Shown here: piece after piece, positions 1 through 64,000 of the stretch
Layout of the letters: the number at the start of each line of letters is the position of its first letter
How positions within the stretch are numbered: position 1 is the stretch's first letter
DNA from: Chara braunii
Lineage: Eukaryota; Plantae; Charophyceae
Length of the DNA: 64,000 nt
Assembly (NCBI GenBank): GCA_003427395.1
Contig: BFEA01000012.1
Coordinates: 1,330,641 to 1,394,640 of the forward strand
Direction: 5' to 3'
Notes under the pieces: generated by a model
What the model saw: the letters and a program-made list of their open reading frames with translations, nothing else
Told to the model about the DNA's origin: nothing
The model's database searches: none
Translations under genes and position numbers: made by a program

Positions 1-292
1 ACCGTGAACCCAAAACAAACGTGTGCTCAAGGTCCTAGACTGTTGTGCCGGCCGCCAGTGCGGGTTCTTAGTCGTTCCCTACTGCAACGTCGGTCACTAC
101 AGCCTATGATAGTATGCACCCTTCACTCAACAAGGAGGGTGGCAACGCAGTTGACGTTCACCTCTACCCAGGTGGGGATACACGATTTCCCTCCATCCGC
201 TCCTTGCTTAACAATTTCAAGCGCTTTTGAACTCTCTTTCAAAGCTTTTTTCATCCTGCCCTCGCCGTATTTCTTCGTTGTCGGTCCCTCAT
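1..292 (-). pseudogene. Decayed nuclear LSU (25S/28S) rRNA fragment, 5' region running into the D2 expansion segment
   Basis: Reverse complement of ~200-292 reads GGGACCGACAACGAAGAAATACGGCGAGGGCAGGATGAAAAAAGCTTTGAAAGAGAGTTCAAAAGCGCTTGAAATTGT. This matches the conserved eukaryotic LSU block GAGACCGATAGCGAACAAGTACCGYGAGGGAAAGATGAAAAG..TTTGAAAAGAGAGT..AAAG.GCTTGAAATTGT with many substitutions. Similarity ends abruptly near 292. Confidence 0.8.
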
Positions 293-409
293 GATTATCT
301 TTACTCCATCTAGTTCTATCCTGATACTAACTTACGCTCATAATTTTAACAGTACTAATTGGGGTAGGCTCGTCGGTTTCGCCATCAGCCCCGTAGCCGG
401 TTTTGGGTC

Positions 410-555
410 TGGTCAAAAGAAGGGACCCAAAAAAAAAGTTAAAAAAAGTAAAAATAAATCAATAAAAAATAGTAAAACTGGGTTTGGTCAAAAGAAGGGA
501 CCCAAAAAAAAAGTTAAAAAAAGTAAAAATAAATCAATAAAAAATAGTAAAACTG
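410..555. repeat. Perfect 75-bp tandem duplication (A-rich)
   Basis: TGGTCAAAAGAAGGGACCC...AGTAAAACTG occurs at 410 and 485. Confidence 0.95.
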
Positions 556-1325
556 AAGAGGACGGGGACCTACCGGCACCCTCTTGGTCTTGCCTGTTAG
601 ACCCAGGCCCGGGCCCGTCCATGAAAACCAAGGCAGATAGTCTCTCAAGACCCTCGAGCCCTCAGTCTCCGCCGGTCATGCTCCGTCGCTCCATAATTGC
701 TTGTTAGCCTTGATCCCCAAACCAGTCGCTTGAAAGTTCAGTACTGCAACCAATACAACTAAGCCCAAGGCTGAATAAAGTAGGCGCAAACTTTGATATA
801 AGCAGTGTCGACACCGTTACAGGGCTTACCACACAAACCAGGCCTCCACTCTGGCCTGTTGGCCAGACTCTTGCTTGCCAGGTGACATCGTCTGGGCTAA
901 AGTCTGTAACTGTTTCGGACCCTGGTTGTTGGGCACGCCACATACACCGCCAAAAACTCTCGACTCTCCATATGCTAGGGCCGAAAAACTACGCCTTTCA
1001 ACGTGTCGTCAAAATACAATCTTCCCGTACGTGCGGAAGTAAAACCTTTTATCTCGTCCACGATAAGCCCCGCCAGAAGGCCGAGCCGGTCAGCGAAGTA
1101 AGGCGGGACACTGTAAAATAAAAGAAAAATAAAACCAAATAAAAACTACGAGAAGTGGGTAGACGGGCCCTATGGCTTTGATGCCTTCCGCCGGCCTTCT
1201 TCAGGTGTAGCCCGTTGTCGGGCGGCTCCGGCCTTATGCCGCCCTTTACTTCCTTGAAGATAACACCTGGAGGGTATCGGCATTACCAAATTACCAGGAA
1301 GGGTCTGGTCGACATCGAGGGATTG

Positions 1326-4300
1326 TGATATCAGGTTCATGCCAGGGGTGTCAGGTACGACGCGTCAAGGTGAAGACGGATCGCGAAGGATGGGTGAGCA
1401 TTCTTTTATGGACACTACAGAGGATCGTCACGCTCAAGGTATAAAAGCACAACGGTTGTGGAAGAGAACGCCAAAGGCTTTGGGCAAGGCACAAGAGTGA
1501 AGAGGCCAGACTTACAGAAAATGTCGAGCAATGGGCCAATCAAAAGGGGGGCGTAGGGCTCTAAGGCGAACCCTCAGGCGAACTAAGCGGCAGTTGACAT
1601 CAGAGTTCATCATGGGATCATTATAGAGAAGGAAACTCTGCTTGGACGCACGGACCTTGACATTCGGGCCCTGAGTAAAAAGCCAAAAAGGACCTGCGGG
1701 CCTAAGGCTGGGAAAAGGGGCCTCGGGCCGTAGAATTATTAAATCCGGGATCGGGCCCTACACAAATCGGCAAGGCCTTGGTACTTTTCTATGTGGGGAC
1801 CACGAGAGCCTAGGCAAGCTTGGGCCTAGGATCGGAATGAGCCTTGGTACCAGGGTGCTGCAAAAGGCCCTGTACCCGACAAAAAGGCCCCCTTCACTAA
1901 AAAACCGTTTCGGAGGCCCAAAATAGGGCCGGGAGAGCCACGGTACCGGGGCGCTGCAACTTATCGGCAGCGTCGCAGCATGCGAGGGCTGGGGCATACT
2001 TCAAAAAGGGCCCAGCGAAGTATAAAAGTTGAATCGGGGCCAGGATCCGGACACTTCCGACATGCGCACCTACGGGCGCACTAGAGGAGCTCGACACTTC
2101 CCGCATGTGGAGGCGGAGGCACACAGTTGGAACTCAGGAGGCACATGGCAAGAGGTACTCAGGCGCACCAGCAGAGATGCATCCGAGACAAAGAACACTC
2201 GGAGAGGGAGGAGAGCAAGAGCGTTCGAACGCCATAGGTACAAGCGAACAGGTACGTGAGAGCGGAGTTACACACGCACACGCCCGAAATCGCCCATGGA
2301 TCGAAAAAGGCGCGGGGATCGTGCGCGCCCACACGCGCAATCGCGCACGGGTCGAGAAGAGCGTGGGGGATCGCACGCGCCCACTAGCAAGATTGCGCAC
2401 ATATCAAGAAGTGCGTGGGGGATCGCACACGCACACACGCCCAATCTCGCTTGGGTCGGAAAGGGTGCGGAGGATCACGCACGCACACGCACGCAATCTC
2501 GCACCATTGGATCGGGACACGGAGCGGCCGGCGCGTATCAGCACACGTGTGCGCGCGGATCGAGAAGAGCATGGGGAATCACACGCCCACACGAGTGCGA
2601 TCTCGCACGGATCGCGAAGAGCGTGAGGGATCGTGCGCGCACACACACACAATCGCGCACGGGTCAAGAAGAGCGTGGGGGATCGTGCACGAAATCACAC
2701 ACGGATCGGGAAAGGCGCAGCAATTGTGCGTGCAATCACACACGGATCGAGAAGAGTGCAGGGGATCGCGCGCGCACACGTGCGAAATCGGGCATGGATC
2801 GGGAAAGGCGCAGGGATCGTGCGCGCACACGTGCGCAATCGCATACGGATCGAAAAGGGCGTGGAGGATCACGTGTGCACACGCACGCAATCATGCACCA
2901 TCAGATCAGGACACGGAGCGGCCGACGCGTATCAGCACGCGCGTGTGCCTGGATTAAGAAGGGTGCCCACAGCCGCACGACATCGGGGCGAGCGAGCTGG
3001 TGCGTAACTGTGCACAGGCTCCCTTGCACGAAACGTGATCGGGACGTGGGGAGAGACCGCGAGCATCAACGTGCACTGCACGCGTTCGAGATTGGGACGC
3101 GAGAGGGGCTCCGCGCGCAGGTGTGAGCAGTGGCGTGCGCTTGCATACAGGTGAGATCGGGCGTCGGGCACAGCGCATCTGAAAGCGCACCTGAGACGGG
3201 CCTTTCGGGCACAGCGGGACACTAGACTACACCGGCTCTTTGAATGCATGATGGGACTTTTGACGTGACCGGGCCTTTGGGATGGGACCGGGGCTGGGGT
3301 CAGACCAGGGCTCTTTGGCGGGGCCAGGACTTTGAAATGAGACCATGAAATCGGGGCGGGACAGAGACTTCAATTGAGATGTGACTTTTGGTGGGACCAG
3401 GATTCTTGACGGGACCAGGCCTATGTCAGGACCAGAACTTTGAATGGAACAGGCTCTTGCCCGGATCGCGACTTGACCGGTGCGTCGGCCTTCAGACCGA
3501 ACCGAGTCTTTGGGCACAGAGGGTTTTTGGACGTGAGCAGGGCCTTTGGACACAGACAGGGACCTCGGACACGGACAGGGAATTACAGACGGAAACCGGG
3601 ACCTTAGCGGTGCCGAGACTTTGACAGGACTTTGACGAGGCCTATAATTTGATGAGACCAAGACATTTGCGACCAAGACGGGACAATTGAGGTCAGGTTG
3701 GAGATTGGGACCAGGCTGTATTATCTAATCGGACGACTCTCGGGGCCAGGTAGAGACTTTCGAGGGGAATCGGAACATGAGCGAGTCCATGGTGAAACTA
3801 GACCAAGAGTTATGGTCGTAGTGGGCCTGAGAAGCTAGCTCGGACACGGAGAGTTCTAGTGCGATTCCCTGGGATCAGCGTGCTCGTTACCGGCGGCACC
3901 CTATCGGGCGGAGGATCCGACCCAGGCTGTTAGTAAGATCGATCGGGACTCGGACCAATTTTCCTGAATTGGACGCGGGAGCTATTACTGAGGCTAGAAG
4001 TAGCGCAGTGAATCCTATTATTTTGAACTAAATGAAAATAATTTTTTTGTTCCTTCCAGGCGATGGGCTGTGAGAGACTCGAGGTTGTGTCTTAAGTCGA
4101 TTCCAGTCTCTATTTGTGTGGTTATCGACTGACTGTTTTTCTTGCAGGTTACGGGAGCCCCGATCGACCCTCCCGTGGGTGATAGACACGGCCTGAGGTA
4201 CAGGGTCCGGTCGGCGTGCCGGCAGACCACTTCGTCCGGTCGACACCGTATGGGTCATGGGTTCATCTGTCAACTTTTATCCTGGCCCTACGGATCGCGC

Positions 4301-4520
4301 TTCGTGCATGCGACCATTCTTGGCGAAACTTATTTTCTGCTTGCGCCTTTGCGCGAGGTCTTCATTCGTCGGCCTGGTATTGCCGACAACTAACGATCAT
4401 TTTAATGTGTTATGCAATAATGCGTGCTCCACACACTATCTATCTCGATCGTACTTGGCTCAGACTCTCGTTATAGGTGAGGTTGTTGTCGAGGTGACCG
4501 CCCCAACGGGTTCAATATCA
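1326..4520. mobile_element. Putative long LTR or LTR-derived segment
   Basis: Bounded by TGATAT...ATATCA inverted termini. Non-coding, with internal minisatellites and TATA-like motifs. No matching TSD (gattg/tcagt). Confidence 0.35.
2250..3120. repeat. Degenerate CpG-rich minisatellite (GGATCG / CGCACACG subunits, ~40-60 bp units)
   Basis: Recurrent AATCGCGCACGGATCGAGAAGAGCGTGGGGGATCG-like units. The overlapping R/H/T/A-rich ORFs here are by-products of the repeat. Confidence 0.9.
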
Positions 4521-4599
4521 TCAGTGCGCTTTTATGATTAAGGATGCACCTAGTGCGACCTTCAAAAACAACAGCAAACACCCTTGTAAGGGTGTTTGC

Positions 4600-5031
4600 T
4601 ACGACACCGCTTCAGCGATCAATAGTGTCGTCCTAACGACCATCTGGTACAAATTGGCAGTGCGGCCACTAAGTAAACAGCAACACACCAAATTGAAGAG
4701 AGTCCTCACAACATACTTTTGGAAAAACAGTGCCAAGGTTTAAGGTTGCGTCAAAAGCTTAGGGTGAAGCGGGAGGTTCTCACACGGCCTAGGTCCAAAG
4801 GGGGTTTGGGTATCGTGGGCCCTAAAAGAGAGACCAAGGCACTAATTTTCAAAGTCCTGATCCAACTGCTTATAGGAAACGAAATCCCTTTGTAACCACT
4901 AGACTGCTTGCAAATAGTCAATTTTGCTCCGCAAAATTATGTGCCCGGAAAGGTTCACCCTTTCCGACGACAAAGTCCCCAACCAAAGCATCCCCCAAAC
5001 ATGTGGCACTGCACGACAGATAGAGGAAGCC
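4600..5031 (+). mobile_element. Old L1/Tx1-type LINE ORF2 fragment (post-RT region)
   Basis: INSVVLTTIWYKLAV...LTTYFWKN and LTRPRSKGGLGIVGP align with INNVVLASIWYKS...LAAFLWRG and IIQPKSKGGLGIIDP of the other LINEs in the window. Confidence 0.8.
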
Positions 5032-5963
5032 TTTTTTTTTTTTTTCTTATTTTTTTGGAGGGGTGACTATGCTCCAATCTATTCGTGAGGAGCCACTGGT
5101 GCTGGTAACCGGGCCCAACGTACCATTTGAGACATATTTGAGAACTAGTCTTCATTTTCATGGTCACGGGTGCCCCGGGGACGCACGGATCCTTGCACGG
5201 TCGTGCGGGTCCCTTGTACGGCCCCCGTGCAGCCCCAGCGCAGTGTTCATAAAAAAATGCTAACTTTTTCTCTACTTCGTCGTCTTCTTTTTCTCCTCCC
5301 TCGTCGTCTACCTTCGTCTTCCCCTCCTGCCATCTCCTTCATCCCTACCACTCCCTCTTACTCCTCCCGCTCCTGCCTACTTCCCCTCTTGCCATCTCCT
5401 TTGTTCATCCCACAACCTCCTACTTCCACTCCCGCCATCTCCCTCATCGCTCTCACGATCCTCCACCTCTCTCCCGCCACTTCGTTCCTGCTCCTCTGCC
5501 ATCCTCCACCGCCCTCCCGTGACTTCGTTCCTGCTGTTCCGCCATCGTTCACCTTTTTTCCATCGTCTTCTTCCCACCACCCTTCCGCCATATCGAACCT
5601 CCATCCCACCTTCTCCCACATACCTCCCGTCGCCTTCCACGTCCCCTCCCACCATTCCCACCTCCATCCCGCCGTCTCCCACCTACTTCCCGCTACCTCC
5701 CGCTTCCCCTCCCGCCATCTCCCACGTCCCTCGCACCATCCTCTCTGTCCCTCCCGCCACTTTGGTCCTCTTTTTCTGCCATCTTCTTCCTCCCTCCTGC
5801 CGTCCTCCACCTCCCTTCTCCCATCACCATTTCTTTGCATGTGTGGAAAACGCAGATTTGGGCACTTCTCTGCATGCGCAGCAACCACCCATTACCACTG
5901 TTTTTTTTTTTTTTTTAATACCTCGCATGGGTGCACGGCTGTGCCGGGCTGGTCGGGCAGCTC
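5032..5963 (-). mobile_element. Non-coding retroposon with LINE-type 3' module and poly(A), inserted into the old LINE
   Basis: T-tract at 5032-5056. Shared tail motif at 5071-5125. 8-bp direct repeat AGGAAGCC at 5024-5031 and 5964-5971. The body is low complexity and purine-rich on the minus strand. Confidence 0.6.
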
Positions 5964-5971
5964 AGGAAGCC

Positions 5972-6290
5972 AAGTTTGATAACATATACGAAAGAACTTG
6001 AGATACCGGGGTCATTACGTGGCTTCGACTGAGAATAGGATCGTAATTTGTGAGCAATTACGAGCCTCTCTTCGACAACCCGCATATCCTACAGGAATCA
6101 GGCAACCCCTTCACCCTAACATCGAACTCCCCTTGGCTCACCTGGGCCAAGAAGGGTGTTTTCACGGTCGGAGACATGTGGGACCCGATGAGAGGGGAGT
6201 GGGCAACCCCCAGGCAACTGTAACACAAACTCAAACATGTCAAAAACGTGGAAGAAAAGGCTGGCCTGCTGCAAGAGGCCCTCCGGCGCG
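5972..6290 (+). mobile_element. Continuation of the old LINE ORF2 fragment
   Basis: An unlisted frame from ~6059 reads YEPLFDNPHILQESGNPFTLTSNSPWLTWAKKGVFTVGDMWDP, homologous to QPLFDNRWIRDSQG..HSPWKGWVRNGIIRIKDIWD. Confidence 0.8.
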
Positions 6291-6353
6291 CGTTTCAAGA
6301 GCGCAAAACGGGAACGAATCTTCCCTCCCAAGCCGGGAGATTCATAATTCCCG

Positions 6354-6354
<1 letters not shown>

Positions 6355-6446
<92 letters not shown>

Positions 6447-6661
6447 AATGATTAGAAAAGAAGAGGAGGGGAGCGGAAAATAGGAAAGTGATTGATTGTA
6501 GCCAAAAAGGAGGGAGAGCGGCTTGAAAAGCCCCCCCGAGGGGAAGGCTAAATTTCCAGAACACTCCCTTGCGCTATTCCTTTTTTACCCTGCCCGACTT
6601 TCCTCTCCTCTCTCTTTCTTTTCCGTCCCGGCGTCCCCCCTTTTTTTTCGTTCCTTTTTTA

Positions 6662-6748
<87 letters not shown>
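6355..6748. repeat. (CA)n at 6355-6443 and (CT)n at 6665-6748 microsatellites
   Basis: Directly visible. Confidence 0.98.
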
Positions 6749-6755
<7 letters not shown>

Positions 6756-7772
6756 ACTTCTTTTTTCTTCTTCTTTCCTTTTCTTTTTTTGTTCCTTTTG
6801 TCTTTTGAGTTTTTTTTCGATCTGGAAAGAGAAAACGGGCGTGCGCACGAGTATCACCACTGGTGACCCTCGGATCAGGCATAGGATTAGTGAGGATTCG
6901 GGTAGGATCCTAATAAAACATGCTGAACATCTACTCCTTCGATGAGACTCGAAGTTTCTTTCTTTCTTTTTCTCTTTCTTTCTTTCTTCCTTCCTTTTTT
7001 TCACCTTTTCTGAGCACCCCCTCCTCCAGCTCCCAGGGTTACGCCAACGCTTAGCCCGGTTTCAAGGCGGTACCCGAGATGACAAGACTTCTCCACTTGG
7101 ATGAAACGGCAAGCGTGTTCCTCTTGAGGATCACTAAGCACAATGGAAGGGCGGGGTAACACGAAGGGAGAAAGCGGGAAAACGCATTCAAAAAATGTAT
7201 GAGGTCACACTAAGGGCAAAGCGGGGGTAATTTGAACACGAATTCGCCGGTTCAAATGCAGGATAGTATCGACAACTTTTGGCGCCATAAGTTTTTGTAC
7301 ATTACTTTTTTCTTTTTCCTTTTTCTTTTTTCTTTTTTCTTTTTCTTTTTTTTCTTCTTTTTTTTCCTTCTTCTTTTTTTTTTTTTTCTTTTTTCCTTTT
7401 TTTTCATCTCGTCAAAGCCTCTTCTGGGCAGACAACGTATTGCCTATCCAAGGAAGTGTCAGGGCATCAGTGGGTTCGAAGTGTCGACGCAGGCTCAACG
7501 CTGGTATAAAAGGGCAAGGGGCATTGTCAGAACGCATCAAGAGACGAACGGTGACGTCATCGAGTACGGGGACTACGGTGGCTTGTTCGATCAGACAAGC
7601 GGGATTTTTTTTCGTCAGTATGCAGCGGCAGTCGGAAGGAATGGATTTCTTCGTGGATCTTGACCTGCTGGAGGAGCCGGCAAACAGCGATTCGGAAGAA
7701 ATGGTATACTTCCGTCTCTCCCCTATCTGTGTGTAGCTACCTCACCAAGAAGAGTGCAAGGTAACACCAAGC

Positions 7773-8357
7773 ATGGCCAACCAAGAGGAAGGGCAGGAGG
7801 GAACCTCTATCCCCACATGCGTTTTTTTAGCGAACCTTGCGCTACTTTCTTGCTTAGCTCTTCTATGCTTCGTTGCTGTCCTCCAGGCGCCACCAGCCCC
7901 CCACACACACCTTCCCACTCACGCAGTAGCAGAGAGCACTGAGGAGGCTCTTCACGCGCATTCTGTCATATCGTCTTCATGCACGTTTGCTTCCCCGCCA
8001 TCCACGCAATCCCCACCTATGCGCATGCACCCTCCGCAGAACCCTCACTGGCACCAGGAAGAGAGCGAGCGGAGTGCATCCCACCCCACTGGCAACCAGG
8101 CTGCTAACAAAGCTTTCCTAAGCAAAGCGCTTGCCACTTTTAGCATGATAGTCTTCAACTTAGCAATACTACCAAACACCGTAGTTTGTGGCTTGGCGGT
8201 ATGGGCTTGTCAGTCGGAGCAGGTGCTATTGGCGCCAGCTAGGCAAGCAGCAATGATAATCTACCTGACTATCGGCTATGCATCTCTCATTCTAGCGCTG
8301 GCTATAGGCGGGGCGGTCGCAACATATATAAGTTGGCAACAAGTCTTCACGGAGTAA
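7773..8357 (+). CDS. Orphan 194-aa predicted membrane protein (three hydrophobic segments, P/H/S-rich loop)
   Basis: ATG in good context (agcATGG). Hydrophobic stretches VFLANLALLSCLALLCFVAVL, ALATFSMIVFNLAILPNTVVCGLAVW and MIIYLTIGYASLILALAIGGAVATYI. TATAAAAG at 7505. No recognised family. Confidence 0.4.
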   Translation: MANQEEGQEGTSIPTCVFLANLALLSCLALLCFVAVLQAPPAPHTHLPTHAVAESTEEALHAHSVISSSCTFASPPSTQSPPMRMHPPQNPHWHQEESERSASHPTGNQAANKAFLSKALATFSMIVFNLAILPNTVVCGLAVWACQSEQVLLAPARQAAMIIYLTIGYASLILALAIGGAVATYISWQQVFTE

Positions 8358-8546
8358 GGATGGGTCATTATGCGCATGTGCACCCAAATTCTTTCTCCTA
8401 CGCATCCTTGTGCAAGCTTTCACGACTATGTCGCTCCTGCACTTCTTCGCTTCCCTTCTCCTCCTTCTTCTTCTTCTATTTTTCCTTGTTGCTCTTTGTT
8501 TGCTTCATCATTTTCTTTCACTTTTTCGATAACAAAGGAAAAGTTC

Positions 8547-8594
8547 TCCCTCTGATGAAGTCGCATGTGGCAAGCGGCAGAAAGGCCTCAGGGA
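8547..8594 (+). ncRNA. Candidate minimal type I hammerhead ribozyme
   Basis: TCCCT-CTGATGA-a-GTCGC(N9)GCGGC-a-GAAA-GGCC-TC-AGGGA. Core boxes present, 5-bp stems I and II, palindromic mini stem III. Non-canonical A.A at the base of stem II. Confidence 0.45.
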
Positions 8595-10326
8595 ATGTGT
8601 CACTCCCTCTTGCGGATTTGTTGATAAGTCCACCTCGCCTCGAGCGGTATAAAGGCTAAGCAGCACGGTACAGGATCTACTTCTACTTCTTCCTTCTTCC
8701 CCTCCTAGTCTTGTTGACTCTTTGACACTGACACTTTGGGAAGAGTGACTATTACGAGCGGATACTTCTCCGTTCGGGATCGAATGAGTTGGGCAGTAAT
8801 TTTTTTTAAATAAAAAAGGGGGGCGTTATTTTCCTTGGAACAAAGTATCATTGTGTTGACATCATTCGGACTTAGTGAGTCGGCGGGTCTGATATGACTT
8901 TTTTTTCACATTGTTTCTTTGACTGTAAGTGTGGTGAATGAAGAATCATCGTGAGTTGATTGTCGAACCTTCTTGGCGTGAGTTTTTATTTTCGATTCTC
9001 GCACTTCTTGTGGCAATGAATTTGATGTAATCGCAATATTCAGATATGTACTCTGGATACATGTGTATATATATATAGTTTTTTAAAATAACGGTACATA
9101 GTGATTGGAGTTTGGAGCATAGCTGGGAGCAACATGGATGTGTTTTTTTCACTAAATCATTAAAACCACCCCCTTTCCTAAACAGATATATCTTCCTCGA
9201 ATAAGTGAATTAGTAATAAGCACTCTGGATATCGGTGATTGATATTGGTGATTGAAATCTCGTACAGTAATCATGAGGTCTCTCCCGTTAATGCCCCCGC
9301 TTGATTACGCTAAAAGGCTAAACCCTTGAGCTTAAAACGACAAAATACTGAATAGGGAAAGACATGGATGAGTATATACTCACACTTGTTTGTCTGTTGC
9401 CAAAACTATACATGTTCCTGCTACAACTAGCCTACTTACAATACTCATGATGATGCCCCGGTTAAGTAGCCACGCTTACTTGCGCTAAAAAGTTGCCCCC
9501 CTCGATTAAGCAGTTAGATACTTAATAAGGAAAAGCTTGGATGCATTTTTTTCGCTGGTATATATGTTGTCGAAACCTTTGACGAACAGATAAATTCTTC
9601 TCTGTCAAAATTTGAGTGCGTTGTAATCGATAACTACCCCAATGAGTGAGACTAGATAAACATTTATCAGTAGTACCACGCACAAGTGTATTACTATCAC
9701 TCTAAGGATTAGCGAGTCACTCCCCGAAATATTAAAAGATGGGATTCCTGCTTGCACCATGTATTATTTTTGAACAAGCATGCAAATTCCCCAGTTGTAC
9801 GATTTCCAAATGATCATCACTATGACCTTCAATTTGGGCCTCTTAATCGTCTAAACTTACGAAAGAAGAAGCAACCCATTGAGCCTTACGTTTTTATCAC
9901 AAGAATAGCTCGCTCATCAATACCAATGAGCAACGATCACTCGGGAAGAATTTTGAAGATAAACGGACTATCATCTACGGTACCCTTCCGAAAAAGAGTA
10001 GAGTGGAGATTCCGATCAATAAAGATGCATGTGTATGAATGTATGCGTACAATATCCCTCTCTTCCAGCAGTAATGGTTCCAGAATTATCACAGGACACG
10101 AATTAGGGAGCGCATACGTGCCAGTCGGAGCCGCGACATGAAGCGGCAACTTGACCCATAATTCGTGAAATGCGCAAAACCATGAGTAGATGCCTGTCTC
10201 CCACGTCTAAAACCAATGTCATACTTGGGATGATACCCAAGCTAAAGGATGTGCCGATAAAATACGTCGGAGAATTTGGCCAGGCATGGGGTAACCTGCC
10301 TTGGCGTGCGAAAGATGCACCCACCC

Positions 10327-10330
<4 letters not shown>

Positions 10331-10417
<87 letters not shown>

Positions 10418-10932
10418 NNNNNNNNNNNNNNNNNNNNNNNNNNNNNNNNNNNNNNNNNNNNNNNNNNNNNNNNNNNNNNNNNNNNNNNNNNNNNNNNNNN
10501 NNNNNNNNNNNNNNNNNNNNNNNNNNNNNNNNNNNNNNNNNNNNNNNNNNNNNNNNNNNNNNNNNNNNNNNNNNNNNNNNNNNNNNNNNNNNNNNNNNNN
10601 NNNNNNNNNNNNNNNNNNNNNNNNNNNNNNNNNNNNNNNNNNNNNNNNNNNNNNNNNNNNNNNNNNNNNNNNNNNNNNNNNNNNNNNNNNNNNNNNNNNN
10701 NNNNNNNNNNNNNNNNNNNNNNNNNNNNNNNNNNNNNNNNNNNNNNNNNNNNNNNNNNNNNNNNNNNNNNNNNNNNNNNNNNNNNNNNNNNNNNNNNNNN
10801 NNNNNNNNNNNNNNNNNNNNNNNNNNNNNNNNNNNNNNNNNNNNNNNNNNNNNNNNNNNNNNNNNNNNNNNNNNNNNNNNNNNNNNNNNNNNNNNNNNNN
10901 NNNNNNNNNNNNNNNNNNNNNNNNNNNNNNNN

Positions 10933-10970
<38 letters not shown>
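10331..10970. repeat. (CA)n - assembly gap - (TC)n
   Basis: Microsatellites flank the N-run at 10418-10931. Confidence 0.95.
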
Positions 10971-10973
<3 letters not shown>

Positions 10974-11769
10974 CCGCATATCCACCAAACCGGATCCATT
11001 TTCTTTCTTTGTTTTTCTGTTTTTTATTGCGTTTTTTTATTTCTTTTCCTTGTAGCGGAAGGTTCATCACTCAGAAGCTGGCGCCCGGCCTTGTGGCGAC
11101 GACCAGGCCTTCCCTTGGTCGATCCCACTTGGAGATCGGGTCCCTGTAGGGTCGGTCCGAACAGGGGAAGATTGGGTCCCTGTAGGCAGATAAGCCAAGG
11201 GAAGACCGCACTTGCAGCCTTACCTGCAAGCACTGGTGGTTTAACAGGCGGAATTTTGTAGGTGTAGATCGGGTCTCTGTGGGTGTTGTGAAAAGCGAAG
11301 CTGGGTAAGGCTCCCAGTCCAGTCTTTATGTGGGGAGGCCGGTCCCTTTTTCTTATAAAAAAAAAAAAAAAAGGCCAAGGACCAGACCCGTGGTGATTGC
11401 TGGCAGCGGAAGCCAATGGTTGTCCTGAAAGGATAGGCCACCTACCCTACCCATCCCCACGTTAAACCATCAGTACTTGGCCCATACACCGGCCGTAGGG
11501 CGTTGTCATTAATGCCCCGCAACTTCCAGAGGCCCGGGGTACCCGACCTGAAAGGCAACCGTTTAGATGGGCAGGCTCAGTGGAGTCAAGTCAGATCTTC
11601 TTCTCTAGACTACTGTTGGATGAACAGGAGGCATGACCCCAAACAGCCATCAGTCAGTAGGCTGGAAGGTCCTCAACAATAGGAAGATAAGGTACCCTTG
11701 TATTGCTTGCAAATCTGGGATAAGCAGTGTAGCTATCAAGAAGGGTCATCTCTGTAAGACTTCTTAGAG

Positions 11770-11949
11770 GCAGAGGACGCTGGACCTGCTCTCCAGGAAG
11801 AGACAGGACACTGGACCTGGTTTCCAGCTGGTGATATGAGGACGCTGAACCTGTTTTTCAGCAGCATTCCGGGGTTGAATTGTGAGGTCCACGGGGTCAA
11901 CCCAATTTAATATGTTTCTGCTAAAAGAAAAAGAAAAAAAGAAAAAAAA
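11770..11949 (+). mobile_element. Isolated LINE-type 3' end (three partial GGACGCTGGACC..TCCAG hairpin copies, terminal module, A-rich tail)
   Basis: Same motifs as the 3' end of the LINE at 14855-14930. A-rich tail at 11923-11949. The 5' limit is undefined. Confidence 0.6.
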
Positions 11950-12381
11950 ATGAAAAATGGATGCCCTAAATGCCGCTAGTGACCGCGTGTTCTCTGGTGC
12001 TCGTTTTTCATTTTAGCCGTAGATTGTGAAGATCGACATGCAACAGCCAAAATCGGAAAAGGCTTGCAAGCCTTGCCGGTGGGATCCTCCTCCGTTCGAT
12101 GACTTGTCGAGTGCCACACCGCGTGTCACTCCGTTGTCACACCTCGGTAGCCAACTACCACGACAACGCGCTTTGGGACCGAGCCCGAGGCTGTAGCAGA
12201 ACGACTGTGAAAGGACAAAAGCTATGGCGGTTGTGTACTTGTTTTTTTTGGGAAGGTGTTTCAACTATATCCATTTCGCCACTCTTTCCGACTTTTTTGC
12301 TGAAGATACACGTGCAATTTTCGAGTTTACAGAATTGGGCGAGCAGCAGTGCAGCCGGAGGCAGTCCAAAAAGTCGGCAGT

Positions 12382-14979
12382 CCAAAACTTTATTGGATAA
12401 TATTAGATTTAATCCTAGAATAGTCGGACTCTCCCTTTATCCCTCACTACAATGGAAAGGGGGAGCGATTGCTAACGACTTGACTATAGCCTATGAAAAT
12501 AGTTCGGAGGCTCTGACAAAACTCAAGAGTATCTTAGATAGCTACTGTGTTATTTCCAAGGCATCCAAAATTGGCATTAATCAGTCTACTTTTACCTGCA
12601 ATGTTCGACCTGAAGGTCAACTGGGGTCTTCGACAAATACCTACAGAGAACTCGGAGCGCTTCTTGGGTATCTTGGTCTCACTCTCAGATTGTTCAAAGG
12701 CCCAGGACCAGCTGCTGGCAGACAAAGTCATGGCGCGGGTAAGCAACTGGCAAAGGAACCACAGCCTCTCCTTATATGGAAGTGCGTTGGTACTGTCCTC
12801 GGCAGCCTTCTCCCTTCTCTGGTACTCCCGAGCAATAATCAGATTGGGGGACGAAGCCTATACACAGATCAAGAGAAATGTTGCTAAATATCTATGGAAT
12901 CCGAATGCTAAGGAAGGAGAAGGACACATGACAAAGGTGGCATGGGAGGCCATCGCCCTCCCTCGCAAGCAAGGGGGTCTGGGAGTGTTGGACCCCAGAC
13001 ACCAAAACGTAGCATTGCTAAGTAAATGGCCCGTGAAGGTCATGTTTGAGGATCCTTCTAAACTGTGGATCAGCCTATATATTGAGTAATACATGGGGAC
13101 TGTCTACTCCAGAAATGGTTTGGTTGTGCCTCCTAATCCCTTCTTATAGAAACAAGAGACCATACTCAAGAGTATGGAGGGACATCCTCTATGCATGGAA
13201 CAAGATACTCCCTCGGAGCAGCAATAAGCCCAGCTCAAGGGAAGAGACATTAAACCAACTTTTATTCGAGAACAGCAACATCACTCAAGATAACGGTGAA
13301 GAGTTCACGGCAGGAGGTACGGCAGGAAGTTTCGGGCACTCGTGGCTAAAGAAAGGTGTAATGCAAATAAGGCATATTTGGGATGAAGAGAGGGAGGAAC
13401 GGATCTCCGCTGAGGCACTGAGACAGAAACTGCCCCGGCTCCGCAACGTTGATAAGAACTTGGTTTCTCTGATGGCGGCAATCTCGAGTGGTTGGGTCCA
13501 ACTTCTGAGGAAAGACACAGAGATGGCAGCAGATACTTGGGTGTACTCGGAGGAGGACCAAGGAAGGGTCTGGAGAATTTTGGGCCCGGACCTGGCTAAA
13601 GGAATAAGAGTTGAGTGGAGGATTCCAGGATTCGTCTCGAGTGGGGACACCTCCCAGAAAGAGATGGTTGTTGACTCAGAAAGGACGATCCAGACTGCGA
13701 AGGGTCTTCAAGAGGTGAGAGTGTGGTCCAGACATAAAGGAAAGCAAGTTAAATTCCTAGGTACTTCTGACCAGTTTCGGGTGGAACCAGAAAGTAGGAG
13801 CTGGAAGGTGGCAGGACAGGAACCAATACCTCTTACACAGTATAAAGCTAAGATTGGTACCACAATGCGACAACCGAAGATAAAGAAACTCCTTCCTTTT
13901 TGGCTACCAAAAGACTGGTAAAAGTGAAGAATGGGGTGCCCCTGAAGCCTGATTGGACAGCCTTCTGGCAGGCTCTGATCAGTCTTCCTTCGCAGAAGGA
14001 CGCCAGTCTTCTCTGGCTTCAATCCTTGCTGGTGGTTGCATCAGCCCTGTGGGGCATGGAGATCTCAATCACCTGCAGAAGGTGCGACTGGGGCTGGGAG
14101 TCAAACGCATATCTATGGTTATGTTGTCCACTGGCTGACGAACTCTGGATATGGTGGCTCCAACACTGGAATCTCATTACTGGCCCAGCATGGCCATGGA
14201 CAGATGACTGGTCACTGTATGGGATCCCACCAGTTCAGAATGGTTCATATACTGAAGGGTGGGGTTACGAAGCTCTGGTTTGCAGAGGAGTTCTCCTACA
14301 TATGGAGGGCAAGGAACTCTGTAATTTTTAGGAGTACTAAAATTCCCGTACAAGAACAGCAAAGCCAAGTGAAAAGGAATATCAGAAGCATGATTTTGGC
14401 CGACTGGCAAAAAGGGCCCAGGAGCGAAAAGAAAGGAGTTACCTGGTTTCTGAAGACGTGGGCTAAAGACAAACAGCTGGCTACTGTGACATTGGACAAA
14501 AGGCTGATGCTCTCCCGGTGGCTAAAGCCTCCTTGAGTATGGATTTTATCTAGAGGCCGATTTAGGCTTCTCTGGAACTGGTGTAGTAAGGAAAATGCTT
14601 TCGTTATGAGCTCAAGAATGCCTTTGAGGCGAGACGCAGTTGGTTTGACAAGGCCCAGTTAGACAAGTACGAGTAGGTAGATTTTGAGATTGGGCTAGTT
14701 GGGAGCAGGATTGAATGGTCAAATTGGTGCTTAAAGAATAGCATAGGCCGTAGGATTGGAATATACATGTATTTCCCCTCAGTCACCCTTTTTTCTGAGC
14801 TTCAAGTTTGGTTTTTTGAGAAGTCGTAATTCTGTTGAGAGTTGAGTGCTCTTGGGACGCTGGACCCGGTTTCCAGCATGGTGACTTGGGGACTCCGGGT
14901 TGAATTGTGAGGTCCCCGGCCTCGACCACTGTTTTTGGAATATAAAGAGACAACTTCTCAAAAAAAAAAAAAAAAAAAA
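12382..14979 (+). mobile_element. 5'-truncated L1/Tx1-type LINE (family A), frameshifted ORF2 from the end of RT to the C-terminal Cys motif
   Basis: Starts in RT (GAIANDL, degenerate ADD). Contains LPRKQGGLGVLDP and CRRCDWGWESNAYLWLCCP. Poly(A) at 14960-14979. TSD AAAAAGTYGGCAGT at 12368-12381 and 14975-14988 (one mismatch). Confidence 0.92.
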
Positions 14980-15704
14980 GTTGGCAGTACCTACTGGCCT
15001 AGCTCAGGGTGTACTCACAGTAGCACTATCTTAAATTCGCAGCCAGGATGACTGCCTGTAGATGGATGTCTTTTGTCGTTTAGCGGGCGGTTTCTATATG
15101 GGGAATGTCGTCGACCATGTAAGTGGGTATAGAGGGCGTCGTTGCACCTTTAACAAGGTTGCGCTCGCCGACCGGGTGTTTCGCGAGGCAACGGGGCGGC
15201 GGTTGTGGGAGAGGGTCACCTGGTCGTCCGTCAAAGGGCGGGCAGTTGGGAGGTCGTTGGCTGGTTTCTAGTATAGGAAAGTTTTGACGTTGCTATGCAG
15301 GAACGCAGATCAATCACGATTTTCTGCACCTTCCCTCAGATACCATACAGATACGTTCGGACTGACTAGACATATTGAATGTATGAGGATGAGAAGTAGG
15401 CACAGATACATTTGGAATTTATTTAGTTAAGCCAGGCCTCAGAGCGGCTGGTGGTGACTGTTGCGAATTTCCGCACGGCTTTTGTTGCAGCCCCCCCCCG
15501 CCATTTTCTTCCCTTCTGCCGAACCGAATCTCCACCTTCACCGAATAGAACACGCCGTGGCAGATGGCGTAATTGCAACCGTGGGTACATTCGTATAGAT
15601 GAAAAATTATATTTTTTGAATGTTTTTATTTAAATAAAAAAAGAACACCACACGCGGTTTTGCACCACGGTAGTGGATCCGAGTCCCAGATTTGACAGGC
15701 TTAA

Positions 15705-15775
15705 ACCACTAGTACCTTTGCCGCGTGGGAAAATAGCGGGCCGATCAGATTTACACTGGGCGAGGTACTAGTGGT
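15705..15775. mobile_element. 71-bp MITE with TTAA target duplication (piggyBac-type signature)
   Basis: TTAA|ACCACTAGTACCT...AGGTACTAGTGGT|TTAA, a perfect 13-bp TIR. Confidence 0.7.
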
Positions 15776-15996
15776 TTAAGGGGTAACTTCAGTAGAGTCA
15801 CAAAAACGAGTTATAATTTAATTGCACTATGGGCCAAGATACAGTTTGCAATCTGGACAAAGTTCATCCGAAAGCACTTGATCCCCTCCCCTTGCGCCTA
15901 TCAAGCGGTCGTCGGCTTCTCACTGCAGCAATCGCACGGTTAAGCTGACCTTGACGCTCGTACTCGCATTATCGTTTTCAATTTGAATGGAAGGGC

Positions 15997-16050
15997 CGGT
16001 CATTATGGCTGTATCGGGACTGAAAGTTGCTCCAAGTACTGCTATAACCA
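15997..16050. mobile_element. Partial, decayed copy of the palindromic TA-MITE
   Basis: CGGTCATTATGGCTGTATC.GACTGAAAG..CC.A.TAC.GCTATAA matches the reverse complement of the core of the copy at 61003. Confidence 0.55.
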
Positions 16051-16406
16051 CCGGGCGCTCTTTTCGGGTTAAGACCGTAGGATCCTGCACGCTGCATCTG
16101 CCCGGGATGATGACTACCAAAGCTTTCCTCAGATAAATCTTGAAGTCTCACGAGCACGCGGCCTGCGCAGCTAGATACAACTCTCCCCTGCGTCAATCAT
16201 GCGATCGTCCGTGGGTGCTGCAGCAGCCACAGGGGTACGCTGACCCTGCCGCGGGTACTCACACCAGAATGTTGCATGCTGTATTTGGCCGGTATGGTGG
16301 CCAGGTCCGCTTCGAAAAGTCTCGGTGGGAGCATGCGATGACTTGCGTGGTTACCCTACAGTTACCGTGGCTGGTGCTCAGCGGTTCTCTGGTCTCCATG
16401 CACCTA

Positions 16407-16511
16407 CCTTCTTAACCCGAATACAACATACGACCATTATAGCTGCATTTGAGGGATCTTTCGGTCTAGATACAGCTATGATGACCGTGTGTTGTATTCG
16501 GATGAAGAAGG
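16407..16511. mobile_element. ~105-bp palindromic MITE, TA-flanked (Tc1/mariner-pogo type)
   Basis: TA|CCTTCTT..CCGAATACAAC...GTTGTATTCGG..AAGAAGG|TA. Further copies at 41243 and 61003. Confidence 0.8.
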
Positions 16512-17611
16512 TAGCGTGAGCTTAACTACGGTGGAGTGGGTTCGAACGCTACCGAAGTCCATGCTGGCTTACGGTAGCGGGGACTACCAGGTTGTTGTAG
16601 AGGTCGGATAATTCAAAAAAAAAAAAAAAAAAACACCTTTGCACCTCACCGACCAGAGAGAAGTGTCCTTACAGCTGTATTTGTGTGAAATTTCAGCCCA
16701 GATACAGGGATAAGACGGGTAGGTGCCGCTGCCTGATGTTCTTCACTAATACCACGCTGGGCGTGGGGGCGCATCCAGGACGCCGGGGGACCGGGAAGCG
16801 TCTCGGTTTCCATTCATCCATTCTCTTCTGTCCCGCAATCTCTGCTCCTGGTCACACTTTTGCCTACGTTCATCCACGATCCTATCTGTCTTGAATACAG
16901 AACCGGGAGGGTGGTGTATACACCGGTGCAGTGTACAGGAAAAGCATGTTCACAAAGCTACTTCAATCCATAAAAGCTCGTTTTTATGGAGGCAAAGCAC
17001 AAACTGCCAAATGCATCACTGGATTGCATTTGCTTTCGTCCTCTGATGACCGATTGCAGGGCACAATAGGTTGATGGAGCTGGGGACAGTGGGATTTGCA
17101 TGCGAAGGATAGTGCAGCGGTGGTCATTTCTACTTGATTCTGATTAAGATGAGATAAGTAAAGCTTGACCCATATCCAATGGCTGCATACATCGACAGTC
17201 AAGTAGAAGGCTCGATTGTCCAGGCCGAAACTGCATTTCGGAAAAGGTAGTTTTCAATGCCTTGAAAATCAGAGGATCTGGAGAAGCTCCCGTGAAGAGG
17301 GAGTGAAAAGATCTGTGCTGGGAATCAGACCCACTGGCAGGACCTCCCGCTCATGAGACAGCCTCCATCCAGCTGAGTCTGTGAGTCACTCACCTGAATA
17401 GAGACTCATTCACCAAGCAGAGTGCAATCATTCCGTGGCTGTTGTGTGTCCGTCCTCCTAAAAACTCGTCTCTTTTGCAATGAACTTACGACGAAGGTAG
17501 AGTGTGGCATACTGCACACTACACGGGCCTGCGGGGCCCGACCCGGCGGAACAAGGGATAAGTCAGGGCCCTCCAGGCCCTGTGTCGTTTCAGCCTGAAA
17601 AGGAGGGCGAA

Positions 17612-18695
17612 TGTTAGGCCCTCATAAAGTCGACCTTTCCCGAAACTTAGGCGTCAGACCAGGAATAAGTGCAGGCCATTTTTAGACCCATTTCAAGACA
17701 ACCTTTTTTTGAACTTGGGCGTCAGGGTCTGGCACGTTTTGGCGTTGGCAAGAGCAGCCTTCCAGCCGGACCAGCACTATATAGTACTGGTCCGCCAGCG
17801 AGGGCAGAGGAGTTCAGGAGGCAGTCTTCAGGATTCAGCAGCAGCACTCTGCAGGAGCGCTGCAGTAGTAGCAGATAGCGATAGGAGTAGTCTTCGGCGC
17901 TGGGCGCTGCTAGGATCTTAGAGTAGCGTTGGGAGAGAGGGAAGTGGGAGGCCAGGGAGACTTACCAGGGAGCTTACCTGTGGCGCCGTAGCTCCAGCTT
18001 CTTCTTCAATATACCTACAACAAGGCGCCACCTTCACAGGTTAGTACCTGGCACCAGAGAGAGAGAGAGAGGGAGAGTTCTTCTTCTTCCTCCTCTAAGT
18101 CCACCATCTCTCCCTCACCCTCTCTCTACCTGACTTCTCACTATCTGACAGGCTACGAGGGAGAAAGAGAGACAGAGATTTGTGACTTCGAGATTTGACG
18201 ACATTTGGATTCAGACTCAACCTTGGGACACAGACATTGAGGGGAGACTATTTGGGATCGGTACAATGACATTGGTGTTGACGACATTCTCATCTCCTCC
18301 CTTCCTCTTCGTCTGATCCCCCTCCTCTTCGTCCGTGTATGATCTGGGCCTGGCGCATTCTTCCTGTGTGTAGCGCCAGGCCCATTCACACCTTGCGATG
18401 ATGATGATGTATGTTTGGTCTGCATTGTGACATTGATTGGTCTGATCATTGGTATTTTAGCCTTCCGCTGCACTATCCTGTACTATGTGAGAGAGGTCGG
18501 TTTTTTCTGGTCTGCACCATTACGGTATGCAACATAGAGCCAGACCCAGAAGGAGGAACCCAGAACCTCCTGCTCATAAGACAGGTGCTCTAACCAACTG
18601 AGCTACACAGACCAGAGATGACTGTGATCAGAAATGGCACAACTGTCAAGGAGTTCATCCACACACATCCAGGCCAAGCAGAATACAACTCTGTA

Positions 18696-18698
<3 letters not shown>
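17612..18698 (+). mobile_element. LTR-like non-coding segment
   Basis: Starts TGTTAG, has a TATATA motif at ~17778 followed by GA/CT tracts. The 3' end is not identified (microsatellite and gap follow). Confidence 0.3.
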
Positions 18699-18777
<79 letters not shown>

Positions 18778-18984
18778 NNNNNNNNNNNNNNNNNNNNNNN
18801 NNNNNNNNNNNNNNNNNNNNNNNNNNNNNNNNNNNNNNNNNNNNNNNNNNNNNNNNNNNNNNNNNNNNNNNNNNNNNNNNNNNNNNNNNNNNNNNNNNNN
18901 NNNNNNNNNNNTATGTCAATTTAAGAATCGTATTGTTTAAATTATTGTTGTAAAACAGGAGGATTGATGGAAAAGAACGGACAC

Positions 18985-19048
<64 letters not shown>
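18699..19048. repeat. (TC)n, gap, and (TAA)n at 18985-19048
   Basis: Directly visible. Confidence 0.95.
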
Positions 19049-20027
19049 TTATATATGTAGTCAAACAGAGCTGCCTAGTAAACCGTAGGCAGAGAGGGAG
19101 AAGAGGACAACAACCGAGGGACTGTGACAAACTGTTTCGATGGAATTTCACGACTCATAAGGAGGCTGAACCATATGGTTCATTCATGTGAACTACAGCT
19201 GCTGCATGCTTAGTTTTCAGTTTCAGAACACCAGCCACTGAGTCAATCTATTTACACTACCCAGAGGGAAAGTTTTCGCACCAGACGCAAGGGTGGTAGA
19301 CAACTGGACAGAAAAAAAAACAGTACCTGTGAAGTCAGCATTAAACGACCACCGTTTTCCAGCAGGTGATGCTCCCCACCAATAGATGGAGCCTATCCCC
19401 AGGTGCTAAAACTGTTTTTTCAAAACCACCGTTTTCCAGCAGGTGATGCTCCCCTCCAGAGGGAAAGTTTTCGCACCAGACGCTAGGGATCGTTTTTCCA
19501 AAAAAAAAAAAAAAAAGAAAAAAGAAAAAAAAGCATTAAACGACCACTACCTGCGAGACCCAGCAGAATAGCATCTTCTGGCAGTCCGGGAGGGGGAAAG
19601 CCAGGCCTATTGTCCCCACAATGTGGGAAAAGGAGGTCCTGCCAGGTAGTCGTGGCATAAGACGGAATGCACCTAAAGAGCCATGACGAAACAACACACA
19701 TGCATTCGTCACACCTGAGAGTTTGCCGCTCTACCCACTGTTATGTCACGGCATTGTAACCCTCACAAACACATCTACTAAACTGCATCCGCGACCGTGA
19801 ACGCGATGGTTATGGTTTTCCTTCTAGAGCAATATTCAAATTGCAAACTGGAGTTAATAAAGGACTAGATCCCCAGGCCAACAAAAGGGCCAGGGAAAAC
19901 TTGGCCGGCCGGGCCCAGGGGGAAAAAAACAGAAATCTTATTATTATTATTACAAGTCACAGGCGCGCCGCGGCCATGCTGCGGCAGGCGGGGTGCTGGC
20001 ATGTGACCCCGCGGCACCAAAGATGCG

Positions 20028-20029
<2 letters not shown>

Positions 20030-20097
<68 letters not shown>

Positions 20098-20763
20098 NNN
20101 NNNNNNNNNNNNNNNNNNNNNNNNNNNNNNNNNNNNNNNNNNNNNNNNNNNNNNNNNNNNNNNNNNNNNNNNNNNNNNNNNNNNNNNNNNNNNNNNNNNN
20201 NNNNNNNNNNNNNNNNNNNNNNNNNNNNNNNNNNNNNNNNNNNNNNNNNNNNNNNNNNNNNNNNNNNNNNNNNNNNNNNNNNNNNNNNNNNNNNNNNNNN
20301 NNNNNNNNNNNNNNNNNNNNNNNNNNNNNNNNNNNNNNNNNNNNNNNNNNNNNNNNNNNNNNNNNNNNNNNNNNNNNNNNNNNNNNNNNNNNNNNNNNNN
20401 NNNNNNNNNNNNNNNNNNNNNNNNNNNNNNNNNNNNNNNNNNNNNNNNNNNNNNNNNNNNNNNNNNNNNNNNNNNNNNNNNNNNNNNNNNNNNNNNNNNN
20501 NNNNNNNNNNNNNNNNNNNNNNNNNNNNNNNNNNNNNNNNNNNNNNNNNNNNNNNNNNNNNNNNNNNNNNNNNNNNNNNNNNNNNNNNNNNNNNNNNNNN
20601 NNNNNNNNNNNNNNNNNNNNNNNNNNNNNNNNNNNNNNNNNNNNNNNNNNNNNNNNNNNNNNNNNNNNNNNNNNNNNNNNNNNNNNNNNNNNNNNNNNNN
20701 NNNNNNNNNNNNNNNNNNNNNNNNNNNNNNNNNNNNNNNNNNNNNNNNNNNNNNNNNNNNNNN
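20030..20763. repeat. (GA)n followed by assembly gap
   Basis: Directly visible. Confidence 0.95.
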
Positions 20764-21253
20764 NTCTCCAACCTCGCGGCTGGCGTCACGCTACTTCCAT
20801 GATAGGATGAGCAAAATCGAACGAATCTTTCGGTAGAACATAGAAATATACACTCCCTGGTTGAATCTGCCCGACACCTGCGGGACAACGCTTTCTGCAA
20901 TCGCCGGCGCGGCGCCAAACAAACCCGGCGTGCACCGAAAAAAGACGTACCAACGCGCCCGCCCGCCCCAAAAAAAAAACCGTAGGAAACGCGTCTACCC
21001 CATCCAACCCAAAAGATTGAAAACGCGGAAAACGAAGTGAATTCGGGGCCCTCGAACCCGCGCCCTGCAAAGTGGGCCGTGAAAAAGTGTGCAGTAAACG
21101 ACAAAAAACAAAACAAAACGAAACGTTGCACAGCGCCTGTCCCATCCAACCGAAGCGCGGGACTTCTTTTCCCTGGTCCCGTGGGAGCATCTTCCGAGGA
21201 CCGCTTTTGCCTTTAAGTATTAGTAGATTATTTTTTCAATTTGCAAGAGAATC

Positions 21254-23284
21254 TTTTTTTTTTTTCCAGAAACATTTGTGGCAACCTGCGGTTGGAGGTG
21301 ATACAAGCATCCTCCAATAGCAAGCCCCAGTTGATAGATGGCTCCAATCTAGTGGTGGGGAGCATCACCTGCCGGAAACCGGGTCCAGCGTCCCACTGAC
21401 GAGATCGGACACAATATACCTTGCGGAACTGCATTGATTGCCCTCACACGAGGGGATCGACTGCCCGCCCAATTATCTAGCCATGGAGAGGGTGACAAAC
21501 TGACCTCCAATCTACCCTAATCCTTCACAGTCACAACCGTGCATAGGAAACCCTAGGCCCCCTCCGTGCATAAGGCCGCTGCCCAGCTCCATGATTCTCA
21601 TTTTTCGTCAGCGGAGGTCGTCTGCCTACCCTCCCTTATCCTAAGCTATTCACCCGGCGAAGATCATTCACATGAAATTGTTCTTGTCAAATTTATGGCA
21701 GAGGTTAGCAACATCTGTGACATATATCATTATTTTTATTATTATCACACATCTGCCGTGCATACTCTTCCCCCTGCGGCTTTCCCAACCAGAGTTCTGC
21801 CCATCCCTTATTGATTACCCTATCTCCTCCCCCTATCCACCACCCAAATGACAGACCCTCCTCCCGCTCCTCTCCATCGTGCACCCCACCCGGTGCCAGC
21901 CACAGAATATTATGACAGTCGGGACAGGCAACAGAGAGGGAGCAGAGGGAAACCATAGGTCAAAGAGGGACTCCGACAGGTGATATTTTACTCAGGAGTG
22001 AAACAATCAAAACACATGCCAAACCCATCGAATCCAACCCTCCCTGCGGTCAACTAGCTGAGCCACCCCCATGATTGTACCACGCCACAGCTCAATAGTA
22101 TTAACCTCTGGGGGGGGGATGGTATACCCCTGGGAAATAAAATAAAAAAACAGTCATCGTCGTCATAGTACGGTAAGTCATCACACATGATGTCATTGCC
22201 CGCATCAGACTACTGAGTAGATGGCGAATCAATTGTAAAATAACCTTTAAGAACAAGCGTCGTGGGAACCGCATCACCTACCTCCGCCGAAGCACCGTTG
22301 TCAAACAATGATGATGATGCCTTTTGATCTTCAGTGGGCTGTTGGAGACTGTGAGACGGATGTCAACAAAGCTTCTGGAGCAAGCGCCTGGATCACCGCT
22401 CCCACGTCCGTCGAATCTCCATTATTCACTACAACAGACTGAGACTGACAGCCAAATGATGCTGACACCGTGTGATCGTCACCCAATTCACCACACGCCT
22501 GAGCCAATGGTCGCTGTTTCTGGAGACAGAGTGGAATAGTTGGTGATGAGACTGTTGTAGATGTTGTTGTTGATGTTGTTGATGTTGTTGATGTTGTCCA
22601 TGTCACGCTATCCTGATCTTCATATGAGAGCAACTCACTCGATTGACCGCCCACGTCTCTCCTTGCTAGAAGCCCGATAAACATGTCTTTCACCTGCATC
22701 AGCATCCCAGCACAATCGTGTAGGGCAGTCATCGTCTGTGCTCCGTTATTCATATCCAACTGTCGAAGAGAGATCTGCGCATACAGCTCGTCCTCCCACT
22801 CATCATAGATCCCCTCTCCCTCCAACAAGATGTCATCTGGTAGGTTGCCATATTCTTGACTTAGCAACGCGTGCATCTCCTCCAGCTGCTGTTTATACAA
22901 GGTCACAATGAGCAGTGCGGAATCTGCCTGCACGAGCTGCTGGGCAGGAGGGATTTCCCACAGCCCCCCATCAGTCATGGTCGTCGTGTCCATCTCTGCC
23001 GTCGTTATTGATGTCAGAAACTAATACTGCTACGCTGCAATCACGTTTTTTCAACAAATTCACAGCTGGCGCTGCCCCTGTCCGCGCGTCACGGGACACC
23101 CACGTCACCAACAGCAGCTGCCACGTGGCAATCAGGATGCCACACGCGTCCGCCAGGCGCATGCACAGGCCTAGCGGCTGAGGAACTCCCTCCCCCAGGC
23201 ACTAGTCTAGCCGGCAGACCGGGCATTGCTGGTCTGGCGGCGTCGGGGCGCTAGCGCTAGCGCAGCGTTGGCCCCATCAAGCCA
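21254..23284 (-). mobile_element. Putative non-autonomous single-ORF retroposon (HAL1-like architecture)
   Basis: On the minus strand: GC-rich leader, then a 220-aa ORF, a long 3' UTR, the LINE-shared tail module (21340-21395) and poly(A) (T-tract 21254-21265), ending at target TTGCAAGAGAATCT. The 5' end is 23284 or 23426 depending on the model. Confidence 0.55.
22331..22993 (-). CDS. Orphan 220-aa acidic protein, helical-looking N-terminal half and T/S-rich linker
   Basis: Intact ATG-TGA ORF with protein-like composition (LYKQQLEEMHALL, YDEWEDELYAQISLRQL). No recognisable domain. Confidence 0.5.
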   Translation of the reverse strand: MDTTTMTDGGLWEIPPAQQLVQADSALLIVTLYKQQLEEMHALLSQEYGNLPDDILLEGEGIYDEWEDELYAQISLRQLDMNNGAQTMTALHDCAGMLMQVKDMFIGLLARRDVGGQSSELLSYEDQDSVTWTTSTTSTTSTTTSTTVSSPTIPLCLQKQRPLAQACGELGDDHTVSASFGCQSQSVVVNNGDSTDVGAVIQALAPEALLTSVSQSPTAH

Positions 23285-23437
23285 GGTGCCACCATGAGGC
23301 AAAATTTTAGTTTTTATTCTGCATAACACAGTTTATTTTTCAGAACTTTTTGATTCCCCCCCCCCCCACTTTTGCAAGGACCTCGCCCTTAAGTGAACGG
23401 GCCGCCTGGGAAGACAAGGTGTCCCGTTACAAGAGAA

Positions 23438-23441
<4 letters not shown>

Positions 23442-23494
<53 letters not shown>

Positions 23495-23950
23495 CTTCTT
23501 CTCTCAACTTTTTGTTTTACCTTCCACTACCTAAGACTATCTAGAGGGGACCCCTGCAAGCATAGTTTTCCTCTCTCTGTGAAGGGGAGATTTCATGTTG
23601 CCCCTTGCCCCTAATGGTTAGGGTATAGGGTTCGGGCCGACAGTGGGGGTCTGGCTAACACAAAGACCGAGACCTGCCAGCAGTTGTGCCTCCCTTTCTC
23701 ATCGTCCCCCACCCTTCATCGAGTAGCAGCAGAGGCTATGGCCAACACTCTCCCACACACCACACACAACCCACTCGCGCTCACACTCACACCCGTGTTG
23801 GTCATAGACCCCGCTAATACCGATCAGGGGTATCCAGAGGACTATCACAGTCCGTTGGCACTAAGTGTGCCGCAGGCGGCCATGGGGCTTGAACCCACAA
23901 ACCTCCTGAATGCCACTTGCATGCCTAACCAACTGAGCCAGGCCCCTGGA
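23442..23950 (-). mobile_element. tRNA-derived SINE
   Basis: The head reads GGGGCCTGGCTCAGTTGGTTAGGC...GTGGGTTCAAGCCCCAT (Pol III A and B boxes, T-arm). ~55-nt poly(A). Perfect 15-bp TSD TTACAAGAGAATCTT at 23427-23441 and 23951-23965. Confidence 0.93.
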
Positions 23951-24586
23951 TTACAAGAGAATCTTGGTGTGACCCCGAGGCAAAAGTTGTTTAGTTTTTA
24001 TTCTGCATAACATAGTTTATTTTTCAGAACTATTTGAGTTTGTTTGTTTTTTTCCCCGCAGGGATCTTGCCCTTAAGCTGTCGGGCCGCCTGGGCAGTCA
24101 AGGTAGCCCATACGGCCCAGTTGGTAACCCAGCTAGATCCATGATTCTACAAGACCTGCTTCAGAGACCACACACACCCACTGGCACAAAGCCAGCGAAA
24201 AAACGAGGCATTCCCGGAGACACCCGCAAATAAAAAACGGGAAAATAAATCACAAGACTCACAACTGAAATCGGTTAAACACCAAAAAACAGATTTCAGC
24301 TCTGCACTGATGCATATCAGGGCAGAACAACGGAGAAAAACGCACATCAGAACACACACACTAACATACTCCATATGCTTTGTAGTAGGAATTTAGAGAG
24401 TCTCAGATTGGTTGTTCGTTGTTTTTGTTTGGTTTCTCTTTCCCATCTTGCTGTTAAGAAAGGACTTGGGGCAGCCCTTTCGTCAACCAGTTGTCATATT
24501 AGCACTTTGTTTCATTTACTGATTTGCTCTGCTTGTGGTTTGTTGGTCCTTTTGGAAAGCACTTTGTCTTCCCTCGTGACTTAGCA

Positions 24587-25045
24587 TCTACAGGCAGCGG
24601 TACGACGAAGGCAGTGTGAGTGTTGCCGCTAATGGTGGGAACACTATTAGCTTGTAGGTAGCAGAAGAAGGGTTAGGGAGCGAACTAGAACTATACCCAT
24701 GGTGATCCTTATTCATTGACTGTTGCTCTCATTCAGGATCAAAGGGTGCGTGGTGGGAAACCCGTTTAGGCAGTTCAGGTGGAATTCCATTCCACATTAA
24801 ACAATGTTTTTCATAACGTACTTGATTGTTAAATAGTACACTAGGTTGGCTTAGCCTTTTGGTGGTCATATTTTATTGTTATAGTTTTGGAAAATTTTTC
24901 CCTGTCTTCCACTCATGAAGATTATGGTCTTGTAAGGTAATACCGCTTCTACAGGCAGCGGCACTAGGGAGGCAGTGTGAGTGCAGCCGTCAGTGGACTG
25001 TACCCATGGTGATCTTTATTCGTTGATTGTTGCTTTATTCAGGAT
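24587..25045. repeat. Degenerate direct repeat, ~360-bp spacing, ending at a gap
   Basis: CTACAGGCAGCGG..GGCAGTGTGAGTG and TACCCATGGTGATC..TTCAGGAT are each present twice. Confidence 0.85.
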
Positions 25046-25319
25046 NNNNNNNNNNNNNNNNNNNNNNNNNNNNNNTCATTGAGAACATTTGAGGTCGTTT
25101 GAGGTCATTTGAGATACCGCGGCCATTACCCGGCTTCGGCTGAGAACAATCTGTGAACACGATGAGATTCAGAAACATGGGGAGGATCCTGAGTATCTAA
25201 TGCCTATTAGGAAATTACTCATGCAATAACCTGCCACAGAGGTCCTACGAATGCTCACTACCCTCAGGTTCCCTGACAAACCCTTCTAAGACTTCCCAAC
25301 ACCGTCTTACTCCCTGCTG

Positions 25320-26000
25320 AGCTCTTCCAGGCCTCACGCCCCCACCCTGCTGGGTTACAGGGCAACACAACTCGCCCCAGCTCCGACCAACGTCATCCCA
25401 ACAGCAACCCTTGGTCGTCCCTTGGGATGCCCACCCCAAAGCATCCTCAGATCTCTCTACCAGGCCTCACGCTCCTGCATCAGCAGGTTACACGGCAACA
25501 CCCCAGCACCAGCCAGCATCGTTCTGGCATCGAACGGCCACAGATCACTGAGTATAACAGCATCGAAACCGCCTACAATGGATTGCTAAGAAACCCTAAA
25601 GTCCTAAGACATTCATAAGAACAACCAACTTTTTTTTTTTTTTTTTTTTTAGACTCTACCAAGTCAATAAAATGTGTGCATCAAAAAGCCTCCCCATCAC
25701 AAATCAGATAGATGAAACCTATTCAATCCACCTACGACCACCACCAGCATGGCTAATTTCCACATGAACCGAAGCTCTTCCAGGCCTCATGCTCCCATCA
25801 GGTTAGGTTACAGAGTTGCACCACCTTGCTCCAGCACCCGCCAGCATTGCTCCAGTTACGACCCCCGATGACCACGGGGACTACCCCCGCAAACCGCCCC
25901 CCAGTGCTCTCTACCAGGCCTCACGCCCCCACTAAGTTAGGTCACAGAGTTGCGCCACCTGGCTCCGGCTCCGGCCAGCGTTGCTCCAGCATCGGTCTTC
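25320..26000. repeat. Degenerate repeat, four units (two pairs with ~133-bp spacing)
   Basis: CTCTWCCAGGCCTCAYGC...GGTYACA at ~25322, 25455, 25775 and 25908. Confidence 0.75.
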
Positions 26001-26247
26001 GAGGGCCACCGACTTTTCAAACACCCCTCGTAGGATCACAGATGGCTTGCCAGATCACACCTATTCCTACAAACTCCTCGAGAGGCAACCAAATGGAAAG
26101 CTATAGTAAACTGGATGATAGATTTCTTCGAGAGAGGCCGCCCCTCCCTCCCCCTACCCCTACCCCCTCAGCCCTACACTACCTCCGCCAAGGAGAGCCT
26201 TCGTCACTGTGTCCAACCCTACTGTTCACACACGCTCGCTCTGGATC

Positions 26248-29200
26248 ACCCTGAATACCACCACACACATGCACTATGTCTAACTTCCTTGTAGGTGTTG
26301 GCAATGCTTGAACTAGAGATTGTAGGGATCCTTTGTGTGTATGGGCCAAATGAGGTAGGGGGAAGGCAAGCCTTTTTTGGAAACATAATTCCACGCCTAC
26401 CTGTAGGCATTCCCTTAATCATAGCAGGGGACTTTAATGCGGCCCCAGATCATAACTTAGACAGGTGGCACCCCGCTTCTCCATGTCCATCATACATGAC
26501 ACATGACGAAAGGATAATAGTGGATCTATGTCAATCTCTTAACCTTTTTGACTCCTACAGAAGATTAAACCGAAAAACCAAAATCTTTTCTTGTTTTAGG
26601 AAGGACACTGCTAATTATAATTTTAAATCACGTATAGATCTGGTCTTGATGGCTGAAGAGTTTCAAGGAGCACTCCAACTGACTGAGATCTTCCCAAAAA
26701 GTCATTTTCCTGGTTTGGATCATGCGATGTGTGTAGCAATCTTGTCATTTAGAAAAAAAAACAGACGAAGGGAAAGTTTTCTATCATCTTAATACTTCTC
26801 ATCTCAGGATGAAGTGTGTCATTATCTATCTTCGGGACGTTTGGGATTTTTTGAGGGACCAAAGAGTGCGTCTTCGAGATAACATTAAATGGTTCAACAA
26901 CGACCTTGTTTTTTTGGGCTGTAAATGCAATGAATATTCTAAACTACTAGCAAAAGAAAAATATTTGAAGGAAACTAACTTTCATACTAGAATTGGAGAA
27001 CTACAAATTAAGGAGAGAGATTCAGTAGAACAAGAAGTCTTAGAATTAATAGTTGAGGAACTCCAAAGTCTGGAATCTCAACTTCTCACCCATATGGAAT
27101 ACAGATGGCAAGGATTAAGAATCAGGGACAAACTCATAGTTCAGAATATGGAAGGTTCAATGGATGCTAATTTTTTTACCATGGCCAGGGCTAGGACAGG
27201 GAGAACTATCATTGGGGCATTAGAAGACCCGGCAGACCCAAATAAGAGTATGGTCACATCGACTGTTGCTTGCTCAAAAATAGCTAGGGATTTTTTCAAA
27301 TCTCTCTTCTCTACTCAAAACAATCATATTCCTAGAAAACATCGCCTTCTAGAAATGGAAGAATTTCTTGTGCCTTTAAATAAATCTCTAACAGAGGAAC
27401 AAAAGGTATTGATGGAAAAACCTCTTACTAAGGAGGAAGTTTGGAAGACCCTCTTACTAATGGATGAAAACAAGTCATCGGGTATAGATGAACTCCCAAA
27501 GGAATTTTGGGAATCAACATGGGATTTCATGTCAGAGGATCTTATGGATTATTATCAGGCGGTATGGGAATCGGGAGAAATGAGAGAACTTGTTGGTCAG
27601 GGAGTGTTTACTCTCCTGTATAAGAAAGGAGATAAGTCAAATATAAGGAATTATCGGTCAATATCCCTTCTCACTGTGGTTTATAAACTCATAGCTAAAA
27701 CATTAGCAGATCGCATGTCTACAATAATTATAGAAATCATTCATCCATCTCAGACAGGATTTATAACGGGCATAAATATTCAAGATAATATTCTTCTAGT
27801 AAATGAACTTCTTAAAATATCTCGTCAATCCAAGCACAATGCGGCTTTTATATTTATTGATTTTGAAAAGGCTTATGACCACGTGGATTGGCTTTTCCTG
27901 GATAAGTTTTTGGAAAAGATGAATTGTGGTCCTAATTTCATAAAGATGGGTGAGAATCCTGCACCAAAATGTTACTACAAGGGTTATGGTTAATGATAAA
28001 GTGACCCCCCCCATCCCATTAGAAATATTTGTTCGTCAAGGAGATCCGTTGGCTCCTTTCCTCTTTGTCATTATTATGGAGGCTTTGGCAGCAAACTTGC
28101 GTCATCATAAAGATATTCGTCGAATACATGTCATTAGTATACCGGAGGAGGCAATTTCAGTTTGCTCTCTTTTTGTTGATGACCTTTCCCTTATGGTTGA
28201 CGCTACTCATGAGAACAATGTAGAAATTCAAAACTTGATGGATAGATTTTGCTGCCTCTTAGACATGAAAGTCAACTGGGGAAGTAAAACAACTGGTTAA
28301 AGTGGTTGTCCCTGGATACCCCTATAAGGGTATTAGGAATTTCTCTATGTGCTGAAGGGAAACCAAAGAATCATAATGAATGGATCTCCCAATCACCCAA
28401 AAATGGAAGTGTGGAGGAATAAACATACTTCTATTTTCGGACGTTCAATGATCCTTAACGATGTCATCCTGGCATCCATTTGGTATAAGTCAGGGATTTG
28501 GGCTATGGACAAAGACTTCCTTAAATCTCTCCAGCGTCGACTGACTGCCTTTCTATGGAGGGGAAATCATGAGTATAACGGTGTCATCAGCAGGGTAGCT
28601 TGACAGTCTATTATTCAACCAAAAGTGTGGGGTGGTTTGAGGATTCTTGATCCTCTACCACAGGCTAAGGCTCTTTCAATCCAATGGTTTCAACGTTTAT
28701 TATTCATCCCCCAAACCCCATTGGCACCTCTAGCTTTGGAGCAAATGAAACGCCCAGCACCCCCTACGGCCGAGGGAATTGACCCGTTAACACGGTTGGA
28801 GAACCGTTCATGGACTATTCCAAGGGGGATCTCTAAATCAGCAACAACATCTACAATCTCAAGTAGGAAAGCTGTTAGACAAGATTTGGAGAATGACTCA
28901 TTTTGGGTCTCTATGTTAAAGATTTGGAGACAACTTCCTTTAACTGACAAGCTATCGCCAGAAAGGTGGGAGGAATTGTGTTAGCAACCCCTATTTGATA
29001 ACAGGTGGATTCGGGATTCACAAGGTTATGTTCTCCATTGTATGCACTCGCCTTGGAAGGGATGGGTTAGAAATGGTATCATAAGGATAAAGGACATATG
29101 GGATAAGGATACCAAGGATTGGATAAATCCATCTAAACTTAGGGGGCAACTAAAGTACTATCATCATCCGATGGAAGCTATGGAAAAGGTAATTGAACTC

Positions 29201-31158
29201 ATTCCACTCGAATGGATTCGTATTCTTAAGGGCGGCCCCAAATTTGGGACAAATGACAGGGTTGCTCTCAAGGCTCAACCCCAGGAAATTGGCATAATTC
29301 TAGACCATGATCCAAATGGGGGTTTTCTTTTACATATTTTTTTTTTATCATCTACTAATGTTGCAGTGTCAATAGATCAATGAGAAACAAGATGGGTCTA
29401 GGCTCAACAGATTTTTAGGATAAGGGTAATCAGGAGCAAGGATTCCTGTGTAGCCTTTAAGCCGGACTGCCCCATCTCGGAATTCCCTCTTGACCCGGCT
29501 AATTGGGTATGGAGTTCAGTGACAAGAAAAGGGCGACATAACAGATTTTTTAAGAGGAATATTCACTCGTTTAAAGTCAAATCAGCGTATCGTATGCTGC
29601 GACCCAGAATCAATCTAAAAGATAGGGTCTCTATTAGGTGGATGAAACATCTTAATATAAGTAAGGAGGAGTTGAGGTCGGTCCGCTGGTTCAAAACAGT
29701 CAAAGACAAACCAGCAAAAATAGTTTCTCTCCAATGACAAATTGAACATAGGTGTCGACTGACTCATTGACAGATCCTCCTTAGAAAAGAAAGGATTAAC
29801 AACAAGATGGTGTAAACTTTGTAAATCTGCTTTCCCAAGTATAATATCTTCGGAAACCATAGAGCATATCTTTATGGAGTATCCGGGCTCAATCTGACTT
29901 TGGAGGTAGTGGGACCGTATCTGGTCATAACTAGTCCCACAGGTCAAATGGCCATGGGGATGGAAAGTTATCCTTCTAGAGACTTGGAGCCCGGATCCAG
30001 AATTAGTAGAAAATAATGAAGAATTTGTGGATAACCTGTTCCGAATAGGGAGAAGAGCGGTAATGTGGGTTATCTGGATGAGGAGGTGCACTTATGAATG
30101 GGAAGGGGCTAGGCTAGATGGCCCAGACTTCACAGAGACAATTAAACAACAAATTCAAACAGACATTTTGACGAAGTGGGACCGAATAAAAGAAAAAGTG
30201 CAATTTCTCTCAGATACAACCGAAATTCAGAATCATTTTTAAAAATTCACAAGTAAGTGGCTGGGCGGAAACCAGGGAAGGAGAATAGGGAGAGTTTTTT
30301 GGAATGGGGCAATGGATGATGATGATGCTGGGCTCAAAAGGGACTATAAATTGGTTTTTGATGATTGGACCACCATTGAGACTTCAGTACCTATGCACCC
30401 CTTATCAGACTTCCCTGATCCCTTCCCCCCCCTTTGCATCTGCTCTTGTTCCAAGTTCTTGGTATGGTTTATAGGGGTTAACATTTCTAGTTACAACAGT
30501 GATATCTGGCGTCGTGGAAAGGGATGTTTACTAAGTTCTTCTGCTGAAGGATATGTCAAAACAGTAGCTGGCTAACTCAGCTCTCAATCGAGTCATCACT
30601 TTTATCAGGATCACTTATCCACATCAGTACCCGGTCTAAGTTGGGAAATCTGGCGCCACTCAGATGAGGGTGAAGAGGTACAAGGGACACTGGGCCCGTT
30701 TCCCAGCATCATCGGTTTCTATTGCTCATCATTATATGTCAAGGGACGCTGGACCCGCTTTCCAGCAGGTGCAGCTCCCCACCAATAGATTGGAGCCCCT
30801 AGTGGTGCTGGTAGGAGTGTATGCTCTTATCATCACTCCTATTAGTAACCATGAGGTGGTGTTTTCAAAACGTCCATGCGTCTCCTGCCATCCCCAACTT
30901 GACCCCAACATGACACCCCAACCAATCACAAAACACTAGGCTGCTGGCTCCCCTTCCAAAAGGGCGGGTTGTGTAATCCCACCGTCCGTTTGTCAGATGA
31001 TCAACAGTTTGCAGTGATCCCACAGTCACACAGGTAGCAGAAAACTATACTACACCGCTGCATGTGGGCCGAGACCACTATAGAATTGTGAGGTCCGCGG
31101 CCTCGAGTGGAATTTCATTGCATAAAAGAGAAAACAAAAAAACAAAAACAACAACAAA
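26248..31158 (+). mobile_element. Decayed L1/Tx1-type LINE (family B), truncated within the APE endonuclease
   Basis: EN motifs VYGPN, AGDFN, SRIDL, LDH. RT motifs NYRSISLL, FIDFEKAYDHV, VRQGDPLAPFLF, FVDDL. C-terminal WCKLC..ETIEHIF. Multiple stops and frameshifts. Tail modules at 30743-30797 and 31082-31106. A-rich tail at 31123-31158. Confidence 0.93.
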
Positions 31159-31617
31159 CAGCGGTGGAGCATGGAATTTTGGCAGGTTCCCCTCCCCCCC
31201 CCCCCCCAAAAAAAAAAAAAAAAAGGAATTTTGGCGGGTCGACAACGAAAGTGCGTGGAGGCGGGGAGCGCAGCGGTTGGCGCAAAATTAGCGCTCTAAG
31301 TTAGCGCTACCGGCGGCATGCCGGTTCGGTCGGCCCAGGGCCTTTCAACGCGAAAGCTCCGGGGCAATACGGCAAAGGTCCTTCTCGACAACCCCGAGAA
31401 ACTGCCCTAGTGGTAGGGGACATCTCAGCCTTCGACCGACCCGAATAGATGGGAGGCGATAGTGAAGCATGTGAAAACAAGCGAACGGTGTGCAAGTTGT
31501 GAATGGGTGTGCGCCGCATAGGCGCCCACCACTGATACGAAAAGGGGAAGGGAATTTTCGAGAGGAGAGCAAGGAACCAAGAACAAGACACAAAGGACTG
31601 AGGAGTGCAACGTGAAG

Positions 31618-33791
31618 ATGGTGTCAACACAACGGGATGAAGAAAGAGGGAGACAAGCAGGTAGATCTACGCCGCGAAAGAGAGAAGTGCCAATTTCGGA
31701 AGATGCAAGAATCAAGTTACTAATAAGTAAATGCTTCGAAGATGACGTTTACCCTGAGAAATTCAACCACGGAGAATTTGTGATTGAAAATGGGGAAAGA
31801 GTTTTCAGGGTGGATCGAACTTTGGACGATAATCTTCCAAGGCGTGGCTCGGGACTTGCCTCTAAAAGTTAGAGAGAAAAATCGGACCTTCAACCGGGAA
31901 CGGGGAAGGATTCACGGGGAGGGACCAAACGTGATGTCATATATAGCGAAGTCACGGGAGGTAGCACAATGGATGATAGCAAGGGCAGAGGATAAGGTAG
32001 TGATAAGGAGGGTCGAATACGTGATGTTATTTAAACCGTGGATGGCCAGGAAGGAGTTGGAGGAATGAAGGAGATTGGAAGATGACACACGTTTTTGGGT
32101 GATGGCCTTGAGAGTGCCAGTAAGAGCCATGTTCCACCTTGAGGACATGATAGGAAAAGGGGTGGGAACGGTCATCAAAGCGCACCCAGCGGAGCCAGAC
32201 AAGACTCACCCAAAGCTTATGAGTATGAAGTTTGACTTGATTAGAGAAGCGGAAGCGAGATTCGAACATGAACTCCCAATGAAGCTCGACGACAAAGAAA
32301 TAATCAAGATCAAATTAGTGTGTAAAAACACACTGTGGTGCGAGCGATGTCGTTGGTGGTTTCACACCGCCACGAACGGATGACCTTGGGGGAAGAAGGC
32401 ATGCAGGAACAAGAAGGAACGGTACAATCAGGATCAAGAGGACGAAACAATAACAGAAGAGAAGAATTTCCAAATGAGAGAGAGATTCAAGACGCAACAC
32501 GAGATTTCCCAACTTCTGGCAACGTGAGAGTTGAGTCCTCTGCAAGTGGTGCATCAAGAGTGAATCCAAGAATGAGCGTCAACGAACAACAACAATATCA
32601 TCAAGCGTCTTCTCAGTAGCAGAACAACGGTCAAACCCGGTCAACGGCTCTCCAGCAACAGTCGCTGCAAGGTCAGGGGCAGGCATACCAGGACGCGATG
32701 TACACCCAAAACTACGCGGGCCAAAACGCGTACTACCAGAACAATAACTCTTTGGCGTGGCAACAACAACAAGCGGCGAAATCTGGAACTATGCAGCAGC
32801 ATGGCAAGCGCTGGGAGCCGGAGCATACACCTATCAACAACAAGGCCCAACGGGGAACATGACGCTCCCGGGATATTACCCAGGCCCTCAACAAATGGGA
32901 ATGGGTAATATAAATCAAGTACCAATCCCTTCAGGAGGAGGACAGTTTGGGATGAATGCACAAGGAGAGAGAATGGAGACAAGGGAACTAGCTGGAACAA
33001 GGACAAGCGAGGGGGGAAGCGCGATGGACGTTGAAGCCAGCAGGATGCTAGGGAAGCGGAAAGCAATTGTACAACATCGAAGAAAGGAATCACAAGGACA
33101 AGTGGAGGACAAGTACGAACAACGGACGGAGGAGCGAGATAGCGAAGAAGATGAATCAGAGCAGGGTGACAGTGACTTCAGAGATATTCCTGGAGGTGTG
33201 GAGGCAGCCATGAGAGGAGAAAGACAATTTGAGGAACGCTACCTGTTGCCCTTCGTCTATGCACTCTCCGGACAGGACGTGTTTGTACTAGGGATGAAGA
33301 ACAGTGAAGAAGCGATGTTCCTCCCAGCAGCCCCTCTAGTGGGAACACCATCTCACGAAGAGATTGTTGCAATCGTACGGAGGATCTACGAGGACAAGTT
33401 CAAGTTCAGAGTATTCCCCGAGGATATGATGCCCAAGTTGTCCATAGAGCTCCATGACGACAAACGAATCAAGTACCTCATTCCGCTCGTGGATGCCCGC
33501 ATTCCTTCGGAATACTGGCAGAGTATGCAAGATTTGGGTATGAACTATGTTCTGCTGAACAGTTTCACCACGGGCGATCCTTCGATCCTGTCGATGGTGA
33601 TGGTAGAGCCGGGAGTTCAGGCCCTCTTCCTCCGAAGACTGAACGAGCGGCTGCCAAGGAAAAAGAATTTGAGTTCTCTGTACCTGGCAGAATGTCTCAG
33701 GGAGAGATGGTCGGAACACCTACAGTTGGTAACAAGCAGTGAAGGGCGTATCCAACAGGCGGCCACAGCAAGCGGGAATGGTCAAACTTAG
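31618..33791 (+). pseudogene. LINE ORF1 (disrupted), with zinc knuckle and Q-rich/acidic linker
   Basis: FKPW and ..FWVMALRVP motifs typical of plant-type L1 ORF1. CERCRWWFHTATNG* knuckle (last Cys mutated to TGA). Overlaps the ORF2 ATG at 33778. Confidence 0.75.
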
Positions 33792-36700
33792 GTGCGCTTC
33801 CTGGAATGTGCAAGGTCTCGGAGATACAGGCGGAAGGTGCAAATGCTCGAGACTGAAGTCGTGGATTCATAAAGAAGGTATTGATATTGTATTTATCCAA
33901 GAAACTAAGCTATCTGAGAGGAAGTTAGCGGAGATCAGGGACTGGTGGGACGATCCCCAACTGTGGGCGCCGGCTAGAGGAACGAAGGGAGGAGTAACAA
34001 TATTAACACATAAGAGATTAGATGCAATATTAATCAATTTTGATTCAGATATATGGGGTAGATGGAGTTGGATTAAATTGGGATTGGGAGATGAGGACTG
34101 GATCTTTGCGACAGTTTACGCACCCAACGAACCCGGAGAAAGATTAGCCTTTTACGAATCCCTACCACTGTGCCTACCAAATGAAAGCAGGATGGTCATA
34201 GTCGGAGATTGGAGCCAGACTCTTAATCCTGGCCTAGATTCAGAGAGAGCTCACTGCACACGAAAAGACCGTAGCTATCTGTTGAGATGGACTCAAGCAT
34301 AGGGGTTGAAAAATATCTACATGGAGAGATATCCGAGAGACCCGGGTTTTACGTGGTTTGGGAACTCAACGCGGATGGCGGGAGTAAGTAAGAGACTGGA
34401 TTATTTCCTAATTTTCGAGGAAGCAGCCACACGGAGCACTAATGTGAAAACGCAGAATGCAATATTCTCCGACCACAAACCTGTGATTTTGGAGATTACA
34501 GTAGGACAAGACATACAGTGAGGACCAGGTTAATTTAGGCTCAACACCACGGACCTGGAGGACGAAGGCGTGGTAAAATGGGTGGAAACTTTTTGGCAGG
34601 AGTGAAAAGGTGCAGAACAACATTTTGAATCTAAAGAGGAATGGCTAGATGCGGGCCTGAGAATTATTTCCTGCAAGCTAGATGTTTTCTCCGTGATAGC
34701 TGCTTACAACCGGAAAGAGAGGGAAATGAAGGCCAGTGTGGAGGAAGCAGAGGGAAATATTACTGGTCATCCAATTTCAGTATTATTATGTACGCAAGAA
34801 AGGGAAATTAGATTAAAGCGGTCGGAGGAACTGCAAAGTGCAAAAGAAAAGAGATGGAAAAACATTCTCTCAGTGAAAGGGATAATCCCTCTAGACCGAC
34901 TGACGAAAGACTCCTTCAAGAAGCTACTACCAAGGAGGAAATCGGTAACCATGTCAGAGCTGAAACACCCGCTCCTACCATCAATGCCAGTCGCAAAGTC
35001 ACTCGAGGAGTTGAGCGAGTATGCCAAAATCTATTTTCAAGATATTCTCACGTCAAGAAGACAGCTGGAAGATGTAGACACAGACATGTTCGAATTTTCT
35101 ACTCTATGGGACAACCTGCAAGTGACACTGACAGAACAACAGAGGAGAAGCCTCGACAGACCAATAACTGAGGAGGAACTAAGACAGACTGTGAAGGAGA
35201 TGGTTAGAGGCAAAGCGTCAGGCGATGACGGACTACCAATTGAATTCTACGAGTGTTGTTGGGAGTTTCTGGAAGCTGACTTAGTTCAAATGTATAATAA
35301 TATTCTACAAGGGGGGCGTCTAGGTAAAACAATGACAAGGGGTATCATAACTCTACTGTTCAAAAAGGGTGATGTAGCGGAAGTCAAGAACTGGAGGCCA
35401 ATCTCCCTTTTGAATGTAGTGTATAAGATACTAGCGAAGTCATTGGCGAAGAGACTTGGCCCAATGTTGCCAAAGCTGGTGGGCAGCGAACAAGGAGCCT
35501 TTGTCCGCGGAAGATCAATTTTCGAAAACATTCTCATGGCTATTCAAACTTTGGAAGTGGTGGAGGAAGGTGACCTAGATATAGCCATCTTAATGTTGGA
35601 TTTGGAGAAGACTTATGATAGAGTTAATTGGGAATTTGTGATGATGTCCCTGCGTAGAATGGGTTTCGGACAGAATTTCTGCAGATGGGTTAAAGTGTTA
35701 TATGCTTACTCCTCTGCAACAGTGATGGTTAACGGTCAATGCGCAGAAGAGTTGAGTCTGTCAAGGTCGATGAGGCAGGGTTGCCCCCGCGCTCCTTTGC
35801 TATTTGTAGTACAAATGGAAGTCTTGATTAACAGTATTACGACAAATAACGCAATTAAAGGACTTCAGATTAATGAGAATGTTAACTGCAAGGTCAGAGC
35901 ACTTGCCGATGACCTGCTTGCCATCTCAGTTAATGAGCCAGGTTCGTTGGAGGCACTTAAGTTGTGCCTAATGACCTACGCAAAACTGTCAGAGGCGGCT
36001 GTAAATTGGACAAAGTCAGTGTTTTTTCTCCCAGACTCTTATCAATTAAGTACGGATTGGGGAATGAAAAGAGCATGCAGTGGGGAAGCAGAGAGATATT
36101 TAGTGATCGAAGTGGCACTGGGGGACTGTTTGTCGTCTCAAGCGATCATTCGAAGAGAAGGTGACAACACGTATCAGGAGTTGGGGCCCAGCAAGACACC
36201 TATCACTCATTGGAAGAGCATTAGCTTTAAACTGCTCTGCATTCACCATACTGTGGTTCGTGTCAGCAATCAGTAGGCTCCCTGAGAACATGCTGAGGTC
36301 CATCTGCAAGGAGGCAAGAAGGTTCTTATGGAAACCTTTTGGGAGGAATGAGGATGGCTGTCTATCGAAAATAGCATGGGAAGAGGTTTGCATGGCAAGA
36401 GAGGACGGAGGATTGGGGCTTACTGATCCGGCACTGCAAAACAAGACCCAGTTGAGCGGTTGGATATGTAAGATCGCAGAAGCAGAACCACACAAAGACT
36501 GGGTTCTTCTAGCGGAACGGATCCTGATGGCGGAATGGGGTCTGAGCAGACCTCAAGACGTTTGGGTGGCGATGTTCTCAGATGCCTTCCTGAATAAAAG
36601 AGTGAAATCTCGCTTTTGGAAAGAAGTCATCACGGCTTGGAAAACCTTAAAACCAACGGTCCTCAAGGAGCCAAACTCGAAACAGCAGGTGTTGGCACAA

Positions 36701-37997
36701 CACTTGTTCGACAATCCAAACATCAGAGGCTCGGAGGGAAAAATGTTTACTGCTAGAGCAGGTGCAGGAAACTTCGGGTACAGATGGGTGCAAAGGGGGA
36801 TAGCTACCATAAGAGATTTGTGGGAAGAGGAGGTAAATAGGTGGAGAACAGAAGAACAGATCAAGGAAACGCTGGGGCAGCTTCCTCTACAACAGGAAAG
36901 ACAAAAGGCACTCATCCAAGCAATACCGGAAGACTAGAAGCACCTCATTGGACCGGATGGAATAAATCCCCCGGGCACGTGGTACACAAAGTGTGAAGAC
37001 CAAATGAGGAGGTCTTACCAGATCCAGTCATGGGAGGAACACCCACCGGGGAAATGCGTGTTGGAGGTATTTGAAGAGAAGCAGATGAAGGTGAACAGCT
37101 TACAGAGCTTTGGAACGATTGAGAGAATGGGGGTGAACGACATGGTAGAGTGTAGAGTTCGTAACAGCGGGGGAGAAAGCAACAATCTCTCACTGGTAGC
37201 AAATGGTACGGAGGTGCGAAGTCTGCGAATCAATCCAGAGGGTTGGGGGTGGGAAGTTGAAGGGAAGATAGTAACAGGAATCCAGAATTTAGACTATAGA
37301 GTAGCTACTAGAGTAACACATAGACTGCAGAGGATGTCAACTAGGCTATCTGCTAAGTGGGAGAAACATAGATGTATATTGGAAGCCCCAGAACAGGAAG
37401 AGTACGATCAACTGTGGGAACAGCTACAACTGATACCTTCACAAAAGTGGGCGTCATTACTGTGGCTACAAGCGCACTCGGCAACACCAACAGCAATGTG
37501 GCTGAAAGAAAGGGATATGAAAGATATCCCCACAAAGTGTGACTTCTGCGGGTGGTTCTACGAAAACGAAAGACATCTGTGGTGGGCGTGCCCAAGATCT
37601 CATAAGTGGTGGAGATGGTGACTTTTTCACTGGAAGGAGATCACTGGAAGAAACAATCCCATGGGAGAGCGTTGGGCTCTGTCAGGCTTTCTGCCTCAAG
37701 ATCTCTCAACGAAACAGGGGTGGGGATATGTTGCTCAAGTAGCTAGGGCCTGTTTTATGAGCGTGATCTGGAAAGATAGGAATGGAAGGAGATTTTCGGG
37801 AGAAATCATGTCAGATCAACAGGCAGAGATATTATTCAAACACCGCCTGACAGAGGAAATAAAAGCGGATTGGACCAGGAGAGCAAATAGGGGGGAAAGG
37901 TACCAGGGGAAGTGAATGGTTTAGAAGGACTTGGCTCAGAATACGCGGATAGTTGACATCTCTCACGAGAACAGATTGGTTTGGGGTCAATGGATAA
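33778..37997 (+). pseudogene. LINE ORF2 (APE endonuclease - reverse transcriptase - Cys motif), disrupted
   Basis: SWNVQGL, FIQETK, VYAPN, RLDYFL, SDHKPV; NWRPISLLN, LDLEKTYDRV, RQGCP, LADDL; CDFCGWFYENERHLWWACP. Confidence 0.93.
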
Positions 37998-38746
37998 GGG
38001 AGTATGACGGGATGCATCGACGCTACCAACCCTCTAGTTGAGGGTCCTGGAAGGTAGAACAGTAGGAATAGTAGGGGAGGGAAGCTATAGTAATATCAGG
38101 GGAGAGAAGCTACCAACCAGGTCCACTGGGTTGGATTTAACTCAGCCGCAGTAGGCAAATTAGGGGTGGTGGGTGGTAGAGTGGCATGATACTGAGGAAC
38201 AGTAAGTGTTCCAACGGACCGAAAGGTCGGTACCGGGCCGCCTGTAGGCCTGTGCGGTAGGTTAAGTAGGGCAAAGTACGGTTGATTGGAGATATAAGGA
38301 AGTAATACAGTAGGTGCTCATTTGAAAGCGGTATGATTAATCGGATGGACTCGTAAGCGAAACTGGCTAAAGCTGCCAGAGTGACACCGGTTGAATTGTG
38401 GGTCCCCGGCCCGACATCCTTTTTTTTTCGTAATGAAGTGCTAAATCCTTCAAAAAAAAAAAAAAAAAAAAGTACATGGCGGCTGTCGAAGGCCGTCCCT
38501 GGTCGGCCGCCGTCCAGGCTGCGCCCCCTCGCCCCGCGTGGTATAAGTGTATCTCGGCTTATATCCCGCCGTGCATGTATGCATCCGGACGCAATTCTGT
38601 CCAAAGTAAGTAAAAACACGCGTTTGATATCCGATGGAAGATCTGGCAGCAACGAATACAGACCCGAGTTCGATCTGCAATCGAAGCAAATGAGTGAAAT
38701 ACTATACTACAATTCTGAATTTTACCTACGAATAGGGCCGGTTCGT

Positions 38747-39525
38747 NNNNNNNNNNNNNNNNNNNNNNNNNNNNNNNNNNNNNNNNNNNNNNNNNNNNNN
38801 NNNNNNNNNNNNNNNNNNNNNNNNNNNNNNNNNNNNNNNNNNNNNNNNNNNNNNNNNNNNNNNNNNNNNNNNNNNNNNNNNNNNNNNNNNNNNNNNNNNN
38901 NNNNNNNNNNNNNNNNNNNNNNNNNNNNNNNNNNNNNNNNNNNNNNNNNNNNNNNNNNNNNNNNNNNNNNNNNNNNNNNNNNNNNNNNNNNNNNNNNNNN
39001 NNNNNNNNNNNNNNNNNNNNNNNNNNNNNNNNNNNNNNNNNNNNNNNNNNNNNNNNNNNNNNNNNNNNNNNNNNNNNNNNNNNNNNNNNNNNNNNNNNNN
39101 NNNNNNNNNNNNNNNNNNNNNNNNNNNNNNNNNNNNNNNNNNNNNNNNNNNNNNNNNNNNNNNNNNNNNNNNNNNNNNNNNNNNNNNNNNNNNNNNNNNN
39201 NNNNNNNNNNNNNNNNNNNNNNNNNNNNNNNNNNNNNNNNNNNNNNNNNNNNNNNNNNNNNNNNNNNNNNNNNNNNNNNNNNNNNNNNNNNNNNNNNNNN
39301 NNNNNNNNNNNNNNNNNNNNNNNNNNNNNNNNNNNNNNNNNNNNNNNNNNNNNNNNNNNNNNNNNNNNNNNNNNNNNNNNNNNNNNNNNNNNNNNNNNNN
39401 NNNNNNNNNNNNNNNNNNNNNNNNNNNNNNNNNNNNNNNNNNNNNNNNNNNNNNNNNNNNNNNNNNNNNNNNNNNNNNNNNNNNNNNNNNNNNNNNNNNN
39501 NNNNNNNNNNNNNNNNNNNNNNNNN

Positions 39526-39601
<76 letters not shown>
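38747..39601. repeat. Assembly gap followed by (GA)n
   Basis: Directly visible. Confidence 0.95.
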
Positions 39602-39608
<7 letters not shown>

Positions 39609-40295
39609 GAGAGGCGAGCGTCTTTGAGAATGTAAGGGGGAGAGAAGAGTGAGTGCGTGGAGGAGGAAGTGGCGGAGGAGGTGCAGTGGGACGTAACTCG
39701 TAAAAACAGTGAGTGTTTGGATGATTTAAAATTTTCCTATTTTGGCCGATAACTCGCAAAAAATGCATGGCAAGACCCGTGGGCAACAAATTCAATGCAT
39801 CTTTGCGCTTTGGGCAATGACGTAGTCCGTGAGGGCTGACCGAGAGGCGTCTATTGCTGGTCGACAAGTAGAACAAATTGAATGCCTTCATCATCTGAGG
39901 GGAATGTGGGGCAAGTGCTCAAAGAGATGAAAACAGTCGAACTGTGAACACAAGCGATTAACGAAACCTGAACCTGAACAAACATTTATATATTTTGAGA
40001 AATGGGTAAACGAAGCTGGATGTTTGAAACTGTGTAGTCATCGTTGAGCGTGATTCCAATTTAGCAAACCACGCTGATCTCTGGTATTCGATCCGCGTAA
40101 TCAACAGTCAGAAATGAGTGATAGCTGTGACGTGCCTCGGTAAGATGTCTCGGAATTCATCTTTATCTATTGAGATCGTCATTAATTGCTTCAATTTACG
40201 GTCACCTGTTACAGGCCTCTTTTCCTAGATTGTCTTAAACGCTGATGCCATTCGATCTTAAACTACATGAGTCTCCGGTGAGTTTTTAGTGAATC

Positions 40296-40900
40296 AATGG
40301 CCGCACTCTTAAAAGTAATCCAATTCCGCTATGTATGGCCCATCGCACCTCCTCCTCTTCCCCTTCTTTCTCCTCTACTTCGCCTCTTCCTCCTCTTCCT
40401 CCTCTCCCTCCTTTCCCTCCTCTCCCTCCTCTCCCTCCTTTCCCTCCTCTTCTCCCTCCTCTCCTTCCGTCAGAATTTGGTAGTTTAATGGCCATACTCT
40501 TAAGCTAATCCAATTTCACCGCGTATGGCCCATCGCAGCTCCTGCTCTCCCTCCTCTCGTTCTCCTCTCGTTCTCCTCTTGTTCTCCTCTCGTCCTCCGC
40601 TTCCTTCTCCTCTTCCTCCTTTCCCTCCTCTCCTTCCTTGCTTCCTACTCTTCGTTCTCTACCTCTTCTTCCTGCTCTCCGCTCCTCGCGGTCGTGCTCC
40701 TTCTCTCCAATGGTCGGCGACGCTGGGTTCTCACACCTTCTGCGTATCCTCTTCATGTTTCCCTCTCTGTGTCTGTGCGGGAGCTCGTTGGATGCGTCTT
40801 TTCCCCCGACCCCCTCCTTCCTCTTGCCTCCAGAGTCCGTCCTGCTCATCCCCCCTTCCTTGCTCTTGTCATTCCTCCCTCTTCCCTGGTCATCTCTGGT
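40296..40900. repeat. Duplicated ~55-bp motif (191-bp spacing), each followed by a CT-rich low-complexity tract
   Basis: AATGGCC..ACTCTTAA..TAATCCAATT...TATGGCCCATCGCA at 40296 and 40487. Confidence 0.8.
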
Positions 40901-41242
40901 CTTTTTGTATTACAACCTTTCTTAGATGGACTCGTCTGGCTTCGCATCTCCCTTGTCTCCGTAATGTTCACACGGTGTGTTATTGAGCTGGATTATTTTT
41001 TGAGCTTGATTTAATCCGAAAAGCCTAGTCTTTGTTTGCACTGGATTATTCTTCGAGCTGGGTTCAAGCCCGAAGTTGCCCGTTCAAGGACGTTAATAGG
41101 GGTAGATTCACACCGTGTTTTTTTATTCAGATTGAATGCGGCTGGGTTGGTGGCGGGGTACATCCAGAAAAGTCTGGACGTGGGTATAGCGTACAAGGTA
41201 GTACTTTAGTCCTGTAGTTTGCGCCAAACAAGTGCAGTCCTA

Positions 41243-41384
41243 CAGTCTTCCCCCGAATACAACGTCCGGTCATTATAGATGAATTTGGGCCGAATACAAC
41301 GTCCGGTCATTATAGATGAATTTGGGGTATCTTTCAGTCTAAATACGGCTATAATGACCGTACGTTGTATTCCGGGGAAGAAGG
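41243..41384. mobile_element. Palindromic TA-MITE with internal 37-bp tandem duplication
   Basis: TA|CAGTCTTCCCCCGAATACAACG...CGTTGTATTCCGGGGAAGAAGG|TA. CCGAATACAACGTCCGGTCATTATAGATGAATTTGGG occurs twice. Confidence 0.8.
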
Positions 41385-42029
41385 TAGGGGGTGCTGGTAG
41401 ACGATCGAACGAGCCGGTATCCGGTCGCCGTATTGGAGGTCTCCATTCCTGCTGAAGCTCTCTCAGCTTTTTCGGGACCTTCTTCTCCTTGTTCTTCTTC
41501 GCACGAATGGGTCGCAACACTCAGAATGTTCTTAAAGCTGTTGTAGTGGAAACTGAAAAAGCGACCGAGTACAGAGAAGATGGCGGTTATGTACAATTTG
41601 TCGAATTTGATAGAAATGCTGTTGTTTGAATCAATAATGGTTTTGCCGATTGGTACGGGAATTTTTTTAAGGCTGTGCGAGACATGAACTACGAAAAAAA
41701 CGCTGTTTGAAAATAAAAAATAAAATAGTCTCAATCGGATCTTGTGTAATTTAAATGCATTTTTTCAGTCCAGATGCATCGGTAATGACCAGGCGGGCGT
41801 TCTATCCGGGTGAAGACGGTAGTGGCACATCGTGCGGGCCCAATGGCAGTGATGCTGATGCTACTACCCTAATCAGAGAACAGTGCGTCGCCTTCTCTTG
41901 GAGGGCTGTTGTGCGGCAAGGGCGATCGGGCCCGACACATACTCTGAGAGAAAAAAATCCGGGCAATGTTGAAGACGACATTATCCGCACCGCACAGGAC
42001 TTGCCAAGTTTCTCCGTCATTTGATGGCC

Positions 42030-42735
42030 AGTGCGGCAATTAAATCAACAGCACTTGCAATTGCGGTTATGATGGAGAATCGAACCCACATCCCTTGCTT
42101 GGAAACAGCCGATCGATCTGGGCAGTATACTGAATTTGCCCAAAAAAATTACTTCTTTGTTGTTTATCCCTCGTTTTGTGCGGCAATCGAATCAAAAGCA
42201 ATTGCCGATGTGAAGGGGATCGAACCCTTATCTCCTGTTTGGAAGGCAGAAAATTTCGGGCAGTATGCTGCATTTGCCCCCAAAAAAATTACTTCTTTGT
42301 TGTTAATCCCTTGTTTTGTGCAGCAATCGAATCATCAAAAGCAATTGCCGATGTAAAGGGGATTGAACACCCTTATCCCCTGCTTGGAAAGCAGACAAAT
42401 TCGGGCAGTATGCTGCATTTGCCCCAAAAAAATTGCTTCTTTGTTGTTAATCCCTCGTTTTGTGCGGTAATAGAATCAAAAGCAATTGTGGATATAACGG
42501 GAATCGAACCCTTGACCCCTGCTGGGAAGGCAGGCAAATTTGGGCACTTCGCTGCATTGCCCAAATGTTTCTCTTCTTTGTTGTTAATCCCTCGTTTTGT
42601 GCGCCAATCCAATCAAAAGCAATTGTGGATGTAAAGGGAAGTGTAGGGAAGCAGACAAATTTGGGTACTGTACTGCATTTGGCCAAAATGGTCAAATTAT
42701 TAAATGGTAATTCCTTATTTTGCGCGAGGACTCGG
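42030..42735 (-). repeat. Tandem array of five ~141-bp units, each a decayed tRNA-Gly(TCC)-like sequence plus spacer
   Basis: Minus strand of unit 2: TCTGC-CTTCCAA-ACAGG-AGAT-AAGGG-TTCGATC-CCCTT. Unit 4: CCTGC-CTTCCCA-GCAGG-GGTC-AAGGG-TTCGATT-CCCGT. Unit markers at 42063, 42204, 42347, 42488 and 42625. Confidence 0.75.
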
Positions 42736-43064
42736 GGCAATACTGCATTTGTCCACACCAGCTGAGAAGGCGGGCTGTTGGGGGAATCTTAATCTTGTCA
42801 TGGCCAGATAACGACAAAATGCCGGCAACGTTCAATGTATGGACAGATCTGGCCAATCTTGTCACTGTCGATGTGGAGTGCAAACAGTGACCCCATTTTT
42901 AAAACATCTTCCAGAATGGGGTAGGCCCTATCATTATTGTATCCCCTGACTCCTTCAGGATTGGAATTTATGCTCTGTTCACCAATAGGTATGTGTCTAC
43001 CATTCAGCCACATGAGCTGGGTACAGAAACCCGTGTTCGTGAGATGAGCAGGCAAGATGAGGGC

Positions 43065-43243
43065 AATCAATCAGTCAATCAGTCAATCAGTCAATCAATC
43101 AATCAATCAATCAATCACTTCAACCAACCGACCAACCAATCAGTCAATCAATCAATCAACCCAACCAACCAACCAATCAATGAATGAAATGAATGAGTGC
43201 AATCAATGAATGAGATCAATGAAATCAATCAATCAATCAATCA
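43065..43243. repeat. (CAAT)n/(CAAC)n/(GAAT)n compound microsatellite
   Basis: Directly visible. Confidence 0.95.
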
Positions 43244-43262
43244 GTTAATAAATCGGAAACCA

Positions 43263-43969
43263 TGTCGTCAACCAGGGGTATCCGCATTTTTTTCTAAAAG
43301 CAGAACCTTACACACTGATTAGTGAGTTGAAGATAACTTACACCTAAGTCCAGAGATGGAGAGAACATAATTAGTGCAGCTTAAGAAACCTCAATGATCG
43401 ATCATATTATACCAGTTCAGAGTTCCAGTCACTTAGCGCCCGTCAGCGCTACAGCCAGCAGTTTCAATCAGGTATGTAATTGTGTTCATCTCTCATGTCA
43501 CTCTCTCTCTCTCTCCCTCTCTCTCTCACTCTCTCCCTCTCGCACTCTCGCTCTACCTTCTCTACTACGAGGATCATATCCCTGGATACATCCGCCTTCC
43601 TACGAATGCTCTACTATGTCTACCACAGCAGTGGCAATGGCCACCCGTCTCCAAAGCTGACTGGACTGGGCTTCACTTGTCCTCTGCTTGACTTGGTCTG
43701 GCCCTGACTTGACTGGTACCGGTCACCCCTGGCCTGTTTGCAGTTTGGAAATTTGAGGCCCGGTACCTTCCGTATTTTTCTAGGACCGGTGCTGCGTTTT
43801 TTACTCTGGGACTTGACTGGGAGGCCGGGTACCGATTGCAATTTGCCCTTTGCGGCCTCTGGTGTACCCGACACAAACTTTTTCTATTTCGGCCACTTCG
43901 GCCCTTTTTGACTTGGGGACCTTGAGCCTGAGACTTGGATTTGGGGTCTGCAAAGTGAAAGTCCTTTCA
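43263..43969 (-). mobile_element. 3' LTR of the gypsy element
   Basis: Lies just downstream of the chromodomain stop. The minus strand starts TGAAAGG (same boundary as the homolog ending at 63803) and ends ..CGACA. 43350-43482 is homologous to the PBS-adjacent LTR piece at 56289-56418. Confidence 0.65.
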
Positions 43970-46900
43970 CTCTTGCTGGCCTGATTTTGAGGTCCTCCAA
44001 GAAAATTACCAACTTTAGCGATCTACTATATTCACGCCTCTGCGTGCCCGCTCATAATAGGAAACTATGTGCGGGGCAGTTTCCATTAACTCGTCCCTGG
44101 TGAACCAGTGATCTTCTTCAGGCTCTTGGTAAGCAAATCTGACTTTGTACTGTCGCTGGGGCCTCCCTTGTTGTCCAGACCTGTAGACGTCTTCTGCAAT
44201 TATGCGGTCTACGTCATACTTGCTGTCCATGTCTGGAGGTATCATAGATCTTCTTGATGGGAACTTATCGTTAGTCACACAGGGATGCAACTTAAGAGGC
44301 ATGGAAAACTGGATAGGTATGTAGATGCGGAGGTATCTCAACGTTAAAGGAAGGACTATCTACATCACCGATGACATCAAGAATCTGCCACGGTTCCCTA
44401 TATGCAGGTAATAATTTTTGCGATTTATTTTCCTCTGGGAGAAATTCTTTCGACTTGACCCAAACTGAATCACCTGTAGCAAACTGCAAAGGTCTGTGAT
44501 GCTTATTTGCTTGCTCAATCCTTTGATGTTGGACCTTCACTATATTCTCCCTAACTCGTTGTAAGTCATTCTCATATTGTACAGCAAACTCTCTTGTTCT
44601 TGGTGGCAATCTTTGGACTTGGTCAGGGTTCAAACAATCTATAGGCCGTCATGGACTCCATCCCCTATGCAGCTCAGTAGGAGTCCTTGCTGTAGCTAGG
44701 TGCACAAAGTTATTATGGGCAATGGCCAACTTGGGAAGATGCTCATCCTAGCCAATCTGATAGGTCTAATATACATGCGCAGTACTTGCTGGAGCAGTTT
44801 GTTCATCTGCTCGGTCTGACTGTTAGTCTCAGGATGCCTGCCTGACGACACAGTTAGTTTAGACCCATAGACTTCCATTAGCTATTGCCAGTGCTCGCTT
44901 GTAAATTGTGTTTCTGTAACTTACAATAGTCAAGGGATGGCCGTAATCTTTAACCCAATGATTAAGGAACTCTTTAATTACTAGCTCTGTCTTTGACTCT
45001 ACAGGGAGTGGAATGAAAACAGCAAATTTACTGAACCTGTTTGCAATTACCATCACTTGACTTTTTCCATTCTATGGACACGGAGTCTCCGAGACCTGAC
45101 AGAATAGGGAACTCTTTCAACAGTCCAAGGGGAGGCTGTGTGAAACTTTTGTTCCTTTGGCATACCGTGCAGCCTTGAACGTAAGCTATGCGATCATGCT
45201 TCATTCCAGTCCAACTAACGGACTGAAGGAGATTATCATATGTTTGTCTCCACCCAAAATGCCCCTCGGTGTCGTGGCATTCCCCTAGAATCATACTCCC
45301 AACTTCCTCACTGTTCGGGATGCACAGCTTGTCGTGCACGCCAGTCTTCTCAAACAATAATCCCAGGGTTACCCTATTTTCCGGGACTGTGTGTGGTGCT
45401 GTCTGCACCTTATTAAACCACCAGTACTTGACCCAGCTGTCGGCCGCGGAAAAAAATAGAGTAGAAATGTTTCTAGTTGGATTTTTTGGGCGCTCCTGTA
45501 GTGGCCCGTACGTTTCCTAAAATCGCGTAGCGTTAACGGGCACGACTTTAGGAAGTACTGGTGGTCTAATCAACTTACTATATATTGGATCATCAACATA
45601 GGCTGCTCTAATCCTCTTGCAGATCGGTACCAGCATCAAGGTAGGTCACTATGGCACTAAAGAAATCTGCTCCCCTACTCAAAACATGAGCAACGGCGTT
45701 TTATTTGCCTTGGTTTGAATTCAAAGTCAAATTGATCGATTTCACCAGCCCACCTAGTCAATTTCGGTGACATCCGGGCCTGGGTTTCAACCAGCGAAGT
45801 GTCTCATGGTCAGAGTGGACTTTAAAATGCCGTTCTAGGAGATAGTCTCACCAGTGATTGAGTGCTTCTCTAGGAGCGAACAACTCACACGCATACGTCG
45901 AGGCTGCAACTTTCTCACTAGGTAGTCTACAAGACAAACTCTACGGGCCTATACCCCTCACCATCATTCTGTGGAGTACAACACCAATCCCGTATTGGCT
46001 AGCATCAGTTGTAATTGTAAATGGCAATGATGGGTCAGCTACCTTGAGGACTGGATACTCTATCAAGCACTTCTTTAGTCTTTTGAAAGCTGAGGTACAA
46101 TTTTTGTTCCATTTCCAAACTGTATCTTTACTCAACAACCTATGCAACGGTGCAGCGACAGTAGTGAAGTTTCGTACAAACTTTCGATAATAGTTGGCCA
46201 GATTTAGGAACAAACGCAGTTCCGTCAACGTATGTGGGGTTGGGCAATCTCTTATTGCTGCTATTTTTGCGTCTTGAAGTTCCGGTCTATTCCCATCTCC
46301 ATCCAACACATACAACACCTGACGCTTGGCCCATTCACACTTCTTTGGATTCATCTTGAATCTAGCGTCTCGCAACTTTTCTAGAACTAGGCGAAGGTGT
46401 TGTTGATGTTCCTCCAATGTTTTACTAAAAATTAAAATGTCGTCCAAATAGACAACTACAAGTTTGTCTAACCATTCTCTGAAAAGATCATTCATACAAC
46501 ACTGGAATGTTGAAGGGGCATTAGTCAGTCCGAGCAACAAATCGCGTTCTAAAAACCATCTTTCATTGATCCTTGAGCTGTAACTCAATCTGATGGTATT
46601 GACTTCAAATCAATCTTCAAAAAATACTTACGACCTTGCAGCCTGTCTAGCAAATTGTCTATCCTAGGCAGCGGTTTGACATTCTTAATCGTGATCGTGT
46701 TGCGTCCCCTTGGTCAATACACATGTGTAGATTGCCTTCTTTCTTTGGAACGAATAGGACCCGTGCGCCATATGGCGACAAGCTTGGCTTAATCCACCCG
46801 TTCTGTAAAGTCATTGAGCTACATGCACAACTCAGCGAGTTCTTTCAGAGACATGTGGTAGATGGGGCCCTTGGGATCTTACCACCGGGGTCTATCTCAA

Positions 46901-47077
46901 TTCCGTGCTTAATCTCCCGTTCATCCATGCCATCAATGAAATCCTCTAGCAATTTATGCACCTGGTGTGGTGTTGCCCCTTCCTCTTTCTTGCTCTTACT
47001 AACCGGCTTGACGTAAGCTACGAACACTTGGTCAACTAATGCATCCTTGACTACGTGCTTTGCAAATGCAGGGACAC

Positions 47078-48955
47078 TGTGACAGCCAACCTCACGCCCA
47101 ACGCGACTTCCTGATCGGAGTGGGAATGGGCCAAACAAGGATTTTAGGAAAGTGGGGTGAAGTCTTAGGTTGGAACTGGGATCTTCGGTGTCAAGGTTCC
47201 AAGGACAAAGATGCAGAGGGGTTCAGATGAAGAAGGGGGTTTCTCAGTTTGCGGCCTTCATGGTTGGGTACTCAGGATGGCCGGGTCTGGCGCCTAGGAC
47301 ACAATGGGTATCTCGTTGCTCAATACACGGCGCCTGCGGGATTCATAAATCTCAGAGTTTGACGTGGACAGTCGCAGTCGAGGGAGGTGTTCTTGACGCT
47401 TAGCTTCGATAAAAGCCTGCCAGGCGGTAGGGGTAACGTTGTGGTCGAAAAGAGACGTCGAATTCCATGCCACAAATTCACACTAATGTTGCCGTTCCTA
47501 TCCATGCAGAAGTATACCTGCAGCTCGGACGGGGATAAGTTATGTGAGCGTGTGTATACGTGACGGGGCATTTTATTGGCTGGTCGTAACGTATACGAGG
47601 GCTCGCATAAGATCCGTTCACCAGACAACTCCAGGCGACGAACTTCATTATTTCCCATTGATTCTAGCGGACTACTGTTAGGCATGCGTCTACGTTCCCC
47701 AATCATTCCATCTTCCGATATGAACAAGAAGTATGCATATAAAATTGAGACGATCAAGCCGTAGTCATCATACAGAACATCATCCAAAAAATGAAAGAGA
47801 TATGAGAGATACTTCGAAGAAAGGAAAGGATCTATACAATCATGTAGCAGTCCGCAACTACAAAAACGAAAACGACGGAAGTCGAAAACAAAAATTTTGA
47901 GTGGGCCAAGAGAGAAGTCCCCACACACCCTAGCACCCCATGCGCTCTCAGTGCTTCACCATCCTCCTTATTCGGATGCAAGTGGTGCGTCGCCTTGCAC
48001 CTACCAACAACTTAGAGCTGTCACCCTGCGTAGTCCGAGTATGCACGTTGAGTTCGCCCGTGATCCACAGTCCGTCATGGCCGCACGCCAACATCGCACA
48101 CTCGCCACCAGCTCGTTGAATCGTCCAACTTCGAACTCACCTTCTCGTATGCTCCTACTCGTTAGCCAATCCTCTTGACCGTGCTAACCTTCCCAAGTTT
48201 AGATTAGAAAGCGATTTAGTCGCGCTTGCGAAATTTATAGCAATTAGCATTTGCGCAGGATAGCCGAGATTACACTGAGGCAGGGGGAAAGAGAAAGAAA
48301 GGAGGTGCCTACAATCGACATGTTTAGGCCCTATGCGGGGGATGTGGCCATGCACCACTCTGACCAATGAGACAAAGGGGAAGAGGCCGCATGTTTCGAT
48401 GCGAAGAAAAGTCGAGAGGGAGAAGATTACAGTTACACCTGCACTCGCCAAGAAAGGAACAAGAGGAAATTACAACTGAGATTAGAATTAAGGCGCAGCG
48501 GGAGTAGAGTGCAAGACAGAGCGCAAGTAAACGTGCGCGACTAAGAAGCATCATGCAGTTACAAAAAAGAAATACAATGTCCCCAAAATCCTAGTCTAAT
48601 TAGAGTCCTAATTCCAAGTGCCCGCGCGGTCTTCCACATTCTTTCCAAAGCGTCAAAAAATTCAAAAAGATTTCCCTGCGCGAATACCGCGTCAAAGTTT
48701 CCTGCCCGAATTTCCTAAAATGCTCGAATTTCCCGAAAGAAAAAGAAAAAGTTGCGTCAACCGTTATTCTTGCGCTCGCTAAGGTGCGTCATGACTACCA
48801 ACCGCGGTAGGACCAAGCTCTTGCGAAACAGAGAAAAAAGAAAGAAAAAGGAATGGGCGTGCTTATGCAATTTGATTAGGCCCATCCGACCCCCCCTTTC
48901 CCCCCAAATTGCAATTGTGCAGAAAGTCGCACATATCAGAAGATAGATCGTCACA
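47078..48955. mobile_element. Nested ~1.9-kb LTR-like insertion splitting pol between PR and RT
   Basis: TGTGAC...GTCACA inverted termini. Host pol reading resumes on both sides (NSLSLCC / VPAFAKHV). No clean 5-bp TSD. Confidence 0.6.
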
Positions 48956-51900
48956 CCAATCGGACAACAAAGGGACAAACTGTTCACTACACCAGACTCA
49001 TGAAACAATCGCATTTTGTTGTCGCCACCTGTGGGGTGGGCTACCAGCATTCCTGCTCGGCTATCTTAACATCTACATAAGCAGCGGTCCCCCAGTTTGT
49101 CCCTAGCATTAAGTCGAAGGGAAGGCTATCCTCCACTGAGAGAGTCAGGGAGTGCAACACTTTCTCTACCTTTGCCCCTGTCTCCAACCGGAAGTATGCA
49201 CTTAGCCCCTCATCATACTCACTCACGATCATCTCTCGATTATCGGCCAATTTATTGAGACCGGCTCGCCCAACTACTTTACCTTCATGCCGAGGCGCAT
49301 CTTGTGCAACCCTCTTCGGATGATATAACTACGCGTTGACCCACTGTCAATTAATGTGCCTATTTCTACATCTCTTGTTATTACCTGTCCTTTCGACTTC
49401 TTCGTTTTAGCCCAGGTTTGGCGACGAGTGATCAGCTCATTACCGATGCTTGCGAGGGAGCCACCCGGAGAGGTCCTAGCATAAGCAACCTCTGAACAAC
49501 TAGCTAGGTGGGGCCCTACGTTGCTTTGCCAACTGGACCTTTAAACATGAGGGTGCCTGGTCGCGCGCGATTTTGCAGTCTAAAAGCCTTGTAGAGGTGA
49601 CTGCAACCTGTACTCAGGACAAAAGGGGACCTGTACTCAGGAGGGGTCACCATATTTCAAACATTGGCCAACCTCGAGCCGTTTCTTCCACAACGAGTAT
49701 TCCATGTTTCCCTTCAGCGAGCCCTAGTGTGTTGGATAAGGCCTCGAGCCTCTACCGCTACCCCCGTTGAAGGGAGAACCTCGTCCACTTGTAAGGGATC
49801 ATAACCCTTACCTCCCACGTAGTAGCTACCTTCGCCACTACCCCTATGAGCAACGGGTCCTCGACCTCCCCATCTTCCACGACTCCTCTACGTGGGCCGC
49901 CTCCTCGACCTTGTCGCCCTCCCCCACGGGCTGCAGCACCTGAGTTGTCCCCTCCCCGGGGTACGTGGTTGCTGTTTCGGTCTTTGAGTTCGTAATCTAT
50001 TTGATTATAGGGCAGTGACTCAACTCCCCTACCTTATATTATTGGGTATTGGTTTGTTTTTCCACTGGTTTCCTCTTTGCAAATCTTTCTCATAATTGCA
50101 ATAATTTGCCTCTTGCATAAAATCGGCTCGGTCTACTGTAATTTGCTGAACTTTTCGTATGTCATCCCTTCCTCCTTAGTGCGGGGGTACAACTGGGTCC
50201 TGATGGGATCGGAAAGTGCCCTTGCAAAATTGTTCAAAATTTGTGCAGGGGACCGTGACCTGGACACTGCAGTAATTCATCCATAGTGGGCTTGAGTGCG
50301 AAAAGACTTTCCACTTCCGGTCACTAATGTTAAGAATTAGGTATTCTGGCCGGCGGGCCAAAGTTCTTATCTTCGAACCTTTAGGGCCCTCATGAAATCC
50401 TCTATATGGGTTTGTTGGGAGTACTATACCATTGAGGTACACCCTGCCTCCTTCAATAAGTATATAGCGAAGTTGGCCTCATCCCCAGGAAGACACGAAC
50501 TAGCCATCAAGACACAGTCCCGGTATGGAATCAGCTATGCATATAGGTATGTGTCCATCGCTGCCTCCCATTGTAATATATTTTTTTCTTTGTTTGCAAT
50601 TTATGTCCAAGGGAGTTTTACCTTCATGTTCTCCTTCTCTCTCCTCCCTCAGATTGTTTCTCTTCACCCTTCTTATCACCATCTTTGATGGGACCCTTAT
50701 ATCTTTCGTGTTATCATCTCCATCATCCCCACCGTCACCATCTCCACCTCTATCACTGCAACTCTACTGACGTGGTGTTCGTCATTGAGTGAAGATACCG
50801 TCTAGTTGGCAGCCGTAATCAATTATCTTCTTGCCAATCCTATGGGAGGAAGCACAAAGGAAGTTATTACATGTACCCTAAAATTCCTCTTGGTGCCACT
50901 TGATCTTTCCTACGGATTTTTGGAGTGCAGCGAGTTCCTGAGTGGTGTGCAACAAGGTGTCAATCAGGAGGGTCAAAACTTTCATTCACTTCAACCTCTT
51001 TCCCTTTCTCCTCCCTTAGTAATCACTGAAGCCTTTCTCCTCCTCCTCCATCCTTTTCTTTTAATCAAATTCTTCTCTTTTGGGCCAACAATCGCTGATT
51101 AAAAATACTTCTCATCTCTTCGATAAGCAATCTTCTCTCCTCCTCATCAGTAATTGTTGCCAACCTTGCCACAAAAGTATCCCTCTCCTCCTCGGATTCT
51201 TCCGACATCTCAATGCGGAATCTGAATCTTCCCACCCATTCCTCATTCTCAAACTACTGGAGTCGCAACTGTCCAGCCTGGCTGCTCTCCGCAGGGTTTT
51301 TAACTCTCCACCCTCTGCTCTCTTTTCCCTTCTGCTTATCAATCCTTCTTCTTCTTCTTCTTCCTCCTCTTTAACTTCCAACTCCTTTCGTAACGCTTCT
51401 TTTTTTTTTCATCTCGTCCTACTCCTCACTTTTCTCTGCCAGCCTCCTGTCAATTTCTGCTTGCTGCTCAGCGGTATAAGGCTGGGTCGTTCTACCGGAC
51501 TTGGTGGTGGTACACATCCTACTTGTTCGGTGGAACCCAAGAGGAAAGAGAAAACCGAATATGGGTTTGTTACGATCTTGGCCAATTTCGAAGTATACAT
51601 TCATCAGAAAGTACAATGTCGTCCAATTGCAAAAAGAAATGAACGAACTTGAGAGGAGAGAGAGGGGAAAAAGAAGAAGTAAGAAAGAAAAAGAAGATGA
51701 TGTACTCCAGCATAGGCCAATGGCAAGGCTCTTCTTTTCCGCCAACCAATCTCCTCCTCCTTATCTCCTCCCCTCTTATTCAAACAAGAAATAACAATAA
51801 TAATGTTGAATGGCTGAACCAGAATCAATGTCTGAATCCCACTTCTACTGCAGGCACAACATGAGGTCCACCATAGCCATGGCCACCCTTCCTCTTCCTC

Positions 51901-53548
51901 TACATGCGGGCCGAGGCTATGGCGGAGCACTGAGGGCTCTACCCTCCTATCCAAAGGACAACCCAAAACAGCTATCTTGCTGGCCTTCTATCCCAAGGTC
52001 AACACCAGGCAGCTATGCCGCTGCCCACTCAACCGCCATGCCTGACTCTGTCCCAAGCTTCCTTGATGCGGCACTACCCCATCTGGGGCCTTCCAGATGC
52101 AGCGCCTAACAAGGTGATGAAGATGGTGTCCACCATAGCCAGGTAGGTACCTCACCACTCTCCTCCTTGGTCCCCTTCTCGCTCCTCCTACCGGTAGAGC
52201 TCCACCATAGCCAAGGTGGAAGCTCCCGACTTCTTCCTCCCAGCAACGCTGTAGTACCCAACGCTACTCCAGCCAGCGTTCCAGCAGCGTGTCGCCAAAC
52301 TTGCACACTGAAGAATGAGGTTGGGCTCTTCCCTCGGCCTGTTGATATAGTGGCCTACTTTCCTCCTGGGCGGTGACTTCCAGGGCGCTCGGCCTCCCAA
52401 GCAACCGGTACCTCCTCCCTTTCGGAGGGAAACACATTGCAGACTCTGATATTGCCTGTACAAGCTCTAGACTCAGACTGGATGGACTGGTACCGGCCTA
52501 GACCTAGCCTACCGCTACTGGGCCTCTAAAAATGCGTTGTCTTCTTCTGCTTGGCCTCGAGTAACCGGCACATCTAATGCTACTGGGTGCGGTACCGGCC
52601 TACCTGCTACTTGAGTGTTTTTCCGTTGCTCTAAGCACCACGGGCTCCTGGCTCCGCTACTTGAGTGTTTTCCCTGCTGCAACCCTCAATGCCACGACCA
52701 CAGGTAAATACCGGCCCTACGGGCCTGCCAAACAAGCAAGTACCCTTGCGGGTCACACACACACTCATACCGACAAGCACTCAGATAGTCACGTAGGTCA
52801 CAAGCACGCATACACACTCATACCGACAAGCACTCAGACAAGCACGCAGGTCAAAAGCACGCACACACACAAACTTAGAAAACTCAGCAGAATGTGGGAA
52901 TCTCAACAAGACATCCATTCCATCGGCAAAACTCCAAAAATCAGCAGTGTTCTCAGTGTGTGTTATGGCGGGTCATTACAGGGTAGTCATCCATGATGAA
53001 AGAAGACACAGGTATGTGGACTCCGCCTCCTCACCACGTAGACGTACACCTCAACACGTACTCTAATCTAGATTAGGGTCTGACCTAATTTTCCCTTCCC
53101 ACAACGTCACTACAACTCCCCTATCAAATCTGGTGGGCAACCAGCAAGTTTAAGGTCAGCCAGCAAGGACCTCTAAAATCCCTTAACGATGCAAACAGAA
53201 CGTCGTGCCCACCAGTTTGAAGGATCGCTTCTCATTGCGTCAACTCCGGTTCGGTTTCATGCCGGTCAGTACCGGTCTTAGGGCTAGATAAGTTGTTTTA
53301 CAAGCGCTCATTGCTCATGCCCATGCTCTCTACTTAATGGGTGCTTCATCCAGCTACCGAGCTTCTACCCTAGACTTGACCTAAAACATACATGAGTATT
53401 GACCTCTCACAGGGCTAGGGTCCCATTGGGTACGCATGCCCCCAGGTAGGCTGGCAACCACTAACCACTTCCCCACCAGGGGAGGAGCCTTTCCTCCAGG
53501 AGAGAGTCCGTCCTTTGGACTGACACAATCCCAAGCATATGCAGACAC

Positions 53549-53710
53549 TTTTTTTTATTTTTTATTTTTTATTATTTTTATAAAGGACCCAGTGCCCAAG
53601 GCTAATATTATCAATAACAAAATTGAGGCCGGGGTCCTCGCAGTCTACCCGGAGTGACCGAAGTAACCGAACCAAACGTGCTGAGAACTGGGCTCAACGT
53701 TCCTCATATG

Positions 53711-53742
<32 letters not shown>

Positions 53743-56071
53743 GATGAAGGACTTCTGCTGATTATATGTAAACTGTGAGACAATGATACTAAGGATGGTG
53801 ATGATGATGATGATGAATATTTTTTGAACTAATGAGTATAGTGACTTTGTGCCTCTTCACCCACCCTGAGCGCCATAAGATCTTGTCAAGCAAATAGGGA
53901 AGATGATGATGAAGGACTTCTGCTGATTCTATGTAAACTGTGAGACAATGATACTAAGGATGATGATGAAGATTTTTTGAACTAACGAGTATAGTGACTT
54001 TGTGCCTCTTCACCCACCCTGGGCGCCATAAGATCTTGTAAGACATTATGAATAAAAAAGAGGCATTTCATTAAACTTACCGGTACCACAAAGAGGGAAC
54101 CAGACACAATCCAGATAGGGGAAAAAGATCAGGGAAAGCAGATAATGGTCTTAGAGGTATAGCAAAATCAATAGCACTCCAATCATTGAAGACCAAACGG
54201 TAATTCCTTTGAAAGGATCCTGAACTCTCATGTGTCCCTTCCCACAACACCTGCCCCAACCTCCCTCCCTGGTCCCCCCAAGCCAGCTTTCTATTGAACT
54301 GTTTAATATAGTGCCAGATCTCATTTTGTAATGATAAGTGATGATTTTTTTTTTTTAATTCTCCCATTTAATAGTAAGGTCTGTTTAAATATGTTGTTTG
54401 ATAATTTCAATGAAATTTGGGCCATCTGATCTAGATAAGCGCCTTCCATCTCGTAGGTACACCTTCTTAACCAGATTGCCCAAATGATTGCTCTTCAACC
54501 AATTGTGAACAACTTGACTGTGAACTCATCCACTTGATCCGGGTGCTAGAATTCCAGGAGGAGAGCTTTCCATTCCTATGGCCAGGGGAGAGTGGTTCCC
54601 AATTGATTCCAAATCCTATCCCACCACCGCCACAGCCAGACTGACTCTAGGCATTGGAGAAAGATGTGTTCAATTATTTGAGGTATGAGCTTGGATGAGA
54701 AGGCTGATCTACAAAACTTGCACCAAGGTTGAGCGATGCCCTTTTGTTCTAACAGGGTTCTGTAACTTCTGTCAATAATCTAGTCATTCGTAGGGAGGCA
54801 GCGGTGGGCGATTTGCCACTATAATGATGCTACCTTTGCTGGCTTAGATTTACGGGTTTGAAACCACTTGATCCCTCTCAATTCATCTTTGCTTATATTG
54901 AGATTCTTCATCCAACGATCTTCAATGCAGTCTCTTAAGTTCACCCTAGGCCAGAGCATTTTGTAGGCGGACTTAACTGATAGAGTGTGTAAGGATCTAG
55001 AGTTGGAACTCCCTTGTTTACCTGGGCAAGACCAGGTCCAGTTCTGCGGGTCAAATGGAAGGTGAGAAATTGGTGTATCTGGTTTAAAGGAAAGCCATTT
55101 CTCATCAACTTTTAACACTCTAATCCGAAAAAGCTGGTCAGTCGTACACCAACAAGTATCATCTTGAACTTTGGGATTACGGAATCTATCCTCTTGTATA
55201 TCTAAGATGGATATGAGGATATCCTCTGAATTAAGAGACTGAATTATATTCCCCACTATCCCTTTTTGATCTCGGATTGCTACCCAGTCCCCAGGAAGAA
55301 ACTTAGGACTTTTCTTAGGATCCTGACCCAATCCAAAGGAATTATGTCAATTATTTGATCCAGAGCATGACTTTGGTGATCACAATAACGCAGGCGCTCT
55401 TGAAGGTTTGATGGTGATGACCAATCTCTAATCTCATGATTCCATAAATCCTTTATTCGTATAGTTCCTCTTCTAATCCATCATTTCCAAGGGGCATCCA
55501 TGCAGTGAAGAACACACCCTTGACAGTCTCTGGTAAACGTATTGTTGAATAAAGGTTGTTGGCATACCTCCTCCCATCTCATGGGGGGTACTTTATCTGT
55601 AAGGGGCAGTTTTCTCCAATTTTTCATCAATGAGATCCAAAAAGGGTCCCTGCAGAGGTCCCTCCTGGCTGCTTGTCTATCTGAGATGTCCGGATATTGT
55701 AGCTCTACTGTGGAACCTCTTGGAAGAGACCAGGAGCGATTCTCAAACCACATAAGTGGATCTATCTCAGCTGGTGTAGGAGGTGCTAACCTCCTAATCT
55801 GCTCATTGGCGAGGTGAATCCAAGGAGCGAGGGGGTTAAGTAAGAGACGTTTAATCCATTGTAAAGAAAGAGCTATTGCTTAGATTTGAGGGTCAATGAT
55901 CCCAAGGCCACCCTTAGATTTAGGTTGGATTATTGATAGCCAAGCCACTCTGCTGATAACATTTTCACGTTCATGATTCCCTTGCCACAAGAAAGCTGCT
56001 AATTGACGCTGGAATATCTTGAGAGTCGCTTTATCTAAGGCCCATATTGCTGATTTATACCAAATGGTACT
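53549..56071 (-). mobile_element. 5'-truncated decayed LINE (family B)
   Basis: TIWYKSAIWALDK, IIQPKSKGGLGIIDP, KSKPAKVASL. A-rich tail at 53549-53579. Tail modules at 53625-53704. ~150-bp duplication in the 3' UTR (53738-53886 / 53902-54039). Confidence 0.92.
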
Positions 56072-56423
56072 GACCCTAGACAATTGCAAAAAGATGTGGT
56101 CAACAGATTTGACCAGCAGCTGTGTTTCCGAGATGTAGGAAGGTACTCAAACACACAAATATTCCATCAACAACAATTCCACGGATGCAGCGGGATCCAG
56201 CTCCGATACCAATTGCAATGAACCACTTTTATTCTCACTCCAATCGCATACCCAATGAGTGTTCACACAAAAATCCACACTGAAGTCAAGAGATGGAGAG
56301 AACAAAATTAGCGCAGCTTAAGAAACCTCAATGATTGATCATATTATACAAGTTCAGAGTTCCAGTCACTTAGCCCCCAACAGCGTTGGAGCCAGCAGTT
56401 CAATCTGGTATGTAACTGCTTCC
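56072..56423 (-). mobile_element. LTR retrotransposon fragment: LTR 3' part, PBS (tRNA-iMet type), leader
   Basis: Minus strand ...CATTGCA-AT-TGGTATCGGAGC (PBS at 56200-56211, cf. the plant iMet PBS TGGTATCAGAGC). Homology to 43350-43482. Confidence 0.8.
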
Positions 56424-56815
56424 ATGCAGACTGGGTGGCATTATACGGCATGAGTTATGGTATGATGCTCAACTGTGACTCCCCCCCCCCCCCCCCCCCC
56501 CACCCTCCTTCCGTCCCAGAAAACAAGAACCCCTAAAAGAGGACGCGCCGAAAAAGAGAGAACCTCCAAAAGTAAGGCACCTAGACACCTCCCATGAAGT
56601 GCACGGCGAAAAGAGCACACCGCCGCACCGGTAATTGGTATGATGTGACCTGGGTGGTATGATATGGCCTTAGTGTGACTATGTGGGCTAGGTGGTAGCA
56701 TGCAGACTGGTGGTCTGGCTGTGGGGGGCTATCTGGGGTGGGCAGGTTGATTCATAGTATGTATGCTGTATCGTACTACTTGGGGCAGGTTAGGTACTAA
56801 GTGGATCGGGTGATG

Positions 56816-59800
56816 TTTTTTTTTTTTTTTTTTTTTTTTTTTTATTTTTACGGGAGCTCCAATCTATTGGTGGGGAGCTTGCACCTGCTGGAAAGCGGGT
56901 CCAGCGTCCCTTTTGATACAAACATAACAATTTGAGTCATGGCTGCAAATCGGGTGGAGCGTCCCACATGAGGACTGAAGAATAGCTGAATGAGAAAACA
57001 AAAACTAGAACCTTTGTGCCTCTTCACCCACATTGGGCGCCAGGAATTCTTGACTACCAAGCACAAACCATAATTCTTCGTCAAAATATCCCCAAGGAGA
57101 CGACCCTTTGATCTTACCCATACCATGATAAGGGAACCAAACAAGAACCTGGTAGAGGAAAGGGATCTGGGAAGTCAGATAAGGGTCTTAGAGGAATTGA
57201 GGGGTCAACAAGACTCCAATCATTAAAGACTAGTCTACAATTCCTTTGAAAAGCCCTTTGTGAATTTTCATGAGCTCCTTCCCACAACACCTTCCCCAAC
57301 CTCCCTCCTTGGTCTCCCCCAAGCCAGCTTCTGTTGAACTTTTTGATGTGTTGCCATATCTCATTTTGTAGAGAAAGATGCTGGATTTTCTCTTTTAAAT
57401 TTTCCCATTTAATAGTGATATCTGTTTGAATATGTTGTTTAATAGAATCAGTGAAATCTGGACCATCCAATTTGGCCCCTTCCAATTCGTGGGTACACCT
57501 TCTAACCCATATTGCCCAAATAATAGCTCTTCTACCAATTATAAACAGATTATCAGTGAACTCGTCCACTTGTCCTGGATGCCAGAATTCTAGGAGAAGG
57601 GCTTTCCAATCCCAGGCCATGGGAGAGTGGTTCCCAATTGGCTCCAAATCCTGTCCCACCAACGCCAAAGCCAGACCGAACCTGGGCATTGGAGAAAAAT
57701 ATGTTCGATTGTTTCTGGAAAGAGCTTGGATGGAAAGGCATGTCTACAAAACTTACACCAAGGAAGAGCGATACCTTTCTGATCTAACGAAGTTCTGTCA
57801 ATGATCCAGTCATTAGTAGGGAGGCAGCGGTGGGATATTTGCCATTGCAAGGAGGCTACCTTAGCAGGTTTAGATTTACAGGTATGAAACCACTTAACTC
57901 CTCTCAACTCTTCCTTACCGATTCTCAGATTCTTCATCCATCGATCTTCAATGCGATCTCTAAGATTAACCCTTGGGCGCAGCATTCTGTAAGTGGACTT
58001 CATCGAGAGGGTATGTAGGATCTAGAATAGGAGCGACCCTGTCTACTATTACAAGACCAGGTTCAATATAGAGGGTCAAAGGGTAGGTGGGATATCGGTA
58101 TTTCGGGTTTGAAGGAGAGCCATTTATTATTGACATATAATACTCTCACTCGGAAAAGCTGGTCAACCGTACACCACATAGTGTCCTCCTAAGATCTAGG
58201 AGCAAGAAAACCATCCTCTTGTAAATCAAGTATAGATATTAGGATATCCACAGAATTACGGATGTCAATTATATTCCCCACAATTCCCTTAATACATCGA
58301 GTTGCCACCCAGTCACCAGGGAGAAACTTGGGTCCTTTCTTTAAAATCCTGACCCAGTCCAAAGGAATTAACTCGATGATATTATCCAATGCAGTCCTCT
58401 GATGATGACTGTAGCGCAGTCGTTCTTGAAGGTTTATGGCAGAGAACCAATCCTTTGTTTCTTGATTCCAAAGATCCTTAACACGTATGATTCCTCTTCG
58501 AATCCAGCCTAACCATGGGCTATCCATATAGTGGAGAACACATCCTTGAGAATCCCTGATAAATGTATTATTAAATAAGGGTTGCTGACGAACTTCTTCC
58601 CATCTTGTAGGATGTATTTTATCTGGTAGGGGCAGTTTCCTCTAGTTTTTCAATAATATAATCCAAAAGGGATCTCTACAGAGGTCACTCCTAGCTGCTT
58701 GTCCATTTGAAGGATCCGAACCTTGAAGATCCACTGAACTTCCCCTTGGAAGAGACCAGGATCGGTTTTCTAGCCACATTAGCGGGTCTGTTTCGGCTGG
58801 AATAGGAGGAACTAATCTCCTTATCTGCTCACAGGCAAGAGGGATCCATGGAGTGATGGGGCTAAATAGGAGACGTTTAATCCATTGAATAGAGAGGGCT
58901 ATAGCTTGGGTATTAGGATCAATGATCCCAAGATCACCCATAGACTTTGGTTGGATTATAGATGTCCATACCACTCTGCTGATGACGTTTTCCTGCTCAT
59001 AATTCCCACGCCACAAAAAGGCTGCCAAATGACGCTGAAAAGTCTTGAGAGTCAATTTATCTAAAGCCCATAATGCAGATTTGTACCAAATGGAGGCTAG
59101 GACCACATTGTTGATTATAAGAGACCTCCCGAATAAAGAGGTATGTTTATTTTTCCACAACCCCAGTTTTGAATGGGCATGATGCAAGATCCCTTCATTA
59201 ATTGTTAATGGTTTACCTGAGGCAGATAAGGAAACCCCAAGGACTCTAATAGGTACATCCGACTGCTACCATTTAATCTGAGGCTGCTCAGGGGGTCACA
59301 CTCCTTGATAATGAATCCACCAGCCTAGAGTTTTATTACCCCAATTTACCCTCATGTCAGAAAGCTTGCAGAAAGTGTCCATGATTATTTTAATTGCTTC
59401 CAGATTTGCATGAGAAGCCTCAACCATAAGAGAGAGATCATCAGCGAAGAGAGAACATACTGGAATAGCATCCTTTGGAATAGAGGAAATCCGGATGCGA
59501 CTAATATCTTTGTGGTGCCTTAAATTAGCTGCTAGCGCTTCCATAATAATCACAAAGAGGAGTGGTGCAATGGGGTCACCTTGCCTCACTGATCTCTGAA
59601 GAACAATAGGGGGTGCTACATTACCGTTAACCATAACTCTTGTAGTTGCATTTCTATGCAAGATTCTAATCCATCTTCTAAACAGTGGGCCAAAATTGAA
59701 TGTTTCTAAGCATTTGTCTAGAAAAAAACAATCCACGTGATCATAGGCCTTTTCAAAATCAATGAAAACAAAGGCGGCATTATGCTTGGATTGACGAGAT

Positions 59801-60496
59801 AGCCTGACAAGTTCATTGACCAGCAAGATATTATCCTGAATATTCCTGCCCTGGATGAACCCGGTTTGGGATGGATGAATTATATCTGCAATATACTTAT
59901 TCAGGCGATTAGTAAGAACTTTAGAAATCAACTTATACACAACTGTCAACAAAGTTATGGGGCGATAATTCCTAATATTGCTTTTTTCACCCTTCTTATA
60001 TAATAACGTGAGGACACCTTGACCCACAAACTCCCCCATCCAGCCAGACTCCCATACCTCTTGGTAGAAATCCATGAGATCTTGGGAGATGAAGTCCCAC
60101 GTGGCTTCCCAATATTCCTTTGGCAGACCATCAATGCCAGGAGCCTTTTCTTCCTCCATAAGCATGAGAGCAGTCCATACTTCTTCTTTAGCAAGTGGCA
60201 AATCTAATTGCTCTTTCTGGACATCAGATAGGGCTCTAGTCATAGGGGTAAGGAATTCATCTATTTCCATGGTACGCTGAGTTAAAGGAATATCACTAGT
60301 CTCAGAGAGAAAAAGATTTAAAAAAAAATCCCTTGCGGTCTTAGTGCATTCAGCCGTTGAGGTGAAAAGTGGACCATTCTGATTATTGGGATGGGCCAAT
60401 GCCTCGATGACTGTTCTGCCAGACCGGGCTCTTGCCATAGCAAAAAGCCTCGCGTCCATGGATCCCTCCGTTTGATGTTTCCCAATTTTGCCCCTA
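56816..60496 (-). mobile_element. 5'-truncated LINE (family B) with largely intact RT
   Basis: 387-aa RT ORF (KAPGIDGLP, NYRPITLL, IDFEKAYDHV, RQGDPIAPLLF, FADDL) and WCKFC..ETIEHIFLQCP. Poly(A) at 56816-56849. Perfect 11-bp TSD ATCGGGTGATG at 56805-56815 and 60497-60507. Confidence 0.95.
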
Positions 60497-60870
60497 ATCG
60501 GGTGATGCTACGTGCGCTGCATCGAAAGTCCGCCAGGGAAGACGCTGTGTACTGTCATTTGAACAATTGGTGGCTCTTAACTAGACTACAACTTGGGGGC
60601 AAAAGACAACAGAAGCGGGGAAAGAAAAGATCTGCCAAACAAAGAGGCAAATTGCTCAAATGACAAGGGGGGGGGGGGGGGGAAAGGGGGCTGCTGTGTA
60701 CAACTCGGGCACAAAAGGACACGAAAACGGGGAGGAAAAAAAAAGAAAGACAATCCAACCGAACAAAAGGCAAATGATCAAAGCAGGCCGCTGTGAAACT
60801 TGTATTTGCGCAGCTGGTCTCTCTGAACTTAAATACCACCTTCATGCCAGTCACTTTCTACAACCACCGT

Positions 60871-61202
60871 TCTGACAAACTCGGGGCATCAATTAGCGGC
60901 CTGACGAACTCAGGCCATCAGTTCTGGCCCCCTGACAAACTTGGCCAAATGCGGCCCATCAGTTCTAGCACCCTGACAAACTCGAACAAACAGGGCCCAC
61001 TACCTTCTTCCCCCGAATACAACGTACGGTCATTATAGCCGTATTTGGGGTATCTTTCAGTCTAGATACAGCTATAATGACCGTACATTGTTTTCGGGGG
61101 AAGAAGGTAGTTTTGGCACATTGACAAACTTGAGCCATCAGTTCTAGAACCCTGGCGAACTCAGGTGATCACCTCTGGTGCCCTGACAAAGTTAGGCCAT
61201 CA
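60871..61202. repeat. ~30-bp minisatellite (CTGACAAACTCGGGCCATCAGTTCTGGCACC-like) interrupted by a MITE
   Basis: About seven degenerate units. Confidence 0.8.
61003..61107. mobile_element. Palindromic TA-MITE
   Basis: TA|CCTTCTTCCCCCGAA...TTCGGGGGAAGAAGG|TA with ~43-bp imperfect arms. Confidence 0.85.
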
Positions 61203-62003
61203 CTAGGACGGTTTGTTGGACTCTCGCACCGTACCATCCATCTCAATTTTCTTTCTTTTCTTTTTGAAAAGGCCACCGGCCTTGAGGTGTCATCATCGAC
61301 CTGACCGGCCCTGAGTTATTTATAGTTATATTCAGACTTATTCTATTCCATGATTCCATCAGAATTGGACCTCAGGTCTGTTTGTCAACAGTTGTATGGG
61401 TGTACCATTCTGCCATATGGGCTGGGTCACCCATCTCTTTTCATGTCCATCAGGCTGTTTTCGTTTGTGCTTCATTTTGTTTTCTTTCTCCCTTTTTTTT
61501 CTTTTTTTCTTTTTCCTGCCCATCACCCTTGTGCAGGGGCCGTGCTAATCTTCGCTGTATAGGTCCAATTTTAACGAATGTCCCCAAGGACTTTTTTCTG
61601 CCTTTTGCCTTTTGACGGCACCAAATCCTGGACAACCTCCCAAAACATCATTGAACGGTTGATGTCATCCACAGAAATGAAAAACACACCGTATGTTTTG
61701 GGAGTGACTCGAGCCGTGACGTCAGGGACTACCAGAGGATCAAAGCACACATGACATATTTTCCAAGGGACTCCCGGTGTTTGTTGCTTCTGGAAGAGCC
61801 TGGAGGCTCCCGTTGCTCTGTAACCTACTGGCGTGCTGCAACTGTCTGAGTACCCACATATCGAAAAATGCCGAAAACAGGCCTCACGTGGATATTCAAG
61901 CCCGCCTTCACTTAGGGTGGCATGGGCTTGCTAGGGGCCGCAGCCCAGAACACTTGTATGTCTGATAAGGGTCCCGTGAGGGCTTATTCCTTTCAGAGCG
62001 CAG

Positions 62004-62076
62004 AAAAAAAATAAAAATAAAAATAAAAATAAAAATAAAAAATAAAAATAAAAATAAAAATAAAAATAAAAATAAA
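62004..62076. repeat. (AAAAAT)n microsatellite
   Basis: Directly visible. Confidence 0.97.
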
Positions 62077-62156
62077 TGTATATCTATAGTCAAACAGAGC
62101 TGCCCAGTGAACCGTAGGCAGAGAGGGAGAAGAGGACAACAAACGGGGGCTATTGC

Positions 62157-63095
62157 ATGCCCGGGTACCCCAGGCGTCAGACCCCCCCGGGGGTCACGCC
62201 CGGGTTCCCGGCCGGGCATGAGAATCTTCCTAGGTTTGGGGGTCAATTTTACGGTCGTGGCCTTAATCTGGCATGCTTAAATAGCTGCGAACGTCAGCCT
62301 GCCGTCCTGCTGACATGTCAGCGCAATACCATGTGTCATCAATGTTTCCAAGAAGCTGTCATAGAAAGCATGTGTCTCTACTGCGTGGACTATCCACGAT
62401 GCCATCATCCGCCACATCCTCTCTTAGCATGTCCCACATGCAGAGTTGGGCATACACTTGCTGCAAACGCCATTGGATTTCCTTCTTTCTTGCCCGACGA
62501 ACGGCAAACTCAGCAGCATGAGCAGGGAAATAAAGTACCATATGAATCACTTATAGAGCGCTGTGCTGAAGGGCTAACACCACCAGGACGAACTGTTGCA
62601 GAACAAATCCTGCAGCAGCTAGACAACCTTGTTTTGGATGACCCCCTCTTGCCACAGTTGTCATCGTCATCAGTCCATGGAGAAGGAATCAATGCCGAGG
62701 AAACCCAAGACACCTGCTCAATGCCGTTCTGTGATGATCCACCTGAGATTCGGCTAGCATGTGGGTTGCATGCCTTGTGTCATGAGGATTATGAAGGTAC
62801 AGCCCGTGTGTCTTTTTGTTTTCATACGTATGATGACAGTCAATATTGCACTCACGTTCGGCACCCTGACTTGTCATGTCCAATTTGTAGACAAGGGCTC
62901 GAACGACAATGCCTTTTTAATTGTGGTCGGCATGCCTCTGTGTTCCTTGCCTGTTGGAGCCACGTTGCCTGTGATACTTGTCTACGCCATGCCATTCGGT
63001 GCAGCAACTGTGACTGCCAGAATTGGATGCGATGCTTCCACAGTCCGCACACGAATCGGTGCTGTCCGGTCTGTTGGGGTGGCCACCTACCATAG
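62157..63095 (+). CDS. Cys/His-rich protein with three RING-HC-like repeats, each with an inserted Zn-binding module
   Basis: Three copies of C-x3/4-C-x9-C-x2-H/N-x2-C-x2-C/D ... C-x2-C ... C-x-H-x2-H-x4-CPxC in a 312-aa stop-free ORF. The true start is uncertain. Confidence 0.7.
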   Translation: MPGYPRRQTPPGVTPGFPAGHENLPRFGGQFYGRGLNLACLNSCERQPAVLLTCQRNTMCHQCFQEAVIESMCLYCVDYPRCHHPPHPLLACPTCRVGHTLAANAIGFPSFLPDERQTQQHEQGNKVPYESLIERCAEGLTPPGRTVAEQILQQLDNLVLDDPLLPQLSSSSVHGEGINAEETQDTCSMPFCDDPPEIRLACGLHALCHEDYEGTARVSFCFHTYDDSQYCTHVRHPDLSCPICRQGLERQCLFNCGRHASVFLACWSHVACDTCLRHAIRCSNCDCQNWMRCFHSPHTNRCCPVCWGGHLP

Positions 63096-63199
63096 CCAAA
63101 AGCTACTGAACAAAAATCATCCTGCGACCCGAACACTGACTGACCTCGCATGTCATTCTAGAGTGGTCTGCTCCAACGGTGTGTATAGAGAACCTACTG

Positions 63200-63803
63200 A
63201 ACACTTCGACTGAGCCTCGACTCGTCCCAGCCTCTGCTTCCTTTGGCTTGACTCGGACCTGGTACCACACGCCCACGGCCTGCTTGCTTCAAAATGTCAA
63301 GGCCTGGTACTTTCCCAAATTTTCATTGGTGTACTGCTGCTTGGGTCTGTGAGTCACAACTTTTCATCTGTTGAACTGTGGGATGTGACTCTTGCCTCTG
63401 GGACACGACTTTTGCTGGAGAAGTGTCCTTTGCCTGTGGGATATGACTTTTCAATATGAGACTGTGACTTTTGCTTATAGAATGCAACCTTTGCCTCTGG
63501 GATGTGACTGTTCACCGGGTGCCTGTGGGACTGTGGGATGTGACTCTTGTCTCTGGGACACGACTTTTGCCTGGAGAAGTGTCCTTTGCCTGTGGGATAT
63601 GACTTTTCAATATGAGACTGCGACTTTTGCTTATAGAATGCAACTTTTGCCTCTGGGATGTGACTGTTCACCGGGTGCCTGTTGGACTCGACTCCTAAGG
63701 TACCCGACTGTGACCTTTCTGAACTGGCTGACTTGGCCTCCCTTGGCCTGAGACCTTTACCCTGAAATTCGGATTTGGGGTCTGCATCGTGGAATGCCTT
63801 TCA
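63200..63803 (-). mobile_element. LTR 5' (U3-like) fragment related to the 43263-43969 LTR, with a 2x155-bp internal tandem repeat (63375-63682)
   Basis: GTACCCGAC...GGATTTGGGGTCTGCA..CCTTTCA is shared with 43864-43969. The repeat is built from ~20-bp TTGCCTCTGGGATGTGACT subunits. Confidence 0.65.
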
Positions 63804-64000
63804 AAAACGATATAACGGATTCATTGTGTCTCATATTGGTTTACTGTTTGTTGGGTTGACCCATGTCAAGTGTGTTGCATTGCTTGTATAAAGGTAAGAT
63901 TCCGGTGGTTTTGGCACATCTTAAGCATGCTTCATTGTCTGCAATAGAGGTAAAATTGCTATGACTTTGGATCTACTCATCTGGGTGGAATAGGGGAAGT

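Follow-up and report, generated by a model that had tools for sequence, protein, structure and literature searches.

Structure of the locus

In a 64-kb window of Chara braunii DNA (the whole stretch analysed here), two unrelated poly(A) retroposons, a SINE and an element designated E, lie head-to-tail in an identical 15-nt target at a single locus (Table 1). On the minus strand, the order of the components is block B, the 15-mer AAGATTCTCTTGTAA, the tRNA-headed SINE with a tail of 53-55 A, a second 15-mer, block A, E with a tail of 10-12 A, a third 15-mer (t') and an unrelated flank.

Table 1. Features of the tandem insertion, listed in plus-strand order
Feature	Coordinates	Strand	Description
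t', 3' TSD copy	21241..21255	-	AAGATTCTCTTGCAA on the minus strand; one mismatch relative to the other two copies
E poly(A) tail	21256..21265	-	10 nt; 12 counting two T of t'
Element E body	21266..23284	-	non-autonomous poly(A) retroposon of ~2 kb; single ORF; 5' UTR rich in GC (62%); 3' end of the LINE type
E 3' motif	21340..21394	-	55 nt; recurs in L1-type LINEs and in further tails of the window
E ORF	22331..22993	-	intact, 220 aa; N-terminal ~115 aa conserved, followed by a Ser/Thr-rich stretch
Block A	23285..23426	-	142 nt; diverged copy of the target's immediate upstream sequence
Middle 15-mer	23427..23441	-	doubles as 5' TSD of E' (block A + E) and 3' TSD of the SINE
SINE poly(A) tail	23442..23494	-	pure, 53 nt; 55 counting two T of the 15-mer
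SINE-like retroposon	23495..23950	-	456 nt, tRNA-headed; tail unrelated to LINE tails in the window
SINE tRNA-like head	23874-23947	-	A- and B-box-like motifs
Upstream 15-mer	23951..23965	-	5' TSD of the SINE; 15/15 identical to 23427-23441
Block B	23966..24110	-	resident sequence directly upstream of the nick (…CACC|AAGATT…); homologous to block A

The motif TTRCAAGAGAATCTT occurs exactly three times in the window, at 21241, 23427 and 23951 (chance expectation ~0.01), and a repeat search of the window also recovered the three copies as one repeat family. The second and third of these are identical to each other, and t' agrees with them at 14 of 15 positions. At 21241 and 23427 the 15-mer is continuous with a T-run, of 12 T (21254-21265) in the first case and 55 T (23440-23494) in the second, each representing the poly(A) tail of an element on the minus strand. 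Given the order of the 15-mers around the SINE and E, both elements therefore have canonical 15-bp TSDs from one target.

Blocks A and B are homologous (blastn E=1e-19), with 104 of 145 alignment columns identical. Block B directly abuts the 15-mer, and the last base of block A directly precedes a 15-mer; the homology ends at …CACC where B meets the 15-mer and begins with the first base of A past the 15-mer. Conservation between the two is a mosaic (Fisher p=0.003): a 45-nt core is 96% conserved, its flanks 69-77% and a homopolymer linker 10%, and identity is 82% when the linker is left out. Such a pattern is more readily expected of two paralogues of a constrained repeat than of a neutrally decaying local duplicate. 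At the junction with E, the GC content steps from 49% in block A to that of the E 5' UTR. The sequence-only reading of this DNA had described the three 15-mers at these positions, two of them running straight into poly(T), as well as a ~140-bp block after each insert and a second block copy starting exactly at the TSD edge; exact matching and the repeat search recover all three 15-mer coordinates, and the two poly(T) junctions, the block homology and the abrupt start of block B likewise hold.

The left flank (20765-21240) shows no likeness to the block or to E, nor does the region upstream of B, and the homology is therefore limited to the 142-145 nt beside the nick. A MAFFT alignment had hinted at a third, degenerate block in the left flank, as if a tandem array of block and 15-mer continued there. 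This was rejected on Smith-Waterman comparison with shuffled sequences (p ~0.09 at best) and on a search with an nhmmer profile (no match at E<100). The segment consisting of B, the 15-mer and the flank was likewise rejected as an older member of the E family, as the flank shows no homology to the E body, and a long TSD of ~157 bp for either E or the SINE is incompatible with the order of the parts. No Rfam family or ribozyme matches positions 23200-24250, even at E<=10, and the folding energy of the block is no better than that of shuffles (z = -0.75 and -1.5), so that the block was rejected as a known RNA or ribozyme. Neither the block core nor the SINE head had a match in metagenome scans. 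A 9-bp inverted repeat (CTTTTGCCT / AGGCAAAAG) surrounds the reconstructed empty site; it forms no stable hairpin and may be due to chance (rough estimate ~0.02 for the neighbourhood).

Element E and the SINE

The E 3' motif is also found at 30743-30797, 56856-56910, 19352-19393 and 5071-5125, and in part at 14853-14884. It matches the LINE tails at the first two of these locations at ~91% and has just 2 mismatches to the window consensus over its 55 positions. Based on this common 3' motif, E is predicted to depend on a LINE. A 3' end in common with an autonomous LINE family is one feature of a HAL1-like (ORF1-only) LINE derivative; a second, homology of the ORF to a LINE ORF1, was not found for E in the window. 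The only relatives of the E ORF are five C. braunii hypothetical proteins (47-64% identity). The ORF has no Pfam family and gave no Atlas lead, and a tblastn search with the ORF and its five paralogues found nothing else in the window, though three LINE copies are present there.

The head of the SINE gives a weak Rfam tRNA match (16.5 bits against a gathering score of 29), and ARAGORN predicts no tRNA. Its internal motifs are legible, one A-box-like (TGGCTCAGTTGG) and one B-box-like (GGTTCAAGCCC), and it has the poly(A) tail and flanking TSD of a tRNA-SINE (53-55 A; 15/15 TSD). An ORF antisense to the SINE, which runs through the 15-mer into B, has no relatives in a protein search.

LINEs of the window and the nature of the target

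The LINEs of the window belong to the L1 group: they encode Exo_endo_phos, RVT_1 and zf-RVT domains, and their best PDB hits are to human L1 ORF2p. Their endonuclease is of the APE type. The ORF2 copies are in pieces, so that this placement is to the L1 group, with Tx1 and L1 undistinguished. An autonomous Tx1-clade partner LINE with the same target was not found in the window. A survey of TSDs of tailed elements in the window yielded one additional clean case, a 5'-truncated LINE at 56844-60496 that carries an E-like 3' motif. Its 11-12-bp TSD (CATCACCCGAT) derives from a target unrelated to the 15-mer; the LINE family with the 3' motif of E is not strictly specific for the 15-mer target. The 64 kb contain no further copy of the 15-mer, no third block (a two-sequence nhmmer profile remained blank even at E<100), no second E and a single copy of the SINE, so that a multicopy target is assumed here.

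Origin of the tandem insertion

The sequence-only reading had offered two alternatives, that a duplicated target was hit twice at the same bond or that one site was hit twice, with ~140 nt of upstream target brought along by the larger element. The second fits best and the first is less favoured. We tentatively propose, at somewhat less than even probability, that a single site was hit twice and that block A is a 5' leader which E brought with it from a source copy at the same position of a paralogous target. The ancestral empty site on the minus strand would have been B-CACC|AAGATTCTCTTGTAA|ATTGAAAA…, and both poly(A) retroposons would have entered it by target-primed reverse transcription, sharing a bottom-strand nick at C|A and a top-strand nick 15 nt downstream. 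As the same two nicks would have been used twice, three copies of the 15-mer now part the components. E' (block A + E, 2.17 kb) most likely entered first, having the short tail and the 14/15 TSD, and the SINE, with its long pure tail and perfect TSD, would have followed. Block A would then be a leader from the E' source copy and not a fresh copy of B, the source having been located directly behind a paralogous block and transcribed from a start within or ahead of that block. At least two landings of the E lineage at 'block|15-mer', and one of the SINE, would follow.

Two strikes on one site would explain both the ordinary 15-bp TSDs of the two elements (15/15 and 14/15) and the sharp limits of the A/B homology at the 15-mer, and a pattern of this kind is published for crocodilian Tx1-Mar and SINEU (PMC4494074). 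A 14/15 match between t and t' has a probability of 0.66-0.88 if the two are a TSD, versus 0.05-0.22 if they diverged like the blocks. When the copying of A from B at the time of insertion was simulated (at least ~7.5% neutral change per lineage), the E ORF stayed open in at most 9% of cases, and in <1% when indels were included. Several points count against the proposal, among them the single locus, the unrelated target of the LINE at 56844-60496 and the re-use of identical sites by non-specific human L1 machinery (PMC3219598). In addition, the block is no recognisable RNA or gene, and no 15-mer lies between A and E in the leader; the 5' junction of the source copy must therefore have lacked a TSD, which is an extra assumption.

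Repeated landings at 'block|15-mer' would imply a preference of the machinery for this sequence, of the kind seen with crocodilian Tx1-Mar/SINEU. Two features of target-specific Tx1-type systems are seen at the Chara locus: tandem insertions with the TSD between them, in the order B-t-SINE-A(n)-t-A-E-A(n)-t', and a 5' extension, block A, that is homologous to the upstream target flank. This one locus suggests target-preferring insertion at block|15-mer. The SINE tail has no likeness to the tails of E or of the window LINEs, and a partner common to the SINE and E is therefore hypothetical. It is possible, if rather doubtful, that C. braunii harbours a target-preferring L1/Tx1-type system at a putative multicopy repeat, 'block|AAGATTCTCTTGTAA', in which different non-autonomous passengers (an ORF-bearing element and a tRNA-SINE) share the bond and target-derived 5' leaders supply transcription.

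Alternative explanations

The common 3' boundary of A and B could instead be the 3' end of an RNA. According to this explanation, which we consider unlikely, E' is a template-switch chimera formed when the reverse transcriptase left the 5' end of the E RNA for an RNA ending in …CACC (the block), B is the 3' end of an earlier retrocopy of the same tail-less RNA, and the nick would have served three times; target specificity may then lie with the block-ending element itself. Small-RNA retrocopies do occur in the window (pseudogenes of U4 at 39799-39933 and of U6, with an A-rich tail, at 61492-61591), and LINE chimeras with small or unknown RNAs are on record (PMC4476161, PMC2104539). However, no 15-mer-like TSD is found upstream of B with up to 3 mismatches allowed, and a TTTT 17-20 nt ahead of the block end speaks against this being the end of a Pol III transcript. 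The block, which lacks an Rfam family and folds like shuffled sequence, is also not recognisable as the full-length small RNA expected in an L1-mediated chimeric retrocopy. With no other block in the window, it would be improbable for two of three hits to involve such a rare RNA, unless the RNA belonged to the targeting element.

We also regard as improbable an old tandem duplication of a 157-bp unit (block + 15-mer), which would have produced B-t-A-t' before the locus was hit twice. The SINE would then have inserted at B|t in unit 1, producing a 15-bp TSD, and E at A|t' in unit 2, producing none. A duplication requires no paralogous locus, as both block copies of the window lie at one locus; the A/B identity outside the linker is compatible with an event of some age, and the t/t' match is still allowed under divergence at the block rate. 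On the other hand, no TSD would be left for E, in contrast to the 11-15-bp TSDs of the SINE and of the LINE at 56844, the end of the SINE TSD would coincide with the duplication boundary only by chance, and the mosaic conservation of A and B would be unexpected under neutral decay. Two hits on the same bond would still be required, so that the question of target preference remains.

A double hit on a hot-spot (or by chance) by non-specific L1-type machinery, with A a 5'-junction duplicate of B that has since diverged, is quite unlikely. L1-type endonucleases prefer to nick between a pyrimidine and a purine, and CC|AAGA is acceptable in this respect. Retrocopies saturate Chara, and the ordinary L1 endonuclease is known to re-use identical sites (PMC3219598). 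Against this, A and B differ by 18-28% and in a mosaic fashion, the E ORF is intact where simulation for such an age leaves it open in only <1-9% of cases, and the E 3' motif has hardly departed from its consensus. Furthermore, no known mechanism places a copy of the upstream flank between TSD and element with no TSD between the two.

Hardly any weight can be given to a single composite insertion, in which a read-through SINE-A(n)-t-A-E-A(n) transcript arrived from another locus, its TSD being the 15-mers at 23951 and 21241 and the 15-mer between them internal cargo. The outer pair is valid as a 14/15 TSD, and on the minus strand no TTTT follows the SINE until near the far end of block A, which makes Pol III read-through past the poly(A) and 15-mer conceivable. 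Such a transcript would, however, stop in block A and leave out the 2-kb E, and the source would need a 15-mer ahead of the block where here it lies behind. Paralogy alone would also have to account for an internal 15-mer that matches the upstream TSD copy at 15/15, better than the two copies of the true TSD match each other.

Significance and comparison with known systems

Target-specific non-LTR elements with APE-type endonucleases have been described mainly from animals. If the proposed target-preferring system is real, a strategy so far described in animals would be placed in the plant lineage. Genome-wide confirmation would make this a streptophyte case of a repeat used as a safe harbour, with a site common to unrelated passengers and with target-derived 5' leaders. 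It would also shed light on how a genome as rich in retrocopies as that of Chara copes with its load, and would provide a natural sequence-directed insertion system for study. If the locus is instead a mere hot-spot double hit, it would be an ordinary by-product of massive retroposition.

R2 elements have a restriction-like endonuclease and an HDV-like ribozyme, and produce no long TSD. The Chara locus differs from this in its 15-bp TSDs, in the APE-type L1-group endonuclease of the window LINEs and in the absence of a ribozyme match in the block. The restriction-like endonuclease and 5' self-cleaving ribozyme of an R2-type co-transcribed element were accordingly not found, only an APE-type endonuclease being seen in the window LINEs. 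A passage in PMC4494074 cites work indicating that R2 RNA, co-transcribed with 28S rRNA, can carry upstream target sequence, which aids 5' joining. The sequence-only description of the locus as 'R2-like' is apt as an analogy only.

In U6/L1-type and WEIRD/MGL chimeras, a 5' module from a different RNA is fused to a poly(A) retroposon within one TSD pair (PMC4476161, PMC2104539). Unlike in these chimeras, the 5' module in Chara is no known RNA, and they do not explain the homologous block copy beside the insertion point. Human L1 machinery has repeatedly integrated sequences at identical sites in NF1, BTK, APC and F9, once in the same orientation and with a same-sized TSD, with no site-specific element being involved (Wimmer 2011, PMC3219598). 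The Chara locus is similar in that two different retroposons share an identical site, orientation and TSD size. The human cases are independent alleles in different people, unlike the stack found here, and none has a copy of the upstream flank.

Crocodilian Tx1-Mar and SINEU elements occupy one position of another repeat and form tandem insertions 'sandwiching a TSD' of ~16 bp, and the 5' extension of SINEU-2B is target flank from upstream of the insertion, the master copy having sat in the target and been transcribed from the flank (PMC4494074). Target preference is documented there by hundreds of copies and a Tx1-clade partner LINE, and the clade is described as found in animals (PMC4494074). 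The Chara case differs in being one locus of a streptophyte alga, with neither a partner LINE nor a known target repeat found, and its leader lacks the TSD sequence. It is like Tx1-Mar/SINEU in combining poly(A)/APE-type retroposons, a tandem that sandwiches a TSD and a 5' extension that matches the upstream flank.

Architecture of the locus

As the sequence-only reading had claimed, the 15-mer TTRCAAGAGAATCTT occurs three times in the window (21241, 23427 and 23951), compared with 0.01 expected occurrences, and repeat finding agrees. Both inserted elements, a SINE and a ~2-kb single-ORF retroposon (E), are encoded on the minus strand. The SINE is bounded by two identical copies of the 15-mer (t; 15/15), and E', which is block A plus E, is bounded by t and its variant t' (14/15). 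The SINE head has a weak tRNA match in Rfam and, based on reading of the sequence, box-like motifs.

Coordinates of the two-element locus (numbered in minus-strand order) and of other retroposon copies
Feature	Position	Strand	Description
1. Block B	24110-23966	-	
2. t		-	AAGATTCTCTTGTAA
3. SINE	23495-23950	-	456-nt element, tRNA-like head; followed by its pure A53-55 tail
4. Second t		-	15/15 identical to first
5. Block A	23426-23285	-	
6. E	21266-23284	-	2.0-kb body; followed by its A10-12 tail
7. t'		-	one mismatch
8. Flank		-	unrelated
U6 snRNA retro-pseudogene	61492-61591	-	Rfam 66.6 bits
U4 snRNA copy	39799-39933	+	degenerate; Rfam 55 bits
L1-group LINE	56816-60507	-	5'-truncated, ~3.65 kb; RT ORF 59296-60459; A28 tail

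The homologous blocks A and B are identical at 104 of 145 aligned columns (E-value: 1e-19). In A, the homology starts at the first base after t; it ends in …CACC, which in B directly precedes t, and the proposed edge between block and target-site duplication (TSD) holds to the base. Conservation between the blocks is mosaic (Fisher p=0.003): it reaches 96% in a 45-nt AT-rich core and 69-77% in the flanks of this core, and is essentially absent from a homopolymer linker. Neither the left flank (beyond t') nor the sequence upstream of B resembles the block or E, and a profile built from A and B found no third copy in the 64 kb. The block has no Rfam family match and folds no better than its shuffles. 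Two metagenome scans, with the block core and the SINE head, gave zero matches, as did a search at the protein level across the junction of SINE, t and B. Upstream of block B, two segments ~310-360 bp apart (24584-24739 and 24945-25045, the second cut by the assembly gap at 25046-25075) are 81-89% similar and are parts of an anonymous repeat.

Element E and other retroposons

E consists of a GC-rich leader of 291 nt, an intact 220-codon ORF (22331-22993, minus strand), ~1 kb of non-coding sequence and the A tail. The only relatives of the 220-aa product are five Chara braunii hypothetical proteins (47-64% identity); it matches no Pfam family and nothing similar is encoded elsewhere in the window. 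A (TGTTGT/TGATGT)n-type microsatellite (22540-22600, minus strand) codes for its Ser/Thr-rich middle, and the five paralogues differ in length there. A 55-nt motif at the end of E recurs, with ~91% agreement, in LINE tails elsewhere in the window. We therefore regard E as a non-autonomous retroposon that depends on a LINE, rather than as a copy of a host mRNA. A multi-copy tail cassette adjoining an A17 tract (19261-19488) is built from several 33-34-nt fragments of the LINE 3' motif in tandem.

L1-group LINEs with Exo_endo_phos, RVT_1 and zf-RVT domains are abundant in the window; their best solved relatives are human L1 ORF2p, although the contig itself is not human. Apart from the TSDs of the SINE and E', the only clean one identified in the window is that of the LINE listed in the table, of 11-12 bp (CATCACCCGAT on the LINE's own strand). 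The U6 pseudogene is 3'-truncated, is preceded by an A-rich flank and runs into an A-rich tail. The U4 copy, probably also a retro-pseudogene, is located just past the assembly gap at 38747-39525.

Proposed double insertion at one site

If E' is composed of A and E, both elements would be ordinary products of target-primed reverse transcription, the reconstructed empty site would be B-CACC/AAGATTCTCTTGTAA/ATTG… and the same two nicks would have been used in both events. The nick CC/AAGA is a pyrimidine/purine step at an A-rich TSD start, which we take to be acceptable to an L1-type endonuclease. The lengths of the two tails and the one mismatched TSD base point to E' as the earlier insertion; the reverse order would give an identical map. 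A perfect 9-bp inverted repeat (CTTTTGCCT / AGGCAAAAG, at 21208-21216 and 23977-23985) surrounds the reconstructed empty site, in which its arms are ~51 nt apart; it may be due to chance or belong to the target. The best-supported structural reading, at somewhat less than an even chance, is that a single site was hit twice and that an upstream block was carried along. This is one of the two structural alternatives of the sequence-only reading; the site-specific retrotransposition that it proposed is a candidate only.

Block A may be a 5' leader that E' carried over from its source. This source, another E copy, would have been located directly behind a paralogous block, with transcription starting in the flank. 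This origin requires the fewest ad hoc steps and is the best supported. Its weak point is the absence of t between A and E, which means that the 5' junction of the source must have been TSD-less.

It is possible that an older tandem duplication (B-t, A-t') was hit twice, but this places several demands on the locus. First, E must have inserted without a TSD. Second, the SINE TSD must end exactly at the duplication boundary. Third, t and t' must have been kept better than the blocks, for which the probability is 0.05-0.22, as compared to 0.66-0.88 for a TSD. A jump onto an RNA ending in …CACC would explain A plus E as a chimera and accounts for the 3' boundary shared by A and B, but it demands both an RNA otherwise absent from the window and that B be an earlier TSD-less insertion at the same nick; no 15-mer-like copy within 3 mismatches was found as a TSD for B. 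That A is a fresh copy of B made when E inserted is unlikely, as the 18-28% divergence of the blocks implies ~7.5% or more neutral change per lineage, at which the ORF of E stays open in ≤9% of simulations (<1% with indels), and the 3' motif of E matches the window consensus at all but 2 of 55 positions.

Possible target preference and comparison with known systems

Taken together, readings that involve a target preference have a roughly even chance, with strict site-specificity a candidate only. Strict specificity is weighed against by the 5'-truncated LINE at 56844-60496, which carries the 3' motif of E and lies in an unrelated 11-12-bp TSD, by the tail of the SINE, which is unrelated to that of E, and by the precedent of ordinary human L1 machinery, which has used the very same site repeatedly, once with orientation and TSD size also in common (PMC3219598). 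Occasional double hits at one site are in themselves to be expected where a genome is this full of retrocopies; it is the homology of A and B that calls for more than chance.

The crocodilian SINEU-2B/Tx1-Mar system commonly shows tandem insertions "sandwiching a TSD", and a 5' extension there corresponds to the upstream portion of the transposon that serves as target (PMC4494074). With A read as a carried leader, the Chara locus would reproduce the situation described there. If this reading is true, it would be a Tx1-Mar/SINEU-like case in a new lineage, with an unnamed sequence as its target.
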